Shown one piece after another: positions 1 through 64,000 of a stretch of 64,000 nucleotides of DNA. Numbering within the stretch: position 1 is the stretch's first letter; every line of letters starts with the position of its first letter. The stretch is taken from assembly GCA_963708075.1 (NCBI GenBank), contig OY970194.1, forward strand, positions 2,016,001-2,080,000, written 5' to 3'. A program made the translations under genes and the position numbers. The DNA is from Sedimentisphaerales bacterium. GTDB lineage: Bacteria; Planctomycetota; Phycisphaerae; Sedimentisphaerales; Anaerobacaceae. The notes beneath the pieces are model-generated. The model made no database searches, had not been told where the DNA came from, and was given only the letters and a program-made list of their open reading frames with translations.

Positions 1-351
1 AATACGATCGACTGCACCAAGGCGAACTGCAAGACCGACAGCGTCTTCTGCAATCCCTTGAACCTGACGAGCTGGCCCTATACCTCTCCGGTAGGCTACT
101 ACGGTCCGCAGGGGGCGTATGGCCTGTGTGACATGACCGGCAACCTCTGGGAGTGGTGTCAGGATTGGTACGATGCCGGATACTACGGTGTCAGCCCTGC
201 AAACAATCCGACCGGGCCCACGACAGGCACGTATCGCGTTCTGCGCGGCGGCGCCTGGGACGTCGACGGCAAGAGCTGCGATATCGTGGGGCGCTGCGTG
301 GGCGACCCGCTCGTCCGCGGCCATGTCACCGGCTTTCGGGTATGCCGTTGA
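1..351 (+). CDS. Formylglycine-generating enzyme (FGE-sulfatase/SUMF1) domain protein, C-terminal part (5' end outside window)
   Basis: Motifs YGLCDMTGNLWEWCQDWY, RVLRGGAW and GFRVCR; frame is open from base 1. Confidence 0.9.
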   Translation, partial: NTIDCTKANCKTDSVFCNPLNLTSWPYTSPVGYYGPQGAYGLCDMTGNLWEWCQDWYDAGYYGVSPANNPTGPTTGTYRVLRGGAWDVDGKSCDIVGRCVGDPLVRGHVTGFRVCR

Positions 352-426
352 GTTGTATCGCAGACGTACTTCGCCTGACGGACACCTGAAAGGTGAGACT
401 CATCCTGGGTGATCCGCGCATGAAGA

Positions 427-456
427 AAGGGCTGCGAGTGAATGCCCACAGCCCTT
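427..456 (-). terminator. Probable intrinsic terminator hairpin between convergent genes
   Basis: AAGGGCTG-14 nt-CAGCCCTT inverted repeat; followed by TCTT on the minus strand, downstream of the TPR gene. Confidence 0.55.
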
Positions 457-514
457 GCAACGACAATCCTTCGCGACAGGGTTCAAATGCCCGGGATAGC
501 TCCACGAGCCTGCG

Positions 515-3500
515 TTACGGAACGGTCGCGGGGGCCTTGCCTTGAAGCATGTTCGATATCTCCGACCGTTCGCCGGGGGTGAAGACGTTAGTTTCCTTGT
601 CGATCTTCAGGGCCTCGTCGAGATACCGCTTCGCCGCTGCCGAGTCGTTGAGCTTGACGCAGATGCGGCCCAGTTGCAGCAGGGGCTTTGCCCGCTGGCG
701 AGGATCAGCCGAGGGCAGGCCGACGAGTGTCTCGAAGTCGGTCCGGGCGTCAGCCAGCCGGTCCGGCACGTTCGACAGGATGGTGCCCCGTGTATCCAGA
801 AGATTCCTGTCATTGGGCGCCAGGCGTAAACCTCGATCCGCCAGCTCCAGCGCCTCGGCGTACTGCTGATCGTGTTCCTGAAGAATCCAGGCAAGGTCGT
901 TGATCGCTCGTATTTCATTCGGGTACCGCTCCAACAACTGGCGATAGACCTTCTGCGCCCTTTCCGCATCTCCCGTCTGGTACAGGCTGGAAGCCAGCCC
1001 GAGGTGTACATCCGGTGACGTGGGTGCAAGCGTGGCCGCGTGCTCGAACAATTTCACGGCCTGTTGTTGGAGGTCTTTCCTGCCGAGCGACAACAGTGTC
1101 GATGCGGCTTTTAGAAGCGTCGCCGGATCCTGCTGTCTGGCCGAGAGATACGCAGAACTGATGTTCGCAAGCTCGTCGAGACGCTTCTGAGACACCAGCC
1201 ACAGGAACCGGGCGTGGACCACGGTCAGATTGCCCCGATCCAGCCGCTCCGCCTGCTCGATCCATTCTCTCGCTCGCTCGGCATCGCCGGCCAGCCGATG
1301 CATGTCGGCGAGCGTCACAAGGGCCCTGACACTGCCGCTGCCTTCCTTCGTTCGGCAATACGCATCCAGAGAGGCAATGGCCATCTGGGGCAATTCGAGG
1401 GCGGCCAGCACGTGCGAACGCTGGATGAGCAGCTCTTCGTTGGCCGGCTCGCGACCCAGCGCGGAGTCAACGAGCGTGCGCGCCTGCTCCAGCACGCTGC
1501 GGTCCCGGCCGATCAACGCACCATCTACGATCACGTTCACAGCTTCCATGTTGCGAGGGTCCTGCGCAAGGGCCTCACTCGCCAATTTCACCGCCATGGG
1601 AATGTACCCAAGGGCAAGCTCCGCTCTGGCCCTGGCCGACAGCAGCGCCGGGTTGTTCGGATTGGAGGCCAATGCCTGCACCGCGAAGTCGCAGGCCGCC
1701 TTGAGTTCTCCCTGTCGCATGGCGATGGCAATGAGCGCAAGGTGAGCATTGACCGCTGCCGGCTCCAGCCGCAGGGCACTCTCCAGTTTCTCTCGAATCG
1801 TCCCCAACGACTGCGGGGCCGGCTCTTTCAGTATCTGCGCCGCACGAACCGCGAGCAGTTCCGTATCCTGCGGCAGTCGTTCTTCCAGTGCCGTAAGGAT
1901 TCCCAGCGCCCTTTCCCGGTCCTGGGCGGTGGCCCGCAGGAATAGCATTTGCATGAGCTTTCGCTTTAGCCGCAGGTCATCAGGATACGCCTTCAAGCCT
2001 TCCTCCATGGCCGTGACGGCCTGGTCCGGCCGCCCGGTACCGCCATAGAAATTGCCCAGCAACTCGTACCCGGCCGGACCGTAGCCGCGAAACGTGGGCA
2101 GCGTTTTGTAGTCTTTCTCCGCACGTGCGAGGTCGCCTTCCTCTGTGAAATGCGTCGCCCGCATCCAGTGGGCATCGAAGTCATTATGATCCTTCACGTA
2201 GTCATCCAGGACGCGCAAGGCTTCCTCTGCCTTGCCTTCCCCTCTCAGGATGGATGCTTTCACCGCCGCCAGCATCCGGGAGTTCGGGTCGATGGCCTCT
2301 GCGTTCTTCAGATATCCAAGGGCCTGGCCGGCGTCCTTTGTTTCCTGGTACACCAGTCGCGCCAACTGGATTCGTGACCCCGCATCCTTGTTGTTGTTGG
2401 AAGCCTGGAGCTTCAACTCGTCGATGGCTCGCGAGTAGTCCCTCGCACCCAGGGCCATTCGGACTTGCCAGGCGCTGGCCAGGCGAGGATTGATCTGCAC
2501 CTGTTTGAGGACGCCTTCGGCATCCGCGAAGCGGCCTTGTCTTTCCAGAAGGGCCAGCAGCTTTTCGGCGATGTCCGCGGCGGAAGGATTCCCGAGCAAC
2601 CCCTTGCGGCACGTATCCTCAACTTTTTTGAAGTCCCCCTGTCTCTCGTACATTCCCGCCAGGACCAGCACGGGCGCCGACCACGCCGGGTCCGCATCGA
2701 TACACTGCTGAAGCAGGTTCGTGATGTCCTGCTGCTTGGCAGACCATGAAGCAGACGCCAGCCAAGACCTCGCCTGGTGAATGCGCCACCAGAGCCCGCT
2801 TTCCCCCTCCGCCTGGCGCAACTCACCGATCAATGCCGCAGTGGCCGCCGGGTCCGCCTGGATCTCGCGGATTCCCAGAAGCAGAGACCGGGCCTGGATT
2901 TCCTGCTTGTCCTGCGACGCCAGTTCCCTCAATAGACCGATCCCCGCCGCACGGTCCCCGTGAACGATCTCCAGCACGGCAAGCCGGATCGACACGGACC
3001 GCTTCTCCGGCCGTCCGGTGATCGTGTTCAGTCCCGACTTGAGGCAACCGCGGGCGGAATCATAATCCGCGTTGGCCACGTGGAGGTCCGACAGGACCAT
3101 CCAGGGCACGGCGGACTCGGCGTGGCGTTTACAGGCCGCCTCGCAGACGCGGATCGCGTCCGCCAGACGTTTCGTCTGGCGATAGTAGCCCGCCAACTGG
3201 ACCTCGGCCCGCAGCGGGTCCTTGCACTCATCGATGGCCAGCTTCAACTGGCTTTCTGCTTCCTCGGGCCGCTCGAGATGAGAGGCCACGATCGCCTGCA
3301 GCATGCGGATATCCACCTGATCCGGATTCGCTCGACGCAAATCCGCCAGTTCCGCTGATATCTTCTGGAGCCCTTCCACGCGCGCCGCATCGCGCTGTGC
3401 CGCCGCCAGATTGATCGCGGCCCCGATGCGAAGCAGTCTAAGGGATAGATCGGTCGAGCCCAGGGATTCCGCCGCGCCGGCGGTGTCAATCGCTTTCTGC

Positions 3501-4969
3501 CAGTCGCCGAGCTTGGCGTACTGCCTTGCCAGCTCGCGCGTCGCCTGCTGGTCCTGCGGGTTCAACCGCTGGTACTGGACGAGGGCTTTCACCGCCCGTC
3601 CCGCCTGGCCCGTCCGATCGTAGGCTTCCGCCAGCAGCCGCCACAATCCTGGGGCGGAGGCGTCGTTACCCATCACCGGTTCCAAGGCCTCGATGACGGC
3701 GTAGGGCCTGTTCTCGGCCCCCGCCACGAGTGCCTGCAGCCCGGCAACTCTCCGCGGCGACTCGGCGGAGCCTTGCTGGGCACGCACAAGATTCAGATAC
3801 TCATCCAGAGACTGCCGTGCCTCAATGACCTTGCCGGCAGCCACGTACAGCGGGATCGCGGCCGGCAGGACCCGGGCCCTGTGGCCTTTATCCGTCAGCG
3901 ATTTGAGCGTCTCATCCGCCAGGGAGGCAGCCTCGGCGGTCGCGCCCTTGCGCGTTGCCAGTTCCGAGGCGAGGAGGAACCTCGCCACGGTCCAGTCACT
4001 GAGATCGAAGAAGTGCTTCTTCAATTCCTCCTGCGGCAGCTTGTCCACCGCCTGCAGTTCGGCGGCCGCCCGGTCCAATTCGCCATGGGCGATCCATTCC
4101 GCACCGAGGACAATGCGGATGCGGGGGTCTTCCGTGCCCTTTGCATCGGCGGACTCAAGGTCCTTGCGGGCCAGTGCCCGCATCGCCGGCTGATCCTGCT
4201 CGCTCGTGGCGGGCATCTCCGCCAACCGGCGCTGGAACTGCGCCCGGCTGACCAGCGCGACGGCAGAGTCCGGCGAATAGTTCACCGCCCTATTGAGCCA
4301 GTCCAGGGGCGTGGGCAGCGAAGTGCCTTCAGTGCCGGCAGGCGTCTGCGCCGGTGGCGAAGCCTCGCTGCTGACGAGCTGACTCATCTGCACGCAGGCG
4401 CGGACGTATTCGACGTATTTCTCGGGACGGGTTTCGAGTCCCCCGATGAAGCTCACAAGGACCTGTCGGGCCTCCGCCGTCTTATTCAACCGGCTCAGCG
4501 CCTCCGCCAGCCACAGCGGGGCCTGGCGATCATTCGGATCGTGCTCCAATCGTTCCCGGGCGATGCCGGCCAATTCGTCGAAATTCCCCACGCCGCCGTA
4601 GAGCATGGCGAGCTTCTCATAGGCGACATCATCATGAGGGACCAGCTCCAGGATCCGGCGATACGCCGAGATCGCCCCGCTCACCGCGGCGGCATCCAGT
4701 GGCCGGACGGACAGGCTGGCCTCCGCATATTTCCGCAGGACCTCGACGTCGTCTGTATTTCGACTGAGGTACTTGCGGTAGTTCTTGGCCGCCGTGGGCC
4801 AGTCCTGGCCTGCCCAGGCGGTCTCCCCCGCCGCCAGAGACTTCTCCGAGAGCATCCCCCTGTGGGTCTGGCGGGCCACCACCAGCGACACCCCGGCAGC
4901 CGCCGTGACCAGGATCAGGATGATCACCAGCTTGACGTTGACCTTCCCACATCGCTTCCTGTACAACAT
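515..4969 (-). CDS. Large membrane-anchored tetratricopeptide-repeat protein (~1,480 aa), PrsT-like by position
   Basis: N-terminal TM segment (VNVKLVIILILVTAAAGVSLVVA), then many TPR-like helices and a C-terminal AINDLAWIL...LLDTRG motif. Start moved to ATG 4969, which has a GGAGG RBS. Confidence 0.85.
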   Translation of the reverse strand: MLYRKRCGKVNVKLVIILILVTAAAGVSLVVARQTHRGMLSEKSLAAGETAWAGQDWPTAAKNYRKYLSRNTDDVEVLRKYAEASLSVRPLDAAAVSGAISAYRRILELVPHDDVAYEKLAMLYGGVGNFDELAGIARERLEHDPNDRQAPLWLAEALSRLNKTAEARQVLVSFIGGLETRPEKYVEYVRACVQMSQLVSSEASPPAQTPAGTEGTSLPTPLDWLNRAVNYSPDSAVALVSRAQFQRRLAEMPATSEQDQPAMRALARKDLESADAKGTEDPRIRIVLGAEWIAHGELDRAAAELQAVDKLPQEELKKHFFDLSDWTVARFLLASELATRKGATAEAASLADETLKSLTDKGHRARVLPAAIPLYVAAGKVIEARQSLDEYLNLVRAQQGSAESPRRVAGLQALVAGAENRPYAVIEALEPVMGNDASAPGLWRLLAEAYDRTGQAGRAVKALVQYQRLNPQDQQATRELARQYAKLGDWQKAIDTAGAAESLGSTDLSLRLLRIGAAINLAAAQRDAARVEGLQKISAELADLRRANPDQVDIRMLQAIVASHLERPEEAESQLKLAIDECKDPLRAEVQLAGYYRQTKRLADAIRVCEAACKRHAESAVPWMVLSDLHVANADYDSARGCLKSGLNTITGRPEKRSVSIRLAVLEIVHGDRAAGIGLLRELASQDKQEIQARSLLLGIREIQADPAATAALIGELRQAEGESGLWWRIHQARSWLASASWSAKQQDITNLLQQCIDADPAWSAPVLVLAGMYERQGDFKKVEDTCRKGLLGNPSAADIAEKLLALLERQGRFADAEGVLKQVQINPRLASAWQVRMALGARDYSRAIDELKLQASNNNKDAGSRIQLARLVYQETKDAGQALGYLKNAEAIDPNSRMLAAVKASILRGEGKAEEALRVLDDYVKDHNDFDAHWMRATHFTEEGDLARAEKDYKTLPTFRGYGPAGYELLGNFYGGTGRPDQAVTAMEEGLKAYPDDLRLKRKLMQMLFLRATAQDRERALGILTALEERLPQDTELLAVRAAQILKEPAPQSLGTIREKLESALRLEPAAVNAHLALIAIAMRQGELKAACDFAVQALASNPNNPALLSARARAELALGYIPMAVKLASEALAQDPRNMEAVNVIVDGALIGRDRSVLEQARTLVDSALGREPANEELLIQRSHVLAALELPQMAIASLDAYCRTKEGSGSVRALVTLADMHRLAGDAERAREWIEQAERLDRGNLTVVHARFLWLVSQKRLDELANISSAYLSARQQDPATLLKAASTLLSLGRKDLQQQAVKLFEHAATLAPTSPDVHLGLASSLYQTGDAERAQKVYRQLLERYPNEIRAINDLAWILQEHDQQYAEALELADRGLRLAPNDRNLLDTRGTILSNVPDRLADARTDFETLVGLPSADPRQRAKPLLQLGRICVKLNDSAAAKRYLDEALKIDKETNVFTPGERSEISNMLQGKAPATVP

Positions 4970-5114
4970 TACGCTGTTCCTCCAAATACCCCATCTGCCA
5001 TCTGTTGACGCGCAATGCCACGCGCCCCGGATCGCTGCGCATAACGACATGTGATTGCACCGATCAAGCATCAGTCGCCACCAAATCCAGGAGGTTCGAA
5101 TCCGTTTTGCGAAT

Positions 5115-5144
5115 AGTGTAAGATAGCAGACGGCAAACCGTCAA
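5115..5144 (-). promoter_or_regulatory. Candidate sigma70-type promoter for the TPR gene
   Basis: Minus strand TTGACG-18 nt-TACACT. Confidence 0.35.
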
Positions 5145-5312
5145 CTCTATTATGAACGCATGGGGTGTGCGGGAATACTCGCTTCCGGATCGCTTCTTTC
5201 GCTCAATCCCCCTGCCGTGAGAATACAAGCATGCCGGTGAAGCCCAAGCCGAAGAACTTCACCGGCATGTTTTGCGTGATTATCATTCACGTGAGAACCG
5301 ACCACGAGGCTC

Positions 5313-5872
5313 TCACGCAAACCTGCGAAGCTTCCAACCAGCCACCACGAAACCGAGGGCACCAAGCAGTACAGCAGCCGGGAGCGGAACGAACGAGAGA
5401 CCGACAGGGCCGCCATTGCGCGCAGCAAGGCCGAGTTGTCCACTATGGACCAGTTGCTCCCGTTCCAAGTTGCCGTTTCCCAGCCGCTCGCCTCGTAGGC
5501 ACCGCCCTTCCAGTCCCACGTTGTGAGTTCGAACGCAACCACGTCCGTAATGAGCCCCTCGAAATTGAGATGGAAGTCCAGTACGTCGATGTTCTCCGCG
5601 GTGGCAGCGACTGACCCCTCATCACTGCTCTCAATCGTCATGGAGGGGCTTAGATTCGTCAATCCCGGCACCTCCAGAAATCCAGCAGTCATTACGATCT
5701 TCAACCCGTCGAAATTCGCTGCTTCGCCACCCCCGATCTTTGTATCCGTGAGGCTGAATGCCTGATACCAGGAGTTTGATGTGGTCGCTTCCCCCACAGC
5801 CACGAGGTCAGCGACTACTGGGGCCGTTCCAATGACCAGCACAACCAGCACTGAGAGTCCTAGCTTCTTCAT
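5313..5872 (-). CDS. Exosortase substrate 8 (variant PEP-CTERM tail); one frameshift near 5420
   Basis: Signal peptide MKKLGLSVLVVLVIGTAPVVA-D in ORF 5150..5872; tail VPLPAAVLLGALGFVVAGWKLRRFA in ORF 5313..5519. Confidence 0.8.
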
Positions 5873-6010
5873 ATTTCTCCTTCCATGCCCTATTTGCTGA
5901 GTGTTTCCTTCGTTCTACATCCAGAGTCTTAGCCGCTGATTACCTCCTCCACAACAGATGACGGCGGCCAATGCCTTTCGCAACGATCAGTCACTCGTCA
6001 CCAGAGACAG

Positions 6011-6632
6011 TCACACGAACTTACGCAACTTCAGCCCTGCCGCCAGACCGGCCATAACCAGCATGAACGCCCCGGGCACGGGCACTCGCGGCACCCCGGG
6101 CTGAGTCACCACGGAAACGTTGAACGTGTCCGTGAGACTCGGCGGATCGGCCAAGCCGGTGTTCAGGCGAAGATCGAAGCCGATCTGCGCCAAATCCGCT
6201 GAAGCGAAATTCAACTCCAGCCATGCGGATTGACCAGCCGCGATCACCACCCAGTCAGACGTCAGCTCATTGGCGAACAGGCGAAGCTCCCACGCGCTCT
6301 GGTCGTCGTTTCCCGCGAACACGCGGAAGCCGTCGTAATCCCCGAAGCTGTCTTCCAAGCCGATTCTCATCCAACTCTGATCGCCGCTGAGAACCGCCTA
6401 CAAAACCAACCATCCCCGGCATAATTGCTGGATATTCGACGGCCGGCAGCCAGGGATTCTGATAGACCCATGTGGTGCCATCGAAGACACCCATCAACAG
6501 CCCGGAACTACCGGGGGCCGGGATCTGGCGAAACTCCAGCGCCGTGGCAGAGTCGAGGGTAAACGGACCCGCCGACACCTGCCCGGCCAGTAAACAAACC
6601 ATCACAAATGACAATAGTGAGGCGCGTTTCAT
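6011..6632 (-). CDS. Exosortase substrate 7, paralog of 8453..9061; one frameshift at ~6392
   Basis: The two partial ORFs align end to end with the intact paralog; tail VPVPGAFMLVMAGLAAGLKLRKFV. Confidence 0.85.
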
Positions 6633-6685
6633 TCCTCCTCCTTCTTTCCATCCCTCGGAAGATCGCGCCCATCCGTGACTCTCTC

Positions 6686-7214
6686 TTATGCGAATTTTCG
6701 CAACTTCAAACCTGCTACCCCGATCCCGAGCGCGCCCAGAAGCGCAGCCGCAGGAACCGGCACAGCATAGATCTTCACAGTCAGAAAGCCCGAGTTGTTG
6801 CCGGGGGCAATATCATAGATGTTGAACGAGAACCGGAGCACCAGTGCCCAGCCAGAGCAGGTTGTAGACATGATCTGGGTTGAAGGTGTCTCCCCAGTTG
6901 ACAAATCCACTGTTGACCTGTAGATCCAGCAGGTTCTCGCCGTAGCTCATGTACCGCTCAACGCCGTTCAGCCAGGCATAGCTGGTCGGACCTGAGGCAT
7001 ACTCGGCATCGGCGTAAATACCATCGTTTGCGTAATACGTGCCGCTCGCCTCGAACCGATACAACTGGCCCACATCGAGAGCTATGGACGTGGCAGTCTC
7101 ACCAGTGCCGAGAACGGTCAACGTGTCAAAAGGCACCAAATCCGCCCTCGCAGGCACAGCACCCAGGCACAAGGCCGCGATACAGACAACCAACAAGAAT
7201 CTCTTCATGGACAT
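6686..7214 (-). CDS. Exosortase substrate 6; one frameshift at ~6831
   Basis: Signal peptide MKRFLLVVCIAALCLGAVPARA-D; tail VPVPAAALLGALGIGVAGLKLRKFA in the shifted frame. Confidence 0.85.
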
Positions 7215-7347
7215 CGTTTCTCTCCCCTTCCTTAGAAAATGGTAGAATGGCACATCCAGTGCTCGATCAGACCCGATTCTCATCTTCTCAACTGCTCACA
7301 TACTCAACGTGCAGCCGGTGGCGTGAAGCTTCCCACCGATGCCGTAC

Positions 7348-8301
7348 TCACACAAACTTCCGCAACTTCAAACCGGCCACACCCATACCGAGCATACCCA
7401 GCAGAACGGCGGCCGGAAGCGGCACAACTGCACCACCGGCAAGTTCCAGGACCGTGACGCCCCACATACTCATGTTAGCATACGATCCTCCCCAGGTCAT
7501 GCTGTGCAGCCCCGAACTCCAGGTGTCACTAAGAATAACCGTGTTCGACCCATCATAGCCATAGCCAAACATGGAGTGACCCTCCACGTGGATCATCACC
7601 ACCCGGCCTGCATCGATTTCAGCCTTGTAATCGTCGAAAGTGAATCCGCTCGAGGCTACATTGTTCGTCACTTGCGTGTAGATGTCCGCCACTTCGTACC
7701 CGGCGTACTCGACATACTCCTTCACGCCGTACATGCCATCGTTGCCCTGAAGGCCGAAGTATTCAAGAATACCAGGGGTAACCGAAGTGCCGCTGTCGTA
7801 GGCGTAGAACGTGGTGGCTCCATTCACATTGCCTATGCTGTCCTGACTGGTCCCCATGAAGTCGGCCAGACAGTTATAATTGTGAGTTGGAGTAAGGTCG
7901 TCGCCGGAGGCTCCGTAGCCGAAGCCGATACCACCACCGGTGTTATATGCATAAGGATGGCCGGGACCGGCACTGTAGAAATCATACTGGTGCCCGGTAC
8001 TGGCAATCGCTTGATTGACGAGGGCACCCGAATTGCCAAAGGTGCTTGCCTCCGCGACGCCTCCCGGGACAAGGTTGGAATACCCAAGTCCCTCATAGCC
8101 GTTGCGGTCGTAGAACCCCATCATCATCCCGGCAGAGGTTGCCGAGCACCCATACCACCAGTTGTAGCCCGGATTAGGTTCGGGACCGGCCAGAGTGCCG
8201 CCCTGGACGTAATAGGACAGTTCTTCCATGTCCGCCCGCGCCGCTGCAGCGATCAGGCACAAAACCGCCAAACAGAGAACCCGCAACCAGTGTCTTTTCA
8301 T
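7348..8301 (-). CDS. Exosortase substrate 5 with papain-like (C10/C39-like) cysteine peptidase domain
   Basis: Signal peptide; WWYGCSATSAGMMMGFYD (Cys) and VEGHSMFGYGYD (His) motifs; tail VPLPAAVLLGMLGMGVAGLKLRKFV. Confidence 0.8.
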   Translation of the reverse strand: MKRHWLRVLCLAVLCLIAAAARADMEELSYYVQGGTLAGPEPNPGYNWWYGCSATSAGMMMGFYDRNGYEGLGYSNLVPGGVAEASTFGNSGALVNQAIASTGHQYDFYSAGPGHPYAYNTGGGIGFGYGASGDDLTPTHNYNCLADFMGTSQDSIGNVNGATTFYAYDSGTSVTPGILEYFGLQGNDGMYGVKEYVEYAGYEVADIYTQVTNNVASSGFTFDDYKAEIDAGRVVMIHVEGHSMFGYGYDGSNTVILSDTWSSGLHSMTWGGSYANMSMWGVTVLELAGGAVVPLPAAVLLGMLGMGVAGLKLRKFV

Positions 8302-8452
8302 CGCCATTCCATCCTTTCTCCCAATCTGATCTTCCATAAGCACCCATCCATCAGGCGATCAGGTGGCCGCTGCCGTCACAGCGCCATCGACCGACACCCC
8401 AAACACCCGGGGCCTTTCCAACTACTCCTTCTGCAGCGACCCGATCTGCCTC

Positions 8453-9061
8453 TCACACAAACTTCCGCAACTTCATACCCGCGACACCCAAACCGAGCAT
8501 GCCCAGCAGCACCGCTGCAGGCAGGGGCACGACCGCGGAAATGCTGAACGCATCCGAAACGCTCGGCGCAGGGGTCAAACCGGTGTTCAGACGAACATCG
8601 AAGCCGATCATCGTCAGGTATCCCGAGCTCGTTAGGTCGAACTCCAGCCACCTGAATTCACCGGGCACCAGTGTCTGCCAGCCAGATTCCCCGGCACTCG
8701 TGACCAGCCGAACGTCCCATGCGCTGTTGTCGTCATTGCCCAGCCAGGCACCGAAGCTGTCAGTGGTCCCGGACCCGAAAGTCCCTGTCGCTCCAATTCG
8801 CATCCAGCTCGAATTGCCGCTGAGACTGCCCACAAAACCGACATCGCCCAGCATGCCCGCCGGGTATGCGACGGCCGGCAAATAGGGATTCTGGTACTCC
8901 CACCCGGTGCCATTGAAGACGCCATTCAATAGCCCCGAACTGCCGGTGGCAGTGATCTGAAGAAAATCCAGGGCCGTTGAATAGTCGAGGGTATACAGAC
9001 CGGCAGAGGCCTGCCCGGCAAGCAGACAGACCACCACAACCGATAGTAGAATACGTTTCAT
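8453..9061 (-). CDS. Exosortase substrate 4
   Basis: Signal peptide MKRILLSVVVVCLLAGQASA; tail VPLPAAVLLGMLGLGVAGMKLRKFV; GGAGG RBS. Confidence 0.9.
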   Translation of the reverse strand: MKRILLSVVVVCLLAGQASAGLYTLDYSTALDFLQITATGSSGLLNGVFNGTGWEYQNPYLPAVAYPAGMLGDVGFVGSLSGNSSWMRIGATGTFGSGTTDSFGAWLGNDDNSAWDVRLVTSAGESGWQTLVPGEFRWLEFDLTSSGYLTMIGFDVRLNTGLTPAPSVSDAFSISAVVPLPAAVLLGMLGLGVAGMKLRKFV

Positions 9062-9117
9062 TTCTATTTTTCCTCCGTTTCCATTGTCTCAGACCAACCT
9101 ATCCGATCACGAAACCG

Positions 9118-9936
9118 TTACACGTACTTGCGCAACTTCAGGCCCGCCACGCCGAAACCCAACATCCCCAGCAGAACCGCTGCCGGCACAGGCACGACGT
9201 GAAAGCTATCCGGCCCGCTGCCCAACCCGAATCCGACGTTTCCCAAAGAATAGCCATCCAGAGAGAGGCCGGTAATACCGAACTCGAAGGTGGCCATATC
9301 CCGGACAAGGAGCAGATTGTTCAGGGAACTAGTGGCGGCATCGCCGTGGTAGATCGAGTAGTTGACCCCGTCCACAAGGTTACCGTTGAACTGATTGGCT
9401 GAATCCGTGATCAGATACGTGGTCGTCCCGGGAATGGGCGTATTGTTCCCAATAGTCCCGATACCGAAATTCAGGTACGGAAAGCTCCCGGGGTTTCCAT
9501 CTATGAACGCCCATGACTCCGCCCGGCCCTGCACATTCCCTGGCTCACCGTACACCCGGATGTCAGTGAATGACTGCAGGACATCTGTAGCCGTCTTACG
9601 AGCGAGGTAGACACTCCCCGTAGCATCCTGATACGTCAACGTGGGACGAGTGCCGTCGCTGTTGACGATGTCGAAGTAGAAGCTGCTCAAGACATCATCC
9701 TTACTGTCGCTTGGCACCGGCGAGACGTTGTAAAGACTCACCGTCAGCGTGCTGCCGCTTATCGTAAGGTCGGCCTGGAATTTGACGTCGGTTCCTGATA
9801 GGGACGTACCTTCCCACTCATACAGGGCAGCCTGGGCCGACTGCGCAAGCAGCAAGCAAGCCAAGCACCCAACTAGCAATGTCACAGATCCTTTATTTGT
9901 ACGCGTACTTCTCTTTGATACAGTCATTCTCTGCAC
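9118..9936 (-). CDS. Exosortase substrate 3 (N-terminal domain resembles XDD4-type exosortase-dependent surface proteins)
   Basis: Signal peptide ending AQSAQA; ADLTISGSTLTVSLYN...DVLSSFYFDI; tail VPVPAAVLLGMLGFGVAGLKLRKYV. Exact start uncertain. Confidence 0.85.
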   Translation of the reverse strand: MQRMTVSKRSTRTNKGSVTLLVGCLACLLLAQSAQAALYEWEGTSLSGTDVKFQADLTISGSTLTVSLYNVSPVPSDSKDDVLSSFYFDIVNSDGTRPTLTYQDATGSVYLARKTATDVLQSFTDIRVYGEPGNVQGRAESWAFIDGNPGSFPYLNFGIGTIGNNTPIPGTTTYLITDSANQFNGNLVDGVNYSIYHGDAATSSLNNLLLVRDMATFEFGITGLSLDGYSLGNVGFGLGSGPDSFHVVPVPAAVLLGMLGFGVAGLKLRKYV

Positions 9937-10182
9937 CCAATCTCACCGGCCCGTGTCCTAAGCGTCTGGCTCGTTTCCCGACAATCGCATGCACACTCTC
10001 ACGCAATCACCGATTCTCCGGCGGTCCAGACCTGAACCTCGGGTTGCCTTCTATTCAAACGATGGTCTTTCCTTTCAACATCACCTTGCATCCCTTCACT
10101 ACCACACACCAACTGCACCCACCGGCAGATGCTTTTTCACCCGACAATCGCCTGCCTGCCGATCAAGCCCCTTACGAGGCTT

Positions 10183-11052
10183 TCACACAAACCTCCGCAA
10201 CTTCAACCCCGCCGCCCCCAAGCCGAGCATACCCAACAGAACGGCCGCCGGAACAGGGACTATGGCCGCGTCGTGGCTGAACCAGTAGATGCCCGGCTGC
10301 AACGTCAGGGGAGTAGCCAGAGTGTACTTCAGAAAGAAAATGTCATCAGTCACGCTGCCCATGTCGGTGCCGAACACGCGGTCCACGCCGGTGTCGCCCC
10401 AGGTGAAGACGCCCGCGACGTTGTCGGATGAGAAGACGTCGCCGGTGAACGAACCCGTATTGACGGGCAGCAGATCTCCGGCCACATTGGACCAGATATT
10501 CATGCGGTATTGAATCATGGGATCGTCCCGGTTGAAACCGGAGTTCTCGTCAAAGTAGCCAATGATCTGATCGAAGGTGGTCGCCGTCTCAATTTTGAAG
10601 TAGCCGGCATAGATCCAGTCGAAGTTGTTGGACATCGAATAGCCGCGATAGAGTCCCGGCGTATCTCCACTTGCCAAACCCTGGGCGGTAGCGTTGTAGT
10701 AGTTCCCGTACGTCCCATCCTCGATACCATTGTTGTTGTAAACAATGCTGGCCCCACTCTTGAGGGTCAAAGCAAAACCGGCGTTTTGGGTGAACCAGTC
10801 ATCCTTGTGCCATGTGTCTAAGGTGTAAGAGCCCCACCCCGGATCATCCGTTATATAGCGGAACGTCCCACCGGACGCATTGTCTCCGTTGGGGATATTC
10901 CCCGTTGGGAATTGGCCGCCAGTAATAATGTAGTAGTAGCCGTGGCTATCGATCTCGTAATCAGCATGCCCATTGAAGAGCTCCGCGCTCGCCAGAGGGC
11001 TGCACGCAGCCACAAGCAATATGGCCAGCAACCGTATCTTCACGTTCATCAT
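10183..11052 (-). CDS. Exosortase substrate 2
   Basis: GGAGG RBS before MMNVKIRLLAILLVAACSPLASA; tail VPVPAAVLLGMLGLGAAGLKLRRFV. Confidence 0.9.
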   Translation of the reverse strand: MMNVKIRLLAILLVAACSPLASAELFNGHADYEIDSHGYYYIITGGQFPTGNIPNGDNASGGTFRYITDDPGWGSYTLDTWHKDDWFTQNAGFALTLKSGASIVYNNNGIEDGTYGNYYNATAQGLASGDTPGLYRGYSMSNNFDWIYAGYFKIETATTFDQIIGYFDENSGFNRDDPMIQYRMNIWSNVAGDLLPVNTGSFTGDVFSSDNVAGVFTWGDTGVDRVFGTDMGSVTDDIFFLKYTLATPLTLQPGIYWFSHDAAIVPVPAAVLLGMLGLGAAGLKLRRFV

Positions 11053-11117
11053 CCTAAAACCTCCCGCTCGCTCCTCCACGCCCAATAGCACGTGTGAGCA
11101 AGACAGCATTTCTCAAA

Positions 11118-11783
11118 TCACACATGCTTACGCAACTTCACACCGGCGACGCCGAGGCCGAGCATGCCTAGCAGAACAGCAGCGGGGACAGGAACTACGG
11201 CAAAGTCAGTGGTAGCGCTAATCGACAGTCCCGTTCCATTCTCTGTCCAGGTTTCGATATACTGCCAGTTGCCTATATCTTCGAGCCAGAATTGCCCGAC
11301 CCCTGTGACCAGCATGACGAAGCCGCTCTCCTCGGAGAAATCGGTGTCTTCTGCAGCAAGAACACTGTAGGAGGAATTCGGACCGAGATACGTATATACG
11401 CCGGTATAGTGATACGTCATCGCAGGGTCAAGATTGACGCCGCTGCCGGAATAGACAAATACATCTGGGTCATACCAATGCGCCCCATCCCAAACCGTCG
11501 GATTGATGCTGAACTGAGTCATGCTAGGGGAGCCCACTTGGTACAACGGGTCCCCGGCAATGCTGTAATGTGGGATCGTGGGACCCAGCACCAAATTGCC
11601 GTCCACATCGTAGTAGTAACCACCAGCAGGCTGCTCCGGTGTCGGTCCTGTGATCATCACGACATCTCCCGTGGTATCACTCCAATCGGTTCCAAGGATG
11701 GGCGTGGTCTGCCAGCTTAGATCTGCGACGGCGGGCGCTGCCACAAAGGCACACAGTACTGCAACAAGAGTCACGCTTCTCAT
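11118..11783 (-). CDS. Exosortase substrate 1 (first gene of the array)
   Basis: GGAGG RBS; signal peptide MRSVTLVAVLCAFVAAPAVA-D; tail VPVPAAVLLGMLGLGVAGVKLRKHV. Confidence 0.9.
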   Translation of the reverse strand: MRSVTLVAVLCAFVAAPAVADLSWQTTPILGTDWSDTTGDVVMITGPTPEQPAGGYYYDVDGNLVLGPTIPHYSIAGDPLYQVGSPSMTQFSINPTVWDGAHWYDPDVFVYSGSGVNLDPAMTYHYTGVYTYLGPNSSYSVLAAEDTDFSEESGFVMLVTGVGQFWLEDIGNWQYIETWTENGTGLSISATTDFAVVPVPAAVLLGMLGLGVAGVKLRKHV

Positions 11784-11829
11784 CGTCTTTAGCCTCCACT
11801 TGGCTTGTTCACATCATGAGTCTTGGATG

Positions 11830-11891
11830 GCTCGCACTCTTGCATCGCAGTGACAGTAGAGAAAACCTCTGCATCGTCACAGGGTGCGAGC
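11830..11891 (-). promoter_or_regulatory. Nested inverted repeat (RNA hairpin) between the RGPP ORF and the first substrate gene
   Basis: GCTCGCAC (11830-37) / GTGCGAGC (11884-91) enclosing GTGAC/GTCAC and AGAG/CTCT stems. Confidence 0.5.
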
Positions 11892-11901
11892 ACACGGAGA
11901 G

Positions 11902-12510
11902 CTACTCATGTGCCAAGTCGGGAGGTCCACGGGAGGCGAGAACGGCAGGCGTGAATTGCGATTGCCGCCAGAGGGCAACGATGGTCTCCTGGCGGTATGA
12001 TGACGTGATGTCCCCTGCCCTGCACTCCGGCTGAACGAAGCAGACCGGCGCATGGCAGAGGCAATCGGGCGAAATGGCGTGGCTGTGACCGATCTGGACC
12101 GGCCCGCCGTCGTGGTACCACTGTGGGACATGACTGAACGACAATCTCTTGACCAGGGGAACGGACCGGCACATCCCCAGGCCCAGCAAGGCATACAGGC
12201 ACAAGCCGAAGCTGTTCTGCCCATCCGACTGGATCTGCGCGGGGGGCAGTTCACCGGCCCGTCCCATTCCGCCATGCAGATGGGGCAGAGACTCGACAGG
12301 AAGCGAACCGAGACTCGCGATGCTCAGGCAATCCAGCGGATTCGAGAAGTCCATGCCCCGGGGAGCAGTTGCGACAGAGGCGCGCACCGCCTGCTGACAC
12401 CCGGCATCCGGCGAAGACACCGGCCTCATGTCCGCGCGAACGGACGTACCGAGTGCAAGTACCCCGAGAATAATGTAGAGACTCTCACTCCGTTGGATCA
12501 CCACAGACAC
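11902..12510 (-). CDS. Membrane protein with signal peptide, TM helix, His/Cys-rich tail and C-terminal RGPP motif (candidate arrest peptide)
   Basis: LYIILGVLALGTSVRA-D signal; FGLCLYALLGLGMCR helix; ends ...VLASRGPPDLAHE*; AAGGTGGA RBS-like sequence before the GTG start. Confidence 0.7.
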   Translation of the reverse strand: MSVVIQRSESLYIILGVLALGTSVRADMRPVSSPDAGCQQAVRASVATAPRGMDFSNPLDCLSIASLGSLPVESLPHLHGGMGRAGELPPAQIQSDGQNSFGLCLYALLGLGMCRSVPLVKRLSFSHVPQWYHDGGPVQIGHSHAISPDCLCHAPVCFVQPECRAGDITSSYRQETIVALWRQSQFTPAVLASRGPPDLAHE

Positions 12511-12532
12511 TCCACCTTAAAATGCAGCCTCT

Positions 12533-12561
12533 AGTCCACCAGAAATCCCTCCCGGTGTCAA
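12533..12561 (-). promoter_or_regulatory. Candidate sigma70-type promoter for the RGPP ORF and substrate array
   Basis: Perfect TTGACA, 17-nt spacer, weak -10 TGGACT preceded by TGG. Confidence 0.35.
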
Positions 12562-12929
12562 GGAAAATCCATGAAAAAACCAGGGATTCGGCCCGCCATG
12601 CACCTTTCCGCCGACATCGCTCGTAACTCCTTTATTCACAAGACCTTGCGAGTGACAGTTGGCACCCCCTCCGCCGCAGATCTGGACCGCAAAACAAGAG
12701 AATCCGAAACAAATCCGGACCCAATCCAGATGACGGACACGCCCTTTACTCGCTTGTCCGTCACTACCTGAATTCAGCGTGTGCGTGCGTTTGCGTCTAT
12801 TCCAGCCTGCGAGCTTCGCGTCACACGGGTTCACAATCTCGCAGGACTCGTCTGATGCTTTGCACGTTCCCCCTTTCGTGCATGTTTCGAGTCTCGATAG
12901 GGGGATTTCGAATTCCCCATCATGCCAGG

Positions 12930-13931
12930 TCACGCACAATCGGGCACATCTGAAGAGGATTTCTTGCGGGCCCGGACGACGGATTCCGCCTGGGCACCCG
13001 GCTGTCCCTTGCAGGACTTGGAATCGGGCATGAAGATCCTATCCATCAGCGAAAGCTCGCCGAACAGCAGCATGACGGCGATGGGCATCATGACATACCC
13101 GGCGAAGTCGTGGAAGAACTTCTCGCCTACTTCACTACTGACATGCAGCATGAGGACCGCCGTCACGAAGATCCGCACGATATTGCAGACCACCGCCACC
13201 GGAATGCTCGACGCCAACAGGACAGCTTTCTGCCACCGCGGTCGCTTGACCATATACGCAATGAACGCCGCGACGATAATGAACGCCATCAGCATACGAA
13301 GTCCGCTGCAAGCCTCCGCCACCGCCATTGGCGTACTCTCCCCCAGCATGACAACATTCCCCTGCTGCCCGACCTCAATCCCCACCGCCTCTAAAAGCAC
13401 GACAGACCCCGTCGTCGCCATCCTCTGCAGCGGTCCGGCAATCAGACGATGAGCGACCCCAGGAAGCGGCAACATGAGGAATAGAAACAGCAGAATCCAA
13501 AGGACACGTCGAAACACCTGACGTCCTGCCACCAGGAGAACCAGTCCTGCCGCCGTCAGAACAAGCGAATACCGCTCGGCCGCGGAACGCATGAAAAGGA
13601 ACCCGTAAGTCCGGACCAGTTGCGCCAATACAACCAAGATGGTCCCCCCCCACCAGCACGGCATCAGCGAGCACTGCCGCAGCCCCTTCCATTCACGCCA
13701 CATGAGAAACACGGCAACCAGCGGAACGAGTTGGCCTGCGGAGTAGTCGTCGCTTTTCTGCCACAAACTGAAAAGACCTGCTGCGACCGGCCAATACGAC
13801 CATGCCGTGATTATCGCCAATACCAGCACGAGCGAGAGGAGCCTCGAGGTGCTACCTTGTGAACAAGCTGCACAGATCGCTTGCAGGGTACCTCGCTGGC
13901 GGGTGTGACGGTCGGTCATATTCGGCCTCAT
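12930..13931 (-). CDS. xrt: Exosortase (EpsH family)
   Basis: Multi-pass membrane protein with VAEACSGLRML (Cys), CNIVRI (Arg) and FFHDFAG (His). Confidence 0.95.
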   Translation of the reverse strand: MRPNMTDRHTRQRGTLQAICAACSQGSTSRLLSLVLVLAIITAWSYWPVAAGLFSLWQKSDDYSAGQLVPLVAVFLMWREWKGLRQCSLMPCWWGGTILVVLAQLVRTYGFLFMRSAAERYSLVLTAAGLVLLVAGRQVFRRVLWILLFLFLMLPLPGVAHRLIAGPLQRMATTGSVVLLEAVGIEVGQQGNVVMLGESTPMAVAEACSGLRMLMAFIIVAAFIAYMVKRPRWQKAVLLASSIPVAVVCNIVRIFVTAVLMLHVSSEVGEKFFHDFAGYVMMPIAVMLLFGELSLMDRIFMPDSKSCKGQPGAQAESVVRARKKSSSDVPDCA

Positions 13932-13932
13932 A

Positions 13933-14684
13933 TCACTTCTTTTCAGGTGACTCGCGGAGTGCCCCTGAGCCCTGGTCCTGAATCATGTTGTCGAATAGAC
14001 TGGCTATGGGTACGAAAGAATCGATGGCAAAGTCCCGGAGGATTTCTTCCGCTATATCCTCCCCGGCGGTCCCAACCGGGGTAATGATCTGTATCTCCGC
14101 CGCATAACGCACCGCCGAATGACGACGCCAGACTTTCCACTGCACCGCCGGAATATCGCTGTAGTGGTGCCCATCAACGATGAGGTAGAGTAGAGTCGCT
14201 ATTCTCTCCATACCCAACCTGTTGCGGGCGAACTCAAAGAGGGTGCATGGCCGCATGGTCCCATCGGCTGCAGGCAGCTCTATCAACCGATGGCTGGCGA
14301 GGAGCCACCCGGCTCCTGAGTAGCAGTTCTCGGGGTTGTGGCGCAGCAGTTCACCAGCGTTGACGCCGCATGTGACATATAATGTGATCGCTTCCTGGCC
14401 GTTACGGCGGGAGTACCGACGGCTGACGTGAGAGTCGGAATCGGTCCGCTGCACTATGGCTTCATCCAGCGGAACGTCCTCGCCCACCCAACCGCCAATC
14501 GCCATCGGAAACCGGCCCAGCGCATCGGCGCAATTGGGGCCCCCGTCGCGGAATCAGCAAAATGTGCAGCCAGCGTGCGGTGCGCGAGAGCAAAAGCCAG
14601 CATCACCAGACTAGCTACAATCGCCGCAAGGATCACCGGCCGGAAGTCCGGCTTGTTGCTTTCTGTGGTTCGTTTCGCCTTCAT
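13933..14684 (-). CDS. epsI: Exosortase-associated EpsI family protein; one frameshift near 14525
   Basis: N-terminal TM in ORF 14454..14684; FPMAIGGWVGED, SRRY and HNPENCYSGAGW in ORF 13933..14505; adjacent to the exosortase. Confidence 0.85.
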
Positions 14685-15467
14685 TTACCTGACAATCTCG
14701 CGGCTGCCCATGAACACCTTCAAGCCCCTGGCGGAGATGGCCTCGGCCAGGACTCTCATGGCGAATCCCGGCAGCACAGACTGCCTCCGCCACCGCCAGG
14801 GCTCACAGACCAGCCGATAAAGGAACTCCGTCCCGGTGCGCTGACAGATTTCCGGGGCCCTCTTGACGCGATCACTGAGGATATCGAAGCTGCCTCCGAC
14901 CCCCATGCAGAACGGCACGTCAATCTTGTCCCAATGCTCGGCAACCCATCTCTCCTGCCGGGGTGACCCCAGTGCGACAAAGAGCATGTGGGCGCCGGAT
15001 GCGTTGATCTGCCTCACGATGTCATTGTCATTCTTGTGGTAGCCGTGAAGTCTTCCGGCAACCTGCAACCGCGGGTACCTTTCACGGAGTCTCTCATAGG
15101 CGGCATCGTTTGTCTCAGGGGTCGCCCCAAACAAGAAAACCCTCATATCCGCATCCTCAGCGGCATTGAGCAGTTCGAAGAACAGCTTCACGCCCGTGAT
15201 TCTCGGTATTCGCCAGCCATTGAGGAACCTGACCGCCGCACAGGTGCCCACGCCGTCACAAATGTGCACGTTTCCTCTGCGCACGATCGATGCAAATGTC
15301 CTGTCACGCCGGCAGAAGCAGACCTTTTCAGGATTGATCGCGATGCAAAAGGTCTTCCTGCCCTCCTGGATCCGACCAAGGATCGTCTGGATGGCATGAT
15401 CATAGGAACGAAAACACGTGATTGGAACACCAAGAACCGCCGTTTGTCTGGCCGTAGGCGCGGTCAT
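14685..15467 (-). CDS. WecB/TagA/CpsF family glycosyltransferase (GT26)
   Basis: AINPEK, ICDGVG, RITGVKL, LFVALGSPRQE, MGVGGSFD and TEFLYRL motifs. Confidence 0.93.
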   Translation of the reverse strand: MTAPTARQTAVLGVPITCFRSYDHAIQTILGRIQEGRKTFCIAINPEKVCFCRRDRTFASIVRRGNVHICDGVGTCAAVRFLNGWRIPRITGVKLFFELLNAAEDADMRVFLFGATPETNDAAYERLRERYPRLQVAGRLHGYHKNDNDIVRQINASGAHMLFVALGSPRQERWVAEHWDKIDVPFCMGVGGSFDILSDRVKRAPEICQRTGTEFLYRLVCEPWRWRRQSVLPGFAMRVLAEAISARGLKVFMGSREIVR

Positions 15468-15636
15468 AGAAGATCAACCTCCGTCTGTGCCACCATGCAC
15501 GACCCGTTCATGCTTGTGCCAAGAAGATCCACGGTACCTCTCCAGTGACAGACTACTCTTTGGTGACGGCTATGCCTGAGATGAGCACTGTGCTGAGGAG
15601 ATTATCGACACTTTGGAATACCTAAGTCTGACATTT

Positions 15637-16314
15637 TCAGAACGCCGTGGCACGCTCTATGGCATTCTGGAATTCCCGATATCCGATACTCATGTGCGAC
15701 AGTACCCTTTCTATTGCCGTTTCGGAGACATCTCCCTCCGTCCTTAACCTGTCCAGGGCATCCTCACGGCTTATCTGGCCATCGCGTATAAGGCAGCTGA
15801 GATTGTCGTCCGTGTCGTTGAATCCCAATATCCTTCTGTATATATAGGACTTCAGCATGGCAATGCTACAGTCCCCCCTCCAACTCGCATTCCGCTCAGG
15901 GTTGGACTCCCACCCGAATTCCCTGGCGATCGTAGATACAATATCGCTCTCCATCCAATGCACGTGCAAATAGAAGGGTGCTAATCGCAGGATGCCATGT
16001 TTCCTGAACAACCGCTTGTTGGTCTTGCAGTAGTAGAATTCTCTCACCTGCGTACATAAGCAAGTGGGGTTCACAATCCAGCGCGGATTCCTCAGTAGTC
16101 GAAGTGCGTACCCCAACACAATTGAATGCGGTTTACCTCCCACGCGATACCTTTTCATCAAGCCCGTCTTGTAGGCACCGCCCTCAAATGGAGTACTGCC
16201 AACAACAACTACAGGGATCTTGTTCGACAGACAGGCGTCCAGAAGCCCTTTCCACATCCCAAGTCGACATCCCGTACATAGCAGTGTTACGGAAGCAGCC
16301 GAGGGTTTGCACAT
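15637..16314 (-). pseudogene. C-terminal part of an N-acetyl-sugar amidotransferase-like protein; N-terminal PP-loop domain absent
   Basis: LCTGCR, GW...WRGDC, LSCLIRDGQISREDAL motifs; no SGGxDS motif, and only ~70 nt to the upstream gene. Confidence 0.55.
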
Positions 16315-16387
16315 CCATGCCGAAAGGTATCGATGCAGGTACTTGCGGTACTCACCCTCCTGAACATAAGTCCCGGCGGACTGCTCA

Positions 16388-16810
16388 TTAGATGATTTGC
16401 CCGAACCGCCCCGTCTGGATGCCCTGGCGGAGGACTCGCGCGGGATTGCCTGCCACCACGCAGCCCGACGGCACGTCTTTGGTCACGATCGCCCCCGCAC
16501 CGACGACCACGTGATCGTCAATTGAAACCCCCGGCAGAACGATAGCTCCGGCCCCAATAAAACACCGCGCCCCGATCCGCGTGTCCGCTTTGAGTCCCCG
16601 AGGATTATCATGTGACAGGATGATCGCTCCTGAAGCCACATACGACTCGAAACCGATGTGGATACCGCGAGGATGCGTTCTGTCCAAGCGTGCCCCCCAG
16701 GAGATCCGCGCGGAAGCATCGATGTCCATGCCGTAGAATCGGGTGCAGGCGCAGTGCTTAAGACGGAGGAACAACCGTCGCACTCTATTTCGGGCAGCAA
16801 CCACAAGCAT
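16388..16810 (-). CDS. Hexapeptide-repeat (left-handed beta-helix) acyltransferase
   Basis: TRIGARCFIGAGAIVLPGVSIDDHVVVGAGAIVTKDVP...AGNPAR. Confidence 0.9.
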   Translation of the reverse strand: MLVVAARNRVRRLFLRLKHCACTRFYGMDIDASARISWGARLDRTHPRGIHIGFESYVASGAIILSHDNPRGLKADTRIGARCFIGAGAIVLPGVSIDDHVVVGAGAIVTKDVPSGCVVAGNPARVLRQGIQTGRFGQII

Positions 16811-17963
16811 ATTCAGACGTTTCTCCCCCGAGGATCTTACGGTAGTATTGCTCATATTGGGACATCATGCGAGACAACGCGAACTTATCAGCCGCAATTC
16901 TCCGGCCGTGTTCGCCCATTTCTCGGGCCCTACCGGGATCGTCGAGCATGAAGATGATCCCGGCTGCCAGGGCTTCCGCATCAGCAGGAGGAACCAAGAG
17001 GCCGTTTACGCCGTGCTCAACTACCTCAGGGAGACCGCCTACGGACGAAGCAACAACCGCCTTACCCAGCATCAGCGACTCGATGCCCCCCCCCGGCAGG
17101 CCCTCCCAAAGTGAAGGCATGATAGTGAACTCGCTGATATCGATAAATGTGGAGACATCCTCATGCTCCCCGCAGAAGATGACATTCTTCTCCAGGCCCA
17201 GCCTGCAGACATGGTTCCACAGTGTGTCCCTGCTTTCTCCGTCACCCACAAACAAGACAACGAAGTCAGGCCGAACTTGTATTACGCTCCTCAGAGCTTG
17301 GATCAAGTAGACGTGACCCTTCTGTTCGGACAAGCGCCCCACGACCGTCCCCACAACGACCTGCTCATTAAGACCTAGACTTGACCGGAGCTTCGCCTGT
17401 TCGTGATGAGTTGAATGCTGAATATCAGTCCCATTGTATATCACAGTTGTGCGTCCAAGGGCTATACCGAAGAAAGTGCTCAAGTTCTTCCTCACACCCT
17501 CTGAGACTGCAACTATGTTCCTGCCGAAAAACGCCCGTGTGTACCTCTTATCATGAAACACGTTCCTGGCAGAGTATACGACTGTCGATCTCGCGAGAGG
17601 CTTTAATAGACAACTGAACATCGCTGTCAGACGATCGTTGCAGTGGATCAAATCAATGCCGTGCTCCCGAACACACCTGAGCAGTCCGGCGTAAGCTGCC
17701 GATGCGTGCAGCAACGTGTGGCGAAACGGGATTCTCACGTGTTTCACGTTTCTCTTTTCCAACTCTCTGACGACACGGCATGACGGCTCGTCATCAGATC
17801 CGAGCCAAACGCCACCAGAGAGTCCGGCGAAATGTACTGCCATCTGGAAGGTGCGTTTCTGAGCTCCACCGGCAAAAAGAGTGCTGTCCGACGAACACCT
17901 TGCCGGGACCAACTGAGAATATAGGTACAGAATACGGCAGTCAGAGAAGCTTGACACAGTCAT
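16785..17963 (-). CDS. Glycosyltransferase family 4
   Basis: VGRLSEQKG, PSLWEGLPGGGIES, ASSVGGLPEVV. Confidence 0.93.
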   Translation of the reverse strand: MTVSSFSDCRILYLYSQLVPARCSSDSTLFAGGAQKRTFQMAVHFAGLSGGVWLGSDDEPSCRVVRELEKRNVKHVRIPFRHTLLHASAAYAGLLRCVREHGIDLIHCNDRLTAMFSCLLKPLARSTVVYSARNVFHDKRYTRAFFGRNIVAVSEGVRKNLSTFFGIALGRTTVIYNGTDIQHSTHHEQAKLRSSLGLNEQVVVGTVVGRLSEQKGHVYLIQALRSVIQVRPDFVVLFVGDGESRDTLWNHVCRLGLEKNVIFCGEHEDVSTFIDISEFTIMPSLWEGLPGGGIESLMLGKAVVASSVGGLPEVVEHGVNGLLVPPADAEALAAGIIFMLDDPGRAREMGEHGRRIAADKFALSRMMSQYEQYYRKILGGETSEYACGCCPK

Positions 17964-19168
17964 GTACGATCACGCACAGTGTGGTAGTATTCTGCCAAAG
18001 CGAGAAGCATCCACGCTTGGAACTCAATATAGGGAATCGGGTTTCTCCAAAGCCATGTGATCTCGCTACAGTATATGCGCCCCTTCCTCATGTGCTCCTG
18101 GGTCCAGTTCAGAACCTTGGCCATGAAGGACAAATTCTCCGGGTCAATATGAGAGTGTTTTGAGAAGAGCACGACAGCCATGGCACAATCACGAAGGTCG
18201 ACCCGCTGAAATAAGGACGAATTCGTCGGACGAAAGCCCGAAACGTAGCGGCGGGGTTTGATGGAATCCGTACTAGGCTCCTCAAAGAGATGAGAGCGGT
18301 AGAAAGCCATCCCCTTCTTGAGGGATGACCGTATCGTTTTGGATTCCGTGCACGTCGATATGTCCAGCAGGGCCTCCAAAATATACGCGGTGTGGAACCC
18401 ATCGACATGATGGCTGTGGCGCCCTTCTCCGTTGAACCACCAACCGTCGGCGTTCTGCTTACTGCAGATGAAGTCGATTCCACCGGCTCCGAGCTCTCTC
18501 ATCGTGGAATGCTCCAACATAACACCAGCTCTGACCAGGAACGCGCTAATCACGGCGCTCGCGTTGTAGACGCGAAAGGGTAGTGTCGGTTCGTAGTAGA
18601 AGTAGATACCGTCCTCTCCCTCATCGCGCGGGTGCTCCCTCACGAAGTACTCCGCTATCTCTGTAGCTGCTTCCAGGTACTCTTGCCTGTGCAACGCCGT
18701 CCACGCATCCAGGAACAAATGCCCAGCTCGAGCCGTGCACAGTGGCGACACTCCATCTTCGGCAGCCCGGTACAATCGGGTGTACACCTTCTTGTTCTGG
18801 CGAATGGCAAAATGCTTCAATGCAGGGGCCCGAAGTTCACCAAGCCGAGAGACATTGACACGAAAGGCATCCAAGAACCGGGCGTCTCCGTATTGCTGCC
18901 ACAGCCGCAGGTAGGCTTTGGCGAGCAGGACTGTGGCCTTAGGATTGATGGCATGTGGGTGACAACCCAGCAACGACCGGAAGTCGAGCGGCGATAATCG
19001 AAACAGCTGACGCCACGCCACACCAAGAACGGGCCATCTCCCACACAAGGTGTCCACAGCCGAGCAACTCGGGAGCGAATTTACGGAGTAGTAAGTATAG
19101 TCTCGTGCTGCCAACCAATCATGAAGATCGGTTATATCACGCGGGACTTGATCTCGCGCCGTTTGCAT
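17960..19168 (-). CDS. Alpha/alpha-toroid protein of polysaccharide clusters, function unknown
   Basis: INPKA, VYNAS, QNADGWW and VDGFHTAYIL motifs; overlaps the next gene by 4 nt. Confidence 0.65.
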   Translation of the reverse strand: MQTARDQVPRDITDLHDWLAARDYTYYSVNSLPSCSAVDTLCGRWPVLGVAWRQLFRLSPLDFRSLLGCHPHAINPKATVLLAKAYLRLWQQYGDARFLDAFRVNVSRLGELRAPALKHFAIRQNKKVYTRLYRAAEDGVSPLCTARAGHLFLDAWTALHRQEYLEAATEIAEYFVREHPRDEGEDGIYFYYEPTLPFRVYNASAVISAFLVRAGVMLEHSTMRELGAGGIDFICSKQNADGWWFNGEGRHSHHVDGFHTAYILEALLDISTCTESKTIRSSLKKGMAFYRSHLFEEPSTDSIKPRRYVSGFRPTNSSLFQRVDLRDCAMAVVLFSKHSHIDPENLSFMAKVLNWTQEHMRKGRIYCSEITWLWRNPIPYIEFQAWMLLALAEYYHTVRDRT

Positions 19169-19257
19169 CAGTTGAGGTAGCTTGAATTCGATGTACGACT
19201 CACGCCACAGAAGATGATCTGCTCGGCCGGCAGATCGCGACGCTGTTGGTCGGCCGG

Positions 19258-20070
19258 CTACAGCTTCTCCATATCGGCTCTCAGGAGTGCCATCAGGACG
19301 ACGTCCCTGGCTTGTCCCTTAACGAACACGGCCTGCCGGGCATACCCTTCAAACGTGAAACCGAGGGATTGATTCAGGGCGATATTGACCTGGTTCACAT
19401 CGAGCGTGCGCAGGTAGATGCGATTCAGTTGCAGATTCTCAAATCCATACGTAACGGCGATGCGTGTGGCCTTTCGCGCGTATCCTTTGCCCCTTTCGGA
19501 AGGGTCTCCTATCATCTTGACGAGCTCGGCCTGGCGGATCTGCCGGTCGATATTCGTAAGGCCCACCAATCCGATCACCTGCTGGTCGCTGTTCCTGCAG
19601 AGGCATAGAAACGCCTCCCGGCCGCCCTCATGATCCGCAATCCAGTCACTGCCGAGCAGGGATTCCAGGGTGTTGATGGACAGGTCCGCCGATACGGCCC
19701 GATCCGTTCGCCACCGGGCCAGCGTCTGCTTGTCGGCATCTGTGGGCCAGCGAACGTAGATGCGCTCATCCAGGTCGGCTCGGCCTTGAGTGGAAAGCAC
19801 CTGGGCCTCAGACGACATCGGTACGAACTTGGACTCGGCCGAAAGCGCCTGCGCCGAGGGCTCGTCATTCTGCCCCCCCCGGTCGCCGTCCTGAAGCTTG
19901 AGGATCTCTTCAAGGAACTCATTGGCCAGATCCACGATCTCGCACCAGTGGCATCCCTTTGCTGCAAGCTGCCTGACCAGGCTGGCGGCGATGGTCTGGA
20001 AAAGGCGTTCCTGTATCAACCGCTTTGTCTCTGTATTTGCGACTCTTGTCACGAGAACACTCGTCTCCAC
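19258..20070 (-). CDS. GNAT (RimJ/RimL-type) N-acyltransferase with N-terminal extension
   Basis: IGDPSERGKGYA, FENLQLNRIYL, NIALNQSLGFTFEG. Confidence 0.85.
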   Translation of the reverse strand: METSVLVTRVANTETKRLIQERLFQTIAASLVRQLAAKGCHWCEIVDLANEFLEEILKLQDGDRGGQNDEPSAQALSAESKFVPMSSEAQVLSTQGRADLDERIYVRWPTDADKQTLARWRTDRAVSADLSINTLESLLGSDWIADHEGGREAFLCLCRNSDQQVIGLVGLTNIDRQIRQAELVKMIGDPSERGKGYARKATRIAVTYGFENLQLNRIYLRTLDVNQVNIALNQSLGFTFEGYARQAVFVKGQARDVVLMALLRADMEKL

Positions 20071-20075
20071 TCACA

Positions 20076-21050
20076 TTACTGGCGCGACTGACTGCCGAAG
20101 GAGCGCAGCCGGGCGTAACGTCTCTTGAGAAGCTCGGATGTTTCATATCGGCAGAGCATGTCAAACGTTCTGTACGCATACTCCCGTAAATGACGGGCCG
20201 CTCGCGCAGGATCGCGATGCGCTCCTCCCAGGGGCTCCGGAATGATGTCGTCAACGAAGGCCAGCCCGACGGCATCGGCGCTGGTCAGCCTCAGCGCGGA
20301 CGCCGTCGTTGGTGCATCTTCACCATTGCCGCCAAGAATCGCGGCACAACCTTCCGGCGATATCACGGAGTAGTAGGCATACTGCATCATAGCCACCCGA
20401 TCACCCACGCCGATGCCCATGGCTCCCCCGGAACCACCCTCGCCGATGCAAATGACAAGGATAGGGACCCGCAGCCGTGACATCTCGCGCAGACTGCACG
20501 CGATGGCGCTCGCCTGTCCGCGAGCCTCAGCCTCGATGCCCGGGTAAGCGCCGGGCGTATCCACCACAGACAATATGGGCACGCCGAACTTGTCGGCGAT
20601 CTTCATCTTAGCGAGTGCCTTCCGATACCCTTCGGGGTATGCGCACCCGAAGTGGCAGCGCGCCTTCTCGGCAGGGGTTCGTCCCTTGTCATGACCGACA
20701 ACCAAGATCCTCCTACCGGCGATGCGTCCGAATCCGGCGACAATGGCCGGGTCGTCGCCAAAGCACCGGTCTCCGTGCAACTCGACGAAATCCTTCACAA
20801 AAGCCTCCATGTAGTCGCGCAGCGCAGGACGCTGAGGATGGCGAGCGATCTGCACAACGTCCCACGCATCCAGATCCTCGCAGAACAACTGCAATAGCCG
20901 ATCGTGGTTGGAGCGAAGACGCTTGATGCCCAGACAATCCCTCTCTCGTTCCTGCTCCAGAAGAGTTTCGAGTCTCTTTATCTTACTTTCGAGACGTCCC
21001 AAGGCGGCCCCCGTCGAGGGTCTTTGACCTGTGTGCATCCTGTTGTCCAT
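20076..21050 (-). CDS. accA: Acetyl-CoA carboxylase carboxyltransferase subunit alpha
   Basis: ARHPQRP, ELHGDR, PEGYRKA, DTPGAYPG, GEGGSGGA, YSVISPEGCAAIL, PEPLGGAHRDP. Confidence 0.95.
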   Translation of the reverse strand: MDNRMHTGQRPSTGAALGRLESKIKRLETLLEQERERDCLGIKRLRSNHDRLLQLFCEDLDAWDVVQIARHPQRPALRDYMEAFVKDFVELHGDRCFGDDPAIVAGFGRIAGRRILVVGHDKGRTPAEKARCHFGCAYPEGYRKALAKMKIADKFGVPILSVVDTPGAYPGIEAEARGQASAIACSLREMSRLRVPILVICIGEGGSGGAMGIGVGDRVAMMQYAYYSVISPEGCAAILGGNGEDAPTTASALRLTSADAVGLAFVDDIIPEPLGGAHRDPARAARHLREYAYRTFDMLCRYETSELLKRRYARLRSFGSQSRQ

Positions 21051-21200
21051 ATCAAATGGCAGCCAAGTACTCCTGATGCCAATTCCACCAACAGCCGATG
21101 GACCTGCAATCGGCCAGCAGAGACCGCAAAATCACATAATTCTGCTCGCGTGCAGCCCTACTGCCATGGATATGACACTTGCTCCTACACACCGGGATTC

Positions 21201-22280
21201 CTACTTCTCCAGGAGATCTCGGTAGATGCCCATCAGTCTGTCTGCCACGGACGAGGCGAGGAACCGGCGGCGGGCATACTCCCTGTTATATGCACCGATT
21301 GCCTGTGCCTCCCCCGGGTCGTCGAGCAGGCGTTCAAGGAACCCGGCAAGCACTATCGGAGATGGACTATCGGTGGCATAGCCCATTTTCCCGTGTTCAA
21401 AGAAGTCGGACATCGCCCCCACTGAAGTCGTCACGACAGGTAACCCCGCCGCCATGGCCTCCAACACGGTCAGAGGCATGCCTTCTGTATGAGACGGGAA
21501 CAGGTAGCAATCTGAGGATTCGAAGGCCGCCCGCTTTGCATCGCCCTGAAGGTAACCGGTAAACGTCACATCCGGTACCTGATGGGCAGCGATATATGTT
21601 CGACAGCCATCGAGTTCGCTTCCGTCTCCGGCAACCGTCAAGACAGCCCGCGGATGCCTCGTCCTGACGATACGATACGCGTCAATGGCCTCGTAGACCC
21701 CTTTGGGCTTTTCAATTCTTGTCAAGAAGAGAATCCTGAACGGATCGCCGGGACGCCGCCGAATGCCGGTCGAAGGACGGCACTCCAGAAAGAACGAATC
21801 ATCTACGGCTGTCGTTTCGACATAGATCGGCCCTCTGTAGCCCATCTCGGTCAGGCGGTCCCGGAAGGCGTTGGCCAGCACGATGAAGGCATCCGCTCGA
21901 AAGAAGACCTTCCGAAATAACCACAGATATCTCTCTCGAACGACCTTCTCGTAACCAGGATTCCAGCCGTGGTTGAATATGAGCACCTTCCTCCCGAGGG
22001 CCTTGGCGATGAGCAACAGGAGCCCATCCCGTAGCAGCGCTCTGCTGCCCAAAGAAGGGTTCAGATGGACGATGTCGGGTTCCCGCTCGCGCAGCACCCG
22101 ATAGAACTGTATGAAGTCGCCCAAGGATCTGCAGATGCGTTCTCGAAAGGGTCCCGATGCCGCTCGCCGCCCAACAGTGAAGTAATCCGCCGAGGATTTC
22201 ACGTGATCCTGCAGAATTCTGTAGAATGCTGCCACTCCACCACCTAAGCGAAGATCGGGTGTGCTGATAAGGACTCTCAT
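21201..22280 (-). CDS. Glycosyltransferase family 4
   Basis: LFLTRIEKPKG, FPSHTEGMPLTVLEAMAAGLPVV. Confidence 0.93.
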   Translation of the reverse strand: MRVLISTPDLRLGGGVAAFYRILQDHVKSSADYFTVGRRAASGPFRERICRSLGDFIQFYRVLREREPDIVHLNPSLGSRALLRDGLLLLIAKALGRKVLIFNHGWNPGYEKVVRERYLWLFRKVFFRADAFIVLANAFRDRLTEMGYRGPIYVETTAVDDSFFLECRPSTGIRRRPGDPFRILFLTRIEKPKGVYEAIDAYRIVRTRHPRAVLTVAGDGSELDGCRTYIAAHQVPDVTFTGYLQGDAKRAAFESSDCYLFPSHTEGMPLTVLEAMAAGLPVVTTSVGAMSDFFEHGKMGYATDSPSPIVLAGFLERLLDDPGEAQAIGAYNREYARRRFLASSVADRLMGIYRDLLEK

Positions 22281-22286
22281 ATCGAT

Positions 22287-23216
22287 CTAAAGACGCGACA
22301 CTCCCTGGCAGCTACATCCGACTCTGGCAAGCAGCCGCTTGATCAGGCTCCAAAGCCCCGAAGCCTGCACGATTGCCTTGTGAATGCCGGCATCATCGGC
22401 GATCCCCAGATTGGGCAGTGTGAACAGGTCGGTGTCGGGCGTGACCCATCCCGGCGCTGTGGTCCTGCACGTCGTGTAGCCGGCATCGGCGATCCATTCT
22501 CGTGATCGCTCATCCGCACTGCCATCGGGCAGAGCGAAGTGCTCGACGGGCTCGCCCAGCAAAGTCGTAAGCCGCCTGCGCGATTCGACGCACTCCCACC
22601 GTCCGACTTCATCTGAGCACTGCTGCAGCAGCGGATGGAAAGTGGTATGCGAGCCGATCTGCGCACCTGCCTCGATCAAAGCGAGCAGGTGCCGTCTCGA
22701 CAAAGCAGCCGCAGAACCATATTCCTTTTCATCCGTATGTCCATACTCTCTCCACAAGAGATTACGGCGCTCGGAATCGGAAAGGCATTTGACCTTCCGC
22801 ATCACGGACCCACCATGAGGCAACAAGTCAAACCAAAATGCGCGGCATGTATCAACGACCCCCGCAACCGCGTAAATCACCGCAGGGACCTTGTACTGCT
22901 TCAAGACGTCCAATAATTCAATGTTGCCGATGTGCCCGTCATCCAGCGTTACCAGAAGAGGCTTAGGAGGCAAGAATGAGAAATCCCTCGTCCGCAACGC
23001 CCTCGCGATATCCCCGATACCGACAAACGAATACAGCCGGCTGAATGCCTTCATATGACAGGCAAACACCTCGCGTGCAGGGTTGTGGTAGTTGATAATC
23101 GTGACCCTGTGGCGGGCGTACACCTCGCGCAGGAACCAGGGAACACCTGTTGCCCGCAACCCAAGACAGAAGACATCGTGCCATGTGGCCATACCGCTAT
23201 TCTGCCTGCCCTGCAT
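22287..23216 (-). CDS. Polysaccharide deacetylase (NodB homology)
   Basis: INYH, VTLDDG, IGSHTTFHP, HFALPDG. Confidence 0.9.
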   Translation of the reverse strand: MQGRQNSGMATWHDVFCLGLRATGVPWFLREVYARHRVTIINYHNPAREVFACHMKAFSRLYSFVGIGDIARALRTRDFSFLPPKPLLVTLDDGHIGNIELLDVLKQYKVPAVIYAVAGVVDTCRAFWFDLLPHGGSVMRKVKCLSDSERRNLLWREYGHTDEKEYGSAAALSRRHLLALIEAGAQIGSHTTFHPLLQQCSDEVGRWECVESRRRLTTLLGEPVEHFALPDGSADERSREWIADAGYTTCRTTAPGWVTPDTDLFTLPNLGIADDAGIHKAIVQASGLWSLIKRLLARVGCSCQGVSRL

Positions 23217-23859
23217 TCTCTATCGCACCGATAATCTGTTCTGCCTCAGGCAGATTGGTCAATCGGCGGACCTTCATGTGCCAGACTCCGCCCGCCCAGC
23301 GCCATTGCTTCACCTCGGCAACCCGCTGAAACCCGTACTTCTCCCAGTTGCGAATCGCATAACGATTCTCGGGAATGATGAAGACCGTTGGCACCTTCCC
23401 TGCTTCCGTCTGAGCCAAGCGAGCAGCGTTCAGCTTCTGCCCCGTCTTCTGGCCGCGATAGGCCGGACAGACGAAGAGATTTTTGAAGATGACATAATTG
23501 TCCGGGATGGAAAGCCTTCCGGATGGCCCCCACCGATATTCCCCCTTTCTCTGGATCCAAGCATATCCAGCGATCTTCCCTTCGATTTCAGCGTACAACC
23601 CCTGAGAACCATCGCCAAGTAGTTCATGCAACAGACGACCCGTGTCCGGTTCTACTTGGCCGGACAGCAGCGCCGCGTCTATTCTCTCTTTATCAAGAGA
23701 TTTCACTGATGAATCAGAGAAGGCGAATCCCCGGAAGTCCATTATGAGTAGCACCAACTGATGATCGCTTCTATACACGCAACGCAGAGCAGCAAGCCAA
23801 ATTTGACGTACGCTCGCAAAGACACCGTATAACCGGACTCGTTCCTTTAGCCGAAGCAT
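23197..23859 (-). CDS. GNAT family N-acetyltransferase
   Basis: LFVCPAYRGQKTG and ENRYAIRNWEKYGF. Confidence 0.8.
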   Translation of the reverse strand: MLRLKERVRLYGVFASVRQIWLAALRCVYRSDHQLVLLIMDFRGFAFSDSSVKSLDKERIDAALLSGQVEPDTGRLLHELLGDGSQGLYAEIEGKIAGYAWIQRKGEYRWGPSGRLSIPDNYVIFKNLFVCPAYRGQKTGQKLNAARLAQTEAGKVPTVFIIPENRYAIRNWEKYGFQRVAEVKQWRWAGGVWHMKVRRLTNLPEAEQIIGAIENAGQAE

Positions 23860-23867
23860 ATTAGGCC

Positions 23868-24980
23868 CTATTCAGAAGTCTCTGCGCTGGAGTCTGACGA
23901 TCGTTTGGCCGTGGCCTTTATTTTGCGGTACATCGCCTTGAATCTTTCTCTCCAATGCAGGTGGTATTGTACAAAGAGGTATGCCGGAAGCGAGTGGTTC
24001 CCCAAAAGAAAGATATCATTCCTTCTCACCTCATGATCAGGCGACCAACTCAGTTTGTAGTCATACACACCCGCCATGAAGTCCAAGTTTCGAAATCCTT
24101 TCTCGATCAGATCTCTGATCACATAGCCAATGCTGATCAAGCCAGGCGAGTACTTGGCCCAGCCCACGTCGTAATTCGTACTCCAATCATAAAATATCTT
24201 ATTATGGATAAGCCCGATTCGGTAGGCAATGAGATCTTCGCCGGTCGTCAAAGCGTAGAGGGCCATTTGACCACGGTCGAATAAACCAGCATAGGCATGC
24301 TCGGCACACGTCATGTAGTCTGCACTTCTGCTGGGACGATCGTCTACCGCCCAACGCTTTCTCTGGACGCACTTTATGCGGCTGAACCAAGACATGAACT
24401 CTTTCTTGCCCGTCACCAGTTCGACACGAATATTATGATCTCCTTCCAGCAACCTCATCTTCTTGCGCGTCTGTCTTCGCCTGTTGTGACTCAGCTTGTC
24501 AAGATACTCTTCCCAGCCCGCAGCGCGGATGTCTGCGACAATGTTCTGGGAGAATGACTTCCGTGCCTCCCCCTTTGAACAGAGGAACCCATGCAGCGGA
24601 GAATGATCATTCACCGGACCTATGTATGCAGCCTGGAACGAGTCCCATTTCACGACATAGTCGTATATCGAGTCCATCACACGGGCTTGGCCCTCCTGGG
24701 GGATAATGAAGGAATAGAAGTCACCGAAATTGGCGGGAAACGAGCGCAGGACACGTATGCCAACGTGACGCTCAATGCAAAGGGGCGCGATGCCCATTGC
24801 TTTCCCGTTGTCATCGAGGGCCATCACGACATGCAGTCGGCGTTTCCCTCGCAGGTACTTCCACCAGGTTGCACACCAGTGGTAGGTACTTTGCGGAAAG
24901 ACATCGGCTTCCCCCTCCAGTCTCTCCCATTCGGCCTTGAGGAATGGGTCGTCGATATCTTCTACAATACGAATCTTCAT
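23868..24980 (-). CDS. CelD/BcsL-like GNAT acetyltransferase
   Basis: FPQSTYHW, GIAPL, KYSPGL, LDFMAGVYDYKLSW. Confidence 0.88.
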   Translation of the reverse strand: MKIRIVEDIDDPFLKAEWERLEGEADVFPQSTYHWCATWWKYLRGKRRLHVVMALDDNGKAMGIAPLCIERHVGIRVLRSFPANFGDFYSFIIPQEGQARVMDSIYDYVVKWDSFQAAYIGPVNDHSPLHGFLCSKGEARKSFSQNIVADIRAAGWEEYLDKLSHNRRRQTRKKMRLLEGDHNIRVELVTGKKEFMSWFSRIKCVQRKRWAVDDRPSRSADYMTCAEHAYAGLFDRGQMALYALTTGEDLIAYRIGLIHNKIFYDWSTNYDVGWAKYSPGLISIGYVIRDLIEKGFRNLDFMAGVYDYKLSWSPDHEVRRNDIFLLGNHSLPAYLFVQYHLHWRERFKAMYRKIKATAKRSSDSSAETSE

Positions 24981-24983
24981 AGT

Positions 24984-26459
24984 TCAGCGTGTTCCTATGT
25001 GCTGCCAATCATATGCCGGACGATTGTAGCCAGGCCGGCCACCACTTCCCCTCGTTTGCTTCGCGTGAAGAACGCCGATGGCCAACAAGAGGAAGTAAAC
25101 AAATGTCGTCAACTCGCCCGCGATCATAAATATGCCGTAAGCGAGGGACAGGAAAAGCACTACGAAGGTGAAGCAGACCATGCTCAGGTAATAGGACCTC
25201 CAGAAAGGATCTGACTCCCACCTGGCCAGACGCCGGAGAAAAATGAAAAGGTATGCATAGAAGCCCAGCCAGATCGCCGCGCCCAGGAATCCCACCTGCA
25301 GAAGGAGCCAGGAGAAACCCGTCTCCCCGTAGAGGATGCCAACTTCAGCAAAGCCCCCTCCGTAAGCAGTCCCATGGGTATCCGTTGCCTTGTCGCGACC
25401 TACGCCGGAAAAACGCGATTTCATAAAATGACCCGGTCCCAAACCCAGTATGGCAGCCACCGGGTCCTGTGCAACAGTCTCTATGGAACGCACAGTCGTT
25501 GAGTACCGCCCAGTCGTATAGTCACCTTGGGGTGTTGTGCGGGCATTTCCCAGCACAGCGTAGGAATAGAGGTGATCGGGGTCAAAAGAGCCACCGATCT
25601 CTCGTTCCGGCGTGAGCGTAGGACTGAGGCGCACACCTGCATAGAAAGCCACCGCACCGATCAAGCCCGCGAGGACATACAGATGGATGGGAATCCGCCA
25701 CCGCCCGGTAACAAACCTGTTTGCATTCAGCACCGCAAAGAGGCATGTCAGCGGAACCACGATGAAAATGGCGCGCTTTCCACCCATCAGACCGAAGGCG
25801 GTGAATGCCACGATTCCCAAGAGAAACCACGCGGAGCGACGGTACGTGCAGAAGTAGGTCAGGAAGAATCCCACAGCGATCATCGGAATCGCCGTGGAGT
25901 TTCCCCCCCCATGTGTGGCGTATGTGCCGATGGTCGATTCACCGACACCGTAGCTGGGTAACTTGACTGCCGCCACCGGAATTTGGATCAAGAACAGGAT
26001 TGCCAACACTCGCAAGTACCAGCGGAGTTCGCGCTCCGGCACGTTGAATTGGATCAACGCCCAGAACATCACATAGAAACGCAGCAGAATTCGCAGGAAG
26101 AGGATAACCTCAAAGATGGACGGATGAGCCCATGCGGCGGAGAGGGCCGTTGTTCCCACAAAACCGGCCACGAGCAGCAGACCCACAGGCTTGGTCCGCG
26201 GGGCCCCCCTCTTCGCCAGCGACGCGGCGAATAGCAGAGCGATCACCAGTTCCGGAACGAAATTGACTGCATCGGGGAGCAGACCATAGTCAATCAGACT
26301 TCCAGCGAAGAAGAAGATGAAGAGCATCGCCCCCAGGGCCAAACGCAAAACCTGGACTTGCGCGGTAGCCCGGCCAGGGATGCCCCCATGATGGCAGCGA
26401 AGGTGAGCCGGGCCGACGGTCGCGTATGCACCAAGAGGCGAATATGCTTGTGGCAGCAC
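24984..26459 (-). CDS. Putative polysaccharide polymerase (Wzy-like membrane protein)
   Basis: About 11 TM segments, a large periplasmic loop and ILGLGPG motif, inside a Wzx/Wzc cluster. Confidence 0.7.
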   Translation of the reverse strand: MLPQAYSPLGAYATVGPAHLRCHHGGIPGRATAQVQVLRLALGAMLFIFFFAGSLIDYGLLPDAVNFVPELVIALLFAASLAKRGAPRTKPVGLLLVAGFVGTTALSAAWAHPSIFEVILFLRILLRFYVMFWALIQFNVPERELRWYLRVLAILFLIQIPVAAVKLPSYGVGESTIGTYATHGGGNSTAIPMIAVGFFLTYFCTYRRSAWFLLGIVAFTAFGLMGGKRAIFIVVPLTCLFAVLNANRFVTGRWRIPIHLYVLAGLIGAVAFYAGVRLSPTLTPEREIGGSFDPDHLYSYAVLGNARTTPQGDYTTGRYSTTVRSIETVAQDPVAAILGLGPGHFMKSRFSGVGRDKATDTHGTAYGGGFAEVGILYGETGFSWLLLQVGFLGAAIWLGFYAYLFIFLRRLARWESDPFWRSYYLSMVCFTFVVLFLSLAYGIFMIAGELTTFVYFLLLAIGVLHAKQTRGSGGRPGYNRPAYDWQHIGTR

Positions 26460-26460
26460 G

Positions 26461-27650
26461 CTATGACTCCAAGAGCTGTCCCAGAAAGGCGCTCAGCCGC
26501 TCCGCCTGTTGCGCCCACGTGTGCTGTGCCAGCACCTGCTGACGGGCGAGTCGGCCAAGTTCCAGGAATTGATTTCTGGCAGCATATGCCTGCCGGATCG
26601 CTCCGGCCAACGCTTCAGGCGAGGCGTCCCGGGCAAAGAAGGCGAATGGCTTTCCATTAAGTACATTGCGGTGGGCGGGAATATCCGTCACGATCACTGG
26701 CTTGCCACAAGCCATGTACTCAAAGAGCTTGATCGGCGAACTCGTGTTCCATGCGTCACAAGGTGGAAACGGCAAGATGCCTGCATGGTGGCGCTGGATC
26801 TGGGCAGGCACCTCCTGATGCGGGATCGTATCTATCAACGTCACCCGTTCCTTCAGACCCAGGCGGTCGATCCATTCAAGAACTGCCTGCTCGCGGAGAG
26901 AGCTGATCAGCGTGAGCCGCGCGTCGATATCCCGGACCCGATCCATAGCCTGGACCAGCCGGTCCAGGCCGCGGCTGACACACAAAATGCCGCCGTGATA
27001 GATTAGCCGAAATGGGCCACCGTTCGGGGCACTATCCCCGAGCTCAAAGGTTCTCGGGATTCACCCCGGAGGTCCAGATTGCGCTCTGATGGTCAGGCAA
27101 GCGATAATGTTCAGCGCAGTAGCGCCGCATTTCTTCGGTAATATAGGTCACAGCAGAGAAATGGCGGCTTGCGAAAAGCAAGCACTCCGCAAATTTGCCC
27201 CATGCAGAATCATCGGTGCGCGTTGTGGTCGGTAACGTACGCACGTCGAGCACCATCCTGCATTGGTGTCTAAGGCATGACTGATACACCGAACGGACCA
27301 TTCCCAGATCATCCGTGCAATTAAGCAGTACAACCTTGGGCGAAAGCCTCACGATCTCTCTTCGGGCTGCGGTTTGCATCAGGAGATGCCGCGACACCTT
27401 TTGAACGATGCCCCGGCCAAATTGAGGAAAGCAAACGACAGGACGATCGCATACAACGATATTCAAGGGGCGGTTCTCGCCATCCGGTCAGGAAATGGAC
27501 CTCCCAGGCCCGCGCCAGGTTCTCCATAGTGTCGACCCAAGTGGCCTTGTCCACAGACTTGTCAAACAGCTTGACGGCAATCCAGAGCAGACGCGGTTTA
27601 GGTGCGAACGGCATGCTCGATCTATCGTTGGCTTTCAGGTCTCTCGCCAT
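26461..27650 (-). CDS. Glycosyltransferase family 4; two frameshifts (~27474 and ~27051)
   Basis: Three ORF pieces rejoin on removing one base at each GGTTCTC (…WRDRPLNIV…, …NPETFELG…FRLIYHGG); SSPIKLFEYMACGKPVI. Confidence 0.85.
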
Positions 27651-27657
27651 TCCGCCT

Positions 27658-28782
27658 CTATGACACAATCAGATCCAGGAGTCTTTTCATGTTCTTCTTC
27701 AGCGAATGATTCTCCAGTGCATATTCCCGCGCCCGCCTGCCCATATCGTCACGCAGGCCGGGATTATCGACAAGGCGCCTGACATCACGGACCATCTGCT
27801 CAAACGAGCCGGAGCAGTAACCGATCTTCTGCGTGGCGAGTATGTCATCGGGGTCCAGGAGCATGCTGACGACGGGTACCTCACGCATCCACGATTGCAC
27901 AAACGTGTTAGGCAGACCCTCATAGGTGCTGGTATTCACAAAGACGTGAGACTGCGCCAGGATACGATTGACTTCCTCGATCGGCTGCTCGCGCATGTAA
28001 GTGATATTCGGCAGTGCCCTGATCCCGGCGTCCAGTCCATCTTGGTATTTTCCCCTTGATGGCCGGCCGATCATGATGAATTGGACGTCCCTCTTCTCGG
28101 TAAACTCGCGTGCCAGGCGAATGAACATTTCGGGTTGCTTCAGCGGCTTGATATTGGCGACCCACACCACTTTGTATGTGCTGGTCTTGTCCAGGGGTCC
28201 CTCAGGTTCCGGCTGCTCCTTCAGGATAACTGTTGCCGTGCGCCCGTAGTACTTCCGGAGGAGATCCGCCTGAAACCTCGCATGAGCGACGACGTGCGTG
28301 GAATGATGAATGGCATAATCGATTGCTCGCCTTTCAATCACGTTAAACGGACGTTTCAGCAAGGAAGACAATGGCTGCGGTATGACATCCGCGGAGGACG
28401 CAACGTGCCAGATACTTGTGCACCCATGCTTCTTGGCATAGGCGGCTGTCATCGCCGCGAATGACCAGCCGCCCCGCACATAGACAACATCAGGTCGAAT
28501 CTCCTTGAGCAACCGAGATACAGACCGAAAGTAGAAGCTCCACGTTGCGCCAAATCTCTTTCGCGTCCGGATCGGTTTGAGCCGGTGTAATTCCAGGTTC
28601 AGCTTATTTGCGCAAGGCTGGCCATTATCTATGAAGATGTAATGCACTTGCATACCCTCAGCTATGGCCCGTTCGGCTAGGAGGTAACACTGGTACTCTG
28701 AGCCTCCGATGCATTGCTCGTAAAAAGTAGGCATCACAATGGCAATACGCAGAGGTCTAGTATTCATGCTCCACTTGCTCAC
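27658..28782 (-). CDS. Glycosyltransferase family 4
   Basis: GGSEYQ, WVANIKPLKQPE, VNTSTYEGLPNTFVQSW. Confidence 0.93.
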   Translation of the reverse strand: MSKWSMNTRPLRIAIVMPTFYEQCIGGSEYQCYLLAERAIAEGMQVHYIFIDNGQPCANKLNLELHRLKPIRTRKRFGATWSFYFRSVSRLLKEIRPDVVYVRGGWSFAAMTAAYAKKHGCTSIWHVASSADVIPQPLSSLLKRPFNVIERRAIDYAIHHSTHVVAHARFQADLLRKYYGRTATVILKEQPEPEGPLDKTSTYKVVWVANIKPLKQPEMFIRLAREFTEKRDVQFIMIGRPSRGKYQDGLDAGIRALPNITYMREQPIEEVNRILAQSHVFVNTSTYEGLPNTFVQSWMREVPVVSMLLDPDDILATQKIGYCSGSFEQMVRDVRRLVDNPGLRDDMGRRAREYALENHSLKKNMKRLLDLIVS

Positions 28783-29486
28783 CCCTCGAGTCCAGCATCA
28801 CGCAGGAAGGCTTTGAGACTCTCGTAGACAGGCTGATGAGATCGGCGGTAGCTCTCATAAGACGGTCCCAGTTGCCGCCGGACGGGCACGCCCTCCAACA
28901 TCTCCCCTGCCTTCACGAACAAGGGGAATTCCTCCCAGAAATCCGCAGGAACGGGGTCCCTTCCCAGATTCTCGCGGATGCTCCTGGCGTAGGCTTTCGC
29001 TTCCTCGACGTATGCCTTCTTCCGTTTCTGGTAGTACTCCTCAATGCTGCAGACGATCTTGACTGGGTTGCCAGCAGCCACAGAATTGGAGGGAACGTCC
29101 TTATTCACAAGTGAACACGCCCCAATGATGCAGTTGTCCCCAATAGTCACGCCTTTGACAATCACCACCCAGGTACCAAGGAACACATTACTCCCGATCC
29201 GGACCTTACCCGACGAACAGAGGATCTCGTGGTAGAGATTTCTGAGGACGAACCAATCGTACCCATGCGTCAGAATCGTGCAGCCTCGCGTGAAACAAAC
29301 GTTGTCTCCGATCTCAATAAGAGACGGGCGAGTCGTGTCGATGGAGATGTCCCGCAGGCCATGCCATTGCACTCCTTCACCAACCTTGCACCCCTTCTTC
29401 CTGAGCCACCGGGTGAATCTCTCGCCACTGGACTTCGCCCAGCGGTGCTCAATAGCACACCTCGTCTTTTTCACCAATCGGAGCAT
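28779..29486 (-). CDS. Hexapeptide-repeat acyltransferase
   Basis: IDTTRPSLIEIGDNV, THGYDW, GVTIGDNCIIGACS, AAGNP; GGAGG RBS before ATG 29486. Confidence 0.9.
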   Translation of the reverse strand: MLRLVKKTRCAIEHRWAKSSGERFTRWLRKKGCKVGEGVQWHGLRDISIDTTRPSLIEIGDNVCFTRGCTILTHGYDWFVLRNLYHEILCSSGKVRIGSNVFLGTWVVIVKGVTIGDNCIIGACSLVNKDVPSNSVAAGNPVKIVCSIEEYYQKRKKAYVEEAKAYARSIRENLGRDPVPADFWEEFPLFVKAGEMLEGVPVRRQLGPSYESYRRSHQPVYESLKAFLRDAGLEG

Positions 29487-29544
29487 CACTACGTGTTCCT
29501 CCACCATGATCTCGCCGAGACTATGCCAACCCATTGAGCCGGGC

Positions 29545-30252
29545 TCAGTCGGAATTTGCACGCTGTAGCACAAGCATCATAGCGTCTTTGAAAGCCGAGA
29601 TTCCTCCGAGAGTGACAACCGTAACCGGGACAGAGGCCAAGCTGAAAAGAAGCCGCAATCGCCGGGTTCTGGCTTTGCCACCGCCGTAGGTAGGATAGCG
29701 CTTTGCGAACAGAACACTGAGGTCGTGTTCCGCTGCGAATTGCCTCAGCCTCGGCATGGAGATCGACCACGCAAGAAAAGTCTTGAATGGACCGCGACCG
29801 TTCTTGCCCGCGTCCGGATTCCGCCCAACGTTGCGGTACCACCACACATGAAGCCAATGCGGAGAGAATTTCGTGGCCAGGCCGGAAGTACTGAGCACGT
29901 TGGGCAGAGCAAGAATCATGATACCGCCGGGAGCCAACCAGGTCGCAAAGTTCCTCAGCGCTTTCTCGGGCTCCTGCAGGTGCTCCAGCACATTCCAGCA
30001 TACGATCATGTCGAAGCAATTCGGAGGAAAGACGTACGACTGAACGTCCCCCAAGTGCCTCTCGGCCAGCTTCTCATTCAGTTGCAGCTGTCGCTCCGAA
30101 ACATCCAGCCCTATGATATGAACATTCTGGGGGAATCTGAATGCGGAATTAGAGCCGCACCCCGCTTCGAGGATGCGCACAGTCTCCAGGCGTGCGCAGT
30201 GCGCGGCCACAATGTCCTGTACGCCCGCACATGCTGGTTTTAGATTCGCCAT
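29545..30252 (-). CDS. Class I SAM-dependent methyltransferase
   Basis: ILEAGCG, FDMIVCWNVLEHL, LAPGG. Confidence 0.9.
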   Translation of the reverse strand: MANLKPACAGVQDIVAAHCARLETVRILEAGCGSNSAFRFPQNVHIIGLDVSERQLQLNEKLAERHLGDVQSYVFPPNCFDMIVCWNVLEHLQEPEKALRNFATWLAPGGIMILALPNVLSTSGLATKFSPHWLHVWWYRNVGRNPDAGKNGRGPFKTFLAWSISMPRLRQFAAEHDLSVLFAKRYPTYGGGKARTRRLRLLFSLASVPVTVVTLGGISAFKDAMMLVLQRANSD

Positions 30253-30298
30253 AGTCCTGTCGTCACAACTCTATTCGGCGAACGAACGACAGATCTAA

Positions 30299-30420
30299 CC
30301 TTGCACCCTTTTTTCTGAGCGACGAGGTGAGTCTCTTGCCATTGGACTTCGCCCAACGGTACTCAATAGCAGCCCTCATCCTCTTTGCTACCCGGAGCGT
30401 CATTACATACTCCTCCACCA
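30299..30420 (-). pseudogene. Truncated duplicate of the 5' end of the acyltransferase at 28779..29486
   Basis: VEEYVMTLRVAKRMRAAIEYRWAKSNGKRLTSSLRKKGA versus VEEHVVMLRLVKKTRCAIEHRWAKSSGERFTRWLRKKGC; DNA direct repeat with ~29384-29506. Confidence 0.8.
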
Positions 30421-30544
30421 CTGCTCCTCTATAAGAGCGGCAACAGCACAAGCAACTCGATTTGCGAACCCCTCAATCGTAACGTCGCGTACGCACATAG
30501 GTACTGGCTTGAAATCAGCAAGCCCTTCCGGCTTGACACTATGG

Positions 30545-31690
30545 TCAAAAGGGTTCCGCCCTATCAACGTTGGCCTGGGGATGAACTGTGTCCGGCGCGA
30601 TCACACACCCGGGTTTAGGACCACACGGATGGTAGCGCAATCCCTCAGCATTCATGTATTTTCCGAGGAGACGGCGATATTGGGAGGATGGAGAGACACA
30701 CTTGGCCGCCATCTTCATCCACTTCCGCACTCCAATTCCCATCCAGACCCCCCTCAGAACTACAAACAATCGCTCCAACGCATTACCTTCGAGAAGACGA
30801 ATCTCCAACTGTGTTGCGACTATTTCCTTCTCGACGTCCGTCATCAGTCTCCGCAGGAGGTTTGAATCTAACCTGACTTCCGCGTGTTCCGCACCCAGAT
30901 CCGCGCGATAGTTGCTGAGGACGACCAGTTTCCTTCGCATACGTGTGGCGGCTCGTGCAAACAAGTATTGCCTGGTTGGCACCATGGGTTCTCCAGGCCG
31001 TCTACCCATTGCGTTGATGCAGCCACTGTGAAGACGACGCAATACCAACGGGTGAGAGATGGTCACGATGGTCCCAAGTAACCCGGAGCGAAAGGGAATC
31101 ACTGCGTCCTCATGGACTGTCTCAGGCAACATGGGGCCGAACACGTCGAAGACTTTCCGATGCCAAGCGTGAGACGCACCCGGCAGGCTCTGTACCATAG
31201 CGCCTGGGACTCGACGAGCGAGGTCCAACAATCCGGATGTGATAGACTGGTGGTGAATGGCTCCCATGCGCCCCTCTTCATCCATTATTCTCTGGGCAGA
31301 ATAAATGGACATTGCAGTGCCCTGGGAGGAATTGTACGCCTCGTAAATCCTGTCAGTTCGCTCCGGTAGAGATACATCATCTCCCGCGGCGGCAACGATC
31401 AGCTCACCACGAGCCAATTCCATGATTCGGTTGATGTGGCCACCGATACCGAGGTTCTTCGCATTTCGATTGAGGACGATAGTATGTGGTCCCCGGTAAG
31501 CGGCAGCCATTTCCTCTATGATCTTGTAGGTACGGTCTGAAGAGCAATCATCGGAAAGGATGATCTCCAGGGGACTATAGGTCTGCGAGAAAGCTCCTTC
31601 TACGGCTTCTCTGACATAGCGCTCCTGATTATAGGCTATCACAAAGAACGTAATGAGAGGACGCTCTTGCATGCTCGTCGCTGGTGTCAT
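30545..31690 (-). CDS. Glycosyltransferase family 2
   Basis: IAYNQERY, SQTY, ILSDDCSSD, AAGDD, VHED; ATGA overlap with the wzx stop sets the start at 31690. Confidence 0.92.
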   Translation of the reverse strand: MTPATSMQERPLITFFVIAYNQERYVREAVEGAFSQTYSPLEIILSDDCSSDRTYKIIEEMAAAYRGPHTIVLNRNAKNLGIGGHINRIMELARGELIVAAAGDDVSLPERTDRIYEAYNSSQGTAMSIYSAQRIMDEEGRMGAIHHQSITSGLLDLARRVPGAMVQSLPGASHAWHRKVFDVFGPMLPETVHEDAVIPFRSGLLGTIVTISHPLVLRRLHSGCINAMGRRPGEPMVPTRQYLFARAATRMRRKLVVLSNYRADLGAEHAEVRLDSNLLRRLMTDVEKEIVATQLEIRLLEGNALERLFVVLRGVWMGIGVRKWMKMAAKCVSPSSQYRRLLGKYMNAEGLRYHPCGPKPGCVIAPDTVHPQANVDRAEPF

Positions 31691-33192
31691 GATATGTGTT
31701 TCCGATATGCAAACTTCGTCAAAACCATGGCAGCGAAGTCGCCGAGGGATGCAGCGCCTGCCACCCGGGAGAGCCCGAGGAGTGAGTAAAACGAGATTGC
31801 TACTGTCAACGCGCCGCCGAATACCAGGGTGGGCCAGCCCGGATACATCCGGCAGAGCACGGAGGCAACAAAGACCGACGACAAGACCACGCCGCCCAAG
31901 CGCAGGTTGGAACCGTTCCAGGTGAATCCTGTGACACTGTGAACCACGATCAACGTGAGCAGAGCATAAGAGAAATACATCCCAAAGAAAGCCATGCCCG
32001 CCCCTGGAAGCCCCCAAAGAGACAGACCGATCCATAGAAACGCAACATGTGCCACGTTAGCCCACAACTCTGTGAGGAAGAACAGCAGCCCCTTGCCTTT
32101 TGCCAATATGATATAGCCCAGCGGCCAGGAGATCACGCGACCGAGCACGCCCAGCACCTGCCAACGCAGCACCTCCCCGGCCGGCACGAACCTGGCGGAG
32201 TAGAACACAGTGATGACCAAGGGGGCAAAAATCAAGGTGGCCAGTACGCCGGGCGCTGCCAGCAACAGCGAGACTTCCGTCTGCTCGTTCACGAGACGGT
32301 TGACTTCCACATGATCTTCAGCAACAGCCGTGAGGCGAGGATAGAAGTCAGCACCCATCGCGGCCAGAATGAATCCAACATAGACGCTTGAGAGATTGGC
32401 CGCAGATTGATAAAGGCCAGTCGCCTCCAACCCCATTTTCCGCACTATCAGGAGACGGATCACATAAGCCGCCCCCATAGTCATGAAGGAAGCCAGCATG
32501 AACGCGAGCCCGAGCCGGAGCATAAGGGAGGATTCCCTGACCGTCATCCTCCACGTGACCGCCAGCCGGTCAAAATGGATCCGCCTGGCGAACCACCATG
32601 AAAGCAGAATCACCGTGACTGAATTGAGTACCAGGAAAAGTGGAATCCCTCGTGCCCCCATGAAGAACACGACGGGGATGCTGATGATTGTACCCAACAG
32701 GACTCCCAGGACTCTTTGAGCAGCAAGATCCCGGATGTGTCGCATGCCCTGGATCAGTGCCGTCTGGCCCCCGGATACCGATGCAAAGAAGATCGTCAGT
32801 GAAAGAAATCCAAGAGCGCCAGCGTGCTCTGCATTGCCAAAGGTCATTTGGCTCAGAGCCCCCCTGAAGAAGAAAACAAGCAACATACCTGCTAGGCCAA
32901 GGAGCATGGCCGTGCGACGGAGTGAAATAATCGTCTGCGAAATGCGTTCAGGGTTATGCGAGCTATTGGCTTCCGCGATCTGGCGCACACCGCTCCGGGT
33001 GATGCCCATATCAGCAACCGCCCCCACCAGGTGCGTGACCGATAGATAGAGGCCAGCCAAGCCAACCCCGCTGGGGCCAAGAAGCACGGACAGAACCTTC
33101 GTTCGCACAATCCCGATCAGGATATTGGCGGCCGATGAGCTAGCCGTGATGGTCGTCGTTTTGAGAATCTGTCTGTATGAACTAGAAGCCAT
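31687..33192 (-). CDS. wzx: O-antigen/EPS flippase
   Basis: ~13 TM segments; SYRQILK…IVRTKVLSVLLGPSGVG, MGADFYPRL, VNEQ motifs. Confidence 0.9.
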   Translation of the reverse strand: MASSSYRQILKTTTITASSSAANILIGIVRTKVLSVLLGPSGVGLAGLYLSVTHLVGAVADMGITRSGVRQIAEANSSHNPERISQTIISLRRTAMLLGLAGMLLVFFFRGALSQMTFGNAEHAGALGFLSLTIFFASVSGGQTALIQGMRHIRDLAAQRVLGVLLGTIISIPVVFFMGARGIPLFLVLNSVTVILLSWWFARRIHFDRLAVTWRMTVRESSLMLRLGLAFMLASFMTMGAAYVIRLLIVRKMGLEATGLYQSAANLSSVYVGFILAAMGADFYPRLTAVAEDHVEVNRLVNEQTEVSLLLAAPGVLATLIFAPLVITVFYSARFVPAGEVLRWQVLGVLGRVISWPLGYIILAKGKGLLFFLTELWANVAHVAFLWIGLSLWGLPGAGMAFFGMYFSYALLTLIVVHSVTGFTWNGSNLRLGGVVLSSVFVASVLCRMYPGWPTLVFGGALTVAISFYSLLGLSRVAGAASLGDFAAMVLTKFAYRKHIS

Positions 33193-33299
33193 ATCGAAAG
33201 GCAGCCTCATAGGCTGTGATTGCAGCTTTCCCTCAGCGTTTCCATGCGGCGGTCTTCCTCACCGCTTGGGCCCGGTTACCCACAGGAAGGGAGTGTTCA

Positions 33300-34238
33300 T
33301 CAGGCTTTCCTGAGGCGCAGGAACTCTTCATAACTACGGATATAGTCCGCTGGATCGTACTCGTGAGAGGCGAGGACCATTGAGACCGCATCACGGGAGT
33401 ACCTATATTGAATTCGCCACACGTCCGGCGGCAGATAGATCCCGATCCACGGGTGTTCGAACAGATATTCCTCGCGGTTGCTTCCATCATCCACCACCAC
33501 CGCCATCGAACCCTTGACACATACCAGGAATTCCTGGCATTCCCTGTGAGCGTGTTCTCCCCTTACACGTGCGCTTGGCACATCATAAACCACAAAGACG
33601 CGCCGGGGTACGAACGGGAGATCCCGATACCACTCGGCCACGCACAGGTCCCCTCGCATATCCTCCACATGGTGAAGCCGAATCAGCTTGACGCCACGCA
33701 CGAGCGAGTCTTCCTTGATCGTGGGACCATCAGGGCGGACCACCGGTTTTGCCACGGTATCAACATATCCGGTGATGCGGGCCGGGTTGCCGGTGACGAT
33801 GGCGTTCGGCGGCACGTCCCGCGTCACCACGGCACCGGCCCCAACCATGGCCTTCCCGCTTATTCGCAGCCCGGGAAGGATGGTCGCATTGGCGCCAATG
33901 GAAGCTCCGCTATTGACACAGGTCTTCGCAAAGGACTCCGGATACTGTCTGCTTCGAGGGAACTTGTCGTTGGTAAACGCTACGTGTGGCCCCACGAACA
34001 CGTCATCCTCCAGGGAGATACCATCCCACAACTGCACGCCGCATTTGACCGTACAGCGGTTGCCAATTCGAACGTCGTTCTCGATGAACGTATGGTCGCA
34101 AATATTGCAGTCATCGCCGACGATGGCGCCCGGCAGTATGTGCGCAAATGCCCACACACGAGTGCGCTCTCCGATAGTCGCCCCTTCCTCTACAAGGGCC
34201 TTCGGATGGATGAATGCCTTGGGGTGGATACCGCTCAT
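33300..34238 (-). CDS. wxcM: WxcM-like bifunctional N-acetyltransferase / sugar 3,4-ketoisomerase (FdtA-type cupin)
   Basis: N-terminal hexapeptide repeats (CNICDHTFIENDV, FTNDKFPRS); C-terminal DMRGDL…RGEHAH…LASHEYDPADYIRSY. Confidence 0.9.
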   Translation of the reverse strand: MSGIHPKAFIHPKALVEEGATIGERTRVWAFAHILPGAIVGDDCNICDHTFIENDVRIGNRCTVKCGVQLWDGISLEDDVFVGPHVAFTNDKFPRSRQYPESFAKTCVNSGASIGANATILPGLRISGKAMVGAGAVVTRDVPPNAIVTGNPARITGYVDTVAKPVVRPDGPTIKEDSLVRGVKLIRLHHVEDMRGDLCVAEWYRDLPFVPRRVFVVYDVPSARVRGEHAHRECQEFLVCVKGSMAVVVDDGSNREEYLFEHPWIGIYLPPDVWRIQYRYSRDAVSMVLASHEYDPADYIRSYEEFLRLRKA

Positions 34239-34488
34239 GAGTAGTCTCTCACTCCTTCTGTCGTCTCTCGGCAATTCACGGCAACCACACGGCAACCGGC
34301 CTTCATGTGCGTGGATCTGCAGCTATCACTTGTCTGCTGCAACCAAATACTTCCTTCAGATAGTCAGCACGGTTTGCGGTTGGGAAGATGGTGCAAGGCG
34401 TTTATTCTCCTCCAATGCGTCGGTGTGTTGCGGACAGGCCTTACGATGCAGCAGACTCCCCAGTTCCTCTCGCTGTTCTGTCGCTCCG

Positions 34489-35997
34489 TCACCCCCCACC
34501 AGCCAAATGACGGTCGGGCGAGGGGCTGGCTTGTGTGGCATATTCGTCGATCAGGCGGCCGAAGAGAGTGACTCGTCGGCCGGCGGCTTCGAGGGAGCCG
34601 TTGACGCTGACGGCAATCTCAAATTCCTCGGAGGTGTGCGGATTACCGTTCTTGAACGGGATGGTCATCGTGACTAATCGGGACATGTCTACGGGCTCAG
34701 CACTCGGCGCCCGCCAGACCTCAGTGTCGATGTGACCGTCGTCGTACGTCGTCTTGAGACTGACCCAGACGAAATCCATGCGGGTGGCCGCCTCGCAGAT
34801 GGCCTTCCACCATTGGCGGGTGTCGTGGACCTGCCGGAACTGCAACTGCAGGAGCTCGAAGGCCCTTCGCTCGTCCCGCTCCTGGCGGGCGCCTTCGTAT
34901 TTTGCCTTGAGGCGAATCAATACCTCGTGCAGCCGGACGACGCCGACGGCACGGAACATGAGCAGAACCAGGAGCAGGACGCCACCGAATACGATCACCG
35001 CGCTGACACTGTCGCTGATGAGCATGTACAGGCCGATGCCGGCGGCGAGCAGGGTCGCGATGTAGATGATGATGACGGCTCGCCGCTGATTCAAGCCGAG
35101 CTCGAGCAGGCGGTGATGGAAATGGCTGCGGTCCGGGGCGAAGAGCGAGCGGCGCTCTAGGAACCGCCGGAGCATGGAGAACAGAGTGTCGAAGATCGGG
35201 ATGCCCAGGGCCAGGGCCGGCAGCGCGAGGCCGACGAGGGCCGCCGACTTCGAGACGCACATCACACTGGCGGCGGCGATAGTGAAGCCGATGAACAGGC
35301 TGCCGCAGTCGCCCATGAAGACCTTGGCCGGGTTGAAGTTGAAGAACAGGAAGCCCGACAGGCCACCCAGAAGCGCCAGTGCGAAGAGCGCCATAATGAC
35401 ATCGTTGCTCGCGGCCAGACCGGTGTGGATCGTGCTTCCATAGATGGCGAAGACCGCGATCACACCACAGGCTATAGCGGCGACGCCGGCGGCCAGGCCG
35501 TCGAGCCCGTCGCTCATATTCACGGCGTTCGTCACTCCCACAATCCACAGCAACGTAAGGGGCCAGCTCAGCCAGCCGAGCGAAGTGGGCAATTCCCCAC
35601 CGAGGCCAACGCTGCCGATCCGCACGCCCACTCCGCACAGGGCCGCAGCGGCGAGCAGTTCCACCATGAACTTGACGCTGGCTCGCAGCCTGCGGAGATC
35701 ATCGACCAGTCCGACCAGGAAGATCGCGGTCGCGGCGCCGAGCAGCGTGATGACCTGGAGCCACACGGCTCGGAACTGCTGGCCGATGCCGTTATTCAAG
35801 AAGAGCAGCGAGACGATCAGGGCCATCGACGACAGATAGATCGCGATGCCGCCGATCCGCGGGACGGGTCGGGTATGAACGCTGCGGGCGTCCGGGTAGT
35901 CCACAGCACCAATCCGCCGGGCCAGCCAGATCACCAGAGGCGTGGCGAGCAGGGCCAGGTATGCCGAGCCGAAATAGACACAGATGTAGGTTGTCAC
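34489..35997 (-). CDS. wecA: Undecaprenyl-phosphate GlcNAc-1-phosphate transferase (WecA/TagO, MraY superfamily) with C-terminal extension
   Basis: VPRIGG, GLVDD, NAVNMSDGLDGLA, FNFNPAKVFMGDCGS, PDRSHFHHRL; GTG start with AAGGGA RBS. Confidence 0.9.
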   Translation of the reverse strand: MTTYICVYFGSAYLALLATPLVIWLARRIGAVDYPDARSVHTRPVPRIGGIAIYLSSMALIVSLLFLNNGIGQQFRAVWLQVITLLGAATAIFLVGLVDDLRRLRASVKFMVELLAAAALCGVGVRIGSVGLGGELPTSLGWLSWPLTLLWIVGVTNAVNMSDGLDGLAAGVAAIACGVIAVFAIYGSTIHTGLAASNDVIMALFALALLGGLSGFLFFNFNPAKVFMGDCGSLFIGFTIAAASVMCVSKSAALVGLALPALALGIPIFDTLFSMLRRFLERRSLFAPDRSHFHHRLLELGLNQRRAVIIIYIATLLAAGIGLYMLISDSVSAVIVFGGVLLLVLLMFRAVGVVRLHEVLIRLKAKYEGARQERDERRAFELLQLQFRQVHDTRQWWKAICEAATRMDFVWVSLKTTYDDGHIDTEVWRAPSAEPVDMSRLVTMTIPFKNGNPHTSEEFEIAVSVNGSLEAAGRRVTLFGRLIDEYATQASPSPDRHLAGGG

Positions 35998-36025
35998 GTT
36001 TCCCTTCGTCCGAGTGGCGATGGCG

Positions 36026-38342
36026 CTACTGTCTTTCCTCGGGAGCTGCGGCTCCCCCCCCGCCGGGCAGGTCGCCATGCGATGGCGATTTCTTGCGTGC
36101 TGCCTGGCCGCCCTCAGGACCATAATGACCTGCGTATTGGCTGTAGGCGCTGCTGTAACTGGTGTATCGGCTGTCTTTCGCAGAGACGTCGTTCACCACA
36201 ACGCCTGCGACACGGGCCCCGACGGTGAGCAGCAGATCCCGGGCATGCTGGGTGATGCCTCGCGTCGAGTGGTCCGCCCTGAGGACAAGCAGCGTCACAT
36301 CGCAGAGAGCGGCGAGGACCTGTGCATCCGCCGCGATGCCCACCGGGGGCGAGTCCACAAGGACGCGGTCATACTTTCGCGTGATCCCTTCCAGCAGACC
36401 GGCGAAGAGGGAGCTGCTGAGAAGCTCCGAGGGGTTCTCCACGGCGTGCTTGCTCGCCAGGACGTCAAGTCCCGGGACCACCGTGTGCCGGATGGCATCC
36501 TCTAGAGCGGCTGTTCCATCCAGTACCTCGGAGAGACCCTTGCTATGTCCATTCATTGCAAAGGCCCGGTGCTGCATGGGCCTACGGAGATCGGCGTCCA
36601 GGATGAGTGTCTTTTGCCCGGCCCGTGCCATGGCGATGCCGAGATTGGTCACAAGCGTGGTCTTTCCCTCCAGCGGCGCGGGAGAGGTGACCAGGACGGT
36701 CCGGGCCTCGTCGCGAGGGACGCCGAAGAACAGGGCTGTACGAATGACCCGGTACGCTTCCGCATCGCCTGAGTTGGGAGCTGCCAGCAGTTGACTGCGT
36801 GCGGTAAGACTGCGCCTGGGTATGGACGGCATGGCTCCGAGCACCGGGACGCCAAGCATCGCCGTGATCTCGTCCGCCGAGCGAACACGCTGGTCTCGCC
36901 AGTCCCGGACAAGCGCCAGGCCCGCCCCTGCCAACACCCCCAGCATCAATCCGAGCGGCAGAATCCGGAACGGCTTCGGCGAGGACGGTCTCAGCGCCGG
37001 CATCGCCTTCTCCAGCACGTGAATCTTCAGTCCCGCGAAGCTCGCATTGACATCCAGGGCATTGATCTGCTTCAGGAGGCTGTCGCACAGGCTCTCGATC
37101 GTTTCGCACTCGGCGAGGATGAAAATATACTCCGCATTCTGTCCGCTGAGACTCTGGATCTCAGCGAACTCTTTGTCGTATGCGGCCTTCAACTGCTTTT
37201 CCCGTTCGTGGGCATTCTCCGCGAACGCCTTGGCCACGGCAATCTGGTTCTGCACGAAGTCCTTGTCGATCTGGGCGATTTGCTCTTGAAGCTGGGTCTG
37301 CCGGTTCTGCAGAAACGTCTTCTGTTGCATAGACACGCCGACCGAGGTGAGCTGTTCAAGCTGTGACTTGGTAGCGAACAGTTCGTTCTCGAGACGAATA
37401 CGTTCCTGGTCGTCCGCTGGAGTCCTCATGCCGACGCGGTGGCTGTAAACGTATTGCCGCAGCTTGTTCGGCTCGTTGGCGAACTGCTGGAGCCCTGCAT
37501 AATAGGAGTCCTGTTCAATGGTACTGACATGGGCCGCGGCGAGGTCCTCCTTGAGCAAATCGAGGGTCCTGGAGCCGAAGCTACGTTCGCCGTTCTCGAC
37601 CACTTTCGGGTTCCTTTGCTCGAACATCATCCGCTCTTGCCGTTTCGCGCAACTCCCCGTAGCGTTTCTCCAACTGGGCATTAAGGTTTCCCAGCAGATC
37701 GGCCGTACTGAGCTGCTTATTGGTCTCGTGCCAGCGTTCGTAGGCCCGCACCACGGCGTTGACAATCTGGGCTGCATCGTCAGGGTAGGCGGACTTGGCT
37801 GCCACGCTGATAATGTCGCTACCCCTGCCGACCGAGACAGATAGGGTGCGGATCACCTCTCCCACGGCAGAGTCCGTGTTCCTGAGCGTGGAGAGGGTGA
37901 GCACATTGGGATCCCTCAGGGCGGCGGTGACGATCTCCCGACTGGTGATCATGCTCGCCTGCGTCTGGAGGTAATTATTCGACGTGCTGCCCACCGGTTG
38001 AGGGACATCGGATCGTGATTGCTGACCGGGTTTCTCGACCAGGATCCGCGACGTGCTTTGATACTGTGGCGTGGCGATATACAGATAGAGGCCCGCAGCG
38101 GCCAGCGTCAACACGGTGCAGACCAGAATGAGCCACCATCCGCGCCAGAGGATCCGGAACAGGCTGTCATACCCGGCGACGCCCTCCATCATCGGCCCGG
38201 GATATCCCATATTGGCGTCCTGGCGGTTGTCGCCACTGCCGAATTCACGCATGTTGGTATTCACGGGTTTTCTCCACGCTGAACACTCCGGGCAGACTCC
38301 GTCCCCGTCGGTGTATGTCGAGGCGTCCTTAACGATTGCCAT
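36026..38342 (-). CDS. wzc: Polysaccharide co-polymerase / tyrosine autokinase; one frameshift near 37648
   Basis: Wzz-like N-terminus with TM; Walker motifs SPAPLEGKT, DADLRRP, VDSPP; Tyr-rich tail YTSYSSAYSQY. Start may be 38264 or 38252. Confidence 0.9.
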
Positions 38343-39210
38343 CCAGCGCCTGGGAGCCTGTCCATGTGCGCTGCAAAAACGTCACTGCCAATTACGTGCT
38401 ATCGCGGGGAAACCGCAGAGCACGGCGTAAAGCCGGGGCATCGCAGTGCAGGTAGCCTCCCTGCAACCTTCTAATCACGAAGCTCCATGCAGCCTTCCAA
38501 CCGGTGCCAAACGCTGCTCACAGTTCCCGAAAAACCGCGAGCATTATTCGGAACGAAGCCACCCCCTTGAGTCCCCCTGGTGCCCTTGCCAAGGCGGCCC
38601 AAGGCTGACGACATCCCTGGACGAGAACCGCTGAAGGCACTTGCACAATTGCATAGGATGGTAGAAATAAAACGCCCCCCTCCAAGCACAAACGGCGCAC
38701 CCAAGGTCGGACCAAGCGGATGAGCCGTCGTTTCGCCAGGGCATCCTGCCAACCCACCGTTCTTCTCAATTCTCATCGCATGTGCGAGTCGTCGAGATCT
38801 CTACTCTACCATCCGTGGCAGTCCTGTTCGATTCTTCGTTCCTCCACCTACTCCGTCATTCTGCCCCCTGCCTATATGCGGGGTGTTCTTCCCAAGCTGT
38901 CTCAGGCTTCTCTGGGCAATCCGTGCGGATGACTGGTCGCGTTCCGTGCAACGCCGACAATGGGAGTCTCATTTCCCAAGCACATCCGGCCCGTGACTTG
39001 CTTTACAGATTGCCTGCTCCAAGCCTACCAACCATAACAGCCAAGCCCGTGCCCACGAAAAAGCACAAAAAGGCTCTCTCGGTACACGCGATCTTACTGA
39101 AATCCGTTCCGGTGTGTCTCTCGGTGCCTGCTCTCACGCGAACACCAAGCCGCGCATTAGTCCGTAACACCTTGTGTTCGCATATCTAAAGGAAAACCAC
39201 CAGTTGAAGT

Positions 39211-39239
39211 ATATTACCACTTTTGGCCGGCAGAGTCAA
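39211..39239 (-). promoter_or_regulatory. Candidate sigma70-type promoter facing the EPS cluster
   Basis: Minus strand TTGACT-17 nt-TAATAT with TGG before the -10, in a locally AT-rich stretch. Confidence 0.45.
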
Positions 39240-40248
39240 TACGTAGAAATACGTATTTTCATCTCTTCGTGAGGCCCGATTCCCGTGCCCAGACCGGCCT
39301 GCCACCCCGTGGCGGCACGGCGATCTTCGGTGCCAGGCCACGTCGCTTGCGGAAAACACGTATTCTCCAGTCCCCAAGCCACTTTTTTGGGGCGATAGGC
39401 GTGGAAGTCACGTAATCGCGACATAGTCCCAGCCCACATAGATCCGCCGGCAAGTCTCCCTACCCATGCTGCACCATGAAAAACCCAGGCGTAAACGGGC
39501 GTCACTTATTCCTGTTCTCTGATAGATAGTTAGTAACAGGTTGCCTGTGGATTGTTGTGATATGCCCCTGCCACCGTGCGGCCATACAGATGTCATAATC
39601 GCTGCCTTCACCCGCTCTGGCAGGTCTTGCCGCCCCGCTCACTCGGGACCGCATCAAGGCATCGGGGACGCCGCTGCTCAAGAGACAGGTATTGCACAGA
39701 AATCCCCCACACGGCGTGTCCTATCCGGTGCAGGTTCCGTACCCCCCTATGACATTGGTACGTCCGAAATCCCGGCACCAACTCATGACACGGCGGTTCA
39801 GGCGGTGATCGCCTTCCGCATCGTCCAGAAATGGGGTTCTTGAAAGGCAAATGCCGACTGCAACGCGTGCGTTCGGCATAGAAATCGACTCTTCATGCGA
39901 AGAAATACGTAGTTCTACGTATAGGCACGGTGACACGTGGGACTACAATGGCTGACGCTTTGGTGCTTGGGTGAATTCACCTGAATAGAACCATTGCTTG
40001 GAGGCGCATGGAAGAAATGAGACCATCAGCGCAAGGAACGCGTACCATCACCAACTGTTTTGCAGACCTTTTCCGGAGGGCACTCAAATGAAGGCACCCG
40101 GAGCGAGCAAGCAAATGCTTGGAGAAGGAGGCAGAAACAAACAGAGGGCCGTGCTTAGCTGTCAACCACCTAATGAGGATTCCTGGAACGGTTATTAGCG
40201 ATTCACACCAAGAAAAAGATAGAAGAGAATCTCTAAGGAGAACAAAGG

Positions 40249-43200
40249 ATGAAGAAGATAACAGGACTTATGGTAGCAGTACTTGTAGTGTTCGCGAGTT
40301 CGGTTCAAGGCGAATTGGTCGCCTCCTGGCACCTCGATGGCAACGCCTCTGACAGCAGTGGCAGAGGGAATGATGGGACGGTTTATGGAGCATCTTACGA
40401 GGCCGGTTACCTTGGTTTGGCCCTGAGGTTCGACGGTCAGGACAACTACGTCGATTGCGGAAGCGATGCGAGCCTAAAGCCTACTGATAACATAACCATT
40501 GGACTGTGGGTAAAGCCTGGCCCGACCCAAAATACGTATGCAGATATATTAGGTGGTCATCAGGGCGACCAGGGGTATGTCATTCAGCAAGACGGTTCGA
40601 ACACAAACAGGTACTACTTCGCATACAACCAGAACGGTACTTGGCAGGGTTGGCAAGGCGATAATATTACAACTCAGTTGACCGCAGAGGAATGGCAACA
40701 TTTTGTTGTCCAGAAAGAGGGCTCTACCATAAGGCACTTTCTTAACGGCCCCCTAAGCGCCAGTGGCAATGTCTCAGGCACTATCTTCTACACGCTGGGG
40801 CAACCCTTCTATCTTGGAATCGGATACGAGCTTGGGAGCGGGCGCTATTTCACCGGTGTCATTGACGAAGTCACTATCCAGGGTGGGGGCAGCTATGGGC
40901 CGACTCCCACGCCGGAGGGATTTGGCACCGCGATTAGCCCTATAGATACCACCACGGGCAGCACGCCCATGACCCTGACCTTTGAGCAAGTTACGGTTTC
41001 TGGTGGCACTACTCTTACCACCTTCCCCAGCGGTCCGCCTGCCCCCGCAGGATACCTACTGGGCAATTCGCCCGTATTCTATGACGTTACGACAACTGCC
41101 ACTTACATAGGGCAGGTTCAGGTGTGCATCAGTTACAACGGCATCGGTTTCGCAGGACCACCCGAATCGTTCCGCCTGATGCGGTATGAAAACGGCGAAT
41201 GGGCTGAATGCACGACCACAGTCAACACCGGCAACCAAACAGTCTGCGGTGCGATCAGCTCGCTTATGCCGCTGGCCGTTATGCAGGCCGAGGAGCCTGT
41301 GTATTTCGCCGATGCCAATCTCAAACAGGCAGTGAAAGAGACCTTGGGCTTAGTCAGTGATCCTATGCCGAGCGACATGCTGGCACTGTACTCGCTCATA
41401 GCGCCATCACGCGGAATCACTGATCTCACAGGTTTAGAGTATGCGTTGAATCTGTACAGACTGAGGCTGCCCTCGAACCAGATCAGCGACATTTCCGCTC
41501 TATCGGGACTCACGAAGTTGGACGACCTGCGGCTCAATAACAACCCCATAAATGACATCTCCGCTCTGTCGAACATGACCTACCTGCGCACCCTCTATCT
41601 ATACAACAACCAAATCAGCGACATCAGTCCGCTGTCAGATTCGAATGACCTTGTCGATCTGCGCCTACAGGCCAATCAGATCAACAGTATTGATGCTCTT
41701 GCGGACATGACGAATCTGCGATACCTCTATTTGAACGACAACCAAATCAGTGATATCAGCGTCTTGTCGGGCATGCCTTATCTCACTGTTCTCAAGTTGC
41801 AGTACAATCAGATCAGTGACATGAGTCCGGTGGTGAGTTTGACCGCGTTGACCAACCTCGATTTAGGTGTGAACCCGATTACCACTGTCCCCGATCTATC
41901 TGGCCTCCGTAGCCTTGCGGCACTTAGTCTGTATAGCTGCCAGGTCAATTCTCTCTCAGACGTTTCCGGGCTAGTCAGCCTTGAGTATCTGAACCTCTAC
42001 AATAACCAGATCACCGACATCTCGGCGGTTTCCGGACTCAGCCGCGTCAAGACGCTTCACTTGGGCTGGAACCAGATCAGCGATATCTCTCCTTTGGCGG
42101 GGCTGACCTCGCTAGAGCTACTGGACATCCGCCGCAACCAATTCACGAGCATTCTGCCGCTGGCAGGGCTCACCAATCTCCGCTCCCTTTGGCTGACGGA
42201 AGGCCAGCTTACGGACATCAGTGTGGTGGCAAATTTCTCGCTGCTGAACGAGTTGCGTCTGGAAAGCAATCAGATCACTGACGTCTCCTCGCTATCCGGG
42301 CTGACGAATCTGACAAGCTTGCTGCTGACCGGGAACCAGATCACTGACGCCTCCTCGCTATCCGAGCTGACAAATCTGACAACCCTGGCCCTGGGCTGGA
42401 ACCAGATCACCGACTTCTCGTGGCTGTCGAATCTCTCCGGCCTGACGCTGCTGAGCGTCGAAGGCAATCTCATCTCAGACATCAGCTTTCTGCAAAATCT
42501 GACAGCCCTCCAAGGGCTCTGGGCCGGCAACGATCAGGTCGTGGACGTAACTCCACTGGCATCGCTGACCCAACTGCGACAACTGTATTTGGAGAGCGCT
42601 CAAATCTCTGACATCTCCGCTCTGACAAGCCTTACCCATTTGTCGGAGCTTCGGCTGAGTGATAATCCCCTGAGCGCAGAGGCATACAACACGGACATTC
42701 CGATCATCCAAGCCAATAATCCAGGCTTGACTCTGACCGTCGACCCCAATCCGTACAACTACCCGGCAGAGGGCCACATCCTGTTTGAGTACTTCTGGGG
42801 CACCGACTCCACTGTGGGAAGTCTCCTGGCACTTCCTACATTTCCGGATGACCCCAATCAAAGCGACTTGCGGACGAGCTTCGAAGGCCCGAGCGACTGG
42901 CGGTATACTTACGGGACGCGTGTTCGCGGCTACCTGCATCCGCCACAAACCGGCAGCTACACGTTCTGGATTGCCAGCGATGACCAGAGCCAACTGTGGC
43001 TGAGCGCGGATGAAGATCCTGCCAACGCAGCGCAGATTGCCAGTGTGCCAGGCTGGACGCCGGCGCGCGACTTTGACAACGTTGGTGGTGGAGCCGGCGG
43101 GCCGGAGCAGAGGTCAAGTCCTGTCTATCTGGAGGCCGGCAGAAGATACTACATCGAGGCCCTGTGCGCACAAATGTGGGGCGGAGATAACCTGGCCGTT

Positions 43201-44535
43201 GCCTGGCAGGGTCCGGCTATCCCGACGCGGCAAGTGATCTCCGGGACGTTTTTGTCGGCCTGGACTGAGGACTCAGATGGCGTGTCAAGCGAGGTTGAGG
43301 ATGGCGCCCCCAATGGCGGAGATGGAAATGCCGATGGCGTGCCGGACAGCCAGCAAAACGACGTGGCGTCTCTGCCCAATGCCGTGGACGGGCAATACGT
43401 GACTCTCGTGTCGTCCGAGGGAACAGCAGTTCAAAACACCACTGCCGTTGGCAATCCGTCGCCGGCCGATGCCCCATCGGGCGTGGAGTTCCCTGTGGGG
43501 TTCTTTGACTTTACCCTGTCAGGCATGGGAGTGGGCGGCAGTGCGACAGTGACGATCATCCTGCCGGTGGGCCAGACGATAGGAACCTACTACAAGTATG
43601 GCCCGACCCCGGATAATCCGGACAACCACTGGTACGAGTTCCTTTATGACGGCACAACTGGGGCGGAAATCTCGTCGAACCAGGTCGTCCTGCATCTTGT
43701 GGATGGCCTGAGAGGCGACGATGATCTGACCGCCAATGGACTTATCACAGAACCCGGCGGCCCGAGCGTGCGACTGAACCATGCACCAGAAGCTACAATA
43801 ACCGGGCCGAGTTCAGGTCTTGTCGTGCCTGTTGGTACTACCGTAGCGCTCGCCGGCACGATTGTTGACCAGGAGGATCCTGGTGACAGCCACACAGCCA
43901 AGTGGACCATCATCGCTGAGCATTGGACCGGACCTCTGGCCATCGATGGCATCGTGGCTGAAGATCTGGTGACGGGGCAGGCCACATTTGCAGCGGCTGG
44001 CATCTACTCGATCTCGCTGACCGTGACGGATACCGCCGGGGCCAGCGGCATGACAGACACAGTCAACGATGACCTGCCTGCTTTCGTGGTCGTCTATGAT
44101 CCCGAAGGCGGCTGCGTCACCGGCGGCGGATGGATGTGGTCTCCCGTGGGTCCGCATCCATATATGGCAATCGAGGGCAAAGCCAGCTTTGGCTTTGTCT
44201 CTAAGTACCAGAACGGTGCGACTGTGCCGACCGGCAACACGGAGTTCCAGTTCAAGGCGGGCGATCTGAACTTCCACAGTACCAGCTACGAGTGGCTCGT
44301 AGTCACCGGATCGAGTTACGCAAAATTCAAAGGCACTGGCTCAATCAACGGGGCTGGAAACTACAAGTTCCAGATCTGGGCCGGCGACAGCAGTCCTGAC
44401 ACTCTGCGGATCAAGATCTGGACAGAGGATAATGTTGGTGTTGAGATCGTTGAGTACGACAACGGCTTCGCTGGTTCAGGATATGAGAATGGTCAGCCCA
44501 TTGGCGGCGGCTCCATCGTGATCCACACGGAGTAA
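40249..44535 (+). CDS. Secreted multidomain protein: LamG-like, internalin-type LRRs, PA14, choice-of-anchor-U-like, PKD-like, C-terminal beta domain
   Basis: Signal peptide; WHLDGNASDSSG…FTGVIDEV; FADANL cap plus ~20 22-aa LRRs; GSYTFWIASDDQS; YYKYGPTP…LVDGLRGDDD; GGGSIVIH end. Confidence 0.88.
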   Translation: MKKITGLMVAVLVVFASSVQGELVASWHLDGNASDSSGRGNDGTVYGASYEAGYLGLALRFDGQDNYVDCGSDASLKPTDNITIGLWVKPGPTQNTYADILGGHQGDQGYVIQQDGSNTNRYYFAYNQNGTWQGWQGDNITTQLTAEEWQHFVVQKEGSTIRHFLNGPLSASGNVSGTIFYTLGQPFYLGIGYELGSGRYFTGVIDEVTIQGGGSYGPTPTPEGFGTAISPIDTTTGSTPMTLTFEQVTVSGGTTLTTFPSGPPAPAGYLLGNSPVFYDVTTTATYIGQVQVCISYNGIGFAGPPESFRLMRYENGEWAECTTTVNTGNQTVCGAISSLMPLAVMQAEEPVYFADANLKQAVKETLGLVSDPMPSDMLALYSLIAPSRGITDLTGLEYALNLYRLRLPSNQISDISALSGLTKLDDLRLNNNPINDISALSNMTYLRTLYLYNNQISDISPLSDSNDLVDLRLQANQINSIDALADMTNLRYLYLNDNQISDISVLSGMPYLTVLKLQYNQISDMSPVVSLTALTNLDLGVNPITTVPDLSGLRSLAALSLYSCQVNSLSDVSGLVSLEYLNLYNNQITDISAVSGLSRVKTLHLGWNQISDISPLAGLTSLELLDIRRNQFTSILPLAGLTNLRSLWLTEGQLTDISVVANFSLLNELRLESNQITDVSSLSGLTNLTSLLLTGNQITDASSLSELTNLTTLALGWNQITDFSWLSNLSGLTLLSVEGNLISDISFLQNLTALQGLWAGNDQVVDVTPLASLTQLRQLYLESAQISDISALTSLTHLSELRLSDNPLSAEAYNTDIPIIQANNPGLTLTVDPNPYNYPAEGHILFEYFWGTDSTVGSLLALPTFPDDPNQSDLRTSFEGPSDWRYTYGTRVRGYLHPPQTGSYTFWIASDDQSQLWLSADEDPANAAQIASVPGWTPARDFDNVGGGAGGPEQRSSPVYLEAGRRYYIEALCAQMWGGDNLAVAWQGPAIPTRQVISGTFLSAWTEDSDGVSSEVEDGAPNGGDGNADGVPDSQQNDVASLPNAVDGQYVTLVSSEGTAVQNTTAVGNPSPADAPSGVEFPVGFFDFTLSGMGVGGSATVTIILPVGQTIGTYYKYGPTPDNPDNHWYEFLYDGTTGAEISSNQVVLHLVDGLRGDDDLTANGLITEPGGPSVRLNHAPEATITGPSSGLVVPVGTTVALAGTIVDQEDPGDSHTAKWTIIAEHWTGPLAIDGIVAEDLVTGQATFAAAGIYSISLTVTDTAGASGMTDTVNDDLPAFVVVYDPEGGCVTGGGWMWSPVGPHPYMAIEGKASFGFVSKYQNGATVPTGNTEFQFKAGDLNFHSTSYEWLVVTGSSYAKFKGTGSINGAGNYKFQIWAGDSSPDTLRIKIWTEDNVGVEIVEYDNGFAGSGYENGQPIGGGSIVIHTE

Positions 44536-44565
44536 CCGCCGTAAGGGCTATGAGTGGTCTTTAAC

Positions 44566-44596
44566 CCGGGGCTGTGCGATCACCGTGCAGCCCCGG
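44566..44596 (+). terminator. Probable terminator hairpin
   Basis: CCGGGGCTG…CAGCCCCGG 30 nt after the stop codon, followed by TGCTTT. Confidence 0.5.
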
Positions 44597-44724
44597 TGCT
44601 TTGGGCAGACCTTCGCACGCCTCACAGCTATGCAGGGACGTGGCGTGGGGCGAGCTGCGGCGGTTGGCGTTGTTCTGGCTGAAGGTGCAGTTGCGGAGGA
44701 CCGTGGGACACCCATCAGTTGCAT

Positions 44725-44900
44725 TCAGTAATCCACTCTCACCATGCGGTCTACGGTGGGGATGAGCAGGACGATCCCACGTCCCTTGGCCCGCAGCAGC
44801 TTGCCCAGCCGGAAAATCACGCCGCGCTCGTATTCTCGCAGGATGCGGACCGTCTGCGGCAATACACTGAGGGCCAGGATCGCAATGGGGACCAGCCCAC
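44725..44900 (-). pseudogene. SPFH/stomatin (slipin) N-terminal fragment
   Basis: Not in the ORF track; translates GLVPIAILALSVLPQTVRILREYERGVIFRLGKLLRAKGRGIVLLIPTVDRMVRVDY*. Confidence 0.8.
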
Positions 44901-44915
44901 GCCAGCGACGATCCG

Positions 44916-45143
44916 CTAATACTTGCTTTTGGCTTTGTCGACGGCCTCTTGAGCGATAATCGTCGCTTTGTTCACAATCTTCCGGGCGGACTCCTTTGCC
45001 TGCCGGACGCGCTTTTCGGCGGCTAGCTTGACGTGACCTACGGCCTGATGCGCCCGGCCCTGGACACGCAGTTTGTTGTTGCCGGTCAGCACACCCGCCG
45101 CTTCCTGGATGCGACCCCTCACTACCTCTGTTGAGCCCTTCAT
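44916..45143 (-). CDS. csbD: CsbD-like general stress protein
   Basis: MKGSTEVVRGRIQEAAGVLTGNNKLRVQGRAHQAVG; AAGGAG RBS. Confidence 0.8.
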   Translation of the reverse strand: MKGSTEVVRGRIQEAAGVLTGNNKLRVQGRAHQAVGHVKLAAEKRVRQAKESARKIVNKATIIAQEAVDKAKSKY

Positions 45144-45186
45144 GATGCCAACTCCTTTTCCTGCAAAAGTTCTGTTACCTCTATCT

Positions 45187-45290
45187 CTAAAGCCGGTCCA
45201 TAAGGACCAGCACAAGCAGAATCAAGACAATGAGCCCAAGCCCGCCGCTTGGGTAGTACCCCCAGTTCCTGCTGTGGGGCCAAGTGGGTA
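45187..45290 (-). pseudogene. DUF3309 family small membrane protein, 5'-truncated
   Basis: LPTWPHSRNWGYYPSGGLGLIVLILLVLVLM; the usual N-terminal helix is replaced by unrelated sequence. Confidence 0.75.
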
Positions 45291-45824
45291 ATCCTACGAT
45301 CATTAACTGCGCGCTTGTAGCCAATGACGCCGCCGCCGGCGCGAGCAAAGACAGCAGCAATCCGCTCATCAGCCACTGCATTCTGTGGAACAGCACCGCG
45401 TCACAGGGCGCGAGCGTATACATCGAGCGCTATCCGTGGAGCGGCCCGCAGCCAATGCGGAAGGCGGCACGGCTGGTGGACCCGGGAGCAGAGGCACACC
45501 GAAGTCACTGGAACCTCGCCGTATCGAGCAACTCAGGCAACATTCAAGACCCTGTGATAGATGTCATTGACGCTCGCTGCCGAGTCCTCCCATGCGTTCT
45601 CTCTGCCTGCGGCATCGATGGTGACTTTCCAATATCCAGCCGCCGACGTGCTTCGTTCCTTGCGGCACGGTGGTGCCGTCGAAGCCAAATAATCCCATGA
45701 AAGGCTGCCCCCTCGCAGAGGTACGATCTCGGCGTCAACACCTTGGAGGCGCTCGGTTTAGGTTGCGATCAGTTTTTGCACTCTATGCCCTTTTTTCATC
45801 TCCCCGGTCCGCCCCCGGAGCCCC

Positions 45825-46046
45825 TTAGGGCTTGTCGGGAGGGGTGGTCTTCTTGGACTCTTCTGTCTTGGTGACGGTGCCGTCCGGCGCCTGGGTAACG
45901 GTCTCCTCTTTCGACCTAACAGTGCCATCCCTGCTGACGCTGGTGCTCTTGGGTTCGGAAATCTTTCGGTCGCGACACCCAGCCGGCATGAATGTCAACG
46001 CCAAGGCGAACGCGACCACGCAAATCACCAACATATGCTTCTTCAT
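45825..46046 (-). CDS. Small lipoprotein
   Basis: Signal peptide with lipobox PAGC; DGTV repeats; GGAG RBS. Confidence 0.75.
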   Translation of the reverse strand: MKKHMLVICVVAFALALTFMPAGCRDRKISEPKSTSVSRDGTVRSKEETVTQAPDGTVTKTEESKKTTPPDKP

Positions 46047-46172
46047 CTGGTTGCTCCATTCTTTGTTGCTACATTCTTTGTTGTTCCATTCTCCATATTA
46101 CTTCCTTCCCATTTCCCCCAGTTGTTACACCTCCCTTTCTGAGTGTGGGCTTCTGTTGCCCATAACGGCTTC

Positions 46173-46322
46173 TTACACAAGTCGTCGTCCCTGGATGATC
46201 CCCACGAGCACCACGACAACGGCCAGCACCAGCAGGAGGTGAATGAACCCGCCCATCGTATAACTGCTCACCAGCCCCAGCAGCCACAGAATCGTCAGTA
46301 TTACAGCAATCGTCCACAGCAT
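46173..46322 (-). CDS. lmo0937-family small membrane protein (49 aa)
   Basis: Below the ORF-track cutoff: MLWTIAVILTILWLLGLVSSYTMGGFIHLLLVLAVVVVLVGIIQGRRLV*; AAAGGAG RBS. Confidence 0.9.
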   Translation of the reverse strand: MLWTIAVILTILWLLGLVSSYTMGGFIHLLLVLAVVVVLVGIIQGRRLV

Positions 46323-46484
46323 AAGATTCTCCTTTCAATTGGCCACGCGTCCACTGCCACCTGATGCGCCCCGCACCAGCCGGCAGCGATCAGCGAGCCT
46401 CCTTGCTCCTGCCCCCTCCATTGTCATCTGGTTCTCCAGCCTTCCATGTTTTCCCTACGATGTTCTGGGGTCTACGATAGAATC

Positions 46485-46529
46485 ATAATACGCCATGCGG
46501 CGGCCCTGTCCTATGGGGTACAACCCTAC
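46485..46529 (-). promoter_or_regulatory. Palindromic activator-like box plus -10 element (copy 1)
   Basis: GTAGGGT-TGT-ACCCCAT, 22 nt, TATTAT. Confidence 0.6.
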
Positions 46530-46617
46530 AGTCAATGCTGGGAGGTGCTGCCCGAAGGCTCATCTATCCGACGAAACCGCGCCGCGATGCGTCTCAGAAT
46601 GCCATAAGCTACTTCAG

Positions 46618-46725
46618 CTAGCGGCGAAGCAACAGCACCACAACAATGATGACGAGAATAAGGCCGACTGCGCCGCCGCCAATGTAGATACCACTGGCAA
46701 GAACCGGTGGGAATAAGAGATGCAT
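46618..46725 (-). CDS. 35-aa single-pass membrane protein
   Basis: MHLLFPPVLASGIYIGGGAVGLILVIIVVVLLLRR*; AAAGGA RBS upstream. Confidence 0.7.
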   Translation of the reverse strand: MHLLFPPVLASGIYIGGGAVGLILVIIVVVLLLRR

Positions 46726-46774
46726 GGCATGTCCTTTCGTTTTGGATGGCAATATGTTCACCATCTCCTTTCAT

Positions 46775-46819
46775 ACACTACGCGATGGGCTGGCCTTCAG
46801 CGATGGGGTGTAACCCTAC
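46775..46819 (-). promoter_or_regulatory. Palindromic activator-like box plus -10 element (copy 2)
   Basis: GTAGGGT-TAC-ACCCCAT, 22 nt, TAGTGT. Confidence 0.6.
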
Positions 46820-47163
46820 CATGGATTAGGGGAAGCGCTCTCCGACAGTTCAAGCTCGCGGCATACCCTGATCAGGCGGACCAAATTCAACCAAGCTGGC
46901 ACGCCTCAATCTGCGAAAGCCACTGGCGCGTGCGAGCCTCGCCACATTCTCCTGACTCATCCCCCTGGCGATTCGCCATTCCCCTAGTCGCCCGATCATG
47001 TTCCGATATCGAGGCGCACACATCCGGCGCGAATGCTGGAATTGGTCCTTGGTGAATGCAGTCCCCGCCCCACGATGCGAATTGTCAGCACCGGCAAATC
47101 GGCCTGCGCTGCCGGACAAGGTCTCATGCAGGAACCTTCGAACACCCACGCAGCAATCGCCGG

Positions 47164-47208
47164 TGGGGGTAACACCCCATATCATCTGCCGGCTCTCCAG
47201 CGCATCAT
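47164..47208 (+). promoter_or_regulatory. Palindromic activator-like box plus -10 element (copy 3, upstream of the glucan synthetase)
   Basis: TGGGGGT-AAC-ACCCCAT, 22 nt, CATCAT. Confidence 0.55.
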
Positions 47209-47388
47209 GCTGGGAGAAATCATCGCCAAAGCGGCAACGTTATTTCGGTGGGCGTGACCATTGCCCGGGCTGGAACTGAACATTGCCCAGCCTGCCCCGA
47301 TGGCGACGGGCGAGCCGACAGGTGTCCAACAGCATGAATTCCTGCGGGCAGGTTAATTGCAGGAATCGTGACAGGAAGTAAGAACAAC

Positions 47389-50300
47389 ATGCAGACTCTG
47401 CCATTGCGTTTTCAAAACTGGATGGCCGGCCATACGCGTTCGCGCCCAGGCGCGAGCGAGCTGCCATTGCGGGCCGAGTTGTTCAGTGTCGAACAATTGG
47501 CCCGCCATGCCAAAGCTCTCGCGGCCAATCACCAGGTAGTCACTCGGCAGGGTTCCAACCGTCTGCTGGCCCGGTTGGGCCAAAACGAGGACGTACTAAG
47601 AGCCTTCAATCGCGCGACCCTCGCCGTGGGCCAGAGCCGCGTGTCACTCCCGCCGCCGAATGGCTGCTCGACAACTTCTACCTGATCGAAGAGCAGATCC
47701 AAATGGCCAGGCGGCATCTGCCCCGTGGCTACAGCCGGGAGTTGCCTCGCCTCTTGAACGGCCCTTCCGCCGGACTTCCGCGCGTTTACGACATCGTGCT
47801 CGAATTGATCTCGCACGTGGATGCACAGATTGATGCGGGATCGCTCAGCGCCTTCATCGCCGCTTACCAAACGGTGGGTTCCTTGAAACTGGGCGAGTTG
47901 TGGGCCATTCCAATCATGTTGCGCCTGGGGTTGATTGAAAATCTCCAGCGCGTCACCACCCGGCTGACCATCGCCCGGGAGGATCGCGATCTTGCGGACT
48001 TGTGGGTGGATCGTTTGCAGGATATGGCGGAAAAGAATCCGTCCCACCTCGTTGTGGTGGTGGCGGACATGGCGAAATCCGATCTTCCCATCTCCAGTTC
48101 GTTCGTGGCGGAATTTTGTCAGCGTTTGTCGCGACAAAGTCCGGTGTTGCATCTCGCACGCAGCTGGCTCGAACAGCGGCTCGTGGAACAAGGGTTGTCC
48201 ATCGAACAGCTTGTCCATCTGGAGAGTCAAAATCAGGCGGCCGACCAGGTTTCCGTCAGCCACAGTATTGCCAGTCTTCGTTTTTTGAGCGCCATGGACT
48301 GGAAGGAGTTCGTGGAGACCCTGAGTCTGGTCGAGGAGACTTTGCGTTCCGACCCTGCCGACGTTTACAGCGAGATGGATTTTCCGACCCGTGATCGTTA
48401 TCGCCATTCGGTCGAAGCCATCTGCCCGGCACAGCCAACTTTCGGAAGTGGAAGTCGCGCAAAAGGCCGTCCAACTGGCCGCAGACGGCGCCCGGCAAAA
48501 AGGGCACGACGACCGGACCGCCCACGTGGGCTTCTATCTGATCGACAAAGGCCAGTCCATGCTGGAGCGCATGGCGGATGTGCGGTGGCCCTGGCGGACG
48601 ATCATCGAGCGAAGCATCCACCGTTTTCCGCTGACGTTTTATGCGGGCGGTATTGGCGTGCTCACCTTACTCGCCACGTTCGGGTTTGTGCAGCAGGCCC
48701 GGACGCTCGAAGTGCAGGGATGGAAACTCATTGGTCTTCACCCTGGTGTTCCTCCTTTGTGCCAGCCAACTGGCCGTGGCGTTGATGAACTGGCTGTCCA
48801 CGCTGCTGGTGAAACCCCGCCTGCTCCCGCGCCTGGATTATTCCTCCGGCATCGCTTCCGATTGCCGCACGATGGTGGTCGTTCCCACGATGCTCACGAG
48901 CTTGGAAGGCGTTGATCGCCTCATCGAGACATTGGAGATTCATCATCTCGCGAATCGGGATCAGCACCTTCACTTCGCCTTGCTGACGGATTTCCGCGAC
49001 GCACCGGAGGAGGTTCTGCCTGGAGATCGAGTGTTGCTTCAGCGGGCGCGGGCCGGAGTCGAGATGCTAAACCGCAAATATTTGTCCGACCGACAAGATC
49101 TCTTCTTCTTGTTTCACCGCCCGCGCCGCTGGAACGCCGGAGAAGGCTTGTGGATGGGTTACGAACGCAAGCGTGGAAAGCTCACGGAGTTCAACGCCCT
49201 CCTCCGCGGCGGTTCTCGCGAGTGCTTTTCCGAGATCGTGGGGGAGACGGCCATCCTGCCGGCCATCAAGTATGTCATCACGCTCGACACCGACACCCAA
49301 CTTCCGCGCGAGGCCGCCCGTCAGCTCGTCGGCACGATGGCCCATCCGTTGAACCGTCCGGAGTTCGATGCCGTGCGCGGGATTGTCGCCGAAGGCTACA
49401 GCATTCTGCAACCGCGCGTCGGCGTGAGTCTGCCGAGCGCCCGGCGATCCTGGTTCGTCCGGCTTTTTGCCGGCGACGCGGGCATCGATCCTTACACGCG
49501 GGAAGTGTCCGACGTGTATCAGGATGTTTTCCAGGAAGGCTCGTTCATCGGAAAAGGAATTTACGATGTGGATGCCTTCCAGCGAGCCATGAACGGACGC
49601 TTCCCGGAGAATACCGTTCTCAGCCACGATTTGTTGGAAGCGTGTCATGCCCGCTCCGCCCTCGTGAGCGACGTGGAATTCTACGAAGAGTATCCTTCCC
49701 GCTACAACGTGGACATTGACCGGCGTCACCGTTGGATTCGCGGCGATTGGCAGATCACGCAATGGCTCCTGCCGCGGGTTCCCGGTTCTGACGCCCGTCG
49801 CATTGCCAATCCGCTTTCCGTGCTGTCCCAGTGGAAGATTTTCGACAACCTGAGACGCAGTCTCGTCCCCGTTGCCCTGATGCTCCTCATGCTGGGTGCT
49901 TGGCTGCTCTCTCCTGAACTCGGCGGCCTTGGATCGCTGCTGGTCCTTTCGATCATCACGCTCCCCGGATTGTTGGCGGCGCTGGTCAATGTGTTTCGCA
50001 AGCCGGCCGATTTGCCGTGGGCGATGCATCTGCGGGGAGTGGCCGGGTCGTGCGGCCGGCAGCTCGGCCAGATCTTTCTCACCCTGGCATTTCTACCCTA
50101 CGACGCCTTCATCAGCCTGGACGCAATCGGAAGGACGCTGCTGCGGCTGCTGGTGACGCACAAACGACTCCTCGAATGGCAAACGTCGAGTGATTCCGAA
50201 CGGACAACGCGCGCAGACCTCGCCGGCTTTTATGCCACGATGTGGATCGCGCCGGTTGTCGCGCTGGCGACCGGACTTTTCCTGGCCACCATGCAGCCGG

Positions 50301-53300
50301 CCCAACTGTCTTTGGCCCTGCCGATCCTTGGCCTCTGGCTCGCCGCTCCGTGGATCGCCTGGTGGATCAGCCAGCCCATTGAATCGCCGGCGCCGGATTT
50401 GACGGCAGAGCAATTGACGTTTCTGAGACACACCGCCCGCAAGACCTGGCATTTCTTCGAGACCTTTGTCACCGCGCAGGAGAACTGGCTGCCGCCGGAC
50501 AATTTTCAGGAAGTTCCCGCCCCGACGATTGCGTCGCGCACCTCGCCCACGAACATGGGCCTGGCGCTGCTCGCCAATCTGGCCGCCCGGGATTTCGGGT
50601 ATCTTTCGGTGGGCGGCTTGATTCGACGCACGCAAGACACCCTCGCCACCATGCAACGACTCGAACGGCATCGCGGGCATTTCTACAACTGGTATGACAC
50701 GCGAACGCTGCAGCCACTCCTTCCGCTCTATGTTTCGAGTGTGGACAGCGGCAACCTTGCGGGACATTTGCTGACGCTCGGCTCCGGACTGAGGGAACAG
50801 GCCGATGAAAGAATCTTCACGCCACAGATTTTTGCCGGTCTGCGCGACACGGTGAGGATTCTCAGAGAGTTGGCCCGCGAAAATGCTGCGCTGGCAAAGC
50901 TCGACGCAGAATTGGCGCAAGCACCTTCCAGTCTGCGCGCGGCGTTTGCCTTGTTGGAAAGGGCGACGGGCCAGGCGACCAGGATCGCCGCTTCGCTGGC
51001 GAACGAAGAGGAAGAACTCAAAGGGTGGGCCCAGACGCTGAAGCGGAATTGCGAGGAGCACTTGGAGGACATGCTTTTCCTCGCGTCATGGCTGGCTTTG
51101 CCAACCCCAAGTCGTAGCAGCCAGCGTGAGGAGGTTCCAACGCCTCCCTCCCTTGCTGCGAAAGAAGATAAGAGCCTCTTCACATCGGCGGCCGCAAGGC
51201 TTGAGGAGAAGCTCGCCCAACTCGACCAAGCGCCAACCTTGCGAGAGGTCTCGAAGTTCGACCAATCGCTCTGTCCGTTGATCGAAGCGGCATTGCAGGA
51301 CCTCCCAACGGAACCTTCCCAATCCCGGCAGGAAGAACAAACATATCTCACTGAACTCTCACGCTGCCTGCGTGAAGCCAGCGACCATGCCCGTCAGCGC
51401 CTGCTCGCATTGGAAACCTTGGCCAGGCAAAGCGACGAACTGGCCGCGATGGATTTTACCTTTCTGTTCGACCCGGCGAGGGATCTGTTTTCCACCGGGT
51501 TCAACGTCACCGAACGCCGGTGTGACACCAGCTTCTATGATCTGCTGGCCTCGGAGGCGCGCTTGTGCAGCTACGTCGCCATCGCTCTGGGGCAAGTTCC
51601 GCAGGACCACTGGTTCTCGCTGGGCCGTCTGCTCGTCGCTTCGCGGGGCGAGCCGATCCTGGTTTCGTGGAGCGGCTCGATGTTCGAATATCTGATGCCG
51701 CTGCTGGTCATGCCCAACTATGAGAACACTCTGCTCGATCACACCTGCAAAGCGGCGGTGCAGCAACAAATCGAGTATGGGAAATTGCGCGGCGTGCCGT
51801 GGGGCATTTCCGAATCAGGCTACAACCGGACCGACGTTCACCTGAACTACCAATACCGCGCCTTCGGCGTGCCGGGCCTGGGTTTGAAACGAGGATTGGC
51901 CGAGGACCTGGTGATCGCTCCTTACGCCACCGCGCATGGCGCTGATGGTCGCGCCGGTCGGAAGCGTGTGAGAACCTGCAACGGCTGGCGGTCGAGGGAC
52001 GCTTGGGCACCTACGGTTTCTACGAAGCGGTGGATTACACGCCGACGCGTCTGCCGCCGGACGAAACGAGCGCCACGATCCGATCCTTCATGGCGCATCA
52101 TCAAGGGATGAGTTTGCTGGCTCTGGTCAATCTATTGCGGGACTACCCCATGCAACGGCGCTTCATGGCCTGTCCGTTGCTCAAGGCCGCGGACTTGCTG
52201 TTGCAGGAGCGTGTGCCTAAGACCGCCGCGAGCGTGTTCGCCGAAGATTCGACACCGGAGACATCGCGGACGCTTTCTGGCGAAAGCGTGATGCGTGTTT
52301 TCACGAATCCCACACCACCGGCACCGGAGGTTCATCTTCTGTCCAACGGTCGCTATCATGTCGTCATCAGCAGCGCCGGCGGCGGCTACAGCCGCTGGCG
52401 CGATCTGGCGGTCACCCGCTGGCGCGAAGATGCCACGCGCGATTGCTGGGGAACGTTTGTCTATCTGCGCGATCTGGCGACGGGAGAGTTTTGGTCCACC
52501 GCGTATCAACCCACCTTGCGTGCGACGAAAGGCTACGAGGCCATCTTCACGCAGGCGCGCGCGGAGTTTCGGCAACGTCATGTCGGCCTCGACATCCACA
52601 CCGAGATCAGCGTGTCGCCGGAAGACGACGTGGAGTTGCGGCGCATCACGATCACCAATCGTACACCCGTGGCACGCGTCATTGAATTGACCAGTTACGC
52701 GGAAGTGGTGCTCGCGATTCCGGCTGCGGACGCGGCGCATCCCGCTTTCAGCAATCTCTTCGTGCAAACGGAATTCGCACGAACATCCTCCGCCATTCTC
52801 TGCACCCGCCGGGCCCGTTCCCAGGAAGAAAGGCCGCCGTGGCTGCTGCATCTGATGGTGGGTCAAGGTGGTGAACAGGGAGAAATCTCCTGCGAAACCG
52901 ATCGTTCCAGATTTGTCGGACGCGGCGGAACCCTGGCCAACCCTGCCGCCATGCAAAGCATGTCGCCCTTGTCCAACACCGTCGGTTCCGTGCTCGATCC
53001 CATCATTTCGCTGCGGCGCACCGTCTCTTTGCCACCCCATGGAACAGCCATCATTGACCTGGTTTTGGGCGTGACCGAAAGCCGGGAAGCCGCGCTGGCG
53101 CATGTGGAAAAATATCAAAGCTCCCGCATGGCTGACCGCGCCTTCGATCTGGCGTGGACCCACAGCCAGGTGACGTTGCACCAGCTCAACGCCACGGAGG
53201 CGGAAGCTCAGCTCTATGGTCGGCTGGCCAGCGCGTTGATCTATGCCGACCCCGCTCGTCGGGCCAACCCCAGCGTGCTGCGCAACAACCGGCGCGGCCA

Positions 53301-56199
53301 AAGCGGCCTTTGGAGTTATGGCATTTCGGGCGACGCGCCGCTCGTCCTGCTCCGCATCAGCGACACGGCGAAGATCGAGATCGTTCGGCAACTGATCCGG
53401 GCACACTCGTACTGGCGCATGAAGGGGCTGACCGTCGAACTGGTTATTTTGAACGAAGACGTTTCGGTCTACCACCAGTCCTTGCACGACCAAATCACCA
53501 GTCTGATTGCCTCAGGGATTGAAGCGCAGATGCTGGACAAGCCAGGAGGCATCTTCGTCCGGCGCCTCGAACAGATTCCCAACGATGATCGCGTGCTGCT
53601 GCAATCCGCGGCACGAATCGTTCTGGACGATGAGAAGGGAACTCTGGCGGAACAACTGGAACATCGAAGTGTTTGGGAACCCTCGGTCCCAGCCCTGACT
53701 CCCACCCGCTCCGGGTCTGCCGATTTGCCGACGCCGCTCGCTGAACGCGAGTTGATTTTTCCGAATGGCTTTGGCGGCTTTACCCGTGACGGCCATGAGT
53801 ATGTCATCACCCTCCAGCACGATCAGATGACGCCGGTGCCGTGGGTCAATGTGCTGGCCAATCCTTATTTCGGGACGGTTATTTCCGAGAGCGGCGCTGC
53901 TTACACCTGGGTTGAGAACTCCCATGAGTTTCGACTGACGCCCTGGAGCAACGATCCCGTCCAGGATACCACGGGCGAGGCTTTCTACATTCGCGATGAG
54001 CAGACCGGACAGTTTTGGTCGCCCACGCCGTTGCCCGCGCGCGGCACAACGCCCTATGTCATTCGCCATGGCTTTGGCTACACCGTGTTCGAGCATACCG
54101 AAAACGGCATCGCCTCCGAGTTGTGGGTCTATGTGGCGATGGATGCCCCGGTGAAATTCACGGTTTTGAAATTGCGCAACGTCTCGGGACGTCCACGTCG
54201 CTTGTCCGTCACCGGTTACTGGGAATGGGTGTTGGGCGACTTGAGGCATAAAAGCCTGCTGCACGTGCAAACCGAAGTGGACCTCAAGACCGGCGCGTTG
54301 CTGGCGCGCAATTACTACAATACCGAATTCCCCGATCGCATCGTGTTCCTTGACGTGAACGATGCAACACGTACTCTCACCGGAGATCGGAAAGAGTTCA
54401 TTGGGCGAAACGGAAGCCTCTCGCAGCCGGCGGCACTGAAGCGCGCGCGCCTTTCCGGAAAAGTCGGTGCGGGGCTGGATCCGTGCGGCGCGATGCAAGT
54501 CGCCTTTCATTTGCAGGATGGGCAGGAACGGGAAACGAGTTTTCGCCTCGGGGTTGGTCGCAACGCAGATGAGGTGCAGAACCTGATCCAACGTTTTCGC
54601 CGTGCAGACGCCAGCCGCCTTGCGCTCGAAGGGGTCTGGTCCCATTGGAATCGAACCCTTGGCGCGGTGAACGTGGATACACCCGATCCCGCCGTGAATG
54701 TGATGGCGAACGGCTGGCTGTTGTATCAGACCTTGAGCTGCCGACTCTGGGGCCGGACGGGGTTCTATCAATCCGGCGGCGCCTACGGATTCCGTGACCA
54801 GTTACAGGACGTGATGGCGCTGGTGCATGCCGAACCGGCGCTGACCCGCGAGCATTTGCTCCGTGCCGCCGCGCGTCAATTCCGAGAAGGCGATGTGCAA
54901 CATTGGTGGCATCCCCCGGCGGGACGCGGCGTGCGGACGCATTTTTCCGATGACTATCTGTGGTTGCCTTACGTGACCTGCCGTTACGTTTCGTGCGTCG
55001 CGGACACCGGCGTCCTCGACGAAAAGATTCCCTTCCTGGAAGCCCGACCGGTCAAGCCGGAGGAGGAAGCTTACTATGATTTGCCGAATCGCTCCGAGGA
55101 GTCGGCCACGCTTTACCAACATTGCGTGCGCGCCATCGAGCGCGGACTGAAATTCGGCGAACACGGTCTGCCGCTGATTGGTTGCGGCGACTGGAATGAT
55201 GGCATGAATCGAGTGGGAAACCAGGGACGCGGTGAAAGCGTCTGGCTGGCTTTCTTTCTTTACGACGTGCTCACCCAGTTTGCCCAATTGGCGAGCGCAC
55301 ACCACGATCCCGCTTTTGCCGAACGCTGCCTCGCGCAAGCGCGGCAACTGCAACAGAACATCGAGCAACATGCCTGGGATGGCCAATGGTATCGCCGCGC
55401 CTACTTCGACAATGGAGAACCGCTCGGCTCCCAGACCAATCCGGAATGTCAGATCGATTCCCTGCCGCAAAGCTGGTCGGTGATTAGCGGCGCCGGCGAT
55501 CCGCCCCGCTCGCGCCAGGCGATGCAATCCGTGGATCAGCATCTGGTCCGCCGCGACGCCGGACTGATTCAACTGTTTGATCCGCCCTTCGACAAATCTC
55601 CGCTCAATCCCGGCTACATCAAAGGTTACATTCCTGGCGTGCGCGAGAACGGCGGCCAATACACCCACGGCGCGATTTGGACCGCCATGGCCTTCGCTCT
55701 CATGGGAGAAGACGAACGCGCGTGGGAGTTGTTTGCGCTGCTCAATCCCATCCATCACGGCGGGACGCCCGAACAAATTTCCACCTACAAAGTTGAGCCC
55801 TATGTCATCGCCGCGGACGTGTATGCGGTAGCGCCGCACACGGGCCGGGGCGGATGGACCTGGTACACTGGATCTGCCGGCTGGATGTATCGGCTGCTCG
55901 TCGAAACGCTGCTGGGCGTGAACCTCGCGGGAGATCAACTGCGTCTGACCCCCCGTCTTCCGAAAAGCTGGACGACCTACAAAATCCACTACCGCTACCG
56001 GCAAACTGTTTATCACATCACCATCACCCGGCTCGTCGTTGATTCGGCCGACGCGAATCAACTCTTTCTCGACGGAGAAGAACTTGCCGTGAAAGCGGTC
56101 CCCTTAGTGGACGACCGCCGTGAGCATTCCGTCGAATTGAAAGTCTGGAGTCCGGTGAACGCCCCCGAAAACCGGAGCGTTCTTCCAACTGCGGTTTGA
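47389..56199 (+). CDS. ndvB: Cyclic beta-1,2-glucan synthetase (Cgs/NdvB/ChvB: GT84 plus GH94 phosphorylase), ~2,900 aa, about five frameshifts
   Basis: PLRAELFS, EWLLDNFYLIE, WMGYERKRGKL, SHDLLE, RWIRGDWQ, PPDNFQE, RTSPTN, WSGSMFEYLMP, PWGISES, YQSGGAYGFRDQLQD, GDWNDGMN, RENGGQYTH, WTWYTGSAGW. Frame breaks near 47640, 48420, 48730, 51935 and 51960. Confidence 0.93.
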
Positions 56200-56442
56200 G
56201 TACGCTCACCCTCGTTTGTGCAAAACGCGGGTAAAGCATGTGACCATTCAAGCTGCCATCAGCCAAGGTCCTCTGCCACGAAATCCCAGCTAATCAGTCA
56301 GTGATAGTGGATTGGTGCCTCGCCAACAGAGGGTCGAGCATCCCTGATGGCGGAACTACAGCGGATGCTGCCCGGGTGGTGGAGTGCAAACTCGGGGTCC
56401 CTTATGGAAAATGAGTTGACCAGCTTGTCGCGGCGATAGGGA

Positions 56443-56471
56443 AGGGGCTGCACGCTTGCCGCACAGCCCCT
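56443..56471 (-). terminator. Probable terminator hairpin
   Basis: AGGGGCTG…CAGCCCCT downstream of the giant repeat protein gene. Confidence 0.5.
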
Positions 56472-56522
56472 GTTCTGTACAACTCTTGTTGCTTGTCAGG
56501 GCACGTGGCCTGGCTCCGTCAT

Positions 56523-59500
56523 TTACTCCTGGAGCTCGAATTCAAGATTGTCGCTGATCAGGACGGTACTGTTCACCACGAGCTTGTCCCCATCCCAGAC
56601 GATCTTGTTGATGTACACAGACCACGCGTAGACACCCGGGGCCCAGTCGCCAGGCGCTGCCGCATAGGCCCAGGTAGCCATTCCGAGATCATCCGTGTAG
56701 AGCAAACCCATGTACATGGAGGGCCCGGCGGTGCTCACGACGAGGGGCGTGATGCCGTTCTTATCGAAATACACCCTGTACGGCGTGTTGGGTAGCAGCC
56801 CTCGCACGTGGATGTCGACAGTCACGTATCTGGCGCCCGATTCCTGCCACAGCTCGAATGTGCCCTTGGCGCCCATGCTGTCGGCTTCTTCGCTGTGGTC
56901 GTTGTCGTACTTGCTGGCCGGGAAGATGTCCCGCGCTGGGTGCAGCAGACCCGTGTTCACGAGGACTTGCGGACGAGATTTACTCGCCTGTGGAGTGCCT
57001 CCGTAAAGGCCCGCGTTGGCACGACTGCCGTGGGCCTGCAGCTCCCGCAGCCAAACGGATTCAGGATGGCCTGCATCGATGCCTGGACTGTCCACTTCAT
57101 CAAGCAGCCATGCCCCGACCCTGGTGTTCAGCCGGCCGTGGCTGCTGCGCAGGTGATAATCGCCCGGCACCCAGAGGTCGTCAGTGAGATCGTCGCGAGT
57201 GCCCTGGTCGTCCCAGCGTCCGGGATCCGCAAAGTGCGGGGACAGGTCAAGGATGCCGGCGCCCGGCCATCCTCCCTCGATGTCGCCGTAATATACCCTG
57301 GGCGCGACGCCCGATAGCACAGCCATTGCCGGTCCGTCATTGCCCCACACGATCGTGTTGAGCACCCGGACGTTGGGAGAGTCCACAAACCAGAACACCG
57401 CGCTGCCGGGGCCGGTCCTGTTGCCCGTGAGTGTGCAATTGATGAACTTGGTCTCACTGGCCATGCACGCCACGGTCGCCCCCAGATCCCCCAGACTCAT
57501 GTTGCCGCACACAGCGCAATGGGAAATCAGTGCGCCGGAGCCATTGCAGCTCACCGTCGGCCTGTTAGGCTCCCTGTTCCCCAGGATTGTGAAGCCGCTC
57601 AACAGACAGTTGTGGCCCTCGCCGCTGGTCATTCGTACGACCGGGCCAAATCCCAGGGAGTCGATGATGGATGGGCCAAGGATATTGGGATCGACAAGCC
57701 ACTGAGCGGTCACTGTGATCGCCTTGCCCGACAAGTCGATAATCTCGGTGTAGCGACCATCATGGACAAGCACCAGTGCTCCGTCGGTGGCGAAGTCGAT
57801 ACCTTCCTGAATGGAATCGAAGGGACGCTGCGGCGTTCCACACTCAAGAGGATCGCTGATGGAGATGTCATTCGGTCCCGGATCAGAGAGAGCATTGTCG
57901 TCCACGTGGATGATGTCCGACCAGACCGGCATGACGGTGCACGTGTCAACAATCAGCGTATCCACCACGATCCGGCCGCGAATGTTGAACGTGACGATCT
58001 CCACGCCCGGGGACAGTTCCCACGTATACGTGCTGTGATGCCATCCATCATCCAGTGTGAATTCCTGGACGAGATGCGGCGGGGCCAGCGGGGTCGGCTC
58101 CACATTCTCCAGCACCGGCTCGTAGGGCATCCCCTCCGTGAAGATCTCGCTGACGATCCCCTCCGCCGGATGCCAGGTCATCTGCACCGACACTCTCGTC
58201 CTCATGTATCCCGACACCCACACGTGGACCGACGGACAAAGCCCATCGGGAAGCAACAGGCCGGAGCGATCCGAACCCCACAGGACGTCGGTTGGCCACC
58301 ACCGTTCATTCGCCACGGGCAGAGTGTCCTCCGCAAGCGACGTTCCAGGCAGAGGCGGCCGCCCGTCCGGTGAGACTCCGGTGATATCGTAAACATGTTT
58401 CAGGGCCGCATCGAGTTCATGAGCCGGCCCTCCGAGGACCCAGTACTGCGAGGTGCTGAACTCCGTGCATCGGCAGGATGCCGGGCCTCGATCGTCGGGC
58501 AGCACGGCAGTCTTCTTCAGAAACGCCGCTGTCAGTGTATCGTCGCCGTCCACAAAGACCGTCGTGTTCGGCAGGTTGATATCCTGGATCTTGGCCGCCG
58601 CAGTGCCTTGCCAGCACCAGAAGTAGTAATTCGGGTCCGTCACTACCGCGGACACAACTACGTCGCCCGGCGTCGGGTAGAAGAACTCCCCAATCCCTGG
58701 CATGACCACAGTGCCTCCTTCCGTGGACGAGAACCGTGAGCCTTGCCGGAGTCGTGAATTCCACGGGTGCACCCCTGGCAAAGCCCGAGGAATTCCTGGC
58801 AAACGCAAAGTAGCGATAGGTTGTTGCAGGTTTCAGGCCGGTGACAAGTGTTCTAAAGTGATCTCCGGTTCGCACGTTGCCCAGCGGCGCCGTTTTCAGC
58901 ACGTCCGTGCTTGCGAGTTGCCAGTACTGGAAACTCGCCTCGCAAGGCCCTTCCCCTTCGTCGGCGAGCAAACCATGCAGCACAGCCGACACGGGCGTGA
59001 TCTCCTCGGCGGCATATGTTATCACATCTATCCAATCTCCGACAGCCATGACAGTGACAGTCACTGTCGCCGTACCCGTGCCTCCGTGGCCATCGCTGAC
59101 CGTATACGTGAAGCTGTCCGGACCGTTGAACCCGGGGGCCGGCGTATAAGTGATCGTGCCATCGATGTTAACCTCTACAGTGCCGTTTGCCGCCGCGGAA
59201 GTCCCGACGATCATCAACGCGTCTCCATCCACGTCTGTGTCGTTGATCAGGACGTCGACCGTGACCGGGGAATCCTCCTGGGTTGAAGCGGCATCGTCCA
59301 ACGCCACCGGCGGATCGTTGACCGCACCGACCATCACAGTCACCGTCGCCGTGTCCATGCCTCCATGGCCATCGCTGACGGTGTACGTGAAGCTATCCGA
59401 GCCATGGAAGTTGGCATTCGGCACATAGCTCACATCGGAGCCATTGTTGACAACCGTGCCGTGGGTTCCCTGCGTGACTGAAGTGACCGTCAGGATATCC

Positions 59501-62500
59501 CCGTCTGGATCTGTATCGTTCGCCAAGACATCGACCGGGACCGGCGTATCTTCATTGGTTGAGGTAACATCATCCATCGCCGCCGGCGGATCACTGACCG
59601 AATTGACCGTCACGGTCACGGTCGCGGTGTCTGTGCCTCCATGGCCGTCGCTGATCGTGTATGTGAGACTGTCTGAGCCGTGGAAGTTGGCGTTGGGCGT
59701 GTAGCGCACATTAGAGCCGTTGTTGACGACTGTGCCATGACTCCCTTGCGTCACCGAAGCTACCGTTAAGGTATCCCCGTCAGAATCTGTGTCATTCGCC
59801 AGGACGCTGATTGTGATTGCGGTATCCTCATTGGTCGCGATGGCGTCATCCACTGCCACCGGCGGGTCATTGACTGAACCGATCGTCACGATCACGGTCG
59901 CGGTATCTGTGCCTCCATGGCCGTCGCTGATCGCGTATGTGAAACTGTCTGAGCCATGGAAGTTGGCGCTGGGCGTGTAGCGCACATTAGAGCCGTTGTT
60001 GACGACTGTGCCATGACTCCCTTGCGTCACCGAAGCTACCGTTAAGGTATCCCCGTCTGCGTCTGTGTCATTCGCCAGGACGCTGATTGTGACTGCGGTA
60101 TCCTCATTGGTCGAGATGGCGTCATCCACTGCCACCGGCGGGTCATTGACTGAACCGATCGTCACGATCACGGTCGCGGTGTCTGTGCCTCCATGGCCGT
60201 CGCTGATCGTGTATGTGAAACTGTCTGAGCCATGGAAGTTGGCGCTGGGCGTGTAGCTGACATTGGAGCCGTTGTTGACGACCGCCCCGTGGCTCCCCTG
60301 CGTCACCGAAGCAACCGTCAGGGTATCCCCGTCCACATCGGTATCATTTGCCAGGACGTTCACCGGGACCGGTGTATCCTCATCGGTCGAGGTGGTGTCA
60401 TCCACTGCCACCGGCGGGTCGTTGGCTGAACCAACCGTCACGGTCACGGTCGCGGTGTCTGTGCCTCCATGGCCGTCGCTGATCGTGTATGTGAAACTGT
60501 CTGAGCCATGGAAGTTGGCGCTGGGCGTATAGCTGACACTGGAGCCGTTGTTGACGACCGCCCCGTGGCTCCCCTGCGTCACCGAAGCAACCGTCAGGGT
60601 ATCCCCGTCCACATCGGTATCATTTGCCAGGACGTTCACCGGGACCGGTGTATCCTCATCGGTCGAGGTGGTGTCATCCACCGCCTCTGGTGGGTCGTTG
60701 GCTGAACCAACCGTCACGGTCACTGTTGCGGTGTCTGTGCCTCCATGGCCGTCGCTGATCGTGTATGTGAAACTGTCTGAGCCATGGAAGTTGGCGCTGG
60801 GCGTGTAGCTGACATTGGAGCCGTTGTTGACGACCGCCCCGTGGCTCCCCTGCGTCACCGAAGCAACCGTCAGGGTATCCCCGTCCACATCGGTATCATT
60901 TGCCAGGACGTTCACCGGGACCGGTGTATCCTCATCGGTCGAGGTGGTGTCATCCACCGCCTCTGGTGGGTCGTTGGCTGAACCAACCGTCACGGTCACT
61001 GTTGCGGTGTCTGTGCCGCCATGGCCGTCGCTGATCGTGTATGTGAAACTGTCTGAGCCGTGGAAGTTGGCGCTGGGCGTATAGCTGACATTGGAGCCGT
61101 TGTTGACGACTGTGCCATGACTCCCTTGCGTCACCGAAGCTACCGTTAAGGTATCCCCGTCAGAATCGGTGTCATTCGCCAGGACGTTCACCGGGACCGG
61201 TGTATCCTCATCGGTCGAGGCGGCGTCATCCACTGCCACCGGCGGATCGTTGACCGAACCGACCGTCACGGTCACTGTCGCGGTGTCTGTGCCTCCATGG
61301 CCATCGTTGACTGTGTATGTGAAGCTGTCCGAGCCGTGGAAGTTGGCATTCGGCGTATAACGCACACTGGAGCCGTTGTTCACGACTGTGCCGCTGGTCC
61401 CCTGGGTGACTGAAGTCACTGTCAGGGTATCCCCGTCTACGTCTGTATCATTGGCCAGGACATCGATGGTGATCGGTGTATCCTCATTGGTCGAGGCGGC
61501 ATCATCCACTGCCACCGGAGGATCGTTGACCGAGCCAACTGTCACGGTCACTGTCGCGGTATCTGTGCCTCCGCAGCCATCACTGATCGTGTATGTGAAA
61601 CTGTCCGAGCCGTAGAAATTCGCAGCCGGGGTATACGTGATCGTGCCATCAGGGTTAACCACCGCCGTGCCGTGTGACGCGGCGGAAGCCCCGGTGACTG
61701 TCAACACGTCCTGGTTCAGGTCTGTATCGTTCGCCAGCACACTGATGATGATTGGAGTGTCCTCGGGCGTGCTCGCTGCGTCATCGTTCGCGACAGGCGG
61801 CAAGTTGGGGCGGGCTGCCACCCGCACGGTAGCCGTGTCGGAGGCGGTCAGGGCCTCGTAGTTGGCACCCGTTTGGCCGTTGTCGCCGGTAGCCGTCGCC
61901 GTGTTCACTATTGTGCCCGCGGTGCTCATGGTCACCGTAGCTGTACCGGTGGCGGTGCCGCTGGATGCCAGATCATCAGTCTGGCCATCGCTGTCCAGGT
62001 CCTGAAGACCCGTCAGGCTCACGGTGAAGTCGTCCGAGGTGTCTTCGGAAGTCCCGTTGTCGTCGCTCAAAGTGACATCATAGAGAACCGGCAGTACCGG
62101 CATTGCTGATCGTGTAGCAGTACTTGACGACGTCACCGGCGGTTACGTCAAGATCATCGCCGGCCCAAGAGCAACTGCCGCTCTCTGTTGTCACCTTCTT
62201 CACAATGTCAAGCAGAGGCTGCCCCGCGCCGACAATGTCCTGCACATTTTTGAACGGGATCGTCTGGGCGCCCGTACTGATCGTCGTAGCGCTGGGCAGG
62301 GCCGTTCCCGAAACCAGAACGGCCTGAAGGTTTCCCGTGGGCCGACTGTTCTGCTGACACTCGATTTGAACGTCGATGCGGAGGATTACGCTCTCCCCCA
62401 CTTCCAAGTCATCGACGTCGATCACCGCCACCAACTCGCTGCCGGAGGCGAAGACGGGCCCCGTCAGCGTGGCCGATACCAGATGGGCTGAACTCCCCCC

Positions 62501-63001
62501 GTCGTCCTGGATGCCGGAATCCAAGCCGTAGGATCCAAGTCCGGGATTCACTCCGGTCCCATCGTCACCATTCTCGACGGATCCATAGTTGATGCCGACC
62601 CCGACGATGCCGCTGAGAGCGACACCTGGCTGGCCCGTCGTGGTCGCCGCGAACCGCAATTCCAGGCGGGCAGTCTGGACCAGTTCGGTCGTCGTGGTCT
62701 TCATGTCGATTCTGACCAGATAGGTCACGATCTGCCCGCACGCGAATTGTGTCCCCTGAAGCTGGTGCACAATGTCGTCGTAGCCGCCGATACTCCCGTC
62801 GTTGAAGGCCCCGCCGCCTGTGCCTCGGCTGTAGGTGAATGGCGCTGCGGCGGCGAAGTCAATCGAAGTGAAGTCGCCGGCGACACCTGATGCCGCTTCT
62901 GCGCCAAGAAACAGTATGGCCAGGAAAAGAAGAACCCTCCGCCAGCCCCACAGCGCATGAACAGACACAATCGAAAGACTCGCTGCCACGATCTTCATCA
63001 C
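56523..63001 (-). CDS. Giant secreted adhesin-like protein (~2,150 aa): N-terminal beta domain, ten Ig/cadherin-like repeats, FN3-like and beta-helix domains; two frameshifts (~62086, ~58732)
   Basis: Three ORFs rejoin on removing one base at each GGTTCTC (…GTAGLYDVT…, …RLTVSSTEGG…); signal peptide; NDPPVAVDD repeats; PFDSIQEGID; GDYHLRS…NAGLYGGT. Confidence 0.85.
59045..61806 (-). repeat. Ten tandem ~276-bp coding repeats (92-aa Ig/cadherin-like units)
   Basis: 276-nt period visible (59704, 59980, 60256, 60532, 60808, 61084, 61360); central copies nearly identical. Confidence 0.95.
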
Positions 63002-63191
63002 CCGTTCTCCACCAAGAGCCTGCGTATGCAGATAGACTCATCGCCGCTCATCCGTGGGCAGACATTGTCTTCCTCCCTCTGGCGCAATTATTTATTGTAC
63101 TGCCCAACAGCAGGCTCGTCAAGCGAAAAACGGCCATTACCCATCCGCCAACATTCGGGGTCGAGTCGCCAAGAGCGAGTTCGACCGTACG

Positions 63192-63578
63192 TCAGTCGTA
63201 CATGATCGTTGGCTCGCCTTCTTCGATTCGCGTGGAACGGCATTGGGGACAGCGAACCGGCGCGTCAAAGGTGTACTGCCCCTGGCATCCGCACTTGCCG
63301 GCAATGGTCTCGACTCCTCGGTGATATTCCTCTTCGGATAGCGGCTCAACCGACGCATGCTCTTGGATGTCCCGGTCCTGTTCTGCACTCGCAAGGCAGT
63401 AAGGACCCGAGAGTCCTTTCACATAGCGCACGTGAAGCTCGCCAAGTTCCTTGAAGCCTATGGCCTTCGTCTCGCCGCACTGGTCGCATCGGAGAAGGTG
63501 AAAGAAGAAACCTCCACCACAATCGACCGTGAAACTACTGCCGCAATCAAGGCACCTGGCCTGAACCTGATGTCCCAT
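63192..63578 (-). CDS. Small Cys-rich, probably zinc-binding protein
   Basis: CLDC, CDQC, CGC, CPQC; GAGG RBS before MGHQVQ. Confidence 0.75.
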   Translation of the reverse strand: MGHQVQARCLDCGSSFTVDCGGGFFFHLLRCDQCGETKAIGFKELGELHVRYVKGLSGPYCLASAEQDRDIQEHASVEPLSEEEYHRGVETIAGKCGCQGQYTFDAPVRCPQCRSTRIEEGEPTIMYD

Positions 63579-64000
63579 CGCAACCTCGACTCGCCTGATG
63601 ACCAAAGAACTCCTCGTTTACGCCCGTGGGCACGCAACCGCGTCGAATTCAAGGGAAACAGACAGCCTCGAATCGGCTTTCGTTTGAACCTGCCGGCTAT
63701 GCTATCCCCCGGGTGTCCGACGCACAAGGACCGCTCACAGAAAAGTGATCGCCGAATGGGGGTGGCGCCCGGCAACCGCTATATCTTATCTGCACCGTTG
63801 CTCTCCGGATGGCATCCTGATATCGTAATGATATACTGCAGGTAAGGGTCCTGTTTACGGAGTCACACGAATGCGTTGACACGTGACCGGGATGACAACA
63901 AGTCGATGTGATTTGTGACTGGAGCACGAGCATGGCCATTCTCGCAGAGACGTGTCCCCAATGCGGCGGATCTATCCCCTCCGGGCACGGCGACCACGTG

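Follow-up and report, generated by a model that had tools for sequence, protein, structure and literature searches.

The open reading frame (ORF) immediately upstream of the exosortase cargo genes in the window (the whole 64,000-nucleotide stretch of DNA that was analysed) can, with moderate confidence, be read as a RAPP/RGPP-class arrest leader that would unmask the ribosome-binding site of the cargo gene behind it while a ribosome is stalled on its last codons. Taken together, an invariant stalling motif and a near-constant place before cargo genes suggest that the leader most likely activates cargo translation by stalling. Exosortase systems are widespread, yet to our knowledge hardly anything has been established on what controls the supply of their many cargo proteins, and RAPP/RGPP arrest leaders have recently been shown to precede genes beyond those for Sec and YidC. 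A literature search found no published link between exosortase or PEP-CTERM and arrest peptides, translation arrest or stalling, and the original prediction likewise knew of no arrest-peptide control described for exosortase systems. If confirmed, the leader would provide a directly testable translational switch for exosortase cargo, an anti-Shine-Dalgarno element built into the stall codons themselves, and, in its hundreds of diverged copies with several to a genome, natural material on the extra-tunnel tuning of an RxPP stall by nascent-chain events; for annotators, a common "hypothetical protein" of Phycisphaerae becomes nameable.

Architecture of the leader and its locus

The leader ORF occupies positions 11902-12510 of the minus strand and encodes 202 residues between a GTG start and a TAG stop (11902-11904). 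As originally predicted, it lies directly upstream of the cargo genes and is co-oriented with them: the cargo genes adjoin it on its 3' side, with 118 nt between the leader and the first of them (11118-11783, minus strand), which encodes a 221-residue protein with a signal peptide, a VPVPAAVLLG..KLRKHV tail and a weak PEP-CTERM match. Seven further cargo genes with VP[VL]P-CTERM tails follow on the same strand at 5150-11109, among them 10183-11109, 9118-9936 (XDD4 family), 8453-9061 and 7348-8343. The expected count of eight cargo genes holds, with three of the eight split over two reading frames. On the other side of the leader, again on the minus strand, are the genes for the exosortase (12930-13931; Pfam Exosortase_EpsH, the best NCBIfam model being of the XrtD/VPLPA-CTERM type, below the model cut-off) and for an EpsI-like protein (DUF3485; 13933-14505). 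A gene for a 1518-residue TPR protein (PrsT-like; 515-5071, minus strand) closes the locus. Two related loci (L028 and L029) have the same architecture, including the closing TPR protein. Rfam gave no match at E ≤ 1 in 11000-13000, and a promoter and terminator scan returned no promoter-like and two weak terminator-like sites, no more than were found in shuffled sequences.

The N-terminal segment of the leader, VSVVIQRSESLYIILGVLALGTSVRA followed by DM, is by eye, and from the sequence only, a signal peptide (residues 1-26; 12433-12510; AF2 helix 7-25). Its end, VRA-D, resembles that of the cargo proteins, on which the present reading and the earlier one agree, and A26, D27 and M28 are each at least 85% conserved. 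Further along the chain, a transmembrane (TM) helix, SFGLCLYALLGLGMCRSVP (residues 100-118; 12157-12213; AF2 helices 100-110 and 113-116), is followed by the basic residues LVKR; like the signal peptide, it was called from the sequence and the AF2 helices, and among 233 sequences conservation reaches 92% or more at S100, L103, C104, L105, A107, L108 and G112. Beyond the helix extends a tail of 84 residues with 6 His and 4 Cys, which matches the His/Cys-rich tail of about 80 residues that had been described from the sequence. This tail contains a conserved juxtamembrane cytosolic segment, VPQWYHDGGPVQIGHSHAISPDCLCHAPVCFVQP (residues 128-161; 12028-12129), which AF2 predicts to be disordered and in which W131, H133, P137 and Q139 are invariant across 141 sequences, H142 and C157 are ~90% conserved, and the remaining Cys residues are more variable. 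The tail also contains the putative arrest module, ALWRQSQFTPAVLASRGPP (residues 179-197; 11920-11976), recognized from the alignment and the sequence, which includes the RGPP motif (CGT GGA CCT CCC; 11920-11931). The motif is found where it had been predicted, five codons (DLAHE) before the TAG stop, with 78 residues between the end of the TM helix and the stall site. All these features are on the minus strand. AF2 modeling of the leader with 141 sequences gave a mean pLDDT of 56 and a pTM of 0.23, with no confident fold beyond three helices, a result more in keeping with a nascent-chain element than with an enzyme.

The TM helix and the basic residues had also been thought to resemble a sorting signal. 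The helix and the basic residues are there and, as in PEP-CTERM/VPLPA-CTERM signals, they come after a signal peptide and a periplasmic part. Those signals, however, sit at the extreme C-terminus, whereas the helix of the leader is in mid-protein (residues 100-118 of 202, with 84 residues after it), and the leader carries SDxQxS where the cargo carries VPxP. At the profile level the resemblance disappears: an HMM built from 26 cargo tails gives the leaders ≤1.1 bits, with 633 of 2204 genome ORF hits equal or better, and the leader has no PEP-CTERM Pfam match. At this level we set aside the helix as a mimic of the sorting signal, and the leader likewise departs from PEP-CTERM/VPxP-CTERM exosortase substrates, its would-be signal lying away from the C-terminus and not matching the cargo-tail profile.

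Conservation of R[AG]PP and linkage to cargo genes

The leader matches no Pfam or NCBIfam family at E ≤ 0.01, including the models for EpsI and other exosortase accessory proteins, nor does it match Pfam SecM. Its family is nevertheless large, with 769 representatives at 50% identity (E ≤ 1e-3) and 293 clusters, and the named sources of these relatives are Phycisphaerae or Planctomycetota MAGs; among 61 related genomes, 19 have a match, all of one family. Several copies are found per genome, arranged as leader-cargo cassettes, and cassettes also occur in tandem within one array. The nearest named clusters in the ESM Atlas (LpqS, DUF2946 and SecM, at 0.82-0.83) fall below the meaningful level and were discarded.

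Across 28 leader sequences, invariance is confined to R194, P196 and P197. Among database relatives, R[AG]PP is kept in 119 of 120 in one set and in 139 of 150 in another; for genomic copies the counts are 29 of 31 and 46 of 48. The tail behind the motif is short (mostly 3 residues) and not conserved. In the long ORFs of the genome, RGPP and RAPP are depleted (observed/expected 0.25 and 0.29, compared with 0.78 and 0.86 for AGPP and AAPP in the same ORFs). Nine ORFs in the genome end in R[AG]PP and have a hydrophobic segment; two belong to the leader family, and the others look spurious or are not linked to cargo. PMC12992588 ranks RAPP and RGPP as the most robust of the arrest cores, refractory to EF-P, and motifs of the R[AG]PP type stall the ribosomes of distant bacteria (PMC12992588 and PMC10951233). 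The R[AG]PP motif of the leader would probably stall ribosomes; the assignment of its residues to the P-site and A-site is made by analogy and would follow that for ApdA and ApdP, as given in PMC10951233.

The known arrest peptides of the RAPP/RGPP class include ApdA, ApdP, CruR and seven Streptomyces lividans leaders (PMC7897499, PMC10951233 and PMC12992588). Like the leader, they are small (<300 residues) secretory or membrane proteins that have R-[AG]-P-P shortly ahead of the stop codon and a co-directional gene directly downstream, and the rest of the proteome tends to avoid the motif. The leader differs from them in having no sequence relationship to known members (Pfam, NCBIfam), in being followed by exosortase cargo genes, a pathway that is not named in the searched text of PMC12992588, in its sequence-conserved TM helix and 34-residue cytosolic segment, in stalling that is predicted, and in the occurrence of its family in several copies per genome as cassettes with cargo. 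The strings WYHDGGP and LASRGPP were not found in the searched parts of the PMC12992588 supplements, where the leader family may still be listed.

The genes behind the leader are as uniform as the motif. In 27 of 29 copies a signal-peptide gene starts 51-180 nt past the leader stop (one overlaps it), the remaining two copies stopping at contig ends, and all 26 complete genes downstream of a leader carry a VP[VLI]P tail. Among 47 further copies, 43 have a downstream co-directional gene, 40 of these genes are complete, and 39 of the 40 have a CTERM-type tail. Conservation of the motif in homologs and linkage of the homologs to cargo genes, on both of which the original prediction depended, are thus borne out. 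Moreover, the leader family co-occurs with one exosortase subtype: an orthologous exosortase (≥53% identity, all other matches being ≤46%) is encoded in 12 of the 61 genomes, 11 of which have the leader, and in the twelfth the exosortase is broken; in 7 genomes the leader is located 170-420 nt downstream of the exosortase gene. For five VP[VL]P-tail loci in this genome, the 900 nt upstream contain no R[AGSP]PP ORF, which means that the leader is not obligatory for this class of cargo.

The leader might instead be an ordinary accessory membrane protein of the exosortase system, in which R[AG]PP is a binding or structural motif at the cytosolic end and causes no regulatory stall. Its length of 200 residues, a TM helix and cytosolic segment that are conserved beyond what is typical of leaders, and the co-occurrence with exosortase would all be understandable on this basis. 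We consider it very unlikely, however, as the sole invariant residues form a motif that is avoided in the proteome and causes stalling in distant bacteria, the residues after the motif are unconserved, no fold is predicted, and the mRNA around the motif co-varies with the Shine-Dalgarno (SD) sequence of the next gene, as detailed below.

Predicted pairing of the arrest-site mRNA with the cargo Shine-Dalgarno region

In SecM-secA and MifM-yidC2, a targeting signal is located at the N-terminus, arrest takes place a few codons before the stop (at RAGP in SecM), and mRNA within reach of the stalled ribosome sequesters the SD of the next gene. The leader likewise combines an N-terminal targeting signal, a C-terminal motif and a predicted sequestration of the SD. 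Unlike SecM and MifM, which control a component of the machinery that they monitor, it has the exosortase gene upstream and exosortase substrates downstream. The label "monitoring substrate" used in the original prediction, in the strict sense in which it applies to SecM, MifM and VemP, is therefore unfitting, because the genes that it would control encode cargo and not machinery.

At the window locus, a predicted anti-SD zone (11912-11937, minus strand) flanks and overlaps RGPP, with GCCTCC at 11932-11937 and ACTTGGC at 11912-11918, and in both the centroid and the minimum free energy (MFE) fold its partner is the SD region of the first cargo gene, GCCAAGTGGAGGC (11792-11804, minus strand). 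The intergenic hairpin at about 11828-11895 (minus strand) forms the inner branch of this long-range fold. A large hairpin past the stop had been reported before; it is present, and taken alone it is ordinary (131 nt, z = -0.13, with 85 of 200 shuffles folding as well), while the larger fold that is closed by the pairing between arrest site and SD has z = -2.3 (201 nt, 5 of 200 shuffles). The predicted probability that the SD is unpaired is 0.02 in the free mRNA versus 0.29 when the ribosome footprint is masked. A conserved post-stop hairpin of the form YTCCC-loop-GGGAG was also considered and rejected, as the strict pattern is seen in 5 of 29 copies and is not family-wide.

The comparison between loci shows that the arrest-site mRNA is specifically complementary to the SD region of its own cargo gene. 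The duplex with the own SD is stronger than that with the SD of other loci (-15.0 versus -13.1 kcal/mol; permutation p = 0.0003). Seven of the eight control zones give weaker, non-significant results, and the zone just upstream (offset -33) gives p = 0.01. The result was replicated in 43 further loci (-15.6 versus -12.4, 0 of 5000 permutations), and the matched-pair advantage extends to 20 distant relatives, whose anti-SD is found in the tail codons; in the set of close relatives, small p values are also seen for the control zones at -180 (0.0014) and -60 (0.019). Pairing between the arrest and SD zones is predicted in the MFE structures of 15 of 27 loci, versus 87 of 540 shuffles, and is absent from those of the other 12. 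In 12 of 27 loci, no more than 0.05 of the pairing mass of the SD lies within the footprint; masking the footprint outdoes the other windows tested in only 4 of 27; and when the entire coding region is scanned, the arrest window ranks first as anti-SD in only 3 of 27 (median rank fraction 0.18). At the motif, 27 of 29 copies use CCT as the first Pro codon, with variable neighbouring codons, although CCT accounts for 12% of Pro codons across the genome and for 17% of those elsewhere in the leader genes. CCT is found at this position in 24 of 26 further close relatives and is not kept in the distant ones (8 of 21).

In the mechanism that we propose, the leader would be a Sec-targeted, single-pass membrane protein acting in cis on the mRNA that encodes it. 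As long as no ribosome is stalled, ~30 nt around the motif codons are predicted, with support from the comparison of loci, to pair with the cargo SD 50-180 nt downstream through CCUCC or through an anti-SD in the short tail codons, and this pairing would hold the cargo gene closed. A stalled ribosome would cover the anti-SD stretch and free the ribosome-binding site of the cargo gene, such that VPxP-CTERM cargo would be translated only during arrest of the leader chain at the membrane, for a time that is presumably set by nascent-chain events.

A stall at R[AG]PP could also have the opposite effect and lower cargo expression, by collision-triggered mRNA cleavage, Rho termination or blocked coupling, thereby providing negative feedback once unprocessed cargo accumulates. 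The motif and the synteny are equally compatible with such an effect, and negative feedback would arguably be the better physiology for the substrates of a sorting enzyme. Yet the locus-specific complementarity between arrest zone and SD is what would be expected of an unmasking switch and is superfluous for cleavage or termination, and we regard a lowering effect as quite improbable.

Possible inputs to the stall

The original prediction offered export, membrane insertion, exosortase activity and a metal as candidate inputs. If the leader opens its cargo gene by stalling as proposed, the geometry of the arrested chain bears on what it could sense. At the stall, the TM helix would already be in the membrane, with the WYHDGGPxQIGH..CF.QP segment just outside the ribosome exit, such that the juxtamembrane segment would span the region between the membrane and the ribosome. 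A helix that ends 78 residues before the stall is too distant for its membrane insertion to pull on the chain, an argument that is based on force-profile work and that sets the leader apart from SecM and MifM. The likeliest partner of the nascent chain would be the dedicated XrtD-like exosortase system, since the leader family co-occurs with it, and we tentatively suggest that engagement of the exosortase may be the input to the stall. One possible, and equally tentative, form of this idea is that the leader is a decoy substrate, with engagement of its TM and juxtamembrane parts setting the stall time and each cassette metering its own cargo against free enzyme capacity; if true, this would be the first arrest peptide that gates the substrates of a sorting enzyme rather than a machinery. 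The regulatory logic speaks against the proposed mechanism more generally: the genes that would be controlled are cargo rather than machinery, and if the stall were released by exosortase activity, less cargo would be made when enzyme is free.

The core of stalling and SD unmasking could be retained with a metal or redox input that is read by H133, H142, C150, C152 and C157; binding or folding beside the tunnel exit would then free the stall. Similar proposals exist for CruR-type leaders and for some RAPP leaders of Streptomyces. In the present leader, conserved His and Cys residues would fall just outside the ribosome at the stall, and RAPP/RGPP leaders upstream of metal-homeostasis genes, one of them with conserved Cys/His, are described in PMC12992588. 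The genes behind the present leader, however, are exosortase cargo (26 of 26 and 39 of 40) and not metal genes, a single exosortase subtype accompanies the family, AF2 gives the His/Cys segment no fold, and H133 is the only invariant residue among its His and Cys, all of which makes a metal or redox input unlikely.

We ascribe a similarly low probability to a stall that serves as tether and licence rather than as sensor, in which the arrested chain, held by its signal peptide and TM helix, would anchor the polycistronic mRNA at the membrane and only then open the cargo ribosome-binding site, with tail-anchored cargo being made beside the translocon and the exosortase. XBP1u, with its mRNA targeting, would provide a comparable case. 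The TM helix would have fully emerged, 78 residues ahead of the stall, the RAPP and RGPP cores resist EF-P and are the most robust of their kind, leader-cargo cassettes stand in tandem in one array, and the evidence for SD pairing applies equally to a tether; on the other hand, a generic anchor needs neither a sequence-conserved TM helix nor a conserved juxtamembrane segment, and five cargo loci have no leader.

A comparable gene order is seen in published source data, which list RAPP-ending membrane ORFs that, like the leader, carry their motif shortly before the stop (RAPP 1-15 residues upstream of it) and are followed directly by an IPTL-CTERM cargo gene. The searched text of the source paper does not discuss them. 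Their sequences are unrelated to that of the leader; they are multi-pass, do not contain WYHDGGP and come from other lineages; if the leader does gate its cargo, the principle may have evolved more than once.

The leader family and its terminal motif

The original observation of an ORF ending in RGPP at the head of a cargo array is confirmed: the leader is a 202-aa ORF (11902-12510, minus strand, GTG start, TAG stop) in which the RGPP motif (11920-11931, minus strand, five codons ahead of the stop), the TM helix (12157-12213, minus strand), the 84-aa His/Cys tail (6 His, 4 Cys) and the 3′ hairpin (∼11828-11895, minus strand) were all verified on the sequence by position and residue. No Pfam or NCBIfam model recognizes the ORF. 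A profile search nevertheless returned 293 clusters at 90% identity, every one unnamed or annotated "hypothetical protein" (two bear source names, Phycisphaerae or Phycisphaerales MAGs), and an exhaustive profile search returned 769 representatives at 50% identity (E ≤ 1e-3), 219 of them at E ≤ 1e-30. Species-representative genomes yielded 65 loci, with titles reading Phycisphaerae, Sedimentisphaerales, Planctomycetota and "uncultured Pirellulales". Among 61 related genomes, homologs were matched in 19, all in one taxonomic family (16 at E < 1e-15), often with 2–4 copies per genome; in the window's own genome the family HMM finds the leader, a second copy with 69% identity, and no others. One family member, at L040:7998-8606 (minus strand), lacks the C-terminal module and the motif and looks degenerate.

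The terminal R[AG]PP is kept in homologs. It lies near the C-terminus in 29/31 copies of a first genomic set (of the other two, one is truncated at a contig end and the other is degenerate), in 119/120 of the best database clusters (the exception reads RSPP), in 139 of the best 150 representatives at 50% identity (the exceptions being four RPPP, one each of RSPP, CGPP, RASP and HAPP, and three truncated or divergent C-termini), and in 46 of the 48 complete copies of a second, non-duplicate genomic set (one RSPP, one motif-less). When 28 genomic copies are aligned, no column other than R194, P196, and P197 is invariant; RGPP and RAPP interchange freely among homologs, and the residues that follow the motif are few (most commonly 3, range 1–62) and unconserved. 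Elsewhere in the window's genome the motif is avoided: in ORFs ≥400 aa long, RGPP occurs at 0.25 and RAPP at 0.29 of expectation, as compared with 0.78 for AGPP, 0.86 for AAPP, and ∼1.2 for both PPGR and PPAR. At C1:1006694-1006918 (plus strand) of this genome lies an ORF of 74 aa that has a hydrophobic segment and ends in RAPPV; it lacks an obvious regulated target, because what follows is a hairpin resembling a terminator and then a gene in convergent orientation.

In PMC12992588, RAPP and RGPP are described as the cores most readily yielding robust, EF-P-refractory arrest, as depleted across phyla, and as tending to the C-terminal ends of small secretory or membrane proteins encoded upstream of diverse genes. 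The leader could instead be an ordinary accessory protein; the comparative evidence supports the original interpretation of an arrest leader.

Linkage to cargo genes and to one exosortase subtype

In the window, the leader follows, on the same strand, an EpsI-like gene (13933-14505, minus strand) and an exosortase (12930-13931, minus strand; Pfam Exosortase_EpsH, 3e-60) whose top NCBIfam row is the XrtD/VPLPA-CTERM type, at a score under that model's cut-off. On its 3′ side are eight cargo genes, whose products combine a signal peptide with a VP[VL]P..LLG..KLRK tail, and the array is closed by a gene for a 1518-aa PrsT-like TPR protein. Two weak terminator-like hairpins lie between exosortase and leader (12700-12731, minus strand), although shuffles give as many; the leader and its cargo array may be transcribed separately or by read-through. 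Of the eight cargo genes, three (5150-7283, minus strand) are broken across two reading frames, signal peptide and sorting tail being encoded by separate ORFs in each (6813-7283 and 6686-6910; 6267-6632 and 6011-6370; 5150-5872 and 5313-5519; all minus strand), and these could be frameshifted pseudogenes or assembly errors.

The position upstream of cargo genes is retained across the family. In the first set, 27 of the 29 motif-bearing copies are followed by a gene with a Shine-Dalgarno (SD) sequence and a signal peptide, starting 51–180 nt past the leader stop (in one case overlapping the stop by 62 nt), and the other two copies reach contig ends; a VP[VLI]P..KLRK-type tail is present in 26/26 complete downstream genes, the 27th being cut by a contig end. 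In the second set, such a gene follows 43 of 47 copies, and 39 of the 40 complete ones encode a CTERM-type tail. Downstream tails of distant relatives are of the [VI]PAPGA..GW.RRR kind, and the link thus spans sorting-signal subtypes. Most copies are dispersed, each having one or two cargo genes at its locus, and tandem leader-cargo cassettes occur at L029:5280-14691 (three) and L028:5736-17184 (two), both flanked by an exosortase and a giant TPR gene in the same arrangement as in the window. The link is not universal, given that for five VP[VL]P-tail loci in the window's genome the 900 nt upstream contain no R[AGSP]PP ORF.

The leader also co-occurs with the exosortase subtype. An exosortase of the window type (≥53% identity; all remaining matches ≤46%) is found in 12 of the 61 genomes, and 11 of these contain the leader; in the twelfth, G001, the exosortase gene is broken by a stop (G001:C6:52411-53308) and no leader was found. 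Conversely, the window-type exosortase was not found in five leader-bearing genomes (completeness 74–97%). A leader copy lies 170–420 nt downstream of the exosortase in seven genomes, and in two more the two are separated by other DNA. The window's genome encodes C-terminal sorting tails of three or more kinds: VP[VL]P..KLRK (∼17 ORFs with a tail-HMM E < 1e-5, the two leader-headed arrays accounting for ten), [VI]PAPGA..GWLRRRR (∼35 ORFs), and a few of the classical PEP type; it also has further exosortase paralogs at C1:1683845-1684645 and C1:1730869-1731465.

Predicted arrest zone and cargo Shine-Dalgarno region

In the centroid fold of 11760-11960, and likewise in the MFE fold, GCCUCC (the two codons, Ala-Ser, preceding RGPP) and ACUUGGC (the codons following it) are base-paired with GCCAAGU-GGAGGC in the SD region of the cargo gene (z = −2.3; 5/200 shuffles fold equally well). 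The large hairpin originally noted after the stop is present as an inner branch of this fold, but it is unremarkable by itself (z = −0.13). CCT encodes the first Pro of the motif in 27/29 copies, as compared with a CCT share of 12% among long-ORF Pro codons and 17% among the remaining Pro codons of leader genes, whereas the motif's Arg, Gly/Ala, and second Pro codons vary; CCT followed by CCN yields CCUCC in the mRNA. The bias recurs in 24/26 further close relatives, as against only 8/21 distant ones.

Across loci, ≥4 nt of the arrest zone are base-paired with the SD zone in the MFE fold in 15/27 cases vs. 87/540 shuffled controls. When the 33 nt under a ribosome stalled at Pro-Pro were matched with their own or with foreign SD zones, the mean duplex energy was −15.0 vs. 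−13.1 kcal/mol (permutation p = 0.0003); control zones further upstream were weaker (−10 to −12 kcal/mol), seven of eight being non-significant (zone −33, p = 0.01). The result was replicated in 43 further loci (−15.6 vs. −12.4 kcal/mol; 0/5000 permutations), in the close (n = 23) and distant (n = 20) subsets alike (0/5000 each); small p values (0.0014, 0.019) were likewise obtained for two close-set control zones, at much weaker energies. In distant relatives the anti-SD often lies within the few post-motif codons, still inside the footprint, which would explain a tail that is short but free in sequence. These results are tempered by further scans: at most 0.05 of the SD pairing mass lies inside the footprint in 12/27 loci by partition function, masking the footprint outperforms the other tested windows in only 4/27, and the arrest window is the best anti-SD of all coding-region windows in only 3/27.

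We infer that the ribosome stalls at R[AG]PP and thereby frees the cargo SD, such that cargo would be translated only while the leader chain is arrested at the membrane; alternatively, the outcome of the stall might be repressive for cargo. In five of 29 copies (L021, L025, L026, L028, L030) a hairpin with YTCCC and GGGAG arms, themselves anti-SD-like and SD-like, lies in the first 25–45 nt past the stop, and most other copies have some stable hairpin of different sequence at the same place.

Possible stall release and comparison with known systems

Conservation over 233 sequences is low in the periplasmic region (residues 30–95) and high in the TM helix (S100, L103, C104, L105, A107, L108, and G112, each ≥92%), in IPxWYHDGGPxQIGHSxAISPDC..CFxQP (residues 128–161), and in SLWRxSQFTPxVLASR[GA]PP. 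With residue 196 at the peptidyl-transferase center, the last ∼35 residues would occupy the tunnel, and the 128–161 segment would sit just beyond the exit, linked to a TM helix ending 78 residues ahead of the stall site. Judged by force-profile work, this distance suggests to us that membrane insertion itself could not release the stall. AF2 (141 sequences) predicts only three helices (7–25, 100–116, 170–186), with confidence below 50 for residues 128–163, and for residues 128–161 a linear element that binds a partner is more likely than a domain. The suggested resemblance of the TM helix to a sorting signal is unsupported at the sequence level, since the cargo-tail profile fails to recognize it.

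For the release step we tentatively favor a model in which the exosortase system engages the TM and juxtamembrane segment, a reading that we hold to be possible rather than probable. A metal or redox input might end the stall instead, or the leader might have a pure tether-and-license role. One problem of logic stands: the genes controlled are substrates, not machinery, and the leader therefore fails the strict definition of the "monitoring substrate" first proposed. It would work like RAPP/RGPP arrest leaders and SecM-secA in mRNA logic but is unrelated to either in sequence.

The literature searched yielded no link between arrest peptides and exosortase or PEP-CTERM, and the text of PMC12992588 names neither; the leader family may itself be among its supplementary entries. 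The source data of that paper include, upstream of IPTL-CTERM genes, six multi-TM ORFs ending in RAPP, on which the text is silent and which hint at a parallel case. These ORFs (supplement file 8, rows 617, 787, 2570, 3907, 4133, and 4309) encode 97–246 aa, with RAPP 1–15 residues ahead of the stop, and as listed there are unrelated to the leader.
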